Shown here: positions 1 to 57,150 of the stretch, one piece after another
Position numbering within the stretch: the first letter of the stretch is position 1
Layout of the letters: each line of letters starts with the position of its first letter
From: an uncultured Clostridium sp.
Lineage (GTDB): Bacteria > Bacillota > Clostridia > Christensenellales > CAG-138
Assembly: GCA_964600045.1 (NCBI GenBank)
Contig: CAZRHS010000001.1
Location: 77,877 to 135,026 of the forward strand
Reading direction: 5' to 3'
DNA: 57,150 bases
The notes under the pieces: model-generated
Told to the model about the DNA's origin: nothing
Database searches by the model: none
What the model saw: the letters and a program-made list of their open reading frames with translations, nothing else
Translations under genes and position numbers: made by a program

Positions 1-67
1 CGCGGCTGACGATAGCAACGATCACCAGTATGGCGGCAAGGCCGGCCAGAAGAAGATTAAGACTCAT
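1..67 (-). CDS. small hydrophobic peptide, copy 1 (first 22 codons only; gene runs off the left window edge)
   Basis: ATG at 67-65 with AGGAG (CTCCT at 76-80 on + strand) 8 nt upstream. Translates MSLNLLLAGLAAILVIVAIVSR... Identical to copy 2 except one synonymous AAT/AAC change (56 vs 212). Confidence 0.5.
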   Translation of the reverse strand, partial: MSLNLLLAGLAAILVIVAIVSR

Positions 68-142
68 AATCGCAGCTCCTTTCTTTAAGCTCCTCTAATT
101 GGTTATATCAACAACTTTCACGCAACCACTGTGCGCTAATGC

Positions 143-223
143 TTATTTACCGGTAACGCGGCTGACGATAGCAACGATCACCAGTATGGCGGCAAGGCCG
201 GCCAGAAGAAGGTTAAGACTCAT
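143..223 (-). CDS. small hydrophobic peptide, copy 2 (26 aa, MSLNLLLAGLAAILVIVAIVSRVTGK)
   Basis: ATG at 223-221 with AGGAG (232-236) 8 nt upstream and TAA at 145-143. Single predicted TM-like helix with a short basic tail. It is the 3' end of the 143..592 ORF in the track, whose upstream part is not credible. Confidence 0.55.
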   Translation of the reverse strand: MSLNLLLAGLAAILVIVAIVSRVTGK

Positions 224-325
224 AATCGCAGCTCCTTTCTTTAAGTTCCTTAGGTTGATTATAAAATAACACACTCTTTTGCATTTGTAAAACGCATCAT
301 TTTCATACTTTTGATGAAAAAATGT

Positions 326-354
326 TTGAACACAAAGACAGCATGCCTTATAAT
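326..354 (+). promoter_or_regulatory. sigma-A type promoter for the LysR gene
   Basis: TTGAAC (326-331), 17-nt spacer, TATAAT (349-354). Confidence 0.6.
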
Positions 355-380
355 GAAAAATGAAGGGAGCGTGGGATAAA

Positions 381-1274
381 ATGAGCCTTACAAAATACGA
401 AATACTGATTAAAACCGCGGAATGCGGCAGCTTTACGCGCGCGGCGGAGAAGCTTAATTTTACCCAGTCCGGCATAAGCCACGCGGTAAGCTCGCTGGAG
501 GAGGAACTTGGCACAAAGCTTGTCGTTAGAAGCCACGGCGGAGTGTCGCTCACGGCGGACGGGCGGGAGCTGCTGCCGTATTTCAGCCGCATGTGCGCGC
601 TGCAGCATCAGCTGGAGCAAAAGGCGCAGGACCTGAGGGGGCTGAATACGGGCCTTGTAAAGGTTGCGGCGTTCACAAGCGTTTATGAAAAATGGATGCC
701 GGGCATAGTTAAATCCTTCAGTGAAATGTATCCCCAGATAAAATTCGATTTGCTGCCCTCAAACATAAATTCGCAGATAGAGAAATGGGTAAGGGACGGG
801 GACGCGGACTGCGGCTTTGTAAGCCTGCCCACGGCGGAGGAGCATCTGGACTGCTGGCTATTGCAGCGCGACCAATGGAAGGCGATAGTCGCCTGCGATC
901 ATCCGCTTGCGAATAAGGTACCGTTCCCGCCAAAGGCATTTGAGCAATACCCGGTAATAATGCTTGATGAAGGCGACGATTACGAAATAAACAGGGTTTT
1001 TGATATGCTTAACGTTAAGCCTAATATACAGTACAGCGTTCAGCAGGACCCCACAATACTTGCCATGGTATCAAGCGGGCTTGGCATAAGCCTTACAAAC
1101 GAGCTTATGCTGCAGCGGTGCGCCTATCCGCTTGTGGCCCGCGACCTGCCCCAAAGGTTTTACAGAAATATAGGTATATGCGTAAAAGACAAAAACGCCA
1201 TGTCCTTATCGACACAGCGTTTTATAGACCATGTGCGCCGCTGGGTGGCGCTGTATGGCGGATTGGATTCGTAA
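381..1274 (+). CDS. LysR-family transcriptional regulator
   Basis: N-terminal wHTH FTRAAEKLNFTQSGISHAVSSLEEELG followed by a LysR-type substrate-binding region. ATG 381 is preferred because ATG 360 lies only 6 nt after the -10 box. Confidence 0.9.
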   Translation: MSLTKYEILIKTAECGSFTRAAEKLNFTQSGISHAVSSLEEELGTKLVVRSHGGVSLTADGRELLPYFSRMCALQHQLEQKAQDLRGLNTGLVKVAAFTSVYEKWMPGIVKSFSEMYPQIKFDLLPSNINSQIEKWVRDGDADCGFVSLPTAEEHLDCWLLQRDQWKAIVACDHPLANKVPFPPKAFEQYPVIMLDEGDDYEINRVFDMLNVKPNIQYSVQQDPTILAMVSSGLGISLTNELMLQRCAYPLVARDLPQRFYRNIGICVKDKNAMSLSTQRFIDHVRRWVALYGGLDS

Positions 1275-1282
1275 CGGTTTGA

Positions 1283-1963
1283 TTACAGCTTTTCTATTTC
1301 GTATACCCTGAGTATGCCGTCCTTCACCTTAAAGCGCACGTCAAAGCCGGCGTACTCAAAGCCGAATGGCATATCCGGTTCCGTAAGGTATGCCGGGCGC
1401 GGGTCCTGCGAAAGGGACTCAATAAGCGCCTCCCGCTTGGCGGCGGGTATTACGGAAAGAAGATCGTCCGGGAACTCAACCTTTAATGAATAATCAAGCT
1501 TTTCCCCGGCAAAGCCGTTTTTCGCGTCCGGATGGCTGTCCGTAAACGAAAGATAGGGCTTTATATCATAAATGGGCGTGCCGTCCATAAGGTCCGCGCC
1601 GGACACTATAAGCACCGTGCCAAGGTTCGGCCGCTTTTCAATGCGCTCAAGCTTAACGGAGGATAGGCCTATCGGGTTTGGCCTAAAGGGCGAGCGGGTA
1701 GCGAAAACCCCCATACGCTTGTTCCCGCCAAGGCGCGGCGGCTTTACCATGGGCGACCATTTTTCCGCCTTAACTTCGCTGAAGCCCCATATAAGCCAAA
1801 TGTGCGAATATCCGTCAAGCCCGCGCAGGGCGTTTTCGTCGCGGTATTCGGGCTCGAAAACAATTGTTGAAAGCTGCGCGGCGCTAAGCCCGCTCTGGCG
1901 CGGTATGCCGAACTTGGTTGTAAAGTCGCTTTTTATGGTTGCGATTGTTTTTAACGATTCCAT
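1283..1963 (-). CDS. trmO: tRNA (t6A37) methyltransferase TrmO (TsaA/YaeB family)
   Basis: N-terminus IKSDFTTKFGIPRQSGL and RSPFRPNPIGLS are typical of the TsaA-like fold; 226 aa. Confidence 0.8.
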   Translation of the reverse strand: MESLKTIATIKSDFTTKFGIPRQSGLSAAQLSTIVFEPEYRDENALRGLDGYSHIWLIWGFSEVKAEKWSPMVKPPRLGGNKRMGVFATRSPFRPNPIGLSSVKLERIEKRPNLGTVLIVSGADLMDGTPIYDIKPYLSFTDSHPDAKNGFAGEKLDYSLKVEFPDDLLSVIPAAKREALIESLSQDPRPAYLTEPDMPFGFEYAGFDVRFKVKDGILRVYEIEKL

Positions 1964-1978
1964 ACAAAGTTATATAAA

Positions 1979-2004
1979 GGTCCCTCCGTTTGGGCGGAAG
2001 GACC
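1979..2004 (-). terminator. stem-loop downstream of the phosphodiesterase gene
   Basis: GGTCCCTCCG / CGGAAGGACC 10-bp stem with one mismatch and a 6-nt loop. A T-rich run follows on the minus strand. Confidence 0.45.
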
Positions 2005-2024
2005 CTTTTCTGTTTCAGATTAAA

Positions 2025-2759
2025 TTATTTGAGTGTGCTTATAACCTCGCGGGCCTTGTCCGGATAGTTGGTTATAACGGCCTCTATGCCGGCGCGCGCC
2101 AGGTCGTACACAACCTGCTCATCGTTGCAGGTCCAGGGATGAATCTCTATGCCGGCCTTCTGGCAGCCCTCTATAAGCCCGGGGCAGGCAAGCGCGGCCT
2201 TGAAATGCGGATGAATGGCGTTCGCGTGCAGATAGTTCGCGTATACCCAGGGATCAACCAGCGCCTCGGAATAAAGAAGGCCTATGTTCGCCTTGGGGTC
2301 AAGCTCGCGAACCTTCATAAGAACATAGTGGTTGAAGGAGGAATATATTATCCTGCCCTGCATGCCCATCTCTTTTTCAAGCTCTATAACCTTGTCCCAA
2401 ATGCCGGGGTATATTACAACGTCGCACTTTATTTCAACGTTTATGGTAAGGTTGGTGTTCTTAAGCAGGCCGTAAACCTCCCTGAGGGTGGGGATGCGAA
2501 CGTCCTTATAGCCGCTCATGCCGTTTGAAAAATCAAGGCGCTTAAGCTCCTGGCAGGTCATATCAACAACTCTGCCCGTTCCGTTGGAGGTGCGGTCCAC
2601 CGTTTCGTCGTGAATTACCATCAGCTTGCCGTCGCTGCTAAGATGCACGTCCAGCTCAACGCCGTCCGCCTGCTGCTCAACTGCCAGCTTAAAGGCGGGT
2701 ATGGTGTTTTCCGGCGCGTAGCCGCTCGCGCCCCTGTGTGCCCAAACTTTGGTTGCCAT
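2025..2759 (-). CDS. glycerophosphodiester phosphodiesterase
   Basis: VWAHRGASGYAPENT ... GVELDVHLSSDGKLMVIHDETVDRT is the GDPD signature. Confidence 0.9.
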   Translation of the reverse strand: MATKVWAHRGASGYAPENTIPAFKLAVEQQADGVELDVHLSSDGKLMVIHDETVDRTSNGTGRVVDMTCQELKRLDFSNGMSGYKDVRIPTLREVYGLLKNTNLTINVEIKCDVVIYPGIWDKVIELEKEMGMQGRIIYSSFNHYVLMKVRELDPKANIGLLYSEALVDPWVYANYLHANAIHPHFKAALACPGLIEGCQKAGIEIHPWTCNDEQVVYDLARAGIEAVITNYPDKAREVISTLK

Positions 2760-2783
2760 TATTGTTTACCTCCTATAGGGTTA

Positions 2784-3812
2784 TTACGCGTTTATAAGGG
2801 AAGCGAAAGTGCTTACGGCGTATTCAACGTCCTTTGCGGAAACATCGTTATTTGTAACGAAACGGAATTCGCCAAGCTCCTCGGGGCTTATTATAACGCC
2901 CTTTTCCTTCATCATGTCGGGCAGCGCGTCCTTAAGGGCGGCGGGCCTGTCAAGCTTAAAGAATACCATGTTTATCTGCACGGAATCCATGTCCACGCTA
3001 ACGCCGTCAAGCGCGTTAAGAAGCTCCGCCATGCGGCGGGCGTTCTTGTGGTCCTCGCCCAGGCGCTTTGTCATGTCCTTAAGGGATATAATGCCGGCGG
3101 CCGCCAAAATGCCTGCCTGCCTCATGCCGCCGCCAAGCAGCTTGCGCCACTTTCTCGCGCGAGCAACGGTTGCCTTGGGGCCTGCGAATATGGCGCCCAC
3201 GGGGGAGCAAAGGCCCTTTGAAAGGCAGCAGGAGAGGGTATCGGTATACTGTGTAATCTCCTTAACGTCAACGCCCAAAGCGGTTGCCGCGTTAAATACC
3301 CTCGCTCCGTCCATGTGTATGGGCAGATTGTTCGCGTCCGCAATCTTTCTTATTTCAGCCATTGTTTCAAGCGGAACAACGCGGCCGTTCGCAAGCGCGT
3401 TTTCAATGCATATAAGCGCCGTGGGGGGCTCGTGTATATCGTCCGGCCTTATGCGGGCGGCTATCATCTCCGGAACAGGTACGCAGTTTGGATAATCAAT
3501 CTGCCTTATGCTTACGCCGCTCAGCACCGCGGCCGCGCCAACCTCGTGCATAACAATATGGCTCTGCGCGCCGGCTATAATCTCGTCGCCGCGGCGGGTC
3601 TGGCTCATTATGCCAAGCTGGTTGCCCATGGTGCCGCTTGTTACGAACATGGCCGCTTCCTTGCCGAGCATCTCGGCGGCAAGCCTTTCAAGCTCGTTTA
3701 CCGTGGGGTCGTCGCCGTATACATCGTCGCCAACCTCGGCGGCGGCCATTGCCGCGCGCATGGCAAGGGTGGGCTTGGTTACGGTATCGCTTCTAAGGTC
3801 GATATAATTCAT
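2784..3812 (-). CDS. ltaE: low-specificity L-threonine aldolase
   Basis: IDLRSDTVTKPT ... GDDVYGDDPTVNELE is the beta-eliminating lyase/threonine aldolase N-terminus; 342 aa. Confidence 0.9.
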   Translation of the reverse strand: MNYIDLRSDTVTKPTLAMRAAMAAAEVGDDVYGDDPTVNELERLAAEMLGKEAAMFVTSGTMGNQLGIMSQTRRGDEIIAGAQSHIVMHEVGAAAVLSGVSIRQIDYPNCVPVPEMIAARIRPDDIHEPPTALICIENALANGRVVPLETMAEIRKIADANNLPIHMDGARVFNAATALGVDVKEITQYTDTLSCCLSKGLCSPVGAIFAGPKATVARARKWRKLLGGGMRQAGILAAAGIISLKDMTKRLGEDHKNARRMAELLNALDGVSVDMDSVQINMVFFKLDRPAALKDALPDMMKEKGVIISPEELGEFRFVTNNDVSAKDVEYAVSTFASLINA

Positions 3813-3834
3813 AATTCCCTCCGTTTATAATATT

Positions 3835-4596
3835 TCAGTTTATTTCAAGCATTACCGGGCAGTGGTCACTTCCAGTAACCTCCGGCAGAATGCTGCTCTG
3901 CTCTATTCTGTGCTTAAATCTTTCGCTTACCACAAAGTAGTCAATGCGCCAGCCTATGTTCCTTGCGCGGGAGTTCGCCATGTAGCTCCACCAGGAATAG
4001 CAGTCCGTTTTATCGGGATAAAGATAGCGGAAGCTGTCCACGAAGCCGCTTTTAAGAAGCAGGCTGAATTTTTCGCGCTCCTGATCCGTAAAGCCCGCGT
4101 TATTGTGGTTGGTTTTCGGGTTCTTAAGGTCTATTTCCTCGTGAGCCACGTTAAGATCGCCGCAGAGTATTACGGGCTTTTTCTTATCAAGCTCAGTCAG
4201 GTATTTCCTGAATTCGTCCTCCCAGTCCATGCGGAACTCAAGCCTTGTAAGCTCGCGCTGGGAATTGGGCGTGTAGCAATCGACAAAATAGAATTCCTCA
4301 AATTCAAGCGTTATAACCCTGCCCTCGTTCGGGAAACCTAAGGACTCCATGTCCGGCATGTCGTAGCTTACGCTTATGGGCTTATGCTTTGTGAAAACGG
4401 CCGTGCCGCTGTATCCCTTCTTTTCGGCGCTGTGCCAAAATTGCTCGTAGCCGGGCAGGTCAAGCTCAATCTGGTGCGGCTGAAGCTTTGTTTCCTGCAG
4501 GGCGATTATATCCGCGTTAATCGTATGGAAAAACTCCATAAAGCCCTTGCCCATGCAGGCGCGAAGACCGTTTACGTTCCATGATACAAGGCGCAA
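3835..4596 (-). CDS. xth: exodeoxyribonuclease III
   Basis: MRLVSWNVNGLRA, LQETK, GDLNVAH and SDHCPV are EEP nuclease motifs. Confidence 0.93.
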   Translation of the reverse strand: MRLVSWNVNGLRACMGKGFMEFFHTINADIIALQETKLQPHQIELDLPGYEQFWHSAEKKGYSGTAVFTKHKPISVSYDMPDMESLGFPNEGRVITLEFEEFYFVDCYTPNSQRELTRLEFRMDWEDEFRKYLTELDKKKPVILCGDLNVAHEEIDLKNPKTNHNNAGFTDQEREKFSLLLKSGFVDSFRYLYPDKTDCYSWWSYMANSRARNIGWRIDYFVVSERFKHRIEQSSILPEVTGSDHCPVMLEIN

Positions 4597-4597
4597 A

Positions 4598-6262
4598 TTA
4601 TTTATCCTCCCTGTAAAAAGTGCAGCCGCCTATAAACTCGCGAAGAATGCTCGTGGGCGGTATTTCGTCCTCTATATCCGCATCCAGATAATAGTTCAAA
4701 ACCTTTATAATGTCCCTTGCCGCGGCGTAGCAGGGGCTTTCGGTAGGAACCGCCTGAAGCAGGGGGTAAACATATTTTTTAAGCACAGCCGTTTCGTAAA
4801 CAAGGGTTGTGTTAAAAAGCGCGTCCGCGTTTTCCTGATAGGGGAATATCCATTTTTCCTCGCCGCGCCTAACGCTTTGCCACATTGAAAGCGTGTATTC
4901 CATGTCCGCCCCGCGGGTTTTGAAGTCCCTGACAAGGCGGCGAAGAAGCCGGGCATCGGTTGTGTGAATCCTGTTGTGGTCGTCCAAATTAAGCGTTGTA
5001 AGCGCGCTTACATAAACGCGGAAAAGCTTATCCCTGTCTATATTGTCGCCTAAAAGGGCGGGGTTTAAGGCATGTATACCCTCTATTATAATCGGCTCGT
5101 CCTTATGGAGCTTCATGGGTATTGTTTCCTTGGAGCGTTTGCCGGTTATAAAATCAAATATGGGAATTTCAACCTCCTCGCCGCGCATAAGGGCCGCAAG
5201 GTCGCTTGAAAAGCGGGGTATATCAAGGTTGCATATATGCTCAAGGTCCTTTTCGCCAAATTCGTCTATCGGGCAAAGATCCCTGTCCACATAATAATTA
5301 TCCATTGAAATAAGCCTGGGGTCCTGCCCAAGAACCCTAAGCTGGGTGGCAAGGCGATGGGCGCTCGTGGTTTTGCCGGAAGAGCTTGGACCTGCCACGA
5401 GTATGGCGCGGGTTGAGCGCGCGACTATCTGATCGGCTATATTCGCGTATGCCTTTTCATGAAGCGCCTCGTTCACGCGCACAAGCTCGCGTATTTTGCC
5501 GCTTGAAACAAGCGAGTTAAGCTCACCAACCGTTGCGCAGTGCATAAGCTTGCCCCAGTCGTCGCTCTGGCGGAATGTTTCGGCGAACTTGGGCTGCGGC
5601 TCGTAGTCGCTCGGCACATCGGGCTCATCGTTTCTTGGCAAAAGCAGAATAAGAGCGTCTTCATTAAACTTAAGCCTGAATACGTCCGCATAGTCCGTTG
5701 ACGGGGCCATTTCACCATAGAAATAGTCCTTATAGTCGCCTATCGAATAAACATCAAAGTAGTTGAACTTGCGCCATTTAAGCAGCTCCGCCTTGTCCTG
5801 CTGACCGTCGCGCTCATAGTAGGCTATGGCTTCTTTTATATTAAGCCGCTTTCTTTCAAGCGGGAGCGCCGCGCGCACAAGGTTTCGCATTTCACTTTCA
5901 AGCTTAAGCACGTCCTGCTCGCTGAGCGCGGGCTGCTTGTCTACGGTTATATAAAGCCCGGGGCCGAGCGTGTATCTTACGCATACCCGCGCGCCGGGGA
6001 AAAGCCGCCTTACCGCGGCGATGAATATAAACTGAATCGTCCGCTCATATACCCTGCGGCCGGCTTCCTCCTTGTAATTCAAAAGATGAACGGATAAATC
6101 CCTGTTGGGCGCGTATCTAAGGCTGAATACCTCGCCGCCTATCTGCGCCGCGAGGGGACGGGAAACAAGGCTTGAATTGTCAAGACCCAGCTTTTTTACC
6201 GCGTCCAGCAGCGTTTCGCCCTGATTTATTTCGCATATTTTAGAGTCAAGCGTTATTTTCAT
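4598..6262 (-). CDS. TGS-domain / uridine-kinase-family nucleoside kinase fusion protein
   Basis: N-terminal TGS-like MKITLDSKICEINQGETLLDAVKKLG. Walker A GPSSSGKTT with a PRK/uridine-kinase-like C-terminal half; 554 aa. Confidence 0.8.
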   Translation of the reverse strand: MKITLDSKICEINQGETLLDAVKKLGLDNSSLVSRPLAAQIGGEVFSLRYAPNRDLSVHLLNYKEEAGRRVYERTIQFIFIAAVRRLFPGARVCVRYTLGPGLYITVDKQPALSEQDVLKLESEMRNLVRAALPLERKRLNIKEAIAYYERDGQQDKAELLKWRKFNYFDVYSIGDYKDYFYGEMAPSTDYADVFRLKFNEDALILLLPRNDEPDVPSDYEPQPKFAETFRQSDDWGKLMHCATVGELNSLVSSGKIRELVRVNEALHEKAYANIADQIVARSTRAILVAGPSSSGKTTSAHRLATQLRVLGQDPRLISMDNYYVDRDLCPIDEFGEKDLEHICNLDIPRFSSDLAALMRGEEVEIPIFDFITGKRSKETIPMKLHKDEPIIIEGIHALNPALLGDNIDRDKLFRVYVSALTTLNLDDHNRIHTTDARLLRRLVRDFKTRGADMEYTLSMWQSVRRGEEKWIFPYQENADALFNTTLVYETAVLKKYVYPLLQAVPTESPCYAAARDIIKVLNYYLDADIEDEIPPTSILREFIGGCTFYREDK

Positions 6263-6460
6263 AGCTTACCTAACCTTTGTATTACTTATATCAATTTATT
6301 ATACAACAAAAAGAGCCATTATAAAGCCGCAACTCAACAAAATTTGAAAAGTTGGCGAATAATTCATACTTTGCCGTATTTCGCGGCTTCTATTATGATA
6401 TAATGACAAGCGGCGCGGCGTGTTTGCGCCGCATAACACAAAAAAACAGGACTTATATAC

Positions 6461-8089
6461 ATGGAAAAGAAACAAAAGTCTTTCGTGCAGGGCGCGGCGC
6501 TTTTGGGCGCGGCGGGCCTGGTGGTAAAAATAATAGGCGCGGTATTCCGCATCCCGTTCGCTAACGCCGTGGGAACGGAAGGCTCGTGCTATTACGACGC
6601 GGCCTATCCTTATTACTCATTCCTTCTTGTTATATCCTCGTCCGGCTTGCCCACCGCCATATCAAAGCAGGTGAGCGAGCGCATAGCCGTGGGCGACCAC
6701 AGGGGAGCAAGGGAAGTGCTGAACGTGGCAGTAAAGCTGCTTGCCATAATTGGCATTATAACAAGCGTTGCCATGTTCCTTGGCGCAAAGGTGTTCGCGA
6801 GCATAACAACCTACCCCGAAACGGTTTACAGCTTCCGCGCGCTTGCCCCGGCGCTGCTGTTTGTATCGATTATGTGCGCGTACAGGGGATATCTTCAGGG
6901 CCTGCAGCAAATGGCGGGCACTGCCCTTTCGCAGATAGCGGAGCAGCTTGGCAAGCTTGTTATAGGGCTTACGCTTGCAATAAAGCTTTTGCCCAAAGGA
7001 CCCGAATACGCCGCCATGGGCGCCCTTATAGGCGTTAGCATAAGCGAGCTTATGGGCCTTGCGGTGGTATACGTTTTCTACCGCAGAAGAAAAAAGAGCA
7101 TGGACAGGCTTATAGCAAATCAGCCCGAATCACAGGACAGGGGCTTTGGCGCGGTAGCGAAGGCACTGCTTGCCATAGCCATACCCATAACGATAGGCGC
7201 ATCCATAAGCCCCCTTACCGGCATGGTGGACAGCGCCCTTATAGGCAGAATACTCGCGAATTTGGGCTACAGCGAGGAGGTAAGAAAAACCGCTTACTCT
7301 TTGCTTAGAACCTATGTTACAACGCTTATAAACATGCCGGGCGTATTGACAATGGCGCTTGCGATGAGCCTTGTGCCCGCAATTTCAGCTAAAAACGCGA
7401 TGCGCGACCGCGCGGGGGTAAAATCCACCGCAAGGCTTGGATTAAAGCTTGCCCTTATAATAGGCATGCCGTGCGCGGTTGGCCTTTTTGTGCTGGCGGA
7501 GCCTATACTGCACATGCTTTATCCAAAGCTTACCGAATCGGAGCTTGCTTTGGCTGTGGACATTATGCATACGGCGAGCATGGGCGTTATATTCCTTTCC
7601 ATGGTGCAGTCCATGACGGGCGTTGTGCAGGGCCTTGGCAAGCCGAGAGTGCCCGTGTTTAACCTTTTCATAGGGTTTGTGCTTAAGGTTATAACAATGC
7701 TTGTGCTTATGAATATACCCAGCATAAATATTCAGGGCGCGGCTGTTTCAACGGTTGTGTGCTATGCTTACGCGGGCGTTGCGGATACCATATACATGGT
7801 GCGCCGCACAAAGTGCAAGGTGAATATTTACGATGTGATTATAAAGCCCGCGGCGGCTTCCGTTGCCATGGGGCTTACGGTGCACTTTGCTTATCTGATA
7901 CTGGCAAAATCCGGCCACGCTACGGTTGCTACGCTGGGCGCGGTTATAGCCGGCGTTGCCGTGTACGGAATACTGGCCATAGTGCTTAAAATGCTTTCAA
8001 GCGAAGAGCTTAACTATATCCCCGGCGGCGGTAAGCTTAGGCGCATAATGTACCGGGGCGAAAAGAGCAAGCAGAACAGGGAGGCTTAA
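6461..8089 (+). CDS. MOP-superfamily polysaccharide/lipid II flippase (SpoVB/YabM/MurJ-like)
   Basis: About 14 predicted TM segments. The N-terminus GAALLGAAGLVVKIIGAVFRIP is typical of the family, and it sits directly upstream of the yabN-like mazG as in Bacillus yabM-yabN. Confidence 0.85.
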   Translation: MEKKQKSFVQGAALLGAAGLVVKIIGAVFRIPFANAVGTEGSCYYDAAYPYYSFLLVISSSGLPTAISKQVSERIAVGDHRGAREVLNVAVKLLAIIGIITSVAMFLGAKVFASITTYPETVYSFRALAPALLFVSIMCAYRGYLQGLQQMAGTALSQIAEQLGKLVIGLTLAIKLLPKGPEYAAMGALIGVSISELMGLAVVYVFYRRRKKSMDRLIANQPESQDRGFGAVAKALLAIAIPITIGASISPLTGMVDSALIGRILANLGYSEEVRKTAYSLLRTYVTTLINMPGVLTMALAMSLVPAISAKNAMRDRAGVKSTARLGLKLALIIGMPCAVGLFVLAEPILHMLYPKLTESELALAVDIMHTASMGVIFLSMVQSMTGVVQGLGKPRVPVFNLFIGFVLKVITMLVLMNIPSINIQGAAVSTVVCYAYAGVADTIYMVRRTKCKVNIYDVIIKPAAASVAMGLTVHFAYLILAKSGHATVATLGAVIAGVAVYGILAIVLKMLSSEELNYIPGGGKLRRIMYRGEKSKQNREA

Positions 8090-8090
8090 T

Positions 8091-9548
8091 ATGATTCTTA
8101 CCGTAGCGCCGCTTTCAACACCCGCGGCCGTAACGGCGGCGGCACAGCGCGCCATAATGAGCGCCGAGCGGCTTTTTATACAGACCGAGCAGCACCCGAG
8201 CGCCTATTGGCTGAAGGAGAGCGGCCTTAAATATCAAAGCATGGATAAGCTTTATGAGGACTGCTACGATTTTGATGAGCTTAACGAGGCTATAGCCGAA
8301 AAGCTTTTTGAAGAGGATAAGGACACCGTGTACGCGCCCGTGGGCCGCGGGGCGGGCGAGGCGCTTATGGCCGCCATAAAGAATAAAGCGGCCGAAAAGG
8401 GAGCGAAGATAAAAATACTCGCTTCAAGCGGATATGCCGAGGCGGCGCTCAGCGCGGCGGGAATGCCGTTTTCAATGGGCAATATAAGAATACTCAGCGC
8501 CAACGAGCTGCCGTGCGGAATAGATACGCGCGTGCCGCTTTGCGTAGAGGAAGTGGATACGCCTATACGCGCGGGAGAGGTTAAGCTTGCGCTCAGCGAA
8601 TACTACCCGGACGAGCATGACGTTACGCTTGCGTATATGGATGAGAAGGGTGAATACTCCTGCGAGAATATAAAGCTTTATGAGCTTGACAGGAAGGCGG
8701 GCAAATACTTTGCCGCAACCGTGCTTATGGTGCCGCCTGTGGCGCTTGAAGGGCTTGAAAGGCACGGCATGGACAGCCTTGTAGAGGTTGTTGGCCGGCT
8801 GCGCGCGGAGGGCGGATGCCCCTGGGACAGGGAGCAGACGCACGAAAGCCTTAGAAACACGATGATAGAGGAGGCCTACGAGGCCGTTGACGCCATTGAG
8901 CGCGGCGATATGGATGCCCTTTGCGAGGAGCTGGGGGACGTGCTGCTGCAGGTTGTTTTCCACGCCCAGCTTGAAACCGAGGCGAGCGACTTTACTATAA
9001 GGGACGTTACAACCGGCATTGTCAAAAAGCTTATATATCGCCACCCGCACGTTTTTTCAACCGTTAGCGTATCGGGCACGGAAGAGGTGCTTAAAAACTG
9101 GGAAGTGCTTAAAAAGAAGGAAAAGCACATGCATACCGCAACCGAAACCATGCAGGCGGTTCCCGATTGCTTCCCCGCGCTTATGCGGGCGGGCAAGCTG
9201 CAGAAGCGGGCCGGTGCCGTGGGATACGATATAAAGGACGTAAATACGGCGCTTGACGCACTTACGGCGGCCTGCGAAAGAATGCGCAAGCTGTATGACG
9301 AAAAGGCGGGGGAGGACGAGCTTTACGCCTCTGCCGAGGAGCTTCTCTTCAGCGCGGTATACGTTATGCGCGCGCTTAAGCTTGATGCGGAGATTACGCT
9401 TAGGGATGCGGGCAACGCCTTCCTTAACGCTTTTGCCGAAAAAGAGAGGCTCTGCGCCGAAAACGGCACGGAACTGGGCACGCTTGACCCCGACAAACTG
9501 CACGAATTATGGCAAAGTGGAAAACAGCCAAAAACAAGGATTTTTTAA
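8091..9548 (+). CDS. mazG: YabN-type protein: tetrapyrrole-methylase-like N-domain fused to MazG nucleotide pyrophosphohydrolase
   Basis: MazG motif EEAYEAVDAIERGDMDALCEELGDVLLQVVFH; 485 aa. Confidence 0.88.
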   Translation: MILTVAPLSTPAAVTAAAQRAIMSAERLFIQTEQHPSAYWLKESGLKYQSMDKLYEDCYDFDELNEAIAEKLFEEDKDTVYAPVGRGAGEALMAAIKNKAAEKGAKIKILASSGYAEAALSAAGMPFSMGNIRILSANELPCGIDTRVPLCVEEVDTPIRAGEVKLALSEYYPDEHDVTLAYMDEKGEYSCENIKLYELDRKAGKYFAATVLMVPPVALEGLERHGMDSLVEVVGRLRAEGGCPWDREQTHESLRNTMIEEAYEAVDAIERGDMDALCEELGDVLLQVVFHAQLETEASDFTIRDVTTGIVKKLIYRHPHVFSTVSVSGTEEVLKNWEVLKKKEKHMHTATETMQAVPDCFPALMRAGKLQKRAGAVGYDIKDVNTALDALTAACERMRKLYDEKAGEDELYASAEELLFSAVYVMRALKLDAEITLRDAGNAFLNAFAEKERLCAENGTELGTLDPDKLHELWQSGKQPKTRIF

Positions 9549-9647
9549 GCTGAAAAAAGCAAAAAAGTGCTTGTACTAAAAGCAAAAAGCTGATACAATA
9601 TGCCTTGCGCAAAATTGTTGCCGATAATTTTTAGGAGGATAGAAGTA

Positions 9648-9920
9648 ATGAACAAAACTGAGCTTATAGCCGCAGTAGCTAACAAAACCGATCTCACCAA
9701 GAAGCAGGCCGAGACCGCCGTACAGACCGCCCTTGACACCATCACCGAGACCCTGAAGTCCGGCGAGAAGGTTCAGCTGGTTGGCTTTGGCGTATTCGAA
9801 ACCCGCACCCGTCCCGCTCATAAGGGCCACAACCCCATGACCGGCGCTGAGATCGACATTGCTGAGAGCAAGGCTGCCACTTTCAAGGCTGGTAAGGCTC
9901 TTAAGGAAGCACTCAACTAA
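9648..9920 (+). CDS. hup: DNA-binding protein HU
   Basis: [11 protein letters not shown] ... [27 protein letters not shown] lies 8 nt upstream of ATG 9648, and the upstream extension to 9600 is not credible. Confidence 0.95.
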
Positions 9921-9943
9921 TAAGCTATAATAATGCAATAAAG

Positions 9944-9977
9944 GCGGCACGGTCATCTGGCTGTGCCGCTTTGTTTT
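9944..9977 (+). terminator. intrinsic terminator after hup
   Basis: GCGGCAC (9944-9950) / GTGCCGC (9963-9969) stem followed by TTTGTTTT. Confidence 0.8.
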
Positions 9978-9990
9978 ATAAAATCGCCTA

Positions 9991-10018
9991 AAAAAGACCT
10001 CCCGCTTTTGCCGGGAGG
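9991..10018 (-). terminator. intrinsic terminator after the PrsA-like lipoprotein gene
   Basis: CCTCCCG / CGGGAGG stem (9998-10018) followed on the minus strand by TCTTTTTT. Confidence 0.75.
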
Positions 10019-10046
10019 CCTTTGTGCTTTATTTAAGCTTTAATTC

Positions 10047-11522
10047 TTATTTGCCAAGCTGGCGATAGGTTTCGGTTATAAGCTCAACGGAACCGTCGTT
10101 CAGCCATTCCTCTACCAGATCGTCCCAAACTTCTTCCTTCTTGTCCTCGTCAAGGCTGGCGGCTATGGCGTCGTGTACCTGGTCAAGGTCCTTGGAACCG
10201 GCTTCCTCGTCGCTTACATAATAGATTATATGCACGCCGTTGGTATCGGCAAATACCTCGCTGTACTCACCAAGGGAAAGGGTGGCGAAGGCTTCCTTAA
10301 CGGCATCGGACCAATCGGAAGAGGAGGAGTAGGAATTGGAGATAAGCATGCCGTCGGCATAGCCGTCAACCTCGGTAAAGTCGGTATTCTCGGTTACCTC
10401 AAGCATAACGGTCTTAAAGTCCTCGCCGGCCTCAAGGCGCTCGTAGGCGGCGGTAGCCTTCTTGTAGGCGCTGGCGGTGTATTCTTCATAATACTTATCG
10501 TATTCGGCCTGCTGCTCCCTGTATTCATCAAGAATTTCGGCAATGCGCTCGGCGTTCTCGCTGGTGCCGTTTATGGCATCCTCAAAGGCAAGGGTGTTAT
10601 ACTCGTTCTTAAGGGTGTTCATGCTGGTCTTCGCGGCGGTGCACTCATCGGGAAGGCTGCCCTCATAGGCGATGTATATATCATAAATCCTGTGGTAATC
10701 CTTGGGAACGTAAAGGGGAGGAATGCCGGTGGAGTCAAGCTCGTAGGCATCTTCGTCGTCCTTAAAGGTTTCGGGGTTGGAGTTATAGGTTTCAATATCG
10801 CTCATGGAGCTGGTATTGAACTGCTCCTCTATTTCCTCCTCGCTCGCGGCGGCATCCTTGGTAAGGTCCTCTTTCATAAGCTCGGTAAGGTACTCAACCT
10901 CTATGTCGTTGTTCAGCTTTTCGCAGTATTCTTCATAGGTGGCGTTGTCGTCGGCCATGTTGCTCTTGGCTTCTTCAAGTATAAGCTCCATTACCCTGGC
11001 ATCAACATCAACGGTAGAATCGCTCGCGGCCTCTTCCTCGGCTATCTCGCGATAATAAGCATCCATTTCGTCTATATTGGCCTGCTGGCGGGTTTCAAGC
11101 TCCGCCTTCTGCTCGTCGGTATAATTGTCGTAGCCAAGCTCGCGGGCCTTGTATTCAAGAACCTTGCTCTTGAGAAGCAGGTTTACAACATCGTCCTGGA
11201 ACTGCTCAAGCGTTTCGGTATCGCTTGTTACATCGTAGCCGTAGTTGCTGAAGTATTCGGCATACATATCGAATGTAACCTTAACATCGGCAAGTGTAAG
11301 CACGGTTTCGCCGTTTATCTTGGCCGCGGCGGCGCTAAGATCCATATCGTCTGAGTCAACGGTTATAGTGGGCTCTTCGGGCTCTGTTACTTCCGCGCTT
11401 TCCGTGGGGGCGGCGGTTTCGGTGGGCTCTTCGGTCTCATTTTCCGTCAGCTGGCAGCCGCAGAATATACAGGCGGCCATGGCTGCGCTCAGCAGCAGGG
11501 CAATCAGCTTTTTGGTGTTCAA
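10047..11522 (-). CDS. PrsA/SurA-like lipoprotein (putative parvulin-type foldase), very acidic
   Basis: Signal peptide with lipobox (LLLSAAMAACIFCGC). C-terminal NGVHIIYYV resembles the parvulin core. Clear paralogue of 16531..17721 (shared YGYDVT block). Confidence 0.7.
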   Translation of the reverse strand: MNTKKLIALLLSAAMAACIFCGCQLTENETEEPTETAAPTESAEVTEPEEPTITVDSDDMDLSAAAAKINGETVLTLADVKVTFDMYAEYFSNYGYDVTSDTETLEQFQDDVVNLLLKSKVLEYKARELGYDNYTDEQKAELETRQQANIDEMDAYYREIAEEEAASDSTVDVDARVMELILEEAKSNMADDNATYEEYCEKLNNDIEVEYLTELMKEDLTKDAAASEEEIEEQFNTSSMSDIETYNSNPETFKDDEDAYELDSTGIPPLYVPKDYHRIYDIYIAYEGSLPDECTAAKTSMNTLKNEYNTLAFEDAINGTSENAERIAEILDEYREQQAEYDKYYEEYTASAYKKATAAYERLEAGEDFKTVMLEVTENTDFTEVDGYADGMLISNSYSSSSDWSDAVKEAFATLSLGEYSEVFADTNGVHIIYYVSDEEAGSKDLDQVHDAIAASLDEDKKEEVWDDLVEEWLNDGSVELITETYRQLGK

Positions 11523-11590
11523 AGTAGTTTTTCTCCTTCCATATCTAACACCGATTAAAACGGTGCATATAGCTATTGTGTATTATATCA

Positions 11591-14500
11591 TCAATCGATT
11601 GTCGCGCAATCGACAAGCGTGTAAACAATCTGTGGCAGCAGGGCGTAAAGCGCCGCCGCGTCGCTCCTGGGGCGGGATACGACAACCGTGGGCGTTTCGC
11701 CAAACGACAGCCTGGCTCCGGCTATGTTGCCCGCCGCGGCAATAAGCTTTGTCCCGTCAATGGGCGCCTGCTTATCGAACACAAAGCGAATTTCGCCATC
11801 GCGCACCCTAAGCTGCGTTATGCCCGCGCGGGAGCAGTCCGCCTTTATAAGGGCAATGTTCAGTAGATTGGCGGTTTCGGCGGGAATGTCGCCGTAGCGG
11901 TCTATAAGCTCATCCTGCACATCGTAAAGATCGTCCCGCGTTTCTATGAACGCTATGCGCTTATACATATTAAGCCGCTCCGATTCGCGCGGAATATAGC
12001 GGGAGGATATGCTGGCGGGAACGGGAATATCCACAACCGTGTCTATCTTCACCGGCTCCTTTTCGCCCTTTGCCTCCTTAACGGCACCCTCCACTATTTT
12101 GCAATAAAGGTCGTAGCCTACGGCCGCCATGTGCCCGTGCTGCTCCGGCCCCAAAAGGTTGCCCGCGCCGCGTATCTCAAGGTCCCTCATGGCTATTTTG
12201 AAGCCCGCGCCGAACTGGGTAAATTCCCTTATTGCGCTAAGGCGCTTTTCTGCAACGTCGCTCAGAACCTTGTCGCGCATAAACGTTAAGTAGGCGTAGC
12301 CAAGCCTTGCGCCGCGGCCTACCCTGCCGCGCAGCTGATAAAGCTGGGCAAGGCCCATCTTGTCCGCGTCGTATACGATTATGGTATTAACGTTTGGCAT
12401 ATCAAGGCCGCTCTCTATTATGGTTGAGCACAAAAGCACATCGTACTGCTGATCCATAAAATCGAGCATTGTGCGCTCAAGCTGCCGCTCGTTCATCTGG
12501 CCGTGGGCAAAGGCTATCCTCGCCTCAGGCACAAGCTTTGCAAGCTTACCGGCGAATGTTTCCATGCCGCGCACGTTATTATAAACAAAGAAAACCTGGC
12601 CGCCGCGGCTTATTTCCTTCATAATGGCTTCCCTTGCCACGGCCTCGCTGTATTCCATAACGTATGTCTGCACGGGGTAGCGCTGCTCGGGCGGGGTTTC
12701 TATAACGGACATATCGCGTATGCCGGTCATGGACATATGAAGCGTTCTCGGTATAGGCGTTGCGGAAAGGGTGAGCGCGTCAACATCCTTTCGCATTTCC
12801 TTTATCTGCTCCTTGTGGCCAACGCCGAAGCGCTGCTCCTCATCTATTATAAGAAGGCCCAGATCCTTGAACTGCACGGATTTTGAAAGCAGCTTGTGCG
12901 TGCCTACAACAACGTCTATCGTGCCCTTTTTAAGCCCGTCTATAACCTTTGCTTCCTCAGACGGGGAATTGAAGCGCGAAAGCAGGGCCACCGTAACCGG
13001 AAAGCCCGAAAACCTTGCGGCAAGGGTATTATAGTGCTGCTGTGCAAGTATTGTTGTGGGCACAAGGAATGCCACCTGCTTGCTGTCCGTTACGGCCTTG
13101 AATGCCGCGCGCAGGGCAACCTCCGTTTTGCCGTAGCCCACGTCTCCGCAAAGCAGGCGATCCATAACGCGGTCGCTTTCCATATCCCGCTTTATTTCGG
13201 CAATGCACGTAAGCTGGTCGGGCGTTTCCTGATAAGGAAAGCTCTCCTCAAGCCTTTTCTGCCAGGCGGTATCGGGCGGGAAGGCGTGTCCCTTTCGGTG
13301 CAGCCTGTCGCCATAAAGCTTAACCAGGTCAAAGGCAAGCTTTTTAACGCTTTCGCGGGTTTTGTTAACCGTGCGCTGCCATTCGCCCGTGCCAAGGTGG
13401 GAAAGATGGGCGGTTGTTTCGTCCCCGCCTATGTATTTCTGAACCCTGTCAAGCTGATCGGTAGGAATATACAGCTTGTCGCCGCCCGCGTAAACAAGGT
13501 GCAGATAGTCCCTTGAAACGCCGCCAACCTGCAGCGTTACAACGCCAACAAACCGGCCTATGCCGTGCAGCTCGTGAACTACCAGGTCGCCAACGCTAAG
13601 CTCGCTGAAAACAAGCTTGGGCTTCTTCTTGCCGGCCGCGGCGGCTCGTTTGCCCTCCGTGCCGTAAAGCTCGCATTCGCTTATAACGGCAAGCTTAAGC
13701 TCCGGGTACTCAAAGCCTCTCGCAATGCTCTGGCCCACTATCAGCTGCTCGCCGCTTATAATGTCCCTTGTAAGGGTATCGGTTATGCCTAATGTTATGC
13801 CTTCGTCGCTAAGCATATCGCCTATGCGCTTAGAGTGGCTTCCGGCGTATATCACAACCGTGCTTCCGCCGCGCTTCCAGCTTGATATGTCCGCGGCAAG
13901 GGCGGGGGTGTTGCCTATGTATTTTGCCATGGGCCTTGTTTCAAAGCGGAAAAGACACTTTGGCTTAATCAGGCCGTATGTGCGCGTAAGCGCGAAAAGC
14001 ATGGCGGTATAGGGCGTATCGAGGCTCTGCAGAATGTGCGACGGCTGGCACATAAGGTCCGCCTGCTCCGGCAGGGCCGTGCCCTCGGCTATATATGAGC
14101 CTATTCTGTCAACATGGGTTGTAAAGGCAAGCTTTGCGCTTTCCTCAACGCGCTGCGGCTCGTCTATAAGAATAAGCGACCCCTCGGGAAGATAGTCGGT
14201 TATGAATGATTCGGGGTAAAATAGGGGCATAAGCATCTCTAAGCCCAAAGGAACGCTGCCCTCATTAAGAGTATCGTATTCCTGCTTCATGCCCTCTATT
14301 TTCCTAAGCGCGCGCATACCCCTGGTACGTGCCTCTTTTGTAAGCGGCATTTCGGTTGCCGGCGGTATAACGCAGCGGCTTATGTTTTCAATTGAGCGCT
14401 GGGTAATGGCATCGTATGTGCGGAGGGTATCCACTTCGTCATCAAAAAACTCTATTCTTACGGGGTTCGCCGCGCTTATGGGGAAAATATCAAGGTAGCC

Positions 14501-15058
14501 GCCCCTTAGGCAGACCTGCCCCTTGCCTTCGCACATATCAACCCGCTCATAGCCCGCGTTTACAAGGGAGGAAAGGAGGTCCTTTGGCTGCACCCTGTCC
14601 CCAACGGAAACGGTGCGCATGCTTTCGGCTATAGCCGCGGGCGGGGTTACGCGCTGAATAAGCGCCTCCGCCGAAACCGCCAAAGCTATGCTTTCCCCGT
14701 TAAGCAGGGCGCAGAGCGGCTCAAGCCGCCTTGCCGTAAGCCCCGCCGATGATGCTATGCCCTTTGCGCCGAGCGGCAGCTCACGCGCGGGCAGGTGATA
14801 TGCCCTGTCCGTAAATGCGGACATATCCTGCTGTATTCTCGCGGCGCTTGATTCGTTGGCCGTTATTATCAAAACCGATTTGCCTGTATGGCAAAAAAGA
14901 CCGGCGGCAATATGCGGCCGCGCGGCCTCGCCAAGCCCGTATACGGAGGCCGTGCCCTCGCCCTTTGTGAGCGCGGATACAAGGCGCGTGTATTCCGGGT
15001 GCTTTTTTAATATTTTTATAAGAGGATGCTCATTCATCCCTTGCGCTGCCTTTCTCAT
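11591..15058 (-). CDS. mfd: transcription-repair coupling factor Mfd
   Basis: Walker A GDVGYGKTEVA, DEEQRFG box and TRG-region helicase motifs. Start is ambiguous: ATG 15058 has GAGG 6 nt upstream, and ATG 15037 (MNEHPL...) is the alternative. Either start overlaps the pth 3' end. Confidence 0.93.
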   Translation of the reverse strand: MRKAAQGMNEHPLIKILKKHPEYTRLVSALTKGEGTASVYGLGEAARPHIAAGLFCHTGKSVLIITANESSAARIQQDMSAFTDRAYHLPARELPLGAKGIASSAGLTARRLEPLCALLNGESIALAVSAEALIQRVTPPAAIAESMRTVSVGDRVQPKDLLSSLVNAGYERVDMCEGKGQVCLRGGYLDIFPISAANPVRIEFFDDEVDTLRTYDAITQRSIENISRCVIPPATEMPLTKEARTRGMRALRKIEGMKQEYDTLNEGSVPLGLEMLMPLFYPESFITDYLPEGSLILIDEPQRVEESAKLAFTTHVDRIGSYIAEGTALPEQADLMCQPSHILQSLDTPYTAMLFALTRTYGLIKPKCLFRFETRPMAKYIGNTPALAADISSWKRGGSTVVIYAGSHSKRIGDMLSDEGITLGITDTLTRDIISGEQLIVGQSIARGFEYPELKLAVISECELYGTEGKRAAAAGKKKPKLVFSELSVGDLVVHELHGIGRFVGVVTLQVGGVSRDYLHLVYAGGDKLYIPTDQLDRVQKYIGGDETTAHLSHLGTGEWQRTVNKTRESVKKLAFDLVKLYGDRLHRKGHAFPPDTAWQKRLEESFPYQETPDQLTCIAEIKRDMESDRVMDRLLCGDVGYGKTEVALRAAFKAVTDSKQVAFLVPTTILAQQHYNTLAARFSGFPVTVALLSRFNSPSEEAKVIDGLKKGTIDVVVGTHKLLSKSVQFKDLGLLIIDEEQRFGVGHKEQIKEMRKDVDALTLSATPIPRTLHMSMTGIRDMSVIETPPEQRYPVQTYVMEYSEAVAREAIMKEISRGGQVFFVYNNVRGMETFAGKLAKLVPEARIAFAHGQMNERQLERTMLDFMDQQYDVLLCSTIIESGLDMPNVNTIIVYDADKMGLAQLYQLRGRVGRGARLGYAYLTFMRDKVLSDVAEKRLSAIREFTQFGAGFKIAMRDLEIRGAGNLLGPEQHGHMAAVGYDLYCKIVEGAVKEAKGEKEPVKIDTVVDIPVPASISSRYIPRESERLNMYKRIAFIETRDDLYDVQDELIDRYGDIPAETANLLNIALIKADCSRAGITQLRVRDGEIRFVFDKQAPIDGTKLIAAAGNIAGARLSFGETPTVVVSRPRSDAAALYALLPQIVYTLVDCATID

Positions 15059-15686
15059 CTTTGGCCTCGGCCTTTTCGCCCGATTGCTCCGCAAGCTTGG
15101 CCTCTTCCTTTTTCTTGCGCTTCGGCTTTTTGTTAAAGCGCATCTGCGCGTCCGCTATGCGGCCCGATGCTATAAGCTCGGCCGCGTCCGCCGCTTCGGA
15201 AAGGGCCACTTTTATTTTCTCGGCGCTTTCACCTTCGGGGCAGGACATTACGTGCGCTATAAGGTCGCGCCCGCCTTCGGGAGCGCCTGTTCCCACGCGT
15301 ATGCGGGGAAAATCATCAAACCCAAGCTGATATATAATGCTCTTCATGCCGTTGTGGCTGCCGGAGGAACCCTTTTCGCGAATGCGAAGCTCGCCCGGCT
15401 CTATGTCTATATCATCATATATTACTATAAGCTGGTTGTGCTCAACCTTAAACCAGTTTACAAGGTCCCTTACGGCCCAGCCGGAATTGTTCATAAACGT
15501 GAGCGGCTTTGCCAATATAACCCGCTCGCCGCCTATGCGGCCCTCGCCGTACACACTGCGGAAGTTTTCCTTTTTTATTTCTATGTTGTGCCTGTCCGCT
15601 ATAACGTCCAGCGCCATAAAGCCCATGTTGTGCCGGGTGCCGACGTACTCCCGGCCGGGGTTGCCAAGGCCTACTATTATATACAT
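15030..15686 (-). CDS. pth: peptidyl-tRNA hydrolase with Lys/Glu-rich C-terminal tail
   Basis: MYIIVGLGNPGREYVGTRHNMGF. The roughly 33-aa tail KKPKRKKKEEAKLAEQSGEKAEAKDEKGSARDE extends beyond the usual length. Confidence 0.93.
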   Translation of the reverse strand: MYIIVGLGNPGREYVGTRHNMGFMALDVIADRHNIEIKKENFRSVYGEGRIGGERVILAKPLTFMNNSGWAVRDLVNWFKVEHNQLIVIYDDIDIEPGELRIREKGSSGSHNGMKSIIYQLGFDDFPRIRVGTGAPEGGRDLIAHVMSCPEGESAEKIKVALSEAADAAELIASGRIADAQMRFNKKPKRKKKEEAKLAEQSGEKAEAKDEKGSARDE

Positions 15687-15769
15687 AATGCCCTCCGATA
15701 AAAGCTTATTGCACGCAACTATGCCCTCATACGGCTCCGCATGAGGGTGGTATATGCATAATTACTGTA

Positions 15770-16303
15770 TTACGATTCCTTTTTGTCCCGCCCGAAAACC
15801 TGAACCTTGGCGTAATGGCAAAGCGCTATAACCGCAAGCAGAATAGCCACGCAGAACACAATAAGGTTAAGCTTGCCTATCCACGGCCAGAAGTTTTTGA
15901 TAAGCGTAAGCGCTACGCCCGCGTTGAAAAAGCCCGCGGCGAATTTGCCGTACCAGTCCGCGTAAACAACAACGTCTTTACGCAGCATAAACAGGCCGCC
16001 CAATATCATGGCGCCCTCTTTTATAAGCACGGCAAGCAGAATCCAAAGCGGAAGCCAACCGACGCTGTAAAAACAGGACAGCGCGGCTATAACCATAAGC
16101 TTGTCCGCCAACGGGTCAAGCACCTTGCCAAGGTCGCTTATCCAATTATTTCTGCGGGCAAGATAACCATCAAGCAGGTCTGTAAAGAATGCGGTAAGGA
16201 ACACAATAAGGCAGGCAAGATATTTTGCCCGCGCGAAAAGAAATATGAATACGCCGACCAACAAAAGGCGTATTGTTGAAAGTATGTTTGGTATATGCCG
16301 CAT
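15770..16303 (-). CDS. pgsA: CDP-diacylglycerol--glycerol-3-phosphate 3-phosphatidyltransferase
   Basis: CDP-alcohol phosphotransferase motif DLLDGYLARRNNWISDLGKVLDPLADK. ATG 16303 has AGGAG 10 nt upstream, and the longer ORF start at 16357 has none. Confidence 0.88.
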   Translation of the reverse strand: MRHIPNILSTIRLLLVGVFIFLFARAKYLACLIVFLTAFFTDLLDGYLARRNNWISDLGKVLDPLADKLMVIAALSCFYSVGWLPLWILLAVLIKEGAMILGGLFMLRKDVVVYADWYGKFAAGFFNAGVALTLIKNFWPWIGKLNLIVFCVAILLAVIALCHYAKVQVFGRDKKES

Positions 16304-16437
16304 ATATTCTACACTCCTATGCAATTTATTATAACCGATGGCATAAATAAATTCCATATTTTTTGTTAAAAGCGGGTAAAATGAATGTGTATACAGCGTG
16401 AAACGTGGTTAAATGGGCGCACAAAACGCCTTTTGCG

Positions 16438-16466
16438 TTGACAGTTGGGCACTTGGGATATAAAAT
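16438..16466 (+). promoter_or_regulatory. sigma-A type promoter for the second PrsA-like gene
   Basis: TTGACA (16438-16443), 17-nt spacer, TAAAAT (16461-16466). Confidence 0.6.
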
Positions 16467-16530
16467 AGAAAGGCAGTTTATCCGCGCGCGGGTACTTTCC
16501 GCGCTGAACACTAAAGGAGATTTTTGAAAA

Positions 16531-17721
16531 ATGCGCAAAATGAAGACACTTGCCCTAATCCTTGCCGCGCTTATGATAGCGGCTTCCCTCTGCGCCTGCT
16601 CGGTAACAAACCCCAACTATACCGTGCTTGAAGTGGGAGACATGGATATAGGTGTAAACGCCTATTATAACTATTATAAGTACTATGCCCAGATGTGGTC
16701 CATGTACGGCTACGATGTAACCACCACCACATCCCAGAAGAACCTGCAGGAGCAGGTATTTAGCGCCCTTATAAACAACGCTCTGCCCGTGGTTGTTGCC
16801 AAGCAGAACGGCATAACCCTTACCGAAGAGGAAGAGGCAGAGGTTCAGGCTGAATATCAGGAGGAAGTGGATTCCCTGCTTTCTCAGTACGCCTCCAGCG
16901 TAGATTCCTCCATAACCGATGAGGATGCCATCCGCGCAGAAGAGGAAAAGCTCTGCAAGGCCGAGCTTAAGAAGTCCGGCTGGAGCTACACCAAGTATCT
17001 GAAGGTTCTTGAGGAAGATATTCGCAATACCGCCATAGGTCAGAAGTATCTGGAAACCCTTTATGCGGACGTGAACATTACCGAAGAGGATGCCAAGGAA
17101 TACTACGACTCCCAGATAGAGGTAAAGAGGGCTGAGTACGCCGAGGATCCCGCCCAGTTCTTCACCGATTACAGCAGCGCCATAAGCAACGGCGATATGT
17201 CCACCATACTTGTCGTGCCCGAAGGCTACCACTGCTATAAGCACATCCTTGTAAAGAAGGCCGAGACCGAGGACGAGGCCGAGGTTAGCAACATCAACCA
17301 GAAGCTTGAGGAGATAAAGGCCAAGATTAAGGACGGCGTGGACTTTGATGAGCTTATCGAGGAATACGGCGAGGATACCGGCATGGAGAGCGAGCCCTAC
17401 AAGACCGAGGGCTACCTTGTAAGCGAGGACGTTATAGACCAGTATTACGAGGGCTTTGCGGAAGCGGCTCTTGCGCTTGAAAACATTGGCGACGTTACCG
17501 AGGAGCCTGTTGAAACCGAAATCGGCTACCACTTCATCAAGTATGTGGGCGACAAGGAAGCCGGCGACGTTCCCTTTGACGATGTTAAGGAAGGCCTTAT
17601 AGAGCAGCTTACCGAGGACGAGAAGACCACCATTTATCAGACCAACCTGACCAAGTGGAAGGAAGAAATAAAGATCACCAAGCACTATGACCTGGTGAGC
17701 GGCATAACCTATTCCAACTGA
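16531..17721 (+). CDS. PrsA/SurA-like lipoprotein (parvulin-type PPIase-like), acidic
   Basis: Lipobox LMIAASLCAC. C-terminal EIGYHFIKYV is a parvulin-like core. Paralogue of 10047..11522. Confidence 0.72.
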   Translation: MRKMKTLALILAALMIAASLCACSVTNPNYTVLEVGDMDIGVNAYYNYYKYYAQMWSMYGYDVTTTTSQKNLQEQVFSALINNALPVVVAKQNGITLTEEEEAEVQAEYQEEVDSLLSQYASSVDSSITDEDAIRAEEEKLCKAELKKSGWSYTKYLKVLEEDIRNTAIGQKYLETLYADVNITEEDAKEYYDSQIEVKRAEYAEDPAQFFTDYSSAISNGDMSTILVVPEGYHCYKHILVKKAETEDEAEVSNINQKLEEIKAKIKDGVDFDELIEEYGEDTGMESEPYKTEGYLVSEDVIDQYYEGFAEAALALENIGDVTEEPVETEIGYHFIKYVGDKEAGDVPFDDVKEGLIEQLTEDEKTTIYQTNLTKWKEEIKITKHYDLVSGITYSN

Positions 17722-17830
17722 TCGAATCAGCGGCACATAAACAGCAATTAAGCGGGCGCAAGCTCGCTTTTTTGTATTTACGATGATATAATCTGAAAGG
17801 AAATTCCACGCGCTTTCGGGAGGAAATAAT

Positions 17831-18505
17831 ATGTTTCAGATAATGGTGGTAGAGGACGATATAAACGCGCGCAGGCTTATGCAGGCCGTGCTTGAGCAAA
17901 ACGGCTATGCCGCCATACCCGCGTCCGACGGGGCGGAGGCGCTCGCGCTTATGGATAAAAAGCACGTGGATCTGATTGTGCTTGATGTTATGATGCCCAA
18001 TATGGACGGCTATACTATGGCAAGGGAGCTTAGAAACGCCGGAAACAACGTGCCCATACTTATGGTAACCGCAAGGCAGAGTGCCAAGGACAAAAAGGAA
18101 GGCTTCCTTGCCGGTACGGACGACTATATGGTAAAGCCGGTTGACGAGGAAGAGATGCTGCTTAGAATTGCCGCGCTTTTAAGGCGAAGCAGAATAGTGA
18201 GCGAAAGAAAGATTACAATAGGCGAAACCGTGCTTAACTACGATGCCTGTACCCTTTGCGACTGTGCAGGGGAGCGGGAACTGCCGCCAAAGGAATTTAT
18301 GCTTTTATATAAGCTTTTATCCTATCCCAACCATATTTTTACGAGAAGGCAGCTTATGGACGAAATATGGGACATGGAGAGCGATACGGACGAGCGCACG
18401 GTGGACGTGCATATAAACCGCCTGCGTGAGCGGCTGAAGGGCAATGAGGACATAGAGCTTATAACGGTGCGCGGGCTTGGCTACAAGGCGGTGAAGAAGC
18501 AATGA
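17831..18505 (+). CDS. OmpR-family response regulator
   Basis: Receiver domain DLIVLDVMMPNMDGY with a winged-helix output (RTVDVHINRLRERL). Confidence 0.93.
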   Translation: MFQIMVVEDDINARRLMQAVLEQNGYAAIPASDGAEALALMDKKHVDLIVLDVMMPNMDGYTMARELRNAGNNVPILMVTARQSAKDKKEGFLAGTDDYMVKPVDEEEMLLRIAALLRRSRIVSERKITIGETVLNYDACTLCDCAGERELPPKEFMLLYKLLSYPNHIFTRRQLMDEIWDMESDTDERTVDVHINRLRERLKGNEDIELITVRGLGYKAVKKQ

Positions 18506-19533
18506 AAAAGCTTGGTGCGCAGATTGTATTCGCAACATTTCTGGTAATGCTCTCAACCGCGGTGCTTACCGTTACGGTAATACTGCTGCTGCAGTTTTTA
18601 GGCGCGCTGCCGCAGGTTAAGTACCCGGCGATAGTTTGGCCGGTTATAGCGCTTGCTATATGCGTGGCCGTGGGCACGGGCATAAACGCCCTGCTTACGC
18701 GCTGGTATTTCCGCCCCATGAAGCAGCTTATAGAGGCCACACGGCGCGTTGCCAAGGGCGACTTTACCGTTAGGGTAGAGGAAATAAACGGCGTTAGAAA
18801 CGAACTTGAGGAGCTTACAAAGAGCTTTAACGTTATGGCCGAGGAATTGGGCAGCACGGAGCTTTTCAGGCGGGACTTTATAAATTCCTTTTCCCATGAG
18901 TTCAGAACGCCCATGGTGTCCATAAGGGGCTTTGCAAGGCAGCTTAAAAAGAGCGACATAACCGAGGAACAGCGCGGCGAATACGCGGACATAATAATAA
19001 ACGAAGCGGACAGGCTTACAAACATGGCCTCAAACATACTTACGCTTACCCGCGTTGAAAACCAGCAGATAATAACGGACCGGCAAACGTTCAGGCTTGA
19101 TGAGCAGCTGAGAAGCTGCGTACTGCTTTTGCAGAAGGAATGGGAAGCAAAGGACATAAGCCTTGACATAAACCTTGAGGAAACGGAATATACATCAAAC
19201 GAGGAGATGCTTTCCCAGGTTTGGCTGAATATACTGAGCAACGCCATAAAGTTCAGTAAACAGGGTGGGGAGATAAGAATATATTGCGAAAGCTCGCCCG
19301 AGGGCGTTCGCGTGGAGATAGAGGACCACGGCATAGGCATGAACGAAGAAACCCGCAGGCACGCTTTTGAGCGCTTTTATCAGGGCGCGGGCAGCAGGGC
19401 CACGGCCGGAAGCGGATTGGGCTTAAGCATAGCAAAGCGAATAGTTGAGCTTAACGGCGGGGAAATAAACCTTGAAAGCGAGCTTAACCGCGGCACGCTC
19501 TTCATAGTCACGCTGCCCGTTCAGCAGGCATAA
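18502..19533 (+). CDS. sensor histidine kinase (two TM helices with very short outer loop, HAMP, HisKA, HATPase)
   Basis: H-box SHEFRTPM, N-box NAIKFS and G-box GSGLGLSIA. ATGA overlap with the regulator gene. Confidence 0.92.
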   Translation: MKKLGAQIVFATFLVMLSTAVLTVTVILLLQFLGALPQVKYPAIVWPVIALAICVAVGTGINALLTRWYFRPMKQLIEATRRVAKGDFTVRVEEINGVRNELEELTKSFNVMAEELGSTELFRRDFINSFSHEFRTPMVSIRGFARQLKKSDITEEQRGEYADIIINEADRLTNMASNILTLTRVENQQIITDRQTFRLDEQLRSCVLLLQKEWEAKDISLDINLEETEYTSNEEMLSQVWLNILSNAIKFSKQGGEIRIYCESSPEGVRVEIEDHGIGMNEETRRHAFERFYQGAGSRATAGSGLGLSIAKRIVELNGGEINLESELNRGTLFIVTLPVQQA

Positions 19534-19561
19534 AAATAGAGAAAATAAGCGAATTTAGTGC

Positions 19562-19590
19562 TTGCTTTATATAAAAAGCCGTGATATAAT
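19562..19590 (+). promoter_or_regulatory. sigma-A type promoter for rpsT
   Basis: TTGCTT (19562-19567), 17-nt spacer, TGaTATAAT extended -10 (19582-19590). Confidence 0.6.
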
Positions 19591-19629
19591 ACGCAATGTT
19601 CGAGTAAAAATAACAAGGGGGAAACCGTT

Positions 19630-19896
19630 TTGGCAAACCATAAGTCCGCTTTGAAGCGTGTGGCAGTCACCGCTAAGAAAAACCTCAACAACCGTGTAAT
19701 CACTTCCAGGGTCAAGACCGCTATAAAGGGCTTCGACAAGTCTCTGGAGAATGGCGATAAGGCCGCTATCGATGCCGCCTATGTCAACGCCGTAAGCACC
19801 GTTGATAAGGCCGCCGCCAAGGGCGTTCTGCATAAGAACAATGCCAACCGCAAGAAGGCTCAGCTTGCCCTCAAGCTGGCTGCTAAGGCTAACTGA
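19630..19896 (+). CDS. rpsT: 30S ribosomal protein S20
   Basis: (M)ANHKSALKRVAVTAKKNLNNR. TTG start with a GGGGGA SD upstream. Confidence 0.93.
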   Translation: MANHKSALKRVAVTAKKNLNNRVITSRVKTAIKGFDKSLENGDKAAIDAAYVNAVSTVDKAAAKGVLHKNNANRKKAQLALKLAAKAN

Positions 19897-19930
19897 TTAA
19901 GTAACCGATCGCCCCACGGGGCTGTGCAAA

Positions 19931-19960
19931 AGCCAATCGAAAGATTGGCTTATTTGCGTT
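19931..19960 (+). terminator. intrinsic terminator after rpsT
   Basis: AGCCAATC-GAAA-GATTGGCT stem-loop followed by TATTTGCGTT. Confidence 0.75.
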
Positions 19961-19990
19961 GAAAAAAATACTGACGCCGTTTCGCGCCAA

Positions 19991-20025
19991 CAAAAAAGCC
20001 GGGAGCTAACCCGGCTTTTCGTGTA
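19991..20025. terminator. bidirectional stem-loop terminator after the ABC exporter operon
   Basis: AGCCGGG / CCCGGCT stem (19998-20017) flanked by A-run and T-run. Confidence 0.7.
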
Positions 20026-20032
20026 TTTGATT

Positions 20033-21874
20033 TTACTTTTCCGAAAGTATGGCGTCCGAAGCCTCCTCGCGGAACTGGGTTGTGTAAAGGTCGTAGTAGT
20101 AGCCGCGCTTGGCTATAAGCTCGCTGTGCGTGCCCTGCTCGGTTATTTCGCCGCCGCGTATAACCAGTATCCTGTCGGCGTTGCGAATGGTTGAAAGCCT
20201 GTGCGCAACTATGAAGCTTGTGCGGTTGTCAAGAACGGTTGTGATGGCGTTCTGTATAAGCTGCTCGGTTTCGGTATCTATGCTGCTTGTAGCCTCATCA
20301 AGCACGAATATGCGCGGATCGGCAAGGATTACCCTTGCGAATGATATAAGCTGCTTTTCGCCCGTTGAAAGCCTTACGCCGCCCTCGCCTACTTCGGTAT
20401 CGTAGCCCTTTTCCTGGCGCAGTATAAATTCCTCGGCGTGTACCATGCGGGCCGCGGCGCGAACCTCGTCATCGGTTGCGTCCTTGCGGCCGTAGCGAAT
20501 ATTGTCCGCTATTGTGCCGCTGAAAAGGTGCGGGGTCTGCAGCACGTAGCCAAGGCTGGACTGCAGCCAAAGCTGACTGCGCTCCCTGTAATCACGCCCG
20601 TCTATAAGCACCCTGCCCTCGGTGGGCTCATAAAAGCGGCAGACAAGGTTTACTATCGTGCTCTTGCCGGCGCCGGTTTCGCCCACGAGCGCTATCGTTT
20701 CGCCCGCGTTAACGTGCAGATTGAAATCACGCAGAACCTTTTCGCCCTCTTTATAGGCAAAGCTTACGTGCTCAAACTCAACCTCGCCCTTTATGGGCTC
20801 CCAGTTTTCGCGCTTGGGATTGAAGCTGTCGCCGTATTTGGCTATAACCTCGGGGGTATCCGTTATTTCGCACGGCGTGTCTATAAGCGACACAACGCGC
20901 TCCGCGCTGGCCTGCGCGCTCTGCATTTCGGCAAGAATACCCGCAAGCTGCTGAATGGGCTCAAAAAAGTTTGTGGCGTAGGATATAAACGAGCTCAATA
21001 TACCAAACGTCATTACGCCGCCGAGAACGTCTATACCGCCGCGGTGCAGCACTATAGCGGTGCCTACGGAGCCCAAGAACATGACTATGGGCATGAACAC
21101 GGCGCTAAGCTTTGCGGAGCGCACGGAGGTGTGCTTCATTTCGTGCGCAAGCTCCTTAAATTCGGAGTAGTTGGCGTTTTCACGAACGAGCGTCTTTGTG
21201 GTCATGGCGCCCATTATGCCCTCGTTAAACGCGCCCGTTATGCGGGAATTCACCTTTCTTACGCGGCGCTGATATTTAAGTATCTTCTTCTGGAAGAAAA
21301 CGGATATAACCGCGAGCGGCGGGATAACAATCATAACAAGCAGCGCAAGCTTCCAGTTCATGGAGAACATGGCAATCATAACGCCTATAATGTATGTGCC
21401 GGCCCAAAGAAGGTCAACAAAGCTCCACGACATCATCTCCGAAAGGCTGCCCACGTCGCTTATCATTCTGGCCATAAGGTAGCCCACGGCCGTACGGTCG
21501 TAAAACGAGAAGGAAAGCTCCTGCAGCTTTTTGAAGGCATCCTTTCGCATATCGTAGGAAACGTTCATTTCAAGCCTGCCCGCGTTTACTATGAAAAGAT
21601 ATACGCTAAGTCCCTGGCAGGCAACAAGCAGCAGATAGACCACTATGAACCAGCCGATGCCGGATGTTGTTCCGTTGGCTATAAAGTTATCTATGGCGTA
21701 TTGGCTCATAATAGGATAGATAATATCTATTATGGCCATTATGATATTCCACGCCACAAGCATCGCGGCCGTCTTTTTATAGCGCAGAACATATCTGAAA
21801 AGGCGCTTCCATATAGACATGTCAACCTTTACGTCTTTTTCGTAATCCTGCTCCTGAATGGCGCTGTTACTCAT
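20033..21874 (-). CDS. ABC exporter half-transporter (TMD-NBD), partner with consensus catalytic site and atypical signature
   Basis: Six TM helices then NBD: Walker A GETGAGKST, signature LSTGEKQ, Walker B IFVLDEATS. ATG 21874 (MSNSAIQ) has AAGGGGG upstream and overlaps the upstream stop by 8 nt (ATGAGTAA). Confidence 0.9.
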   Translation of the reverse strand: MSNSAIQEQDYEKDVKVDMSIWKRLFRYVLRYKKTAAMLVAWNIIMAIIDIIYPIMSQYAIDNFIANGTTSGIGWFIVVYLLLVACQGLSVYLFIVNAGRLEMNVSYDMRKDAFKKLQELSFSFYDRTAVGYLMARMISDVGSLSEMMSWSFVDLLWAGTYIIGVMIAMFSMNWKLALLVMIVIPPLAVISVFFQKKILKYQRRVRKVNSRITGAFNEGIMGAMTTKTLVRENANYSEFKELAHEMKHTSVRSAKLSAVFMPIVMFLGSVGTAIVLHRGGIDVLGGVMTFGILSSFISYATNFFEPIQQLAGILAEMQSAQASAERVVSLIDTPCEITDTPEVIAKYGDSFNPKRENWEPIKGEVEFEHVSFAYKEGEKVLRDFNLHVNAGETIALVGETGAGKSTIVNLVCRFYEPTEGRVLIDGRDYRERSQLWLQSSLGYVLQTPHLFSGTIADNIRYGRKDATDDEVRAAARMVHAEEFILRQEKGYDTEVGEGGVRLSTGEKQLISFARVILADPRIFVLDEATSSIDTETEQLIQNAITTVLDNRTSFIVAHRLSTIRNADRILVIRGGEITEQGTHSELIAKRGYYYDLYTTQFREEASDAILSEK

Positions 21875-23714
21875 TTGCCTTGCCCCCTTCCTGCTTAAGC
21901 TCTTCTTCAAGCGCGTTCTGTATGCGCGCTATGCGCTGATAAAGCCCGGGCTTATTGATAAGCTCCTCGTGCGTGCCCTGCTCAACAAGCTTTCCGTGCT
22001 CCAGCACCAGTATTTTATCCGCCTCGCAAAGGGTTGTTATGCGGTGGGATATTATAAACGTGGTTGTGCTTTCGCTGCGGTGCTTCAACGCCGCGCGGAT
22101 GGACGCGTCCGTTTCGGTATCAACGGCGCTCATTGAATCGTCAAATATTATTATGGGCGCGTTCTGAAGGAGCATCCTCGCTATTGCCACGCGCTGCTTC
22201 TGGCCGCCGGAAAGCGTTACGCCGCGCTCACCGACCACCGTGTCGTAGCCGTTTTCAAAGCTTTCTATAACATCATGCACGCAGGCAACGCGGGCCGCGT
22301 CATAAACCCTTTCCTCGCTTGTGTGCGGGTCTATCATGCGAATGTTGTCCATTATTGTGCGGGAATAAAGGAACGGCTCCTGAAGCACTATGCCAATGTT
22401 TTTCCTAAGGTGGCCGTGCTCAATATCGTTTATGTTAACGCCGTCTATGTCTATTTCGCCCGCGGTGCAGGTATAAAGCCGCTGCAGCAGCTGCACAAGG
22501 CTTGTTTTGCCGCTGCCGGTTGAGCCGAGAATTGCTATTGTTTCGCCGGGCTTGGCGGTGAATGAAATATCGCTTAACACATCGTCAAACTTATCGTAGC
22601 CGAAGCACACGTGCTTAAATTCAACCTTGCCGTGTATTTCGGGCTTAAGCGCGGCGCCGGGCTCCTCCTCGGCGGGGACGGAAAGTATGTCGTCTATTCT
22701 GCCAAGGGAAACGCTGGCCTTGCCAAGGTCCGCCAGTATGCGGCCAAGCTGCCTTACGGGCCAGGTGAGCATGCCGGTGTAGGTTGTGAATATAAGCATG
22801 TTGCCAAGAGTAATCTCACCCTTTACGGTCATTATAATGCCCGCGAAAAGCGAAACGGCAATCTGGCAATATCCCATAAAGTCGCTGCCGCCCCAGTAGA
22901 AACCCATCATCTTGTTAAGAATAAAGGATTTGTCCCTGAAGTCGCTGCTGCAGCGATCAAACTTGTCAACCTCGTTTTTCTGCTGACCGAACGCGCGAAC
23001 AACGCGAACGCCTGTAAGGTTTTCCTGCAGCGTGGCAGAAAGCACGCCCTCGGCCTCGTCGCTGAGAGTGAACTGCGCCTTTACCTTTTTGAAATAGACA
23101 AAGCTTGTAACGAAAAGAATGGGCAGCAGCACCATTGAAATAATGCTCATTTTAATATTTATGGAAAGCATTATTGATGCGGCGATTATTACCATTACAA
23201 CGGTGCGCAGCATTTCAAGAAGCTGCATTGATATGAAGCGGCGCACGGTTGAAACGTCCGACGTGCAGCGCTGCACCAGATCACCCGTTGAAACATGCTT
23301 GTGATAGTCATAGGGAACCGACTGCAGGTGCTCATAAAGGGCGTTCCTCGTGGTTTCGGCAACCGTTTCCGAGGCGTTTGCTATGCAGCTGCGGCGGAAA
23401 TACGTGGCAACGCCATTGATTAGGGTGAAGAATATAAGGGCGAATGCGCAAATATAGATATGTCCGCGCAGAAAATCGCGTCCACCCCAGGAATTGATTA
23501 TGTTCATTACGGAGTCCGGCAGGTTGGTTTCCTTGTCCCCGAGAACATAGTCGATTGTAAAGCTTGTTACTATAGGCACTATGTATGAAGCGAGAATCGC
23601 TATAACAAGAAACAGTGCGCCAAGCACAAGGTAGTGTACACTGCCGCGCGTAAGGCGCTTAAGCAGGGCAAAGTTAATCTTTCGGTTTTGCGTTGTTGCG
23701 CTTTGTGATTCCAA
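21867..23714 (-). CDS. ABC exporter half-transporter (TMD-NBD), partner with degenerate Walker B (DD)
   Basis: Walker A GSTGSGKTS, signature LSGGQKQR, Walker B IIIFDDSMSAVD. Start placed at TTG 23714 (GGAGGG 8 nt upstream). The ORF-track start at 23777 lies just below the leader terminator's U-tract and has no SD. Confidence 0.85.
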   Translation of the reverse strand: MESQSATTQNRKINFALLKRLTRGSVHYLVLGALFLVIAILASYIVPIVTSFTIDYVLGDKETNLPDSVMNIINSWGGRDFLRGHIYICAFALIFFTLINGVATYFRRSCIANASETVAETTRNALYEHLQSVPYDYHKHVSTGDLVQRCTSDVSTVRRFISMQLLEMLRTVVMVIIAASIMLSINIKMSIISMVLLPILFVTSFVYFKKVKAQFTLSDEAEGVLSATLQENLTGVRVVRAFGQQKNEVDKFDRCSSDFRDKSFILNKMMGFYWGGSDFMGYCQIAVSLFAGIIMTVKGEITLGNMLIFTTYTGMLTWPVRQLGRILADLGKASVSLGRIDDILSVPAEEEPGAALKPEIHGKVEFKHVCFGYDKFDDVLSDISFTAKPGETIAILGSTGSGKTSLVQLLQRLYTCTAGEIDIDGVNINDIEHGHLRKNIGIVLQEPFLYSRTIMDNIRMIDPHTSEERVYDAARVACVHDVIESFENGYDTVVGERGVTLSGGQKQRVAIARMLLQNAPIIIFDDSMSAVDTETDASIRAALKHRSESTTTFIISHRITTLCEADKILVLEHGKLVEQGTHEELINKPGLYQRIARIQNALEEELKQEGGKANE

Positions 23715-23775
23715 AGCCCGATCCCTCCAATCCGTCTGATTCGGTTTGATTTGTTTTTTTGACTCTGTCCGCGGC

Positions 23776-23808
23776 AAAAAAAGGCCGCAGACTCATCTGT
23801 CCACGGCC
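23776..23808 (-). terminator. intrinsic terminator inside the 5' leader of the ABC operon (candidate attenuator)
   Basis: On the minus strand, GGCCGTGGAC-AGATGA-GTCTGCGGCC forms a 10-bp stem (2 G-U pairs) followed by TTTTTTT (23782-23776). It sits 60 nt upstream of the ABC start codon. Confidence 0.65.
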
Positions 23809-23844
23809 GCTAATGCGCTTTTGGGCTGCTTTGCCCAACTTGGG

Positions 23845-23928
23845 CTACATGCAGCTGCCGGGCCGCGAGGACAGCACTATTCCCTTCAGTGCGGGAACCA
23901 ATTTAACACGGGTTGCGTATTCGAACAT
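23845..23928 (-). CDS. candidate 27-codon leader peptide (MFEYATRVKLVPALKGIVLSSRPGSCM)
   Basis: ATG at 23928 with AAAGGAG (23939-23945) 10 nt upstream, TAG at 23847-23845. Located between a promoter and the leader terminator. Confidence 0.4.
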   Translation of the reverse strand: MFEYATRVKLVPALKGIVLSSRPGSCM

Positions 23929-23989
23929 CTGCTCGCGACTCCTTTCATAGATTGTATCCGTAGGCCCGAAAACCTAACGAACCAAGGCA

Positions 23990-24018
23990 ATTGTACCACC
24001 ATATATAGTTATTGGCAA
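23990..24018 (-). promoter_or_regulatory. sigma-A type promoter driving the ABC leader
   Basis: Minus strand: TTGCCA (24018-24013), 17-nt spacer, TGgTACAAT (-10 at 23995-23990). Confidence 0.55.
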
Positions 24019-24053
24019 CAGGATTATTAACATATTATTTATATATACGGATT

Positions 24054-24081
24054 TTGAAAACGCGGCGGCGTATGGTATAAT
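24054..24081 (+). promoter_or_regulatory. sigma-A type promoter for the TrmH-family gene
   Basis: TTGAAA (24054-24059), 16-nt spacer, TGgTATAAT (-10 at 24076-24081). Confidence 0.55.
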
Positions 24082-24114
24082 ATGCCAAAACCGACGGCCG
24101 CGAGGAGAAAAAGC

Positions 24115-24885
24115 ATGCCTTTTTTGATAGAAAGCACACATAACGAAACCGTGAAGCGAGTTCGCCGCCTTGCCGCGCGCAAGGGCAGGCTTGAGCAGGG
24201 ACTTCATTTTATAGAAGGGGAAAGGCTTGTTCACGAGGCCGTTATTTCGGGCGCCGAAATACATGAAGGCTTTGTTGAAACCGGGTACGAAAGCGCCGCG
24301 GAGGAGCTTGAAAAAGCCGGAGCCAAGGTATATACGCTTAATCGCGCCGTTATGGAATCACTTACGCTTACGGAAAATCCGCAGCGCGTGTGCGCAACGG
24401 TTAAAACGCCAAGCCTTGCCGTGCCCCAAATTTATCCTGCGGGGCTTATAGTGGCGCTTGATACGGTGCAGGACCCCGGAAACATGGGCACAATATTAAG
24501 AACGGCGGACGCTATGGGCGCCGCGGGTCTGCTTTTAGGCACGGGCTGCGCCGATCCTTTCGCGCCCAAGCCGCTTAGGGCCGCCATGGGCTCGGTTTAC
24601 CACCTGCCGGTTTGGCAGGGCGAGCTTACCTGTGAGCTGAAAAAGCTTAGCGAGCAAGGATATACGCTTGTTTGCGGGCATCTTAAGGGCGGCGACACTC
24701 TGCCCGAGGCAAGCGAAAAAATGTGCCTTGTTATAGGCAACGAGGGCAACGGGGTTAGCGACGAGGTAGCGGAGCTGTGCCATAAATACAGGCTCAGCAT
24801 GTACGGCAGGGCGGAATCGCTGAACGCGGCTATTGCCGCCGGCATAATGATATATGAGCTTGCGAGGCAAATGCACCGCAGCTGA
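24115..24885 (+). CDS. TrmH/SpoU-family RNA 2'-O-methyltransferase
   Basis: SpoU motifs DTVQDPGNMGTILRTADAMG, LVIGNEGNGVS and ESLNAAIAAGIMIYE. ATG 24115 has GAGGAG upstream; ATG 24082 abuts the -10 box. Confidence 0.88.
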   Translation: MPFLIESTHNETVKRVRRLAARKGRLEQGLHFIEGERLVHEAVISGAEIHEGFVETGYESAAEELEKAGAKVYTLNRAVMESLTLTENPQRVCATVKTPSLAVPQIYPAGLIVALDTVQDPGNMGTILRTADAMGAAGLLLGTGCADPFAPKPLRAAMGSVYHLPVWQGELTCELKKLSEQGYTLVCGHLKGGDTLPEASEKMCLVIGNEGNGVSDEVAELCHKYRLSMYGRAESLNAAIAAGIMIYELARQMHRS

Positions 24886-24905
24886 AGGGCAAAGGAGAAC
24901 ACGCC

Positions 24906-27323
24906 ATGAAAAGGAAAATAGCCGCGGCGGCGCTGGCAATGGCCATGCTGCTCGCGTTTACGGCGGCCTCGGCAGAGGAAGAAGAATATAAAGAGCCTGA
25001 AAAAATATACGGCGAGGGCGACGAGAACTATCAATCCGAGGTGCCGGAGGAGCTTTGGCACATTTATCTTGAAGAGGAGCAAACAAACTACGCCAACGCC
25101 ATAAACGCCTGCTCATTAACGGACGACGAGGACGTGCGCACGGTAAACGTGCTGATAAGCCAGAAAAGCCACACAGCCACAACCATTACGGTATACGGCA
25201 ACTACGCCGTTTATGACAAATCCGGCAGCGCGCTCTTTATCGCCGCGAACGGCGCTGAATACACGCTTAAATCCGAAAACAAAAAAGTCTGCCTTTACTC
25301 CGCGGCGGGTACGCTTCTTTACAGCGGCACCTCATTGAGCTTTAAGGAGTTTGAAGGGGAAAACGCGAACAACTGCATAAAGATAGCGAGCGTTTCCATG
25401 GGAAGCAGCGTGAGCGACAGAACATACAGGGGAAACGTAAGCGCCTATTATTTTAATAATTCCGGCAAATACAGCGACTATTGGGCAGGGCTTTATATTG
25501 TAAACGAAGTTTATATGGAGGACTACGCGGAGGGCGTTCTGGCCGCGGAAATGGGCGCGGGCTACAAGGATACCGCTCAGCAGGCGCAGGCGATTGCGAT
25601 TCGCTCGTTCGCTATAGAGTCCCGCAGCTCATCAAAGGTATTTGACGTGCGCGACACAAGCGCAAGCCAGGCCTATTTCGGAATAACGGACGTTTGCCGC
25701 GCGGCTGTTGAGGCCACGGCGGGAAAATCGCTTTACTATAACGGTGAGCACCTTAAGGTACATTACAGCGCCACAAACGGCGGCGAAACGGAGATTGCAA
25801 ATAACGAATGGGGCAAAGAATCCTGCTGCGATGAAATCGTAAAAGAGGACACGAGCGACCTTAATTCAACCACCAAATACGTTGAAACCGTTCAGATTCC
25901 CGCGTCCCCCACGGGCAGCGAAACAACGGTGAAGTCCCTTATTACAAACGCGCTCATACCCGCGCTTAATTCAGACGGCTATTCGGTAACCACCGCAACG
26001 GTTACGGGCATAAGCATGAGCACAAAGTGCGACGATACGTCCTGCCTTCATCATCATCGCTCAACCGCATCTGACCAGATTTGCAACCATTTCTGCTCGG
26101 TTGATATTACTTTTTCGGGCATAAGCACGGACGCGGGCAGCATAGACAGTTACACCGTAAACCTTACCGAAAAGGATTTTTATGTTAATCCCTCAAACGG
26201 CAGGCCGCTCGGCTTTTTCAGCGTTGGCGCGTGCGAGCGCTACTGGCTTGAATACGAAAACGGCGTTTATACAATACGCCACGCGCGTTACGGCCCCGGC
26301 GTGGGCCTAAGCCAATACGGAGCGAACTACCGCGCGGCCAAAGACGAAAGCTTAAGCGCAATACTCGATTTTTATTACCCGGGCAGCACCGTTGACGATA
26401 TTTGTTCCGATACGTCGCGCCCCGCGATAAGCACAAAACCCACAACCAAGTACGACGCGCGCGTGCTTGGCAGCGAGGCAAGGGTTTTTGCCCAAATGAC
26501 CACGGCAAGCGAACAGCTTGGCACGATAGCGGCGGGAGATACCGTTTTTGTCGATGAGATAAGCGGCAAGTGGGCCAAGGTAACTTGCGGCGAAATATCC
26601 GGCTACATAGCGGCAAGCACGCTTGAAAGAACGGCCGTAAAGGTTACAACGGCGAACATAAGCGAAAGCATAAGCGTGCGCAAATCACCGGACAGCCGAA
26701 CAAGCTTAATATATACGGCTAAAAAAGACGTTGTGCTTGAGCTGATAGAAGCTAACGCCGCACCCGGATGGCACAAGGTTAAAACCACCAGCGGCGTAGG
26801 CTACATCCCCGCGCGCTACTCAACGCTTATATTCTCGGGCACGGGCGAGGACCTTGACGAGACAACAGGGCTTGAAACCGTATTAAGCTACTATGGCGCG
26901 GCCATAAAACTCAGCGGTGAATACGGCCTTAGGGTTCGCTTTGGCATAAGCGAGGAAACGCACGACAGCGCGTCTGCCTACGGCTACACCATAAAGGAAT
27001 ACGGAATAATTGTTGACGGCGAAAAGCAGAGCGCGTATTATACCGAAAACGGCGCGCTTTACGATAAGGTGTCCGGCATTGACTCGGGCACGGTGCTTTT
27101 TGCGGCCAAGATAGAAAATATTCCGGCGGACGGGCTTAAAACGGAGCATAGCTTTAAGCCGTATATAGTTGCCGAAAACGGAAATGGAACCGTTACCTAT
27201 ACGGGTGACGAGGTTAAAATAAGCGTATACGATACGGCGAAGAAGCTTGAAGCTGAATACGATGCCTCAAGCGAGGAAGGAGCCTACATAGCGGCGCTTA
27301 TAGCCGCGGCGGATGCCGAGTAA
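24906..27323 (+). CDS. secreted SpoIID/LytB-domain protein with SH3b-like repeats
   Basis: Signal peptide. SpoIID-type block HYSATNGGETE and QYGANYRA. Two SH3b-like segments (GYIAASTLE, GYIPARY); 805 aa. Confidence 0.8.
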   Translation: MKRKIAAAALAMAMLLAFTAASAEEEEYKEPEKIYGEGDENYQSEVPEELWHIYLEEEQTNYANAINACSLTDDEDVRTVNVLISQKSHTATTITVYGNYAVYDKSGSALFIAANGAEYTLKSENKKVCLYSAAGTLLYSGTSLSFKEFEGENANNCIKIASVSMGSSVSDRTYRGNVSAYYFNNSGKYSDYWAGLYIVNEVYMEDYAEGVLAAEMGAGYKDTAQQAQAIAIRSFAIESRSSSKVFDVRDTSASQAYFGITDVCRAAVEATAGKSLYYNGEHLKVHYSATNGGETEIANNEWGKESCCDEIVKEDTSDLNSTTKYVETVQIPASPTGSETTVKSLITNALIPALNSDGYSVTTATVTGISMSTKCDDTSCLHHHRSTASDQICNHFCSVDITFSGISTDAGSIDSYTVNLTEKDFYVNPSNGRPLGFFSVGACERYWLEYENGVYTIRHARYGPGVGLSQYGANYRAAKDESLSAILDFYYPGSTVDDICSDTSRPAISTKPTTKYDARVLGSEARVFAQMTTASEQLGTIAAGDTVFVDEISGKWAKVTCGEISGYIAASTLERTAVKVTTANISESISVRKSPDSRTSLIYTAKKDVVLELIEANAAPGWHKVKTTSGVGYIPARYSTLIFSGTGEDLDETTGLETVLSYYGAAIKLSGEYGLRVRFGISEETHDSASAYGYTIKEYGIIVDGEKQSAYYTENGALYDKVSGIDSGTVLFAAKIENIPADGLKTEHSFKPYIVAENGNGTVTYTGDEVKISVYDTAKKLEAEYDASSEEGAYIAALIAAADAE

Positions 27324-27334
27324 GGGGGGAGCTT

Positions 27335-27769
27335 ATGACAATGATAAGAACAAGGCGGGCGTTTAAGCGCGCCATAGCTGTTCTTGCCGTGCTGCTCGCG
27401 CTTAGCGTAGGGCTGAACGTGGTGCTTTTTATAAAGCTTGAGCGCGCCGAAAAAGCCGGCGGCAATCAGAATATTCAGCAAACCGAAACGCCTAAGGAAA
27501 GCGCGGCACCCACGGACGGACAGACGGCGGAGCCCGAACAAACGGAGGAGCCTACGCCTGCCCCTACACTAAAGCCAACCGAAAAGCCCACTCCTACGAT
27601 TGCGCCAACACCTACTGCCGAGCCGACTCCCACCATTGAGCCTACCACGGAGGTGACTCCGTCCCCCACGCCGAAAAAGCGGCGCACAACGCCAAAGCCG
27701 GAAGCCACGCAAACGCCGAGCTCAGGCTGGGTATACCCATCAAACGTTCCGGGAACGGAAGGCGAATAA
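27335..27769 (+). CDS. single-pass membrane protein with Pro/Thr/Glu-rich ectodomain
   Basis: GGGGGAG SD. N-terminal TM helix AIAVLAVLLALSVGLNVVLFI followed by a PTPT-type low-complexity region. Confidence 0.6.
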   Translation: MTMIRTRRAFKRAIAVLAVLLALSVGLNVVLFIKLERAEKAGGNQNIQQTETPKESAAPTDGQTAEPEQTEEPTPAPTLKPTEKPTPTIAPTPTAEPTPTIEPTTEVTPSPTPKKRRTTPKPEATQTPSSGWVYPSNVPGTEGE

Positions 27770-27771
27770 AA

Positions 27772-28650
27772 ATGTATAAATCATACTCCGTTTCGGATAA
27801 CGTGCTTAAGGTTGAGGGCATAGACAGGCTGAATCTTTCAAGAAGCTGTGCCTGCGGGCAAAGCTTTCGCTGGCGCGAGGAGAACGGCGTTTTCAGCGCG
27901 GCGGCATTGGGCAGAGCCGTGCACGCAAGGCAGGAAGAAAACACGCTTTATGTTTATCCGTGCCGTGAATATGAAGCCGGCGACTGGATACATTATTTTG
28001 ATCTTGAGCGGGACTACGCCGCGATAGAAAAGCGCTTAAGTCAAGATGATCAGCTTAAAATGTGCATACCCTGCGCCACGGGCATAAGGGTATTCAATCA
28101 GGACGCGTTTGAGGCGTTAATAACCTTTATAATATCGGCAAATAACAACATAGGCCGCATCACGGGCATAGTTGAGCGGCTGTGCGCCCTTTGCGGGGAA
28201 AGAACGGAGCTTGACGGAAAGGAGTATTTTCTTTTTCCAAAGAGCGAAAGAATAGCGGCGCTTGCTGAAGGCGACCTTACGGCCATAGGCGCGGGGTACC
28301 GCGCGCCGTACATAATAAAAAGCGCCAAGCGAATAGCGGATGGCTATAACCTTGCGGCGCTTCGCGATATGCCGCTTGACGCGGCGAGAAAAGAGCTTTT
28401 GACATTTTGCGGTGTAGGACCAAAGGTGGCCGACTGCGTGCTGCTTTTCGGCCTTGGGCATACGGACGCGTTCCCCGTTGACGTATGGATTGGCAGGGCC
28501 ATGAGCGAAATATACTTTGGCGGCGAAAAGGCAAGGCGGGCGGAGCTTGAGCGGGCCATACGCGCCCTTGGGGACGAAAGCGGCATAGTGCAGCAATATA
28601 TTTTTCATTACGCGCGCCAAAATGCCCTGGGTAAGCCGCAAAAAGGCTAA
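27772..28650 (+). CDS. ogg: 8-oxoguanine DNA glycosylase / AP lyase (OGG1-type HhH-GPD)
   Basis: HhH-GPD motif FCGVGPKVADCVLLFGLGHTDAFPVDVWI with catalytic Lys and Asp; OGG N-domain-like start. Confidence 0.85.
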   Translation: MYKSYSVSDNVLKVEGIDRLNLSRSCACGQSFRWREENGVFSAAALGRAVHARQEENTLYVYPCREYEAGDWIHYFDLERDYAAIEKRLSQDDQLKMCIPCATGIRVFNQDAFEALITFIISANNNIGRITGIVERLCALCGERTELDGKEYFLFPKSERIAALAEGDLTAIGAGYRAPYIIKSAKRIADGYNLAALRDMPLDAARKELLTFCGVGPKVADCVLLFGLGHTDAFPVDVWIGRAMSEIYFGGEKARRAELERAIRALGDESGIVQQYIFHYARQNALGKPQKG

Positions 28651-28658
28651 AACTCGTG

Positions 28659-28687
28659 TTGACACGGGCAATGCGCTATGCTAAAAT
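28659..28687 (+). promoter_or_regulatory. near-consensus sigma-A promoter of the rplU operon
   Basis: TTGACA (28659-28664), 17-nt spacer, TAAAAT (28682-28687). Confidence 0.7.
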
Positions 28688-28779
28688 ACGCAGGTGAGCC
28701 GCTCTGCGACGGCTTTTTTGAAGCGCGTTAACAGCGCCGCCGTGTCGCGGGCGAGATTGGGGAATAGGAGGTGCAGCAA
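28688..28779 (+). promoter_or_regulatory. rplU 5' leader with terminator-like hairpin (L21-leader-type attenuator candidate)
   Basis: AGCCG-CTCTGCGA-CGGCT hairpin followed by TTTTTT (28697-28719), between the promoter and the rplU SD. Confidence 0.5.
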
Positions 28780-29085
28780 ATGTACGCTATTATCCGTACC
28801 GGAGGCAAGCAGTACAAGGTTGAAGCGGGCGATGAGATTTTGGTCGAAAAGCTCGATCTGGAAGCCGGTGCTGAGGTTTGCTTCGAGGTTCTGATGCTTT
28901 GCGACGGCGAGAACGTTACCATAGGTAAGCCTGTGGTTGAAGGCGTTTGCGCTAAGGCAGAGGTTGTGGAACAGACCAAGGGCGACAAGGTTGTGGTGTT
29001 CAAGTATAAGGCCAAGAAGAACATCCGCAAGAAGCAGGGTCATCGTCAGCCGTATACCAAGGTTAAGATCAACACCATAGGTTAA
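28780..29085 (+). CDS. rplU: 50S ribosomal protein L21
   Basis: [18 protein letters not shown]; AGGAGG upstream of ATG 28780. Confidence 0.95.
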
Positions 29086-29093
29086 CAGAAGAC

Positions 29094-29423
29094 ATGACAG
29101 AAATTACGCTGTTCCGCATTCGTTCCCACGCTGTGGGCTTTGAGGCCGAAGGGCACACGGGTTATGCCGAAGAAGGCAGCGACATTGTGTGCGCGGCGGT
29201 GAGCGCGCTTACGCAGGGGGCGGCGATAGGGCTGAAAGAGGTTTTAGGCCTCGATATTGCGCTGGATATTTCAGAAGGGTATATGTATTGTATGCTCCCA
29301 AAGAAAATGACAACGGCGCAGCAGCACGACGCGGAGCTGATACTTAACACAATGGCAGCGACCTTAAGGTCGATTGCCGAGACAAACGGTGATTACATCA
29401 AAATGACTGATAGGGAGGTGTAA
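29094..29423 (+). CDS. prp: ribosomal-processing cysteine protease Prp (YsxB family)
   Basis: [20 protein letters not shown] motif and its position between rplU and rpmA. Confidence 0.9.
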
Positions 29424-29427
29424 CACG

Positions 29428-29721
29428 ATGATGATCAATCTGCAGCTTTTTGCTCATAAGAAGGGCGTTGGCAGTACCCGTAACGGACGTGACAGCGAGT
29501 CTAAGCGTCTTGGGCCCAAGAGGGCTGACGGGCAGTTCGTTCTGGCCGGTAACATTCTGGTCAGGCAGAGGGGCACCCACTTCCATCCCGGCACCAACGT
29601 TGGCATAGGCAAGGACGATACCCTTTTTGCCAAGGTTGATGGCGTTGTCCGCTTCGAGACCAAGCATCTTGGCCGCAAGCAGGTCAGCGTTTACGCGGTT
29701 GAGGAAGCCGCCGCTAACTGA
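29428..29721 (+). CDS. rpmA: 50S ribosomal protein L27 with N-terminal propeptide
   Basis: [23 protein letters not shown]; the propeptide is typical of Prp-processed L27. Confidence 0.95.
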
Positions 29722-29741
29722 TTCACAGCATCGTAACCAAC

Positions 29742-29776
29742 AAGCCGATTCTTAATAAAAGGGTCGGCTTTTTTTA
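29742..29776 (+). terminator. intrinsic terminator after rpmA
   Basis: AGCCGA / TCGGCT stem followed by TTTTTTT. Confidence 0.7.
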
Positions 29777-29831
29777 TGCCGATTTATATGGTATAATCGC
29801 CTTTGGAATTACTAAAAAGGGGGATATGTCC

Positions 29832-31616
29832 ATGCAGAAAAAGGTGAACGGCAATACCGAGGGCATACGGGATGCGCTGCTTGAGCGCATAACCTCCGTT
29901 TATGATATGGCGCAGGGGCAAAACGAGTTTGCCTCGCATGAGCTTATAGCAGAGCTTTGCGCGCTTACCGGCCTTATCAGGCGGGAGATAAGCGTTTATA
30001 TAAGCCGCAGCGGCAGCATAGAAGATGTTTCCGTGGGCGACGGATCAAAGGTTAATATGCCCACCATGCGCCTTGTGCGCAATGAAGACAGGCTTTGCGG
30101 CGTGCGCTGCCTGCATACCCATCCCGGCGGGGACGGAAGGCTTAGCGGAGTTGATATAGGCACGCTCAGGAGCATGCGCCTTGACTCTATGGCCGCCATA
30201 GGCGTTAAGGACGACGGCACGGCAACATCGCTTTACGCGGCGTATATAGGGGAGCTTGCGGGGGAAGAGCGAGAGGTTTTAGTATACGGGCCGTTAAGGC
30301 CCTATAAGCTGCCGCAGAAGCAGCTGATGGACGAAATATTCATATCAGACGAAAGACTAAAGAGCAGCACCAAGGACACGCGGGACGACGCGCCGGAGAA
30401 AACGATACTTATAGGCCTTGAAAACGACGAAGGATACGACACGATAGAGGAGCTTGCGGAGCTTGCCAAAACCGCGGGCGCGAACGTTGTTGCGCGCAGC
30501 ATACAGAAGCGGCGAACGCCGGACAACGCAACCTATATAGGCAGCGGCAAGGTTGACGAGCTTAGCCTTCTTTGCAGCGAAACGGAAGCGGAGCTTGTTA
30601 TATTCGATGATGAGCTTACGGGAAGCCAGCTTAGGAACCTTGAAACAAGGCTTGGCGTAAAGGTAATAGACCGCACGGCGCTTATACTCGATATTTTCGC
30701 GCAAAGGGCCGTAAGCCGCGAGGGCGCGCTGCAGGTTGAGCTTGCCCAGATGAAATATAACCTAACCCGCCTTACCGGGCAGGGCACATCGCTGAGCCGA
30801 CTGGGCGGCGGAATAGGCACGCGAGGCCCCGGCGAGAAGAAGCTTGAAATAGACCGCCGCCGCATACGCAGGCGCATATTCGAGCTTGGGGAAGAGCTTA
30901 AAGAGGTTGAAAAGCAGCGCTCGCTAAGAAGGGAAAGGCGCGAGAAGAACGCAACCCCGCTTGTTGCGCTTGTGGGATACACAAACGCCGGCAAAAGCAC
31001 ATTCTTAAACGCGGTATCAAACGCGGGAGTGCTTGCGGAGGATAAGCTTTTCGCGACCCTTGATCCGGTTGTTCGCCAGATTACATTGCCAAACGGCCTT
31101 GATATACTGCTTTCCGATACCGTTGGCTTTATAAACAAGCTGCCGCACGATTTGATAGAGGCTTTCAAGTCAACGCTTGAGGAGGTTTCCAACGCCGACC
31201 TTATACTGCACGTTGTTGATATTTCAAGCGACCATTACGATGCGCAGATGAGAGTTGTTGAGGACGTTATAGCAAGCCTCGGCGCCGCGGACACGCCCAG
31301 AATAAACGTTTACAATAAAATAGACAAGGTTGATTTCCGCCCGCGCGGAACGGATAACGACGCGTTTGTTTCCGCCGTAACGGGGGAGGGGATGGACAAT
31401 CTGCTTGAAAAGGTTGAAGAGCTTCTCAGCGCCGCGCACAAAACGCTTGAGATAACCGTTCCGTACGATAAATACGAGGCCGTGGCCCTGCTGCACGCGG
31501 AGGCAAGGATTATAAGCGAGGAGCATACCGAAATGGGCACCGAAATAAAGGCCGCCGTAGAGGACACAACGCTTAGAAAACTGAGAAAACTTCTTGGGGA
31601 GAACATTGGGGTATGA
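29832..31616 (+). CDS. hflX: GTPase HflX with roughly 190-aa N-terminal JAB/MPN-like extension
   Basis: HflX N/M domains ([22 protein letters not shown]). G1 [10 protein letters not shown]3 DTVGF, G4 NKID. The N-terminal region contains [18 protein letters not shown] 29832 has better SD spacing than ATG 29826. Confidence 0.88.
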
Positions 31617-32512
31617 AGAACAAAAACGGACTTGGAGTTGCGCTGATATGCCTTGCGGCCGTGCTTTGGAGCACGAACTCCGTATTGGTTAAAAACCTTG
31701 AGCTGCCGGGCATTCTTATAAGCGGCATGCGCGCGCTTTGGGCGGGCGTTGTGCTTGCGCCCTTCATAAGGCCGAAAAAGCTTAAATGGGGACCAAAGAT
31801 GCTGCTTGTTACCGCGGGATTCATACTGAACAGCGTGGGCGTTGTTGTGTCCATAAAGCTTACAAGCGCGGCCATAGCCGTGGGCATGCAGTTCACTTCC
31901 CCTATTTGGATTTATGTCTATTCCCGCTTAAAGGGCTATCCCTTCGTTAAGCGCCGCGTAATACCGCTTGCGGTGCTTATGGCGGGCGTTATAATATCCA
32001 TGTTTTCAAAGGCGGACGGCGTTACAATGCTTGGCAACATTATAGCCTTGGGAACCGGTATATGCTTTGCTGTGGTTACGCAGCTTAGCGGCGAGGTTGG
32101 CCGGGAAAACCCGATTGGCTTAGTCGCCGTGAACAACATAATTATGGCGGCAATTATACTGCCGATTTTCTGCCGCGACAGCATACCGGAACTTTTCACA
32201 ATGGATACAGTTGGCTGGATAACGATGCTGGCTCTTGGCATAGTGCAGTTTGGCGGCGGATACGTATTTTATAACCTGGGCCTTAAGTACACCACCCCCG
32301 CAAAGGCCAGCATGCTGAGCCCGCTTGAAATGGTATTAAGCCCCATTTGGGTTGCCATATTCATAGGCGAGGTTCCGGACATAATTGGTCTTATAGGTTT
32401 CATTGTTATAACCGCGGGCATAGCGCTTGAGATTATATATACCGCGCAGTACGCAAAACAGGCGCATCTTGCCGAGCAGAGCGTGGACAGCGCGGACACG
32501 GATGCGCTATAA
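31613..32512 (+). CDS. DMT-superfamily (EamA-type) transporter
   Basis: Ten predicted TM helices in two EamA-like halves; ATGA overlap with hflX. Confidence 0.8.
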
Positions 32513-32557
32513 TTAGCAAAACACACAGCAAATCTTAAAGGAAAGAGGTATATATTC

Positions 32558-33442
32558 ATGCTTAGGCTTACACCGGACAAGAAAATAGAGGTAATGGACG
32601 CCAAAAACGCTCCCTCCGCATTTTGCAAAAGCGGGGATACCGTTGTTTTTGAAACGCTTGATTGCTACGACAGCTCCGTTACAAGGCAGGGCGAGCGCCT
32701 TAAAATAAAGCGCATGCACAACCCCGCCACAGGTCCCCTTTTCATTGAGGGAGCGGAAGCGGGAGACGCGCTTAAGGTTGAAATACTTAAAATAGACACG
32801 CGCGAGTGGGGCGCGATGGGCACTTCCTTTGAGGAGTTCGGATTCAAGAACGTTAAGGGCAGCGACCATTCAATGCACGTTTACGATATTAAGGACGGCG
32901 TTGTTAAGGCCGGCGGCTTTGATATTCCCGTAAATAAAATGATAGGCGTTATAGGCGTTGCTCCCGCGGGCGAGGGCGTGCTTACGGTAACCCCCGGCTC
33001 ACACGGCGGAAACATGGACTGCCGCCGCATACGCGAAGGCTCAACCATATATTTCCCGGTAGCTACCAAGGGCGCTCTTCTTGCGATGGGCGATCTTCAC
33101 GCGCTTATGGGAGACGGCGAAGTGTTCGGCTACGGCCTTGAGGTAAGCGGAGAGGTTACGGTTCGCGTAAGCGTTGTTAAGGACATGAAGCTTGATCAGC
33201 CCCTGCTTCTTGACGGGGACGAGGCCATGTGCGTAGCAAGCGGCGAAACGATGCAGGAGGCCACCGAAAAGGCGCTTGAATCCATGTATTATCTTTTAAG
33301 GCAGTGCGGCCAGGACGAAGGCGAGGCGGGCATACTTATGAGCATGCTTTGCAACGTTGCCCTTTGCCAGATGGTAAACCCGCTTTTCACCGTGCGCACC
33401 GAAATGCCCGCGCACATGCTTAAAAACATAATCAAGGGCTGA
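32558..33442 (+). CDS. acetamidase/formamidase-family amidohydrolase
   Basis: Family-typical blocks ATGPLFIEGAEAGD, HGGNMD and GDLHALMGDGEV. Confidence 0.8.
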   Translation: MLRLTPDKKIEVMDAKNAPSAFCKSGDTVVFETLDCYDSSVTRQGERLKIKRMHNPATGPLFIEGAEAGDALKVEILKIDTREWGAMGTSFEEFGFKNVKGSDHSMHVYDIKDGVVKAGGFDIPVNKMIGVIGVAPAGEGVLTVTPGSHGGNMDCRRIREGSTIYFPVATKGALLAMGDLHALMGDGEVFGYGLEVSGEVTVRVSVVKDMKLDQPLLLDGDEAMCVASGETMQEATEKALESMYYLLRQCGQDEGEAGILMSMLCNVALCQMVNPLFTVRTEMPAHMLKNIIKG

Positions 33443-33446
33443 TATA

Positions 33447-34634
33447 ATGATTCACCCCATTAAGAAAATAACCGAAAAGGAATCAAGGCTTGTAATAGGC
33501 ATTATGTCCGGCACGTCGGCGGACGGCATAGACGCGGCGCTTTGCCGCATACACGGCCACGCCACCGATACGCGGGTTGAGCAGCTTGCCTTCACTTTTG
33601 TGCCGTATGAGGAAAGCGTGCGCAGCGAGGTGCTTCGCCTTGCGGGCGGCGGCACGGCAACGGCGGCGGATTTTTGCAAAATGAACTTTTTGCTGGGCAG
33701 GCTTTACGCGTCCGCCGCGCTTAAGCTTTGCCGTGACTGCGGCATTGCCAAAGAGGATATAGATCTTGTCGGCTGCCACGGGCAAACGCTTTGGCATATT
33801 CCAAATGACGAGGAGTATCTTGGCCAAAGCTTCAAAAGCACATATCAGCTGGGCGAGTTTTCGGTTATAGCGGAGGCGTTCGGCTGCCCCGTGGTTGGCG
33901 ATTTCAGGGTTAGGGACGTGGCCGCGGGCGGACTTGGCGCGCCGCTTGTGCCATACAGCGAATTTTTGATATACCGAAGCAAAACCGATTGTGTTGCGCT
34001 GCAGAATATAGGCGGCATAGGCAACATAACCTGCCTTGGGGCGAACTGCTCCATGGATGAGGTTTTCGCCTTTGATACAGGCCCGGGCAACATGGTTATT
34101 GATGCCGTGTACTCAATTATCACAAACGGTGAAAAGCACTATGACGAGGGCGGAAAGTTTGCCGCCAAGGGCAACATAAATAAAGACCTTCTGGCCTTTA
34201 TGATGAACGATGAATATGTTTTAAGAAAGCCGCCCAAAACAACCGGGCGTGAGTATTACGGGGCGGAGTACGTAAAGAAAATAATGAGCTTTGCCCAAGC
34301 TCACTCCGTATCGCCTGAAGACATTATGGCAACCGTAACCGACTTTACGGCGGAAACGATAGCGTATTCGATAAATAACTTTTTCCCCGTTAAGCCCGCA
34401 AGGCTTATCGTGGGCGGCGGAGGAAGCCTGAACGATACTCTTATGGCGGATATAAGGCGGCTTCTTCCCGATTGCTTTGTGGCTACCAATGAGCAGATAG
34501 GCTTTGACAGCAGCGCAAAGGAGGCCGTGGCGTTCGCGGTGCTCGCAAACGAAACCGTGTTCGCCGGAAACAACAACGTGCCTTCCGTAACAGGGGCGGC
34601 GCATGGCGTATCAATGGGCAAAATAAGCCTTTGA
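33447..34634 (+). CDS. anmK: anhydro-N-acetylmuramic acid kinase
   Basis: IGIMSGTSADGIDAAL N-terminus and NIGGIGN block. Confidence 0.9.
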   Translation: MIHPIKKITEKESRLVIGIMSGTSADGIDAALCRIHGHATDTRVEQLAFTFVPYEESVRSEVLRLAGGGTATAADFCKMNFLLGRLYASAALKLCRDCGIAKEDIDLVGCHGQTLWHIPNDEEYLGQSFKSTYQLGEFSVIAEAFGCPVVGDFRVRDVAAGGLGAPLVPYSEFLIYRSKTDCVALQNIGGIGNITCLGANCSMDEVFAFDTGPGNMVIDAVYSIITNGEKHYDEGGKFAAKGNINKDLLAFMMNDEYVLRKPPKTTGREYYGAEYVKKIMSFAQAHSVSPEDIMATVTDFTAETIAYSINNFFPVKPARLIVGGGGSLNDTLMADIRRLLPDCFVATNEQIGFDSSAKEAVAFAVLANETVFAGNNNVPSVTGAAHGVSMGKISL

Positions 34635-34646
34635 TTAACAAAATGA

Positions 34647-34671
34647 AAGCGGGAGCAAATCACTCCCGCTT
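34647..34671. terminator. bidirectional stem-loop between convergent anmK and the SIR2-like gene
   Basis: AAGCGGGAG-CAAATCA-CTCCCGCTT forms a perfect 9-bp stem. Confidence 0.7.
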
Positions 34672-34680
34672 AAATTATAT

Positions 34681-35631
34681 TTATTCCCATTTAAGCCATT
34701 CGCTTCCGCCGTGGTATTGCTCCGAAGGCTCGCCGGATTGCATGCGCTGGTTTATTTCCTCATAAAGCCAATCGTAATAACCCTTGAAGTTTCCGTGGAA
34801 GCCGCCGTCCTCAACCTCCATGCCGTAGGCATCGGCAAGCAGCTTTTCCTCCGGCTTTATATCGAATTTATAAAGCGTTATCTTCTTTTCGGGGAAGTGG
34901 CGCTTTTTGCAGTTAACAAGCCACCACAGGTCAAGCTCGGAAAGCGACATGCCAAGCGCCGCTATATGAACCTCGCCAAGCATAAAGTAATCAAGCCAGC
35001 TCCTTACTTCTATGCCGTTCTGCCTTGCGTAGCGCGTGTTGCAGCGGGCAAGAAGCGATGCCATATACTGCTGCATTTTGGCAAGCAGCTTGCCGTAATA
35101 ATAGTGGGCAAATATCATGGATTTGAATTTTGCCGCCTCGCCGTGTATGTGCCAGATTGTGGGGTAATCGCCAACGGCGAAAAACGTGTGCAGCTGCTCG
35201 TTTGCGTATGTGCTGCCGCTGTCGTAAACCAGGCGGCGGGCTTTACACCTGCGCCCGGGAAGACACCTGAACTTTGGGTCAAGCGCCTTTTCAAGCTCGT
35301 ATGTATAGTTGGCCGTAAGTATCGCGTTTACCGGAAGCGAGGCAAACTGCCTAAGCTGGCGCTCCTCCTCCTCGTCCGCGCGGCGCTCGCTGAGCGGCCC
35401 GGATATTTTTTTAAGCTGTTCGCCGCAGTGGTTGCCCGTAAGTATAACGGGCTGCAGCGGGTACGGCACGTGCTTAACGCTTGCCCTTTCAGGACCCGTA
35501 AGATTCTTTGTGCGAACGGATTCTATAAGCTCTTCCCAAGATGTAAAGCCGTAGGCGCGGTTTATGCCGTTTCCAAGCACCAGCACCTTTGGCGTTGATC
35601 CGTATTCTATCCTCGGCAGGATTTCTTCCAT
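34681..35631 (-). CDS. SIR2-like / AbiH-like protein (stand-alone, 316 aa)
   Basis: GGAGG lies 7 nt before ATG 35631. Ordered motifs: VLVLGNGINRAYG, AILTANYTYELE, IWHIHGE and ALGMSLSELD. This reads as the SIR2_2/AbiH-type pattern recalled from memory, not searched. Confidence 0.6.
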   Translation of the reverse strand: MEEILPRIEYGSTPKVLVLGNGINRAYGFTSWEELIESVRTKNLTGPERASVKHVPYPLQPVILTGNHCGEQLKKISGPLSERRADEEEERQLRQFASLPVNAILTANYTYELEKALDPKFRCLPGRRCKARRLVYDSGSTYANEQLHTFFAVGDYPTIWHIHGEAAKFKSMIFAHYYYGKLLAKMQQYMASLLARCNTRYARQNGIEVRSWLDYFMLGEVHIAALGMSLSELDLWWLVNCKKRHFPEKKITLYKFDIKPEEKLLADAYGMEVEDGGFHGNFKGYYDWLYEEINQRMQSGEPSEQYHGGSEWLKWE

Positions 35632-35672
35632 GGCATTTCCTCCGAAAAAAGATTATAGAAAAGCGGCTTTTG

Positions 35673-36143
35673 TTAAAGCGTTATAATGCTTACCCTTGCC
35701 GTGCCGTTTTCAAGCTCCGCTTTTGCAAAGCTTTTCTTTCTGCCGCCGCGCGGCACGCTGGGACTGCCGGGGCACACAAGCTGCACCCCTAACGCGTACT
35801 CAATTTCAGAAACATGGGTGTGCCCATAAAGAGCAAGGGGGCATTCAAGCTCCTGCGCCCTAAGGCTCAGGCGGTAGCGGTCAAGCGACACGGCGTATGT
35901 ATGCCCGTGCGCCATGAATATGCGCACCCCGCCAAGCGTTATAACCTGCTCCGTATCAATGCTTCCCGCGTCGCAGTTGCCCTTAACGCTGTATACAGGT
36001 TTACCGCTTTTAGCCGCCATCCATTCGGCCTCGCGCCTGCCGTCGCCCAAAAAAGCCCAGGCATCCGCGTCGGGCAGCGCCTCATAAACGCGCCTTGCGG
36101 CATCCGTATCGCCGTGAGTATCGCTGAATATGCCAAGTATCAT
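35673..36143 (-). CDS. YfcE/YsnB-family metallophosphoesterase
   Basis: Motifs DTHGD, GDG, GNCD and HGH. Downstream of rdgB, as in Bacillus ysnA-ysnB. Confidence 0.88.
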   Translation of the reverse strand: MILGIFSDTHGDTDAARRVYEALPDADAWAFLGDGRREAEWMAAKSGKPVYSVKGNCDAGSIDTEQVITLGGVRIFMAHGHTYAVSLDRYRLSLRAQELECPLALYGHTHVSEIEYALGVQLVCPGSPSVPRGGRKKSFAKAELENGTARVSIITL

Positions 36144-36739
36144 GCTTTGCTTTCCGCCTCAAGCGCGGCCTTAAGCGCCTCAAGCGCGCGCTTGCGGTGG
36201 CTTATCGCGTTTTTGCTCTCCGCACTCATCTCCGCAAAAGAAAGCCCTTCCGGCTCATAGAAAAACAGCGGATCGTAGCCAAAGCCGTTTTCGCCCTGCG
36301 GGGCGTAGAGCAGCCTTCCCTCAACCGCGCCGCGGCATACAATCGGCTCCTTATCCCTGCGGGCAAGGGCCACCGCGCTTACAAAGCGGCAGGCGCGCTC
36401 ATTTTCAGGCACGTCCTTCATCATGTCCATAAGCTTAGCGTTATTTTCCTCGTCATTATGGCCTTCCCCGGCAAAACGCGCGCTGTATACGCCGGGCGCG
36501 CCGTTCAGGGCATCCACCATAAGGCCGCTGTCGTCGCTAAGCGCGGCATCGGCATCGGCTATGTTAAGCACCTCCGTCGCCTTTTTAAGCGCGTTCTGCT
36601 CAAATGTTTCGCCGTCCTCAACCACGTCTATGGTAATGCCCGCTTCCTTAAGGGAAAGTATTTCGTCAAAATAATCCCCGAGAATTTCCTTTATCTCGCG
36701 CACCTTATGCGCATTGTTGGATGCTATTATAAGCTTCAT
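36140..36739 (-). CDS. rdgB: XTP/dITP diphosphatase (Ham1/RdgB family)
   Basis: MKLIIASNNAHKVREI, DDSGL and GFGYDP. Confidence 0.93.
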   Translation of the reverse strand: MKLIIASNNAHKVREIKEILGDYFDEILSLKEAGITIDVVEDGETFEQNALKKATEVLNIADADAALSDDSGLMVDALNGAPGVYSARFAGEGHNDEENNAKLMDMMKDVPENERACRFVSAVALARRDKEPIVCRGAVEGRLLYAPQGENGFGYDPLFFYEPEGLSFAEMSAESKNAISHRKRALEALKAALEAESKA

Positions 36740-36771
36740 GCCATGCCTCCTTTATTTATTGCGCACGGGGC

Positions 36772-38511
36772 TTAAATTTGCCTTATGCGCTTAATGTCCT
36801 CTTCGTTCGGCGTAACGTAGGCCGTTTTGTTGGTTGTGTATATTACCATGCCGGGTTTTGCTCCGGCAGGCTTTTTAACAAACTTTTTGGGCGTGTAGTC
36901 AACCGCCACGTTTTCGGAGCCTCTTGCCCTGCTGTAATATGCCGCAAGCAGAGCCGCCTCGTTCATGGCCGCCGTGTCGTTCTCTCCCGCGCCCTTTACT
37001 ATAACGTGGCTGCCGGGAATGTTTTTTGTGTGCATCCAAATATCGTTTGGCGAGGCAAAGCGCAGCGTAAGCTCATCGTTCTGCCGGTTGTTCTTGCCAA
37101 CGTATATGTCCGCTCCCGTGGAGGATACAAAGTGCATGGGCTTTGACGCGGCAAGCTTCATCTTTTTCTTTGCCCCGCGCTCGCGCTTTATGTATCCTAA
37201 ATCCTTAAGCTCCTCTATAAGCTCGCTAAGCTCGTTTTCGGCTGTGCATTTGGTAAGGTTGTCCAGCTGCCCTTCAAGGTAGCTCAGCTCATTAAGCGTT
37301 TGCTCGCGCTGTATAATCGCCATGTCCCGCGCGGCCTTAAGCTTTTGATATTTTTTATAATACCTCTGCGCGTTTTCGCCGGGCGTAAGCAGCTCGTCCA
37401 TGGGAATAGCTATGCGCTCGGGAGGATCACTGTAATAATTATCAACCGCCGCAACCTTCGCCCCGCCTTTAAGCGAATGAAGATTGGCCGTTAAAAGCTC
37501 GCCGTAAAGGCGGCATTTTTCCATCTGCTCCTCTGTGCTGAGCGCATCGGCGTACAGGGCAAGCTTTTTTTCGCAGCGCTCAATATTGTTTTGCAGCACC
37601 TTGCGCGCGCTCGCGCCGTGCCGCTTGGCCCATTCGCGCTTGTCGCTGTTTATATACAGGCTGTCAAGCGCGTCGCTTATGCTGTCATAAAGCTTTACAC
37701 CTTCGCCCGAAACGGCAAACGGATAAACAATCTCCGTTTCGCCAAGCGCGTTAAGTATGGCGCTCGATTGCTCCTTGCCCTCGCTTACGTTTTTGTAGAA
37801 CCGCACAAGGCCTTCACAAAGCTCGTTCCGCTCATCGTCGCTAAGCTCGCTGCAGTCTGCTTTAGCGGTATATCTTGAAACAAGCTGCGCGGCAACGGCG
37901 GGGGAAAGGCCGAAAAACGCGTTTGAAAGCGCCTTTGAAACGCTTACGCCTACCGTAAGCAGAGCGTTCGCGAAATCCTCTTTGGTTGCCTTAGCGGGGT
38001 CCTGCTTATCCTGCGCGGGCGGGGCGGAGTATTCAAGCCCCGGCATTACAAAGCGCACGCTGCTCATGCCTAAGCCGACGTGCTTTATGGCATCCACTAT
38101 AATCCCCCGGTCGTTAACGAGAATTATGTTTGAATGCTTGCCCATAAGCTCGCAGTAAAGCGCAAATTCTGCTAGGTCGCCAAGCTCATTATATGTTTCT
38201 ATGCTTATTTTAAGCACGCGGTCCAGGTTCTTCTGCTCAAAGCCGGTTATTTTGCCGCCGGCAATGCGCTTTCTAAGCAGCATGCAGAACATGGGCGCTT
38301 CGCTTGGCGCCTGCTTTTTTAGGCTTGTCAGCTGCACACGGTTATCGGAAGCGGAGGCGTTTATAAGCAGCCTTTGCGTTTGCCCAAGGCTCCTTACCAT
38401 AATAAGCAGCTCTTCCTTATCCGTTTGCTGTATTTTGTCTATCTTGCCGCCGCGAAGGAGCCTATCCAGCTCTATTGTAGCGGAATAAAGGCTAAGTCCG
38501 TCCATGGACAA
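36772..38511 (-). CDS. rqcH: ribosome quality-control NFACT protein RqcH (FbpA-like)
   Basis: NFACT-N start (GLSLYSATIELDRLL) and a C-terminal NFACT-R-like region (DIWMHTKNIPGSHVIV). TTG start 38511 with AGGAG 10 nt upstream. Confidence 0.88.
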   Translation of the reverse strand: MSMDGLSLYSATIELDRLLRGGKIDKIQQTDKEELLIMVRSLGQTQRLLINASASDNRVQLTSLKKQAPSEAPMFCMLLRKRIAGGKITGFEQKNLDRVLKISIETYNELGDLAEFALYCELMGKHSNIILVNDRGIIVDAIKHVGLGMSSVRFVMPGLEYSAPPAQDKQDPAKATKEDFANALLTVGVSVSKALSNAFFGLSPAVAAQLVSRYTAKADCSELSDDERNELCEGLVRFYKNVSEGKEQSSAILNALGETEIVYPFAVSGEGVKLYDSISDALDSLYINSDKREWAKRHGASARKVLQNNIERCEKKLALYADALSTEEQMEKCRLYGELLTANLHSLKGGAKVAAVDNYYSDPPERIAIPMDELLTPGENAQRYYKKYQKLKAARDMAIIQREQTLNELSYLEGQLDNLTKCTAENELSELIEELKDLGYIKRERGAKKKMKLAASKPMHFVSSTGADIYVGKNNRQNDELTLRFASPNDIWMHTKNIPGSHVIVKGAGENDTAAMNEAALLAAYYSRARGSENVAVDYTPKKFVKKPAGAKPGMVIYTTNKTAYVTPNEEDIKRIRQI

Positions 38512-38538
38512 GGCTTATCATCTCCTTTTTGAGGGCGC

Positions 38539-40962
38539 TTAGGATTCAAGCTTGCGCGCGCCCGTTACCACGTCGTCAAGCAGCGCCATAACAAGTATGC
38601 TGCCCTTGCCCGCGCGCGGCTCTATATGCACAAGCTCGGTGGTTTCTATATTCGTTTCCGTTCCGTGGAACTGGCACACGGCAAACGGGAACGGCACGGT
38701 TACGTGGAACGCCGCGGCTATGCAGCTGCCGTTGCTGCCGTTTTTCTTAAAGTCAAATGTTTTAAGGCCCTTGCCGTTGCGCCCCTGAATTTCGTATTCA
38801 AATACAAAGCTGCGCTTGGCGTAGCCGCGGTCGGTAATTGTAAGTATCTCGCCCTCGTCCGTAATCTGGGCAAAGAACATAACCTCGTCCCCGTCGTCAA
38901 GCTTAATGCACTTAACGCCAGCGCTCACGCGGCCCATTTCGGGCACGGTATCGGGCTCAAAGCGTATGCTCATGCCGCGCTTTGTAATAAGCAGTATCGT
39001 ATGCCCTTCGCCCTTGTCGGGTTCTATGCCTATTATCTCGTCGCCGTCCTTAAGCGCCGCCGCCTGTATCTTTTTGGTCTTTGTAATGTATTCCGCGGCC
39101 TTTGTGCGCTTTACGCTGCCCTGCTTTGTAAAGAACAGAAGGTCGCCCGTGCCAAGCTCATCAAAGCAGGAAACGAGCTTTTCGCCCTTTTCAAGCGTTG
39201 CTATCGTATTAAGGTTTATGGCCTTTGCGCCGGGCTTGGTATCGGCTATGTCGTCAACAGATAGGCTTATAAGGCTGCCAAGGCTTGTGAAAAGCTTTAT
39301 GCGCTTATCGGTAGACGTATCGAATACCCACATTGGCTTTTCCGCTTCGTTGAAAAGCGTGTCCCTCTGCCTGCGGCTTACGCGCCTAAGCTTTCCGTCC
39401 GCGCTTATGGCCACGCTTACATCTATCGCCGCTATCTCCGCTTCGTTAACCTCTATCACGGGCTGGGCGGATATAATCTGGGTTCTGCGGGGATCGGAAT
39501 ACTTTTCCTTTATTTCCGCAAGCTCGGTTTTTATAACCTGGTGCAGTTTTTCGGGGGAGGCCAGTATGGCATTCAGCTCCTTTATGGTTTTCAGTATGTC
39601 CTTATGCTCTTTTTCAATGGCCAAAAGCTCCAGATTGGTAAGCCTTTGCAGCCTTAAATCAAGTATCGCCTGCGCCTGTATTTCCGTAAGCTCAAAGCGC
39701 TTCATAAGGCCCTCTCGGGCTATCTTCGGCGTTTTGGAGGCGCGGATAAGGGCAATAACCTCGTCTATGTTCAAAACGGCTATCGAAAGGCCGTTCAGTA
39801 TATGCTCGCGTTTCATCGCGGCGTCAAGGTCAAAGCGCGTGCGGCGGGTTACAACGTTTTCCTGGTGGGCAATATAGTAGCGCAGCATGTCCTTTAAGCC
39901 AAGCTGCTGCGGCTTGCCGTCCGCTATCGCAACCATGTTTACGCCGAACGTAACCTGAAGATCGGAATATTTATAAAGATACTGCAGTATCTTTTCGGCG
40001 TCCGCGTCCTTTCTGACCTCTATAACGGCCCTCATGCCCATGCGGTCGGATTCATCGCGAATGTCGCTTACCCCCGCGAACATGGCCTTCTTTTCCTGGG
40101 TTATCTTAAGTATTCCCTCAAGCGCCCTTGCCTTATTCACCTGATAGGGCATCTCCGTTGCCACTATAAGCTTTTTGCCGTTTTTAAGCTCCTCTATATG
40201 GCACTTGGCACGAACGGTAAGCTTGCCGCGCCCGGTTTCGTAGGCCGCGCGTATTTCGTCGGAGGCCAGTATGTAGCCGCCCGTGGGAAAATCCGGGCAG
40301 GGGATTATTTTCATAAGCTCGTCAAGCGTAATTGATGGGTTCTCCATCTGCGCTATAACGGCGTCTATTGTTTCGGCAAAATTGTGCGGGGGAATGGCCG
40401 TTGCAAGGCCTACGGCTATGCCGTTCGCGCCGTTTACAAGCAAATTGGGGAAGCGGCCGGGCAAAAGATCCGGCTCCTTTTCCGTATCGTCAAAGTTAAG
40501 GCTGAACTTAACAGTGTCCTTATCAATGTCCCTTAAAAGCTCAAGCGCAAGCGGGGTCATCCTGGCTTCGGTATATCGCATGGCGGCGGCGCTGTCGCCG
40601 TCTATGCTGCCAAAGTTGCCGTGCCCGTCAACAAGCGGGGCGCGCATATTAAAGTCCTGCGCCATGCGCACCATTGCGTCATAAACGCTGGAGTCGCCGT
40701 GCGGATGGTATTTACCAAGGCAGTCACCAACAATACGGGCGCTCTTCCTGTGCGGCTTGTCGGGCGTGTTGCCAAGGCCAAGCATGGTATAAAGTATTCT
40801 GCGCTGAACGGGCTTTAAGCCGTCCTCAACTCTCGGCAGCGCGCGCTCAAGTATAACGTGCTCGGCGTAAGGCAGCATGGATTCGTGCATAACGTCGTCC
40901 ATGCTTTTTGTAAGTATGTTTTTATCCGTCGCGATAGGCGGTCTTTCGTCCTTTTTAGCCAT
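38539..40962 (-). CDS. parC: type IIA topoisomerase subunit A (GyrA/ParC family; ParC favoured)
   Basis: [12 protein letters not shown] and active-site [10 protein letters not shown]. No QRRGGKG GyrA-box at the start of the C-terminal domain, and the locus is not next to dnaA/dnaN/recF. Confidence 0.85.
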
Positions 40963-42952
40963 TTACCCGCGCGCTCCCTTCTTCCTTATTGCGCTGCGCC
41001 TTTTCGGCCTTTTCCTCAAAGGAATCGGTTTTGTTGAAATTGGCGAACTCGCTTATGTATTCCTTCCTGGGGCCTACCTTATCGCCCATAAGCAGGGTTA
41101 CAAGGTGCTCCACGTCCGCGGAATCCTCTATGTTTACCCGCACGAGCGTGCGGTTTTCGGGGTTCATGGTTGTTTCCCAAAGCTGCTCGGGGTTCATCTC
41201 GCCAAGGCCCTTGTAGCGCTGCAGGCTGTATCCTTTGCCAACCGTTTTAAGGGCTTTGTTCAGCGCGGCATCGTCATAAAGATACTGCACGTTTGAGCCC
41301 TTCTGCAGCTTGTAAAGCGGGGGCTGGCCCATATACACATGCCCCTCGGTTATAAGCTCCTTCATGTAGCGGTAGAAGAACGTGAGCAATATGGCCCTTA
41401 TGTGCGCGCCGTCCTGGTCGGCATCGGAAAGAATTATTATCTTGTCGTATTTAAGGCCGCTTATGTCAAAATCCTCGCCAATGCCCGTGCCTATGGCGGT
41501 TATTATGGAGCGGAACTCCTCATTTTGAAGCACCTGGTCTATGCGCTTTTTCTCAACGTTGAGCGGCTTGCCCCTAAGCGGAAGTATTGCCTGAAAGCGC
41601 CTGTCTCGTCCCTGCTTGGCGCTGCCGCCTGCGCTGTCTCCCTCAACTATGAAAAGCTCGTTTATTTTGTAATCGCGCCCGGTGCAGCTTGAAAGCTTTC
41701 CCACAAGGGGAGCGTTGTCAAGCTTGTTCTTTTCGCGCGCCATACTCTTTGCCTTGCGGGCGGATTCGCGCACCTTTGCCGCCTTAACGGCCTTGTCCGC
41801 CATAAGGGATGCGGTTTCTGCGTTCTTCAAATCCTCAAGGTACGGCGAAAGGTATTCATTAAGCACGTATTCAACGGCGGGCTTGGCCTCCGTGTTGCCA
41901 AGGCGGGTTTTAGTCTGCCCTTCAAACTGCACGGTGTGCATTTTAAGCGAAAGCACAACCGTAAGCCCCTCGCGGAAGTCCTCTCCGGTAAGGGACGGGT
42001 CTTTATCCTTAAGTATGCCGGTTTTGCGGCAATAGTCGTTCATTATCTTTGTAAGGCCGCTCTTAAAGCCTATCTCATGCGTGCCGCCCTCGGTTGTGGG
42101 AATATTGTTCACGTATGAAAACATGCTTTCGGTATAGCCGTCGTTATGCTGCATGGCAAGCTCAACAACTATGCCGTCCTTTGTGCCGCTTATGTGTATG
42201 GGTTCTGGATAAAGCGGGGTTTTGTCGGCATTAAGGTATTTTACAAAGTCCGAAAGTCCGCCCTCAAAGCAATACTCCCGCTCCTTTTTGTCGCCGCGCG
42301 TGCGCTCGTCGGTAAGGTTAAAATGAACCCCGCGGTTAAGGTATGCAAGCTCCCTTAAGCGCTTTGATATTATTTCAAAGTTCATGTCAAGCGTTTCAAA
42401 AACGCGCCTGTCAGGCAGGAATGTAACCTTTGTGCCGCGCTTTCTTGTGCGGCCAACCTCGGCAAGCGGGGCCTCGGGTATGCCGGAATGGGTAGTGCCA
42501 TCCGGATCAACAAAGCTGTGAAAATGCTGAACGTAGCTCTTGCCCTCCGTTGCCACCTCAACCGTTACCCATTCGCTAAGCGCGTTTACAACGCTCGCGC
42601 CAACGCCGTGAAGTCCGCCGGAAAAGCCGTATGCCTCGTTATCGAATTTGCCGCCCGCGTGCAGCTGGGTATACACAACCTCAACGCCGCTTACGCCAAG
42701 CTTTTCATGAATGCCAACGGGTATGCCGCGGCCGTTATCCTCAACGGTTACGGAATTATCCTTGTTAAGGGTAACGTTTATTGTGTCCGCAAAGCCGTTG
42801 GCCGCCTCGTCAACTGCGTTGTCCACTATTTCCCAAAGCATGTGGTGCAGCCCGCGCGCGCCGGTAGAACCGATATACATGCCCGGGCGCATACGCACGG
42901 CCTCAAGCCCCTCCATTACTTTTATATCGCTTACGGTATAGTCTTTAGACAT
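40955..42952 (-). CDS. parE: type IIA topoisomerase subunit B (GyrB/ParE family; ParE favoured)
   Basis: GHKL ATPase [15 protein letters not shown], Toprim [15 protein letters not shown] and PLRGK. 8-nt overlap with the subunit A gene. Confidence 0.85.
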
Positions 42953-43033
42953 ATTCCCTCCAAACGCGCCGCAGCGCAGAATAAAACATCATTCACCAAT
43001 ATACTATTATAGTATAAACACGGCATTCAAACA

Positions 43034-43063
43034 ACAAAAAAAGCGGACGGCAAACACCGTCCG
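43034..43063 (-). terminator. intrinsic terminator after the 177-aa gene
   Basis: Minus strand: CGGACGG-TGTTTG-CCGTCCG followed by CTTTTTTT. Confidence 0.75.
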
Positions 43064-43078
43064 TACTTTGTATTAAGC

Positions 43079-43612
43079 TTATTCGCGCGTAAGTTCGCTG
43101 TATACCGCGTTAAAAATAGTCTGGCTGCGCTCCTCCCAAACGCTGCAGGCGTGGCGGGCGGATTCCTCATCGGGCAGCAGCAGTTCTATTTTCAGCAAAT
43201 CGCCGTGCGGCTCCATTGCCCTAAGCGTAACCCGGCGGGCGGTTTCGCCCGCGGAATCCCGCTCTATTTTGGTTGCGAAGCGGGTGCGGCTTAAAAGGGT
43301 GGGTGCGTAGTCCTGCGCGGCCGCGCTTATTTTGTCCCTAAGTGAACCGGGCAGGCGCACCGCGAACATATCAAGCGTTTCCTCTCCCTGCGGCGTAAGG
43401 AAATAGGCCTGACCGTACGGGCGCGGAACGGCGCTAATAAGTCCGCCCTCCTCCAGCTCGTATGCGGCATTATGCACGGCAAAATAGCCCAAAAGATCGT
43501 ATAATACAAAAAAGTCCGAAAGCTGCTCCTTTGTGGGCTGCACGCCCAGCGCTCTCAGGCCGTAAAGCACCATCAGCTTATCCTTTGTAACTCCCGTTGA
43601 AAAGTATTCCAT
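43079..43612 (-). CDS. hypothetical protein, possible winged-helix (PadR/DUF4364-like)
   Basis: Coding-like ORF with its own promoter and terminator. The N-terminal half resembles small wHTH proteins, but the family call is from weak memory only. Confidence 0.5.
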   Translation of the reverse strand: MEYFSTGVTKDKLMVLYGLRALGVQPTKEQLSDFFVLYDLLGYFAVHNAAYELEEGGLISAVPRPYGQAYFLTPQGEETLDMFAVRLPGSLRDKISAAAQDYAPTLLSRTRFATKIERDSAGETARRVTLRAMEPHGDLLKIELLLPDEESARHACSVWEERSQTIFNAVYSELTRE

Positions 43613-43641
43613 GTGTTCTCCTCACAGCGTAGCTTTGTATA

Positions 43642-43670
43642 ATTATAGCATAAACTTGGCTGTATAACAA
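43642..43670 (-). promoter_or_regulatory. sigma-A type promoter for the 177-aa gene
   Basis: Minus strand: TTGTTA (43670-43665), 17-nt spacer, TATAAT (43647-43642). Confidence 0.5.
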
Positions 43671-43706
43671 AGGGGCGCGTTAAGCACCCCCAAAGGTTTT
43701 TAAGAA

Positions 43707-44309
43707 TTATTCAAGGCAATCTATCGCGGCTGTAATGCCCCTTACCATGTCGTCAAGGCTCATGCTCGCAGCGCCGCTTTTCCCTATAACCTGCTTTGGC
43801 AGGTACGGCACGTGTATAAAGCCGGCCTTTGTTGAAAGGCCCAACCGGCTTATGCTGTTAAGAAGAGCATACATTGTGCTGTTGCAAACGTATGTACCCG
43901 CGCTGTTTGAAACGGCGGCGGGAATACCGGCCCCTTCAATTGCCTTTACCATGCGCTTTATGGGAAGCGTTGCGAAATACGCATCGGGTCCCGCGGGGCA
44001 AACCGGCTCATCGGTCGGGGTGAATCCGGAATTATCCGCCATGCGTGCGTCCATAATGTTTATGGCAACCCGTTCGGGCGTTATCGCTGCCCTTCCGCCC
44101 GCCTGACCTAAGCAGATTGCGTAATCGGGCTTAATTTCCGAAACATAGCGGCTTATGTCTTCGGCCGCACCCTTAAATGTAACGCCGAGCAGCCTTTTTT
44201 CAAGGCGAAGCGCCCCTATTTGATCACTAAGCCTTTCAAGCACCAGCATGGAAGGGTTTTCACTTTCCCCGCCAAATGGCTCAAACGCGGTTATAAGCAG
44301 CGTTTTCAT
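43707..44309 (-). CDS. pcp: pyroglutamyl-peptidase I
   Basis: MKTLLITAFEPFGGESENPS and catalytic AGTYVCN. ATG 44309 chosen because the longer ORF would overlap the upstream gene. Confidence 0.9.
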   Translation of the reverse strand: MKTLLITAFEPFGGESENPSMLVLERLSDQIGALRLEKRLLGVTFKGAAEDISRYVSEIKPDYAICLGQAGGRAAITPERVAINIMDARMADNSGFTPTDEPVCPAGPDAYFATLPIKRMVKAIEGAGIPAAVSNSAGTYVCNSTMYALLNSISRLGLSTKAGFIHVPYLPKQVIGKSGAASMSLDDMVRGITAAIDCLE

Positions 44310-44313
44310 GGGT

Positions 44314-45189
44314 TTATCTCGCCTTTCTGTATGTTGTGCCGTTTTCAAGCGTAATACCCTTTGCCTCAAACATTTCGCTTACGGTAACAAGCTTAAAGCC
44401 TTTTTCCAAAAGCGCGGGTATAATCTGCTCCGCCGCGGCGGCGGTGTCCTCCCTAACGTCGTGCATAAGCACTATGTCCCCGTCAATGGCCTCTATGGCC
44501 GCGGCAACCGTGCTTGCCGTGTCGCGTGTTTTCCAGTCCTCGGTATCTATGCTCCAAAGTATAAGCGGGTATTTTACGCTTGCGCGAACCTCGTCATTCT
44601 TGGCGCCGTAGGGCGGGCGAACAAGGCGGGGCTTTTCGCCGGTGATGCTTTCTATCAGGTCCGCCGTGTCCTCAACCTGGCTCTTTCTTTCGCTTTCGGT
44701 TATCTTTGTAAGGTTCTTGTGGTCGTATGTGTGGTTGGCTATTTCGCACCCCAGATTATAAGCGCGCCTTACGGTGTCCGGGAACTTGGCCACCTGACTG
44801 CCCAGCGCAAAAAACGTAACGTGTACGCCGTAGTCGGAATATTGCTCAACAACGTCCAGTATGCGGTTCGTAATCTCGCCGTAAGGGCCGTCGTCAAACG
44901 TAAGCGCAACGTATTTCTGCTCGCCCGATGTATCGCCGCCTGTAATCGCGCCGCTCGCGGTAACAGTGGCCGTTGGGTCCGGAGTGGGAGCCAAAGTCGG
45001 GGTAGGGTCGGGGGTATAAACCGGCTCCGGCGTGGGGCTGTGGGTAGGCTTGGGCACCTGAACTATTTCACTTGCAGTATCGGAATCTTCAATAATATCG
45101 ACAACATCGCATCCGCAAAGGCAGAATATCGAGGCAACACAAATAAGCATGGCTAAAAAAGCCCTATATATGTAAACGATCCTGTTCAT
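44314..45189 (-). CDS. NodB-type polysaccharide (peptidoglycan) deacetylase, membrane-anchored with PT-rich linker
   Basis: ALTFDDGP and HTYDH motifs; N-terminal TM/lipobox-like segment (LCGC). Confidence 0.88.
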   Translation of the reverse strand: MNRIVYIYRAFLAMLICVASIFCLCGCDVVDIIEDSDTASEIVQVPKPTHSPTPEPVYTPDPTPTLAPTPDPTATVTASGAITGGDTSGEQKYVALTFDDGPYGEITNRILDVVEQYSDYGVHVTFFALGSQVAKFPDTVRRAYNLGCEIANHTYDHKNLTKITESERKSQVEDTADLIESITGEKPRLVRPPYGAKNDEVRASVKYPLILWSIDTEDWKTRDTASTVAAAIEAIDGDIVLMHDVREDTAAAAEQIIPALLEKGFKLVTVSEMFEAKGITLENGTTYRKAR

Positions 45190-45315
45190 CGTACGCTCCT
45201 TAAAAACGCCCGCAGGCCTAACCGCGAGCCGATATAATTATGATAAACCTTATTAAATGCGAATTCAATACAATCAAAAAATTTAACAGACTGTTAATAC
45301 ATTGCCGCGGTTGTA

Positions 45316-45344
45316 TTGCATTGCGGGTTCGTTTCAAATATAAT
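45316..45344 (+). promoter_or_regulatory. sigma-A type promoter for queA-tgt
   Basis: TTGCAT (45316-45321), 17-nt spacer, TATAAT (45339-45344). Confidence 0.55.
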
Positions 45345-45390
45345 AATCGGGGGTGCGTGGGCAAACACGCCGAACCCCGGAGGCGATACA

Positions 45391-46413
45391 TTGAAAACAA
45401 GTGATTTTTACTACGATCTTCCGCATGAGCTTATAGCGCAAACGCCTATAAAGGACAGGAGCGCCGCGCGCATGCTTTATTACAACATGCAGACAAAGCA
45501 GATGCATGACGAAATATTTACCGATATTCTTACACACCTGCGCCCGGGCGACATACTTGTAAGAAATACCACCCGCGTTATTCCCGCGCGCCTTTACGCG
45601 CACAGGGAGGATACCGGCGGACTGATGGAGTTTTTGCTGCTGAAAAGGCTTGACGACCACCGCTACGAGGCGCTTGTGCGCCCCGGCAGGCGCGCGAAGC
45701 CCGGCATTATATATAAGGTTACCGATGAACTGAGCATAGAGGTTGAGTCCCCCACGGATGCCGGAGGCAGGGTTATATACCTTCATTATGATGGCATACT
45801 TGAAGAGGTGCTTGACCGCTGCGGCGAAACCCCGCTGCCGCCCTATATAACCGAAAGGCTGGAGGACAAGGAGCGCTATCAAACGGTTTACGCCAAGCAG
45901 AGCGGCTCAGCCGCGGCACCCACGGCCGGGCTGCATTTTACCGAAGAGCTGCTTGAAAAGGTGCGCGATATGGGCGTTGATATAGCGGACGTGCTGCTGC
46001 ACGTGGGCCTTGGCACATTCAGGCCGGTATCCGCCGAAAACATAGAAGAGCACCATATGCACAGCGAATACTATGAAATGAGCGAGGAATCTGCCGAAAA
46101 GATAAACCGCGCCAGGAAAAACGGCGGCAGGATAATAGCCGTTGGCACAACATCGTGCCGCACGCTTGAAAGCGTAAGCGATGAAAACGGAATAGTGCAC
46201 GCCAAGAGCGGATATACGGACATATTTATAACCCCGGGTTATCACTTTAAGGCCGTGGACGGGCTTATAACTAATTTCCACCTTCCCGAGTCAACCCTGC
46301 TTATGCTTGTAAGCGCGCTTTGCTCCCGCGAGGAGGTAATGGAAATATACGCCCACGCCGTAAAGGAACGCTATCGCTTCTTCAGCTTTGGTGATTGCTG
46401 CCTGTTCCTTTAA
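45391..46413 (+). CDS. queA: S-adenosylmethionine:tRNA ribosyltransferase-isomerase
   Basis: (M)KTSDFYYDLPHELIAQTPIKDRS. TTG 45391 has GGAGG 7 nt upstream. The ATG at 45316 coincides with the promoter -35. Confidence 0.92.
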   Translation: MKTSDFYYDLPHELIAQTPIKDRSAARMLYYNMQTKQMHDEIFTDILTHLRPGDILVRNTTRVIPARLYAHREDTGGLMEFLLLKRLDDHRYEALVRPGRRAKPGIIYKVTDELSIEVESPTDAGGRVIYLHYDGILEEVLDRCGETPLPPYITERLEDKERYQTVYAKQSGSAAAPTAGLHFTEELLEKVRDMGVDIADVLLHVGLGTFRPVSAENIEEHHMHSEYYEMSEESAEKINRARKNGGRIIAVGTTSCRTLESVSDENGIVHAKSGYTDIFITPGYHFKAVDGLITNFHLPESTLLMLVSALCSREEVMEIYAHAVKERYRFFSFGDCCLFL

Positions 46414-47562
<1,149 letters not shown>

Positions 47563-47563
47563 T

Positions 47564-48019
47564 ATGAAGGAGCTTGTGCTTAAGGCACTCGGCGAAGAAG
47601 AAACGGCCGAAATAGGCAAAAAGCTTGGGGAGGCTCTGTTCCCGGGCGCGTTTATAGCGCTTTACGGCGACCTTGGCGCCGGCAAAACAACGCTTACAAA
47701 AAGCATTGCGGCGGCCCTCGGGATACACGGCATACTAAGCCCCACGTTTACAATAGTGCGCGAATATAAGGGCAGAATACCGCTTTTTCACTTTGACGCG
47801 TATCGCCTTGGGGACGCGGACGAGCTTTATGCCATAGGCTACGATGAATACGTAAACCGCGGCGGCGCAATAATAATGGAATGGTGCGAAAACGTGCCGG
47901 ACGCGCTGCCGAATGACAGGCTTGAAATTCGCGTTGAGGGCAGCGGCGACGAGATGCGAACAATGCGCGTTACCGCCACGGGACCTAAGCACGAAAAGCT
48001 TGCGGAGGCACTTGAATGA
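47564..48019 (+). CDS. tsaE: tRNA t6A biosynthesis ATPase TsaE
   Basis: YGDLGAGKTTLTK and SPTFTIV; ATG lies 1 nt after the tgt stop. Confidence 0.9.
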   Translation: MKELVLKALGEEETAEIGKKLGEALFPGAFIALYGDLGAGKTTLTKSIAAALGIHGILSPTFTIVREYKGRIPLFHFDAYRLGDADELYAIGYDEYVNRGGAIIMEWCENVPDALPNDRLEIRVEGSGDEMRTMRVTATGPKHEKLAEALE

Positions 48020-48690
48020 GAAACATTTTGCTTATATCAACGTCCGGCCGGGCGGCGGGCGCGGCGATATGCCGAAACGGGGAGATTGTGCGCTCAAAGC
48101 TGAGCGATAACGGCCTTACCCATTCGGAAACAATAATGCCGCTTATAGACGCTCTTTTTGATGAGAGCGTAAAGCTTTCGGACATAAACGCCGTGTGCGC
48201 GGACGTTGGGCCCGGTTCTTTCACAGGCGTACGCATAGGCGTATGCATAGCTAACGCGATGGCATTCGCGCTTAAGCTTCCGGTGCTTGAGGTAAGCTCG
48301 CTCAGGGCACTTGCGGATGCGGTTGATACGGGAAAGCCTGTGTGCGCCCTTATAGACGCGCGAAACGGCAACGGCTATGCCGCGCTTTATAAAAACGGGC
48401 AGGAGATAATCGCCCCAAAGGCCGTTGCGGTAAGCGAGCTTTTAAGTGACTTACCGGAGAATACGGTATTTACCGGGGACGGGGCAGGGGCATATAAAGA
48501 AACCATAGCCGCGGCTATGCCGGGCGCGGAATTCGCGGCAAGCGAAAAATACATGCTTACTGCGGATATGCTTGCTAAAGAGGCCGACTTGCTGCTTGAA
48601 AGCGGCAAAAGCGTTACGGAGGCGCGGCCGCTGTATTTAAGACCCACGCAGGCCGAAAGAATGTATAAAGCAAAGGAGCAGCAAAAATGA
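48016..48690 (+). CDS. tsaB: tRNA t6A biosynthesis protein TsaB
   Basis: GPGSFTGVRIG motif; ATGA overlap with tsaE. Confidence 0.9.
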   Translation: MRNILLISTSGRAAGAAICRNGEIVRSKLSDNGLTHSETIMPLIDALFDESVKLSDINAVCADVGPGSFTGVRIGVCIANAMAFALKLPVLEVSSLRALADAVDTGKPVCALIDARNGNGYAALYKNGQEIIAPKAVAVSELLSDLPENTVFTGDGAGAYKETIAAAMPGAEFAASEKYMLTADMLAKEADLLLESGKSVTEARPLYLRPTQAERMYKAKEQQK

Positions 48691-49169
48691 GCGATATTGT
48701 GCGCCCGATGCAGGCAATGGATATAGACAGGGTATATGAGCTGGAGCGCACGTGCTTCCGCACGCCGTGGTCAAGGGAATCGCTTGCGGGAGAACTGAAA
48801 AACAAAATGGCGCACTATCTTGTTCTGGAGCGGGACGGCCGGGTTGTGGCTTACGCCGGAATGTGGATAATATACGACGAGGCGCATATTACAAACGTGG
48901 CCGTTGATCCGGACTGCAGAAGGCAGGGCATAGCAAGGCGCGTAATGCTCTGCATGATGCGTTCTGCCCGCCTTTTTGACGCAACAAGCATGACGCTTGA
49001 GGTGAGGGAGAATAACTTTGGCGCGCAGGCTCTATATAAAGGGCTTGATTTTGAAAAGGCCGGCGTAAGAAAGGGCTACTATACCGATACCGGTGAAGCG
49101 GCATACATAATGTGGAACCGCGATATCGGCTTGACACTTGAAAAAAGCAATGTTACCATAAATTTATAA
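48687..49169 (+). CDS. rimI: ribosomal-protein-alanine N-acetyltransferase
   Basis: GNAT motif NVAVDPDCRRQGIARRVM; tsaE-tsaB-rimI context. Confidence 0.88.
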   Translation: MSDIVRPMQAMDIDRVYELERTCFRTPWSRESLAGELKNKMAHYLVLERDGRVVAYAGMWIIYDEAHITNVAVDPDCRRQGIARRVMLCMMRSARLFDATSMTLEVRENNFGAQALYKGLDFEKAGVRKGYYTDTGEAAYIMWNRDIGLTLEKSNVTINL

Positions 49170-49203
49170 AGCATAAAAATACATTAAAAGGAGATACATC
49201 ACA

Positions 49204-49584
49204 ATGAAAAAGCAGATAAACGCAGTAAACGCTCCCGCGGCAATAGGACCCTACTGCCATGCCACCGAGGCCAACGGATTTATATTCACCTCCGGCCAGC
49301 TGGGCTTTGATCCCGAAACCGGCAAGCTTCGCGAGGGTGTAGAGGCTCAGGCCAGGCAGTCCTTCACAAACCTTAAAACCGTGCTTGAAAGCGCCGGCTC
49401 ATCCCTTGACGATGTGCTGAAAACCACCGTATTTGTGGCGGATCTTGCGGACTTTGGCAAGGTAAACGCCATATATGCCGAGTTCTTCGGACCCAACTAC
49501 CCCGCCAGGAGCTGCGTGCAGGTTGCCGCGCTTCCCGCAGGCGGCCTTGTGGAGGCTGAAGTAATAGCTGTCAAAAAGGCCTAA
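49204..49584 (+). CDS. ridA: RidA-family reactive intermediate deaminase
   Basis: APAAIGPYCHA ... SGQLGFDPETG ... PARSCVQVAALP. Confidence 0.92.
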   Translation: MKKQINAVNAPAAIGPYCHATEANGFIFTSGQLGFDPETGKLREGVEAQARQSFTNLKTVLESAGSSLDDVLKTTVFVADLADFGKVNAIYAEFFGPNYPARSCVQVAALPAGGLVEAEVIAVKKA

Positions 49585-49598
49585 ATCGGGCTTAGGCA

Positions 49599-50828
49599 AT
49601 GAAATGCCGCATATCGGCACAACAGGCATTTAATTTTCGCCCTCTCGTTCCCTTGGCCGCGGGCCTTGGGTGCGGGGTAGGCATAGGTATGCACATAAGC
49701 GGAGCGTTCGCCATATTGGCGGCGCTCCTTCTGTTTGCTTCGGCATATATAATGCATATAAAAAAGCAGCGCGCGGCAATGCTTTTGCTTATAGGCGCGG
49801 CGGCAGGACTTATCCGCGTGATAGGCTACGCGTTCCTTTCGCGGGAGCAGGTTGAGCAGGCGATAGACGATGCCAAGTATTCTGCGGGTCAAACGCCAAA
49901 GGCTCTTCTTGGCGCGGTTGAAAGCATGTATGAGCGCTGTGACGAGCTTTTCGGCGAGGCCTCACCGCTTGCCAGGGCAATATTGCTTGGTGACAGGAGC
50001 ACGCTCACCTATTTTCAGCGGGATGCCTTCAGAACTTGCGGCGTTTCGCATACGCTTGCGCTAAGCGGCCTTCATGTTTCGGCCCTTTCGTTGGTGCTGG
50101 TGCGCTGCATACCCGCAAGTAAGCCGAGAATTCGCGCGGCGGCGGTGTTCGCGTTCCTTGGGCTTTACTGTGCCGTGGCGGGTTTCCCGTCAAGCCTTCT
50201 TCGCGCGGCCATAATGTTTATGTGCATTCTGTTCGCGCCGCTCTGCCTGAGGCGAAGCGACACGGCATCCGCCCTTTCGCTGGCCTTTTTGATAATAGTC
50301 GCGGTTCAGCCGCTAAGCATATATTCGGCGGGCTTTTGCCTGTCCTTCTCAGCGGTTGCGGGAATAGCCATGCTCTATGGGCCTATTATGGCGCATATGC
50401 CCAAGGCCTTCGCCTCGGTTGCCACAACCGTTGCGGCAACGCTTGGTACCCTGCCGTTTACGGTATCCTTTTTCGGCACGTTCAGCACATATTCGATTAT
50501 AGCGAACATATTCATAGTTCCGCTTATAACGCTTTCGCTGCCCGTTGGGCTTGTGGCGCTTGCGCTTTCGTATGTATATATGCCGCTCGGTGCGCTGATT
50601 GCCGTTCCCGCTAGGCTTATGCTCGGCGCGAGTGAGGCCGTAAGCTCGGCCATGGCGGGGCTGCCGGGCTCCATAATATATCTTTCGGGCTTTAACGGGG
50701 CTGTAAGCGTTCTTTATTTCGCGGCGCTTATAATGCTTTCAAAATATTGCCTGCTTGAGCGGAACAAAAAGCTTATCGCGGGCTGTTCGCTGCTCGGCGC
50801 GGCTGTAATGGGAGTCATTCTTTCTTGA
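49599..50828 (+). CDS. comEC: ComEC/Rec2-family membrane protein, short form (no C-terminal metallo-beta-lactamase domain)
   Basis: Competence-domain block FRTCGVSHTLALSGLHVS, polytopic. Immediately upstream of holA, as in Bacillus. Start codon is uncertain. Confidence 0.8.
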   Translation: MKCRISAQQAFNFRPLVPLAAGLGCGVGIGMHISGAFAILAALLLFASAYIMHIKKQRAAMLLLIGAAAGLIRVIGYAFLSREQVEQAIDDAKYSAGQTPKALLGAVESMYERCDELFGEASPLARAILLGDRSTLTYFQRDAFRTCGVSHTLALSGLHVSALSLVLVRCIPASKPRIRAAAVFAFLGLYCAVAGFPSSLLRAAIMFMCILFAPLCLRRSDTASALSLAFLIIVAVQPLSIYSAGFCLSFSAVAGIAMLYGPIMAHMPKAFASVATTVAATLGTLPFTVSFFGTFSTYSIIANIFIVPLITLSLPVGLVALALSYVYMPLGALIAVPARLMLGASEAVSSAMAGLPGSIIYLSGFNGAVSVLYFAALIMLSKYCLLERNKKLIAGCSLLGAAVMGVILS

Positions 50829-50859
50829 ACGGATACAACTGATTGGATATAATAGAAGC

Positions 50860-51849
50860 ATGGAACGCAACGATTTTATAAAGGCCGCAAATAAGCGCGA
50901 GCTTGCGGGCGCATATCTGCTTTATGGCGAGGAGGAATTTTTAAGGCAAAATGCCGTAAACTCCGCGCTTAATATTGTCGACCCCGCAATGCGGGCGCTG
51001 AACGTGGATATTCTGGAAACCGCGCAGGCGGATGCCGTTATAGCGGCGGCGGAAACGCTGCCATTCATGGCCGAAAAAAGGGTTGTGCTCTGCAAGGAAC
51101 TGCCTGCGGAAGAGGAGGCGGAGCGGCTTTCAAAATATGTTGAAAAAGTGCCGGACAGCACGCTGCTTCTTTTTTCGGTAAAAGGAAAGGTGGACGGGCG
51201 AACCGTATTCCCCAAGGCCATGGCAAAGCTTGGCCGCAGCGTTAACTTTACCCCGCTTACGCCGCAGGAAGCAAAAAGATATATTCAAAAGCGCGCAAAG
51301 TCGCTTGACGCGCCTATAACCGAGCAAACGGCGGCGTTCTTCGTTTCCGTTGCCGGGTGCGACTGCGCCTCGCTCACAAACGAGCTTGATAAGGCGGCGT
51401 CTTACGCGGGCGTGGGCAACGAGATAACAAGAGAAGTTGTAAATAAGGTCGTAACCAAGGATATTGATTATATTGTGTTTACGGTGCTCGATCATTTTAT
51501 AGCAAACCGCCCCACGGACGGTATGCGCACACTTGAGGCGCTGAAGGAAAGCGGACAGGACTCCATGGGCATCTCCATTCTTTTAAGGGACAAGGCAAAG
51601 CTTGTAATACAGGCGCGAAAGCTGAACGAGATGCACCTTACGGATAAAGAAAAAATGGAGCGCATGGGCATAAGCAGCGGCTACACCTGGGTTGTGTGCG
51701 ACATGGCGAAAAAGCTTTCAAAGGCTCAGTTTGGTGCGCTTATGAACGCGGCGGAGGCCTTAACAGAGGTTGTAACAAAGCAGCTTACCGGCGCCGTGCG
51801 CGCGGACGACGCGCTTGTGCAGGCGCTTATGATGCTTGCCCATAAATAA
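50860..51849 (+). CDS. holA: DNA polymerase III delta subunit
   Basis: YLLYGEEEFL N-terminus, 329 aa, comEC-holA synteny. Confidence 0.85.
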   Translation: MERNDFIKAANKRELAGAYLLYGEEEFLRQNAVNSALNIVDPAMRALNVDILETAQADAVIAAAETLPFMAEKRVVLCKELPAEEEAERLSKYVEKVPDSTLLLFSVKGKVDGRTVFPKAMAKLGRSVNFTPLTPQEAKRYIQKRAKSLDAPITEQTAAFFVSVAGCDCASLTNELDKAASYAGVGNEITREVVNKVVTKDIDYIVFTVLDHFIANRPTDGMRTLEALKESGQDSMGISILLRDKAKLVIQARKLNEMHLTDKEKMERMGISSGYTWVVCDMAKKLSKAQFGALMNAAEALTEVVTKQLTGAVRADDALVQALMMLAHK

Positions 51850-51990
51850 TAGAATATTATCAAAAGCCGCGGATACGCATGGGTTCAGTGCGGCTTAATT
51901 TAACTTAGTGTGACGTTTTATGCAATATTATTGCGCGGCACACGGCAAAATATTATAATGAACTGATTAATTTGAGGAAAGGATGCCGTA

Positions 51991-52830
51991 ATGCACGGAT
52001 TTTTCAAAAATAAGCCTTTGATTATAATGCTTGCGGCAATAGTGCTGCTTGGAATACTGGCGTTTGTGTCCGCGTCGGACAGGTCGGTATCGTGGGTGGA
52101 AAGCGCGCTCGGCTCAATAATTCAGCCCGTGCAGACATTCGCGGCAAAGGCTTCGGACAGCATAATAGATTTTTTCCAGCGCGTGTTCAAAACAAGCGAC
52201 GCGGATAAGGAGCTTGAGCAGCTGCAGGTGCGCATGGCGCAGCTTGAGCAGGCGGAGGAGGAAAACTCAACCCTGCAGGCTGAAAACGAGCGGCTTAAAA
52301 AACTGCTCAACTATGTTGAAACGCTTGATAATTACGATTACGTTACCGCCGTTGTAACGGGAAACAGCCAGGGTGTTTGGTTTGAAACGTTTACGATAAA
52401 CGCCGGGCGCAATCAGGGCATAGAAAAAGACATGAGCGTTGTCTGCGCGGACGGGCTCATAGGCAGAATAATAGAGGTTGGCGCGAACTGGAGCAAGGTA
52501 ACGGCCATAATTGATCCTTCAAGCGAGGTAAGCGTTATGGTTGAGCGCACAAGGGATATTGGCGTTGTGCGCGGCGCGTTCAGCGCAACAAGCGACAATC
52601 AGCTGGAGCTTTACTATCTGCCATCTGGCTACGACCTTGTGCCGGGAGACAAAATAGTTACAAGCGGCATGAGCAGCATATTCCCAAAGTCCGTAGTCGT
52701 GGGCACGGTAACAGAGGTTACCAGAAGCTCCGCCGAGGGCACTCAGGCAAACGCCATAATAGAGCCCGCGGTTGACTTTGGCCACCTTGAAGAGGTTTTG
52801 GTGCTTGTAGAAAAGACGGGAGAGGAGTAA
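51991..52830 (+). CDS. mreC: rod shape-determining protein MreC
   Basis: N-terminal TM helix, coiled-coil (LEQLQVRMAQLEQAEEENSTLQAENERLKKLL), and beta-barrel domains with GDKIVTSG. Confidence 0.9.
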   Translation: MHGFFKNKPLIIMLAAIVLLGILAFVSASDRSVSWVESALGSIIQPVQTFAAKASDSIIDFFQRVFKTSDADKELEQLQVRMAQLEQAEEENSTLQAENERLKKLLNYVETLDNYDYVTAVVTGNSQGVWFETFTINAGRNQGIEKDMSVVCADGLIGRIIEVGANWSKVTAIIDPSSEVSVMVERTRDIGVVRGAFSATSDNQLELYYLPSGYDLVPGDKIVTSGMSSIFPKSVVVGTVTEVTRSSAEGTQANAIIEPAVDFGHLEEVLVLVEKTGEE

Positions 52831-52834
52831 GCCC

Positions 52835-53368
52835 ATGCGAAGGTTATACATTGTTATAGCTGCGGCGGTGGGGCTTTATCTTGATTCGGTTCTGTTTGCC
52901 CGGGTGAACATAAGCGGAATAAGGCCGGATGCCATAATGGCGCTTACGGCTTCGCTGGGCGTGCTTTTAGGCATGAAGAACGCGGGCATATTCGGCCTTG
53001 TTGTCGGGCTTATAGCGGATGTGCTTTATTCGCCTATGGTGGGGCTTAGCGCGATGGGATATATGTTCGCCGGAATATTGGGCGGCGCGTTTTATCAAAA
53101 ATACTATGCGGATAATATAATAATACCGGCGCTTGTGGCGGCGGTAGGAGCTATTTTCAAGGAATGCGTAATGGCCGCGGCAAGCTCGATAAGAGGGGCC
53201 GAGTTCGGCTTTTTCACCGTGCTCGGAACATATATACTGCCCTGCGCCCTTATGAGCGCGGCGCTTTGCATGCTTTTGCACGCGCTTTTGCGCCGTGTGT
53301 TCGCAAGCCAGCTGAGGGCGGAACGAAACTATGAGCATGAGGGCCGCAAACCGGGAGGAGCAAAATGA
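52835..53368 (+). CDS. mreD: rod shape-determining protein MreD
   Basis: Polytopic 177-aa membrane protein between mreC and the PBP2 gene. Confidence 0.8.
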   Translation: MRRLYIVIAAAVGLYLDSVLFARVNISGIRPDAIMALTASLGVLLGMKNAGIFGLVVGLIADVLYSPMVGLSAMGYMFAGILGGAFYQKYYADNIIIPALVAAVGAIFKECVMAAASSIRGAEFGFFTVLGTYILPCALMSAALCMLLHALLRRVFASQLRAERNYEHEGRKPGGAK

Positions 53369-56094
53369 AGAAGCCTATTTCCCGAATAATTATAGTGTGC
53401 GTGCTTATGCTTGCCATGATGGGCGCGCTTATATATCGCCTGGGCGTACTTACTATTGAGGAGGGCGAAACCTGGGCATCAAAGGCCGAAAGCCGCTCCA
53501 CGCAAACCATAGACATAAAGGGTGAGCGCGGCAGAATACTTGATAGAAACGGCGTTGTGTTGGCATACAGTGAAACCTGCTACAACGTGGAATTTCTGCG
53601 CGATGCGGACAACCGCACAAGCTACGACTCCGCCGTATATACCGAATCCATAATAAAAGCGATTGAGATAATAGAAAAAAGCGGCGGCGAGACGATAGAC
53701 ACATCCTATATAGTAATGGATGAAAACGGCGAAATAGCCTACGATTGGCGCATAAGCGGCGTTGAAAGCAGCGAGGCGATAGAGCGCGTAAGGCGCATAA
53801 GGTACAAAAACTTTTGCCAGGGCATGTACCTTACAATAAACGACCCCGCTTACGAGGAATACCCAAACGACACCACAAAGTGGAACATGGATCTTTGGCC
53901 AACGGCTGAATACGCCTACAATTACCTTAGAAAAACGTGGTATATTCCCGAGGAGTATACATTTGAGCAGGCAATAAAGGTAATATCCATACGCCAGGAA
54001 ATAAACCTGAATAACTACCGCGCCTACGAGCCCATAACCATAGCGTACAACGTAAGTCAGGAGGTTGTGAGCGAAATTGTTGAGCGCTCAAGCGAGCTTG
54101 TGGGCGTGCAGATAGCGCAGAGCACAACGCGAGTATACCCGCGCGGCGAAACCGCGGCGCACATAGTGGGCTATCTTTCCCGCAGCGCCGATACGGTAAG
54201 CGCATCAAAGCTTGTGGCAATGGGATATACGCGCGAGCAGCTTGAGCCCTATTATCTTAAAAATGACGACGGAACATATCAGCTGGGTGACGATGGCGAC
54301 TACCGCGTGAAGATGACGGATATGGGCTATTCAAACGATGACTATATAGGTGTATCCGGCGTTGAGTACACAATGGAGGCCTACCTTACCGGCGCCACGG
54401 AGGAGCATCAGGGCAAAAGAGAGGTTGAAATAAACAAAAACCTTAGCATAACAAGGGAGCTTTCGTATGTTGAGGCGACCGACGGCAACGACGTTATGCT
54501 TACGATAGACATAGAGCTTCAAACCGTGTGCGAAAACGCGCTGAGTACCCTTATTGAAAAAATAAGGGAGCAGGAGCAGGAACTTATAGACGAGGACGCG
54601 CTTAAGGACGAGGACGAGCAAAAATATCAGGGCAAGGATATAGACCTTGCATCAACCGGCGCAATAGTCGTTATGGACCCGAGAAACGGCGAGGTGCTTG
54701 CGAGCGCAAGCTATCCTTCTTATGACCCGAACTGGTTCACTCAGGGCCTTACGAGTGAGCAGAGCGAGTACCTTTTCGGAGAGGAAGCGAACGACACTAC
54801 CCCGCTTAGGAACAAGGCTGTTTCCGCGCGCTACGCCCCGGGTTCAATATTTAAGCCGCTTACGGCGGTTGCGGGCGTAAGCGAGGGCGTGGTTGAAATA
54901 GACGAAATAGTAAACGACCATGGCGACAGCGGCTATTACTATTTCTATTCCGTTGATGAAGACGGCAAAACGGTTGTTCAGAAGCAGGGCGCGCCGCGCT
55001 GCTGGAGCTACCGCGACCATAGCGCGCACGCAAACATAAACCTTACCCAGGCGCTTACATATTCATGCAACTATTATTTTTGCGAGCTTGCGAACCGCAT
55101 GGGTATAGATACGCTGAACGAATGGATAGGCAAGTTCGGCCTTGACGAAAAAACAAACATAGAGCTTACCGGCGAAACCTCCGGCGTAGGCGGCGGGCAG
55201 AAGGTATTGTTTGACAACGAGCTTACGGACAGCGAAGGAGAGCTTAGCATAAGCGGGCAAAAAACGAGCCTGCCCGTGCTCATATACAACCGCATACGCG
55301 AAAGACTGCGCGAATACGTTACGCGCCGCAGCATGGAAATAGACGAGCAGGCCATAAAATCCTGCGCGCTTAAGCTTATGATGCTGCAGGACGGCAACGG
55401 CCTTGACGGTAAGGGCCCCGACATAAGAAGGATAATGAGCGATGAACTTGGCATACCCGAAGGCTACAGCATAACGCAGAACTGGACAAGCGAAATAGTT
55501 ACATTGCTTAACGAAATTCAGTGGAAGCCCACGCAGACCATACGAGCGGGCTTCGGCCAGGGCACCACGCTTGTTACGCCAATAGCCGTTGCGCGCTACA
55601 TAAGCGCCATAGCCAACGAGGGCACGGTGTACGACGCGAACATAGTGGACAGAATAGTTGACAAGAGCGGCAACGTTATTGAGGACATAAACGCCGATGT
55701 ATACGGCACAATAGGCGAGGATAACGAGGAATGGGATGCCCTTTGGACGGCTGTAAAGCAGGGACTTACGGGCGTTGTGTCCGCGGAGGACCACGGCACG
55801 GCGGCCGATAAATTCTCCGAGGAATTTATAGAAAAATATCTGGATAGGATTGCCGGTAAAACCGGTTCGGCCCAGATAGGTATGAACTCGATAGATATAG
55901 AGAACACAAGCTGGTTCGTATCCTATACCCCGCGTGAGGGCGAGGCGGAGCTTGTTATAGTAATATGCATTCCTTCTGGTTACGCGGGCGCGTGGAGCGT
56001 TAGCGCGGCGGAGGAAATATACACCTATTACTTTAATAAGCAGGATTCCGCCGCGGCGGAAACGCTGGTCGATATAGGCGGAGTTGCCCCATAA
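53365..56094 (+). CDS. mrdA: class B penicillin-binding protein (PBP2-type transpeptidase), unusually long
   Basis: SxxK SIFK (54844), SxN SCN (55063), KTG (55858). N-terminal TM anchor; ATGA overlap with mreD. Confidence 0.9.
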   Translation: MKKPISRIIIVCVLMLAMMGALIYRLGVLTIEEGETWASKAESRSTQTIDIKGERGRILDRNGVVLAYSETCYNVEFLRDADNRTSYDSAVYTESIIKAIEIIEKSGGETIDTSYIVMDENGEIAYDWRISGVESSEAIERVRRIRYKNFCQGMYLTINDPAYEEYPNDTTKWNMDLWPTAEYAYNYLRKTWYIPEEYTFEQAIKVISIRQEINLNNYRAYEPITIAYNVSQEVVSEIVERSSELVGVQIAQSTTRVYPRGETAAHIVGYLSRSADTVSASKLVAMGYTREQLEPYYLKNDDGTYQLGDDGDYRVKMTDMGYSNDDYIGVSGVEYTMEAYLTGATEEHQGKREVEINKNLSITRELSYVEATDGNDVMLTIDIELQTVCENALSTLIEKIREQEQELIDEDALKDEDEQKYQGKDIDLASTGAIVVMDPRNGEVLASASYPSYDPNWFTQGLTSEQSEYLFGEEANDTTPLRNKAVSARYAPGSIFKPLTAVAGVSEGVVEIDEIVNDHGDSGYYYFYSVDEDGKTVVQKQGAPRCWSYRDHSAHANINLTQALTYSCNYYFCELANRMGIDTLNEWIGKFGLDEKTNIELTGETSGVGGGQKVLFDNELTDSEGELSISGQKTSLPVLIYNRIRERLREYVTRRSMEIDEQAIKSCALKLMMLQDGNGLDGKGPDIRRIMSDELGIPEGYSITQNWTSEIVTLLNEIQWKPTQTIRAGFGQGTTLVTPIAVARYISAIANEGTVYDANIVDRIVDKSGNVIEDINADVYGTIGEDNEEWDALWTAVKQGLTGVVSAEDHGTAADKFSEEFIEKYLDRIAGKTGSAQIGMNSIDIENTSWFVSYTPREGEAELVIVICIPSGYAGAWSVSAAEEIYTYYFNKQDSAAAETLVDIGGVAP

Positions 56095-56166
56095 AAGACA
56101 AGCGTGTATAATTAGACAAAACGGAGTGCGCAATATTAACTAATCATCATAGGAGGGTATTTTTTG

Positions 56167-57150
56167 ATGAGCATGCCGGATAGGGTGGCGTTCACCCTTT
56201 TTGGAAAGGACATATACTGGTACGGCGTAATAATGGCCGTTGCCATGATAATTGCCGTATGCATAGCGTACAGCGAGGAAAAACGCAAAAAGCTTAAAAA
56301 GGACACTGTTATAGACATGTGCCTCGTTGTAATCCCCTCGGGCGTTGTGGGAGCGAGGCTCTATTACGTTCTTTTTGAGCTGGACAGCTATCTGCAGGAT
56401 CCCATAACAATACTGTATGTGTGGCGCGGCGGCCTTGCCATATACGGCGCCGTGATAGGCGGCCTGCTTGCGGCGTTCATATTCGCAAAGGTCAGAAAAA
56501 TTCGCTTCCTTACACTTGCGGATATAATTGCTCCGGGCCTTGTGCTGGGCCAGGCGATGGGCCGTTGGGGCAACTTCTTTAATCAGGAGGCGTTCGGCCT
56601 GCCCGTAACGCAGGAAATGCTTGCCGCCCATCCTATACTTGGTTATTTCCCGATAAGCGTTGCCATAGAGGGTACGCATTATTTTGACAATGCAGTCTGC
56701 ACGGCCTGCGCAACGGCGGCAAACGGCGGGCATCTGCACCTTGCAACATTCTTTTATGAATCCATGTGGTGCTTTATCGTATTCATAGTGCTGTGGCTTC
56801 TTCGCAAGCGCGCCAAGCACGATGGCGATACGTTCTTCCTTTACGCTCTGCTTTATTCATTCGAGCGCATGTTCGTTGAGGGACTCCGCGGGGACAGCCT
56901 TTGGCTTATCAAGCCCTCCGCGGCGGGCCTTACGGATGGCGTAAGGGTATCGCAGGCGCTCAGCTTCGCGCTGTTCATAGGCGTGCTGGCGTTCCTTATA
57001 ATCCGCACAATCCGCGAAAAGAAGGAAGGCCGCCTTATGTGGCCCAAACCCATAGCGGTAAGCGAGGATGGCGAAAATACCGAATGCGAGTGCTGCTGCT
57101 GCGACCATGGTGAGGACGAAAAGCAGGAATGCGAATGCGATTGCTGCGAC
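56167..57150 (+). CDS. lgt: prolipoprotein diacylglyceryl transferase with Cys-rich C-terminal tail (3' end beyond window)
   Basis: Not in the ORF track because no stop is reached. AGGAGG lies 10 nt before ATG 56167. My translation gives ...GGLAIYGAVIGG..., GRWGNFFNQEAFG and, at the end, ECECCCCDHGEDEKQECECDCCD. Confidence 0.88.
   Translation, partial: MSMPDRVAFTLFGKDIYWYGVIMAVAMIIAVCIAYSEEKRKKLKKDTVIDMCLVVIPSGVVGARLYYVLFELDSYLQDPITILYVWRGGLAIYGAVIGGLLAAFIFAKVRKIRFLTLADIIAPGLVLGQAMGRWGNFFNQEAFGLPVTQEMLAAHPILGYFPISVAIEGTHYFDNAVCTACATAANGGHLHLATFFYESMWCFIVFIVLWLLRKRAKHDGDTFFLYALLYSFERMFVEGLRGDSLWLIKPSAAGLTDGVRVSQALSFALFIGVLAFLIIRTIREKKEGRLMWPKPIAVSEDGENTECECCCCDHGEDEKQECECDCCD

Follow-up and report, generated by a model that had tools for sequence, protein, structure and literature searches.

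A lone SIR2-like gene at the end of a housekeeping block in an uncultured Clostridium, and its relatives in a DUF2201-MoxR-LRR_5/DUF4132 cassette

Bacterial immunity makes repeated use of SIR2 NADases as effectors. To our knowledge, every characterised member is triggered by another domain of its own protein or by a known partner (SLOG, STAND, HerA, pAgo, KomB or the DSR sensor). In Thoeris, the SIR2 domain and a signal-binding domain (SLOG or Macro) form one protein, and the TIR protein ThsB is encoded next to it. DSR1 and DSR2 combine SIR2 with a large C-terminal sensor region in a protein of ~1000 aa, and ThsA, KomC and Avs5 form oligomers.

The immune SIR2 proteins grouped as SIRim include DSR1/2, Avs5, SIR2-HerA, pAgo-associated SIR2 and human FAM118A/B (bioRxiv 10.1101/2024.09.18.613514). 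The Abi system AbiH of Lactococcus lactis consists of one SIR2-like gene, which is located on the chromosome in association with mobile elements (PMC13064643), and Kongming KomBC consists of a HAM1-like protein and a 264-aa SIR2 protein (PMC13454610). MoxR-vWA-centred ternary conflict systems have also been described (Kaur, Burroughs, Iyer and Aravind, eLife 2020; PMC7159879). They occur mainly in multicellular Actinobacteria and Cyanobacteria, and neither SIR2 nor DUF2201 is mentioned in that description (PMC7159879).

The window analysed here is the whole 57,150 nt stretch of DNA from an uncultured Clostridium sp. (GenBank accession number CAZRHS010000001.1; coordinates 77,877 to 135,026). 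An earlier note had drawn attention to a SIR2-like gene in it, here named SIR2L. The 316-aa ORF with its own Shine-Dalgarno sequence described there was verified in the sequence (coordinates, ATG start and GGAGGA), and the positions given for four motifs were all exact. The gene and its main features are located as follows.

34681..35631, minus strand: SIR2L coding sequence, stop codon included (ATG start, 316 aa; ORF list and sequence)
35566..35574, minus strand: codons of G20-N21-G22, the N-terminal dinucleotide-binding loop (invariant in 37/37 family members; aligned to GAGLS of ThsA)
35308..35310, minus strand: codon of Asn108, the predicted catalytic Asn of the TxNY motif (invariant; paired with Asn112 of ThsA, 6lhx)
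35143..35145, minus strand: codon of His163, the predicted catalytic His of WHIHGE (36/37 members; paired with His152 of ThsA)
34930..34932, minus strand: codon of Asp234 in G-x-S-x-x-x-D, followed by a family-specific WW (D234, W236 and W237 invariant)
34684..34740, minus strand: C-terminal tail of 19 residues (298-316; from the alignment; predicted disordered, pLDDT <50 at 303-316)

The first two motifs read VLVLGNGINRAYG (residues 16-28) and AILTANYTYELE (residues 103-114), and are followed by TIWHIHGE (residues 158-165) and AALGMSLSELD (residues 224-234). The N-terminal loop is GNG instead of the usual GAG. In an alignment of 37 sequences of the SIR2L family, 22 positions in total are invariant, including G20, N21, G22, T106, N108, Y111, E114, W160, H161, G164 and D234, and conservation of the motifs is far above chance. 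A protein identical to SIR2L (P0001) is present in public metagenomes.

The AlphaFold (AF2) model of SIR2L (pLDDT 87, pTM 0.87) has a single domain occupying nearly all of the 316 residues, in line with the description of the protein as effector-sized with no sensor domain. When the model was compared with the PDB using Foldseek, 40 of 40 matches at E <=0.05 were SIR2-family structures, and the best 31 were defence SIR2 domains (E 1.6e-6 to 5.6e-3, TMq 0.41-0.58). Avs5 (1.6e-6) was followed by ThsA (3e-6) and then by KomC, DSR2, SIR2-HerA and SPARSA, so that the two domains that had been put forward for comparison, those of ThsA and DSR2, are both represented. FAM118B was also among the matches, and deacetylase sirtuins matched weakly (E ~1e-2). 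A profile of the SIR2L family searched against PDB sequences ranked ThsA (6lhx) first among solved structures (1e-4). In the alignment, N108 falls opposite N112, H163 opposite H152 and G20-x-G22 opposite GAG, which places Asn108 and His163 at the catalytic sites to which they had been assigned. The PADLOC profile for ThsA also matched SIR2L (2.7e-4). Model and alignment support a defence-type (SIRim-like) SIR2 fold with the predicted catalytic Asn and His in place, and SIR2L would most likely cleave NAD+, or consume it in some other way, via these two residues.

The SIR2_2/AbiH pattern proposed for SIR2L therefore stands as far as the SIR2 fold is concerned, but both Pfam families, though matched by E-value, were matched below their gathering thresholds. 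The score for AbiH (PF14253) was 24.4 bits against a threshold of 30.9 (E = 3.7e-5), with the match spanning SIR2L residues 98-243 and positions 139-247 of the 260 in the profile, i.e. its C-terminal 40%. SIR2_2 (PF13289) scored 19.6 bits against a threshold of 24.5 (E = 1e-3). Among the relatives, 37/37 matched SIR2_2 (best 2.4e-8) and 29/37 matched AbiH (best 7.3e-9) at E <=0.01. Searches of NCBIfam and PHROGs with SIR2L gave no significant match. By the Pfam threshold criterion, the SIR2L family is a sister of AbiH and SIR2_2 and a member of neither.

The family is a separate, large and compact group of proteins of ~300 residues from gut and rumen Firmicutes, mostly Clostridia. At 50% identity, 1766 clusters matched it at E <=1e-3 and ~350 at E <=1e-30. 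The top 150 of the 1766 clusters were ~300 aa in length or shorter fragments, with a maximum of 358 aa, indicating that none of these 150 carries a fused domain. Of 79 family loci, 35 (44%) have a directly adjacent LRR_5 gene with the same orientation and a short gap in between. LRR_5 genes occupy 31% of the -1 positions and 24% of the +1 positions but <=2% of those beyond five genes. In a distal clade of the family (neighbour-joining tree and neighbourhoods), the adjoining genes are not for LRR proteins but for ComEA-like HhH and Macro-domain proteins, and a Macro-domain gene directly follows the SIR2L homologue in three to four distant family members. These HhH and Macro neighbours allow for a non-defence role related to ADP-ribose. 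Known defence genes beside family members were few, each PADLOC family that was matched accounting for one of the 93 neighbours scanned.

No relative was found in a scan of IMG/VR viral contigs with the family pattern, and tblastn searches of plasmid and phage collections returned remote matches only (22-25% identity); carriage of the family by phages or plasmids was rejected on these grounds. A solitary homologue with 61% identity to SIR2L (P0012) is carried by a mobile element, with an integrase on either side.

Six of the seven relatives with 57-64% identity to SIR2L sit in a cassette with the arrangement DUF2201-SIR2L-MoxR-LRR_5/DUF4132. Examples of full cassettes are L001 5001-13372, with its SIR2L homologue at 8001-8894, and L148 4441-11721. 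The DUF2201 protein combines a zincin-like peptidase with a VWA domain, the MoxR-like AAA+ protein is a weak match to bpMoxR, and the stop codon of SIR2L overlaps the start of the MoxR gene by 4 bp. In a neighbour-joining tree, the window copy and its counterpart in a related genome (L011) form the sister group of the cassette copies. The cassette-borne proteins are ~297 aa in length, and in the alignment the tail of SIR2L (298-316) is missing from them. When examined using PADLOC, the AAA+ protein of the cassette gave weak IetA-like matches only, and nothing was found for the DUF2201, LRR_5, DUF4132, SPFH or Macro neighbours of the relatives; assignment of the partner genes to a known defence system was rejected on this basis. 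No paper describing the cassette was found in the literature searched, and DUF4132 and MoxR were not brought together in any of it, nor were DUF2201 and SIR2; three of the four papers that contain the term DUF4132 concern unrelated subjects, as judged by title and abstract. The cassette, which PADLOC does not list, is undescribed in the literature searched.

As regards its origin, the claim that SIR2L represents a minimal module did not survive this comparison, as operon coupling to LRR_5 is the rule in the family and the window's own clade is cassette-borne. The term orphan is appropriate for the copy in the window but not for the family, given the frequency of adjacent LRR_5 genes. The cassette and the LRR_5 coupling of the relatives indicate that the window copy derives from a system of several genes and now stands alone.

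In the window, the ten genes surrounding SIR2L and ten further large ORFs were annotated with Pfam and have housekeeping functions. The neighbours of SIR2L encode AnmK, a YsnB-type Metallophos_2 protein, RdgB/Ham1, RqcH/NFACT, ParC and ParE, and HflX, EamA, FmdA and DUF4364 are encoded by other flanking genes. This agrees with the earlier placement of SIR2L as the last gene of a minus-strand run parE-parC-rqcH-rdgB-ysnB. The usual partners had been reported as lacking nearby, and HerA, TIR, pAgo, STAND and SLOG were indeed all missing from the annotated window genes, as were LRR_5, MoxR and VWA; a phmmer search of window ORFs of >=70 aa with the partner proteins gave zero matches. The codon style of SIR2L had been described as host-like, and the composition of the gene does match the host, with a GC content (0.52-0.54) the same as that of its neighbours.

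The sign of the GC skew changes at ~34.6 kb, and does so wherever the gene strand switches across the window. The skew therefore reflects gene orientation only, and a replication terminus at the point of convergence was rejected.

The signals around SIR2L that bear on its expression, with the upstream genes for context, are the following.

35638..35643, minus strand: Shine-Dalgarno sequence GGAGGA, 6 nt before the SIR2L ATG (direct sequence reading)
35652..35657, minus strand: TATAAT hexamer in the 41-nt gap between ysnB and SIR2L (sequence; promoter role unsupported)
34647..34671, both strands: bidirectional intrinsic-terminator hairpin common to SIR2L and the convergent anmK gene (terminator scan)
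35673..36739, minus strand: ysnB (Metallophos_2) and rdgB (Ham1p_like), upstream and co-directional, context only (Pfam)

The perfect 9-bp bidirectional terminator said to close the minus-strand run was recovered by the scan from both strands, and the stem arms at 34647-34671 are AAGCGGGAG and CTCCCGCTT (9 bp). The TATAAT hexamer noted in the 41-nt gap is present, but a promoter scan of the gap found no acceptable -35/-10 pair. As the hexamer has neither an acceptable -35 partner nor a TG extension, a promoter belonging to SIR2L itself was set aside as unsupported. The terminator scan also detected no terminator between ysnB and SIR2L and, with no usable -35 for the hexamer, read-through from rdgB-ysnB is at least as likely a source of SIR2L transcription as a promoter of its own.

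SIR2L is intact and colinear in L011, with 94.3% nucleotide identity over 20.9 kb, and L011 also keeps an identical 41-nt gap, the Shine-Dalgarno sequence, the C-terminal tail and a conserved terminator stem. The dN/dS ratio of SIR2L relative to L011 is 0.136 (30.5 synonymous and 16.5 non-synonymous differences), and the gene is under purifying selection, though at a value 2-7 times that of neighbouring genes (0.02-0.08). The window copy departs from the family at 5 of 64 near-invariant positions, compared with 0-1 for the close relatives carried by cassettes. The lineage-specific substitutions are D67N, T171S, G175A, V224A and G225A. Because the window copy and L011 share both the five deviations and the tail, these are older than the split between the two genomes and have been maintained since. 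The elevated dN/dS and the five deviations fit some relaxation after loss of partners.

A survey of the genes that follow ysnB, conducted by way of YsnB, identified two related lineages (L144 and L146; YsnB 76% and 68% identical) in which the parE-ysnB block is kept and rdgB and ysnB are paired but SIR2L is absent, with different genes downstream of ysnB. SIR2L is an accessory, lineage-specific gene and not a core gene. Its host-like composition, from which it had been taken not to be a fresh insertion, is no sign of core-gene status, as two lineages keep the block without SIR2L. With AnmK as query, 48 loci were obtained from metagenomes, mostly at ~65% identity, none of which was syntenic (fmdA, ysnB and SIR2L not nearby). 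No resemblance to the MoxR N-terminus MNIKQAKEQI was seen in any frame of a three-frame translation of the tail and downstream DNA, and the presence of a remnant of a deleted MoxR gene behind SIR2L was therefore rejected.

Taken together, these data suggest that SIR2L is probably a functional accessory protein, an NAD+-consuming conflict effector that became separated from its cassette and acts solo or with unlinked partners. Throughout the family the SIR2 module would be a separate polypeptide, with regulation supplied by the neighbouring genes. In the cassettes, variable LRR proteins would sense an invader, the MoxR/VWA pair would remodel or release a complex, and the freed SIR2 protein, perhaps in oligomeric form, would deplete NAD+ and abort the infection. 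The window lineage would have the effector only, located where the conserved parE-parC-rqcH-rdgB-ysnB block gives way to variable genes, and its transcription there is probably by read-through. As the effector is alone and yet under purifying selection, it most likely functions as a solo effector in the manner of AbiH or with partners elsewhere in the genome, and by analogy the lone P0012 and the single-gene AbiH provide a possible precedent for solo function.

A more specific proposal can be made tentatively, though it is somewhat doubtful. Proteins of the SIR2L family may serve as effectors in an undescribed form of Clostridia immunity, with BspA-type LRR_5 proteins as cytoplasmic, rapidly varying sensors, MoxR/DUF2201/DUF4132 as the switch and NAD+ depletion as the outcome, and the window copy would then be an effector-only derivative that has evolved autonomous control.

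It is unlikely that SIR2L is non-autonomous, with LRR_5/MoxR/VWA partners elsewhere in the genome acting in trans and the solo appearance arising from rearrangement. The family is tightly coupled to LRR_5, and the nearest clade also to MoxR and DUF2201, but no partner homologue was found among the window ORFs or in the L011 locus, and the 4-bp overlap of SIR2L with the MoxR gene argues for stoichiometric co-expression in the cassettes, which would be lost if the genes were split. Similarly, all invariant residues are kept under purifying selection, as expected with a surviving interaction partner, but five near-invariant positions have changed in the window lineage, and P0012 on its mobile element shows that lone copies spread alone.

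The intact ORF in two genomes ~5% apart and a dN/dS far <1 make it highly unlikely that SIR2L is a functionless, decaying remnant of a lost or partly transferred cassette that is becoming a pseudogene. Retention of 22/22 invariant residues together with the predicted catalytic Asn and His, and full conservation of the Shine-Dalgarno sequence and the 41-nt gap, also argue against decay. The dN/dS of 0.136 versus 0.02-0.08 for neighbours, the absence of SIR2L from related lineages, the five near-invariant deviations versus 0-1 in close relatives and the additional disordered tail of 19 residues would all be consistent with it; however, the deviations and the tail predate the split of the two genomes and have been maintained since then.

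A housekeeping or stress role tied to rdgB-ysnB nucleotide sanitation, in which RdgB would sense dITP and control SIR2L as in Kongming or SIR2L would be a regulatory protein ADP-ribosyltransferase or deacylase, is very improbable, for although a Ham1p_like gene lies two genes upstream on the same strand with no terminator between, KomC of the HAM1-like/SIR2 pair KomBC (PMC13454610) is among the best structural matches and Macro-domain genes follow three to four distant family members, the window RdgB is canonical (E. coli RdgB 1e-44 versus KomB 2e-8), L144 and L146 keep rdgB and ysnB as a pair but lack SIR2L, HAM1 genes occur at family loci only in SIR2L's own lineage (L008 and L011; flanks of up to 10 kb), no KomA-like deaminase is nearby, and the nearest relatives of SIR2L come from MoxR/LRR cassettes. 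A Kongming-like pairing of rdgB and SIR2L was thus rejected in view of the canonical RdgB, the occurrence of rdgB-ysnB in lineages that lack SIR2L and the lack of HAM1 in the flanks of the other family loci.

The SIR2L family is distinctive in being large and compact and in having as its usual partners LRR_5 proteins and a MoxR/VWA/DUF4132 module, which are not in PADLOC. If the cassette serves in defence, gut anaerobes would have a further route to NAD+ depletion, one that starts from an LRR sensor, and the selected solo copy in a region of the core genome would be a natural experiment on partner-free control of an effector. Were the immune reading true, there would be a bacterial pathway from LRR receptor to SIR2 that parallels LRR-based innate immunity of eukaryotes, and the window copy would be a minimal model for how a SIR2 NADase on its own can be held inactive. 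If SIR2L is inactive or left over, the finding is an ordinary accessory gene.

Among the described systems, SIR2L resembles AbiH in being a stand-alone SIR2-like protein of ~300-350 aa with no fused sensor domain, but most of the SIR2L family is operon-linked to LRR_5, MoxR and VWA, a linkage not reported for AbiH. SIR2L aligns with Thoeris ThsA (6lhx, 8btp, 8wc0) at the GxG loop, the Asn of TxNY and the His of hHG, and ThsA is the second-best structural match (E 3e-6, TM 0.55). However, SIR2L is only ~13% identical to ThsA, has the GNG loop and has W160, H161, W236 and W237 as invariant residues of its own family, and, unlike Thoeris, it includes no SLOG or Macro domain and has no ThsB/TIR gene nearby.

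KomC, like SIR2L, is a small single-domain SIR2 protein, and SIR2L would probably likewise need a separately encoded regulator. KomC gave the highest target-normalised TM-scores to SIR2L (0.61-0.67), with a profile E-value of 0.05, but no KomA deaminase or KomB is encoded at the SIR2L locus, the nearby Ham1 gene being canonical rdgB. In contrast to DSR1 and DSR2, SIR2L is 316 aa and no fusion is found among the top 150 clusters of its family, and it differs from SIR2-HerA, SIR2-pAgo (SPARSA) and Avs5 in having neither an adjacent HerA or pAgo gene nor a fused STAND NTPase. The structural matches of SIR2L are almost all within SIRim, a likeness seen in structure, although the fused STAND, pAgo or DSR-type sensor domains of SIRim members do not occur in the SIR2L family.

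The partners that recall the MoxR-vWA systems are absent from the window itself and are found around six of the seven closest relatives. In those cassettes, the VWA domain belongs to a DUF2201-type protein that also has a zincin-like peptidase domain, LRR_5/DUF4132 proteins take the third place instead of VMAP, iSTAND or FtsH, and the hosts are gut Clostridia. Nevertheless, like the MoxR-vWA systems, the cassettes combine a MoxR-like AAA+ protein, a VWA protein, variable repeat proteins and a separate effector.

The 316 aa SIR2-like protein (SIR2L) is encoded by the last gene of a housekeeping run, and the ORF, which has an ATG start, and its own Shine-Dalgarno sequence, GGAGGA, were where the earlier note placed them. 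Pfam searches identified the neighbouring gene products as AnmK, Metallophos_2 (YsnB/YfcE type), Ham1p_like (RdgB), NFACT (RqcH), ParC and ParE, in agreement with the names previously given to them, and the remaining large annotated genes in the window are also housekeeping genes (Mfd, PBP, ABC exporters, MurJ-like, MazG, ComEC and QueA). The relevant features are:

34647–34671, both strands: terminator-like hairpin, AAGCGGGAG-loop-CTCCCGCTT (terminator scan)
34681–35631, minus strand: SIR2L ORF, ATG start, 316 aa
6 nt 5' of the SIR2L ATG: GGAGGA (Shine-Dalgarno)
35652–35657: TATAAT, inside the 41-nt ysnB-SIR2L gap
36140–36739, minus strand: Ham1p_like (RdgB) gene, two genes upstream of SIR2L

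The hairpin is terminator-like in both directions, as had been proposed, and therefore ends SIR2L and the convergent anmK alike. The TATAAT hexamer was found, but not as part of a promoter of its own, as scans of the 41-nt gap detected no acceptable -35/-10 pair. No terminator separating ysnB from the SIR2L ORF was detected either, and read-through transcription that starts farther upstream is therefore no less likely than a dedicated promoter. The GC content of the SIR2L gene equals that of its neighbours, in keeping with the host-like codon style noted earlier. GC skew and AT skew switch sign near 34600, at the anmK/SIR2L boundary, and do so likewise at all other gene-strand changes in the window. 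A replication terminus at this position was rejected, as the skew tracks transcription direction.

All four motifs reported for SIR2L lie at precisely the residue positions claimed. The assignment to SIR2/AbiH held for the fold and for where the catalytic pair lies but not for formal Pfam membership, which the profile scores do not support, both matches being sub-threshold (AbiH, 24.4 bits against a cut-off of 30.9; SIR2_2, 19.6 bits against 24.5). No match was found in NCBIfam. SIR2L has at least 408 relatives of ~297 aa, most without a name and mostly metagenomic. In an alignment of 37 sequences with 44–64% identity to SIR2L, 22 positions were invariant, including G20-N21-G22, T106, N108, Y111, E114, W160, H161, G164, D234, W236 and W237, and H163 was kept in 36 members. 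SIR2_2 was matched by all 37 family members and AbiH by 29 (E <= 0.01). The family profile matched ThsA structures (6lhx, 1e-4; 8wc0, 3.6e-4) and, more weakly, KomC, with N108 opposite ThsA Asn112 and H163 opposite His152, the catalytic residues of ThsA. The alignment-based AlphaFold2 model was confident (pLDDT 87, pTM 0.87), with disorder only in the last 14 residues, and all 40 Foldseek matches in the PDB at E <= 0.05 were SIR2-family structures. The best 31 were of defence type (Avs5, ThsA, KomC, DSR2, SIR2-HerA and SPARSA), including the two named in the earlier note for this comparison, followed at ~1e-2 by deacetylase sirtuins and human FAM118B. A SIR2 fold with the predicted catalytic pair N108/H163 in place is therefore well supported.

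A HMMER search through all 1.84 billion representatives recovered 1766 clusters at E <= 1e-3 (349 at E <= 1e-30), and none of the best 150 of these 1766 was longer than 358 aa, indicating a family that, on predicted protein length, is never fused to a sensor. Other polypeptides, or self-assembly, must therefore provide the regulation.

The genetic context of relatives was examined in 80 loci drawn from GTDB species genomes, nearly all MAGs of gut/rumen Clostridia, and additionally in contigs of selected metagenomic homologues, with neighbour genes clustered. An LRR_5 (BspA-type) gene is the direct neighbour, in the same orientation, at 35 of 79 non-redundant loci (median gap ~24 nt); such genes make up 31% of -1 positions, 24% of +1 positions and <=2% of those farther than five genes. 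Of the seven closest relatives examined, six (57–64% identity; P0002, P0008, P0013, P0017, P0024 and P0032) lie in a cassette in the order DUF2201 (zincin-like peptidase plus VWA), optional LRR_5, SIR2-like, MoxR-like AAA+ (~505 aa, its start overlapping the SIR2-like stop by 4 bp) and LRR_5/DUF4132 (770–1065 aa). The description of a minimal system was thus corrected, the relatives being operon-coupled to these partners.

Loci of SIR2L relatives (coordinates are those of each locus)
Cassette, gut/rumen Clostridia: L001 5001–13372; L148 4441–11721; L004 3997–13609; L151 5565–9399; L091 726–4919; L092 3614–10411
Solo gene P0012, common to two independent samples: L094 237–3768; L095 151–3682
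SPFH/Band_7_1-LRR_5-SIR2-like module: L088 2782–5055; also L018, L039, L072, L080, L036, L047
Macro-domain neighbour, distal clade: L052 987–1976; L065 10896–11966; L067 1618–2004
HHH_3 gene just upstream, distal clade: L048, L054, L058, L060, L061, L074, L081, L084
P0094 arrangement: L006 8918–9376 and 6980–7873

The PADLOC search suggested earlier returned a weak ThsA match for SIR2L (2.7e-4) but did not recognise the cassette proteins, a weak IetA-like match to the AAA+ protein excepted. No paper was found on this cassette, and none that links DUF4132 to MoxR or DUF2201 to SIR2; neither SIR2 nor DUF2201 appears in a published survey of MoxR-vWA conflict systems (PMC7159879). The normal partners of the family are no catalogued defence system, and the cassette is a candidate for an undescribed multi-gene conflict system.

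Other arrangements were also seen. At seven loci LRR_5 recurs together with an SPFH/Band_7_1 protein, which bears double zinc ribbons at its C-terminus, and a ~230-aa membrane protein for which Pfam gave no match. In a distal clade (~30% identity), a Macro-domain gene lies immediately 3' of the SIR2-like gene at 3–4 loci, a hint that some of the family, at least, has chemistry linked to ADP-ribose, as a product or in a reversal step. The ComEA-like helix-hairpin-helix (HHH_3) proteins encoded upstream in the same clade have PilT-like ATPase genes nearby, and some match Pfam T2SSK; this neighbourhood probably reflects conserved synteny of the chromosome rather than a link in function. Of 93 operonic neighbours that do not belong to the LRR_5 cluster, PADLOC matched Avs4, dGTPase, mad3/8, ZorD-like, LmuB and WYL with one neighbour each. 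Downstream of the gene for the 48%-identical P0094, and overlapping it, is a 152-aa ORF without a Pfam or PADLOC match, possibly a different two-gene arrangement, and a divergent PIN7-domain gene lies upstream.

No homologues of cassette proteins were found among the ORFs of the window, and the idea that a SIR2/AbiH-like effector on its own is attached to a run of housekeeping genes proved right. SIR2L is probably a functional conflict effector of SIR2 type that has become detached from its cassette; dependence on partners acting in trans is an appreciably less likely explanation. The seventh close relative, P0012 (299 aa, 61% identity), also stands alone, between two tyrosine-recombinase (phage-integrase-family) genes with HTH_17 and DUF927 primase-like genes nearby, and hence on an integrative mobile element.

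A related genome, L011 (CAVIJJ01), shares the gene order of the window over 20.9 kb (94.3% nucleotide identity), with SIR2L at the identical place behind the same 41-nt gap. The block parE-parC-(ssb)-rqcH-(Germane)-rdgB-ysnB is preserved in two lineages at a greater distance (YsnB 76% and 68% identical), but other genes follow ysnB there and a SIR2-like gene is missing, so the proposed survey of this position revealed an accessory gene. In a neighbour-joining tree without support values, the window and L011 copies were sister to cassette copies L001 and L004, and the next outgroup (L013–L015) is likewise cassette- or LRR-associated. That SIR2L is a decaying remnant is unlikely: it deviates at five of 64 near-invariant positions (D67N, T171S, G175A, V224A and G225A; 0–1 in cassette-borne close relatives), but retains all 22 invariant residues, and both the deviations and a 19-residue tail are common to the window and L011. 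The two copies differ by 30.5 synonymous and 16.5 non-synonymous changes (dN/dS 0.136; 0.02–0.08 for hflX, fmdA, anmK, parC and parE). Most economically, a SIR2-like gene from a clade with cassettes came to stand alone, by acquisition or retention, at the variable end of a conserved block, and moderately relaxed purifying selection has preserved it from before the split between the window and L011. Between these two sequences, SIR2L and five other genes aligned without gaps; the eamA, ysnB, rdgB and rqcH alignments had 2–4 gap positions each, perhaps because of assembly errors in one of the MAGs or genuine local indels.

A housekeeping or Kongming-like role, recalling the HAM1-like protein and SIR2 protein of KomBC (PMC13454610) in that a Ham1 gene sits two genes upstream, is very unlikely, as the window RdgB is canonical (E. 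coli RdgB 1e-44, KomB 2e-8) and the proximity therefore most likely coincidence, related lineages carry the rdgB-ysnB pair without SIR2L, and, the window's own lineage apart, the examined flanks of family loci contain no HAM1 gene.

SIR2L thus belongs to a never-fused, uncharacterised family of immune-type SIR2 proteins. It would be of low interest if the solo gene were inert and of more if the cassette proved to be an LRR-sensor immune system; the lead of greatest interest, the LRR_5/MoxR/VWA/SIR2 cassette of the relatives, lies outside the window. By analogy with MoxR-vWA logic (PMC7159879), the variable LRR proteins of the cassette would sense and the MoxR/VWA pair would switch. SIR2L would consume NAD+, as ThsA, DSR2, KomC, Avs5 and SIR2-HerA do, and the solo protein would act with unlinked partners or autonomously, in the way that AbiH acts as a single gene (PMC13064643).
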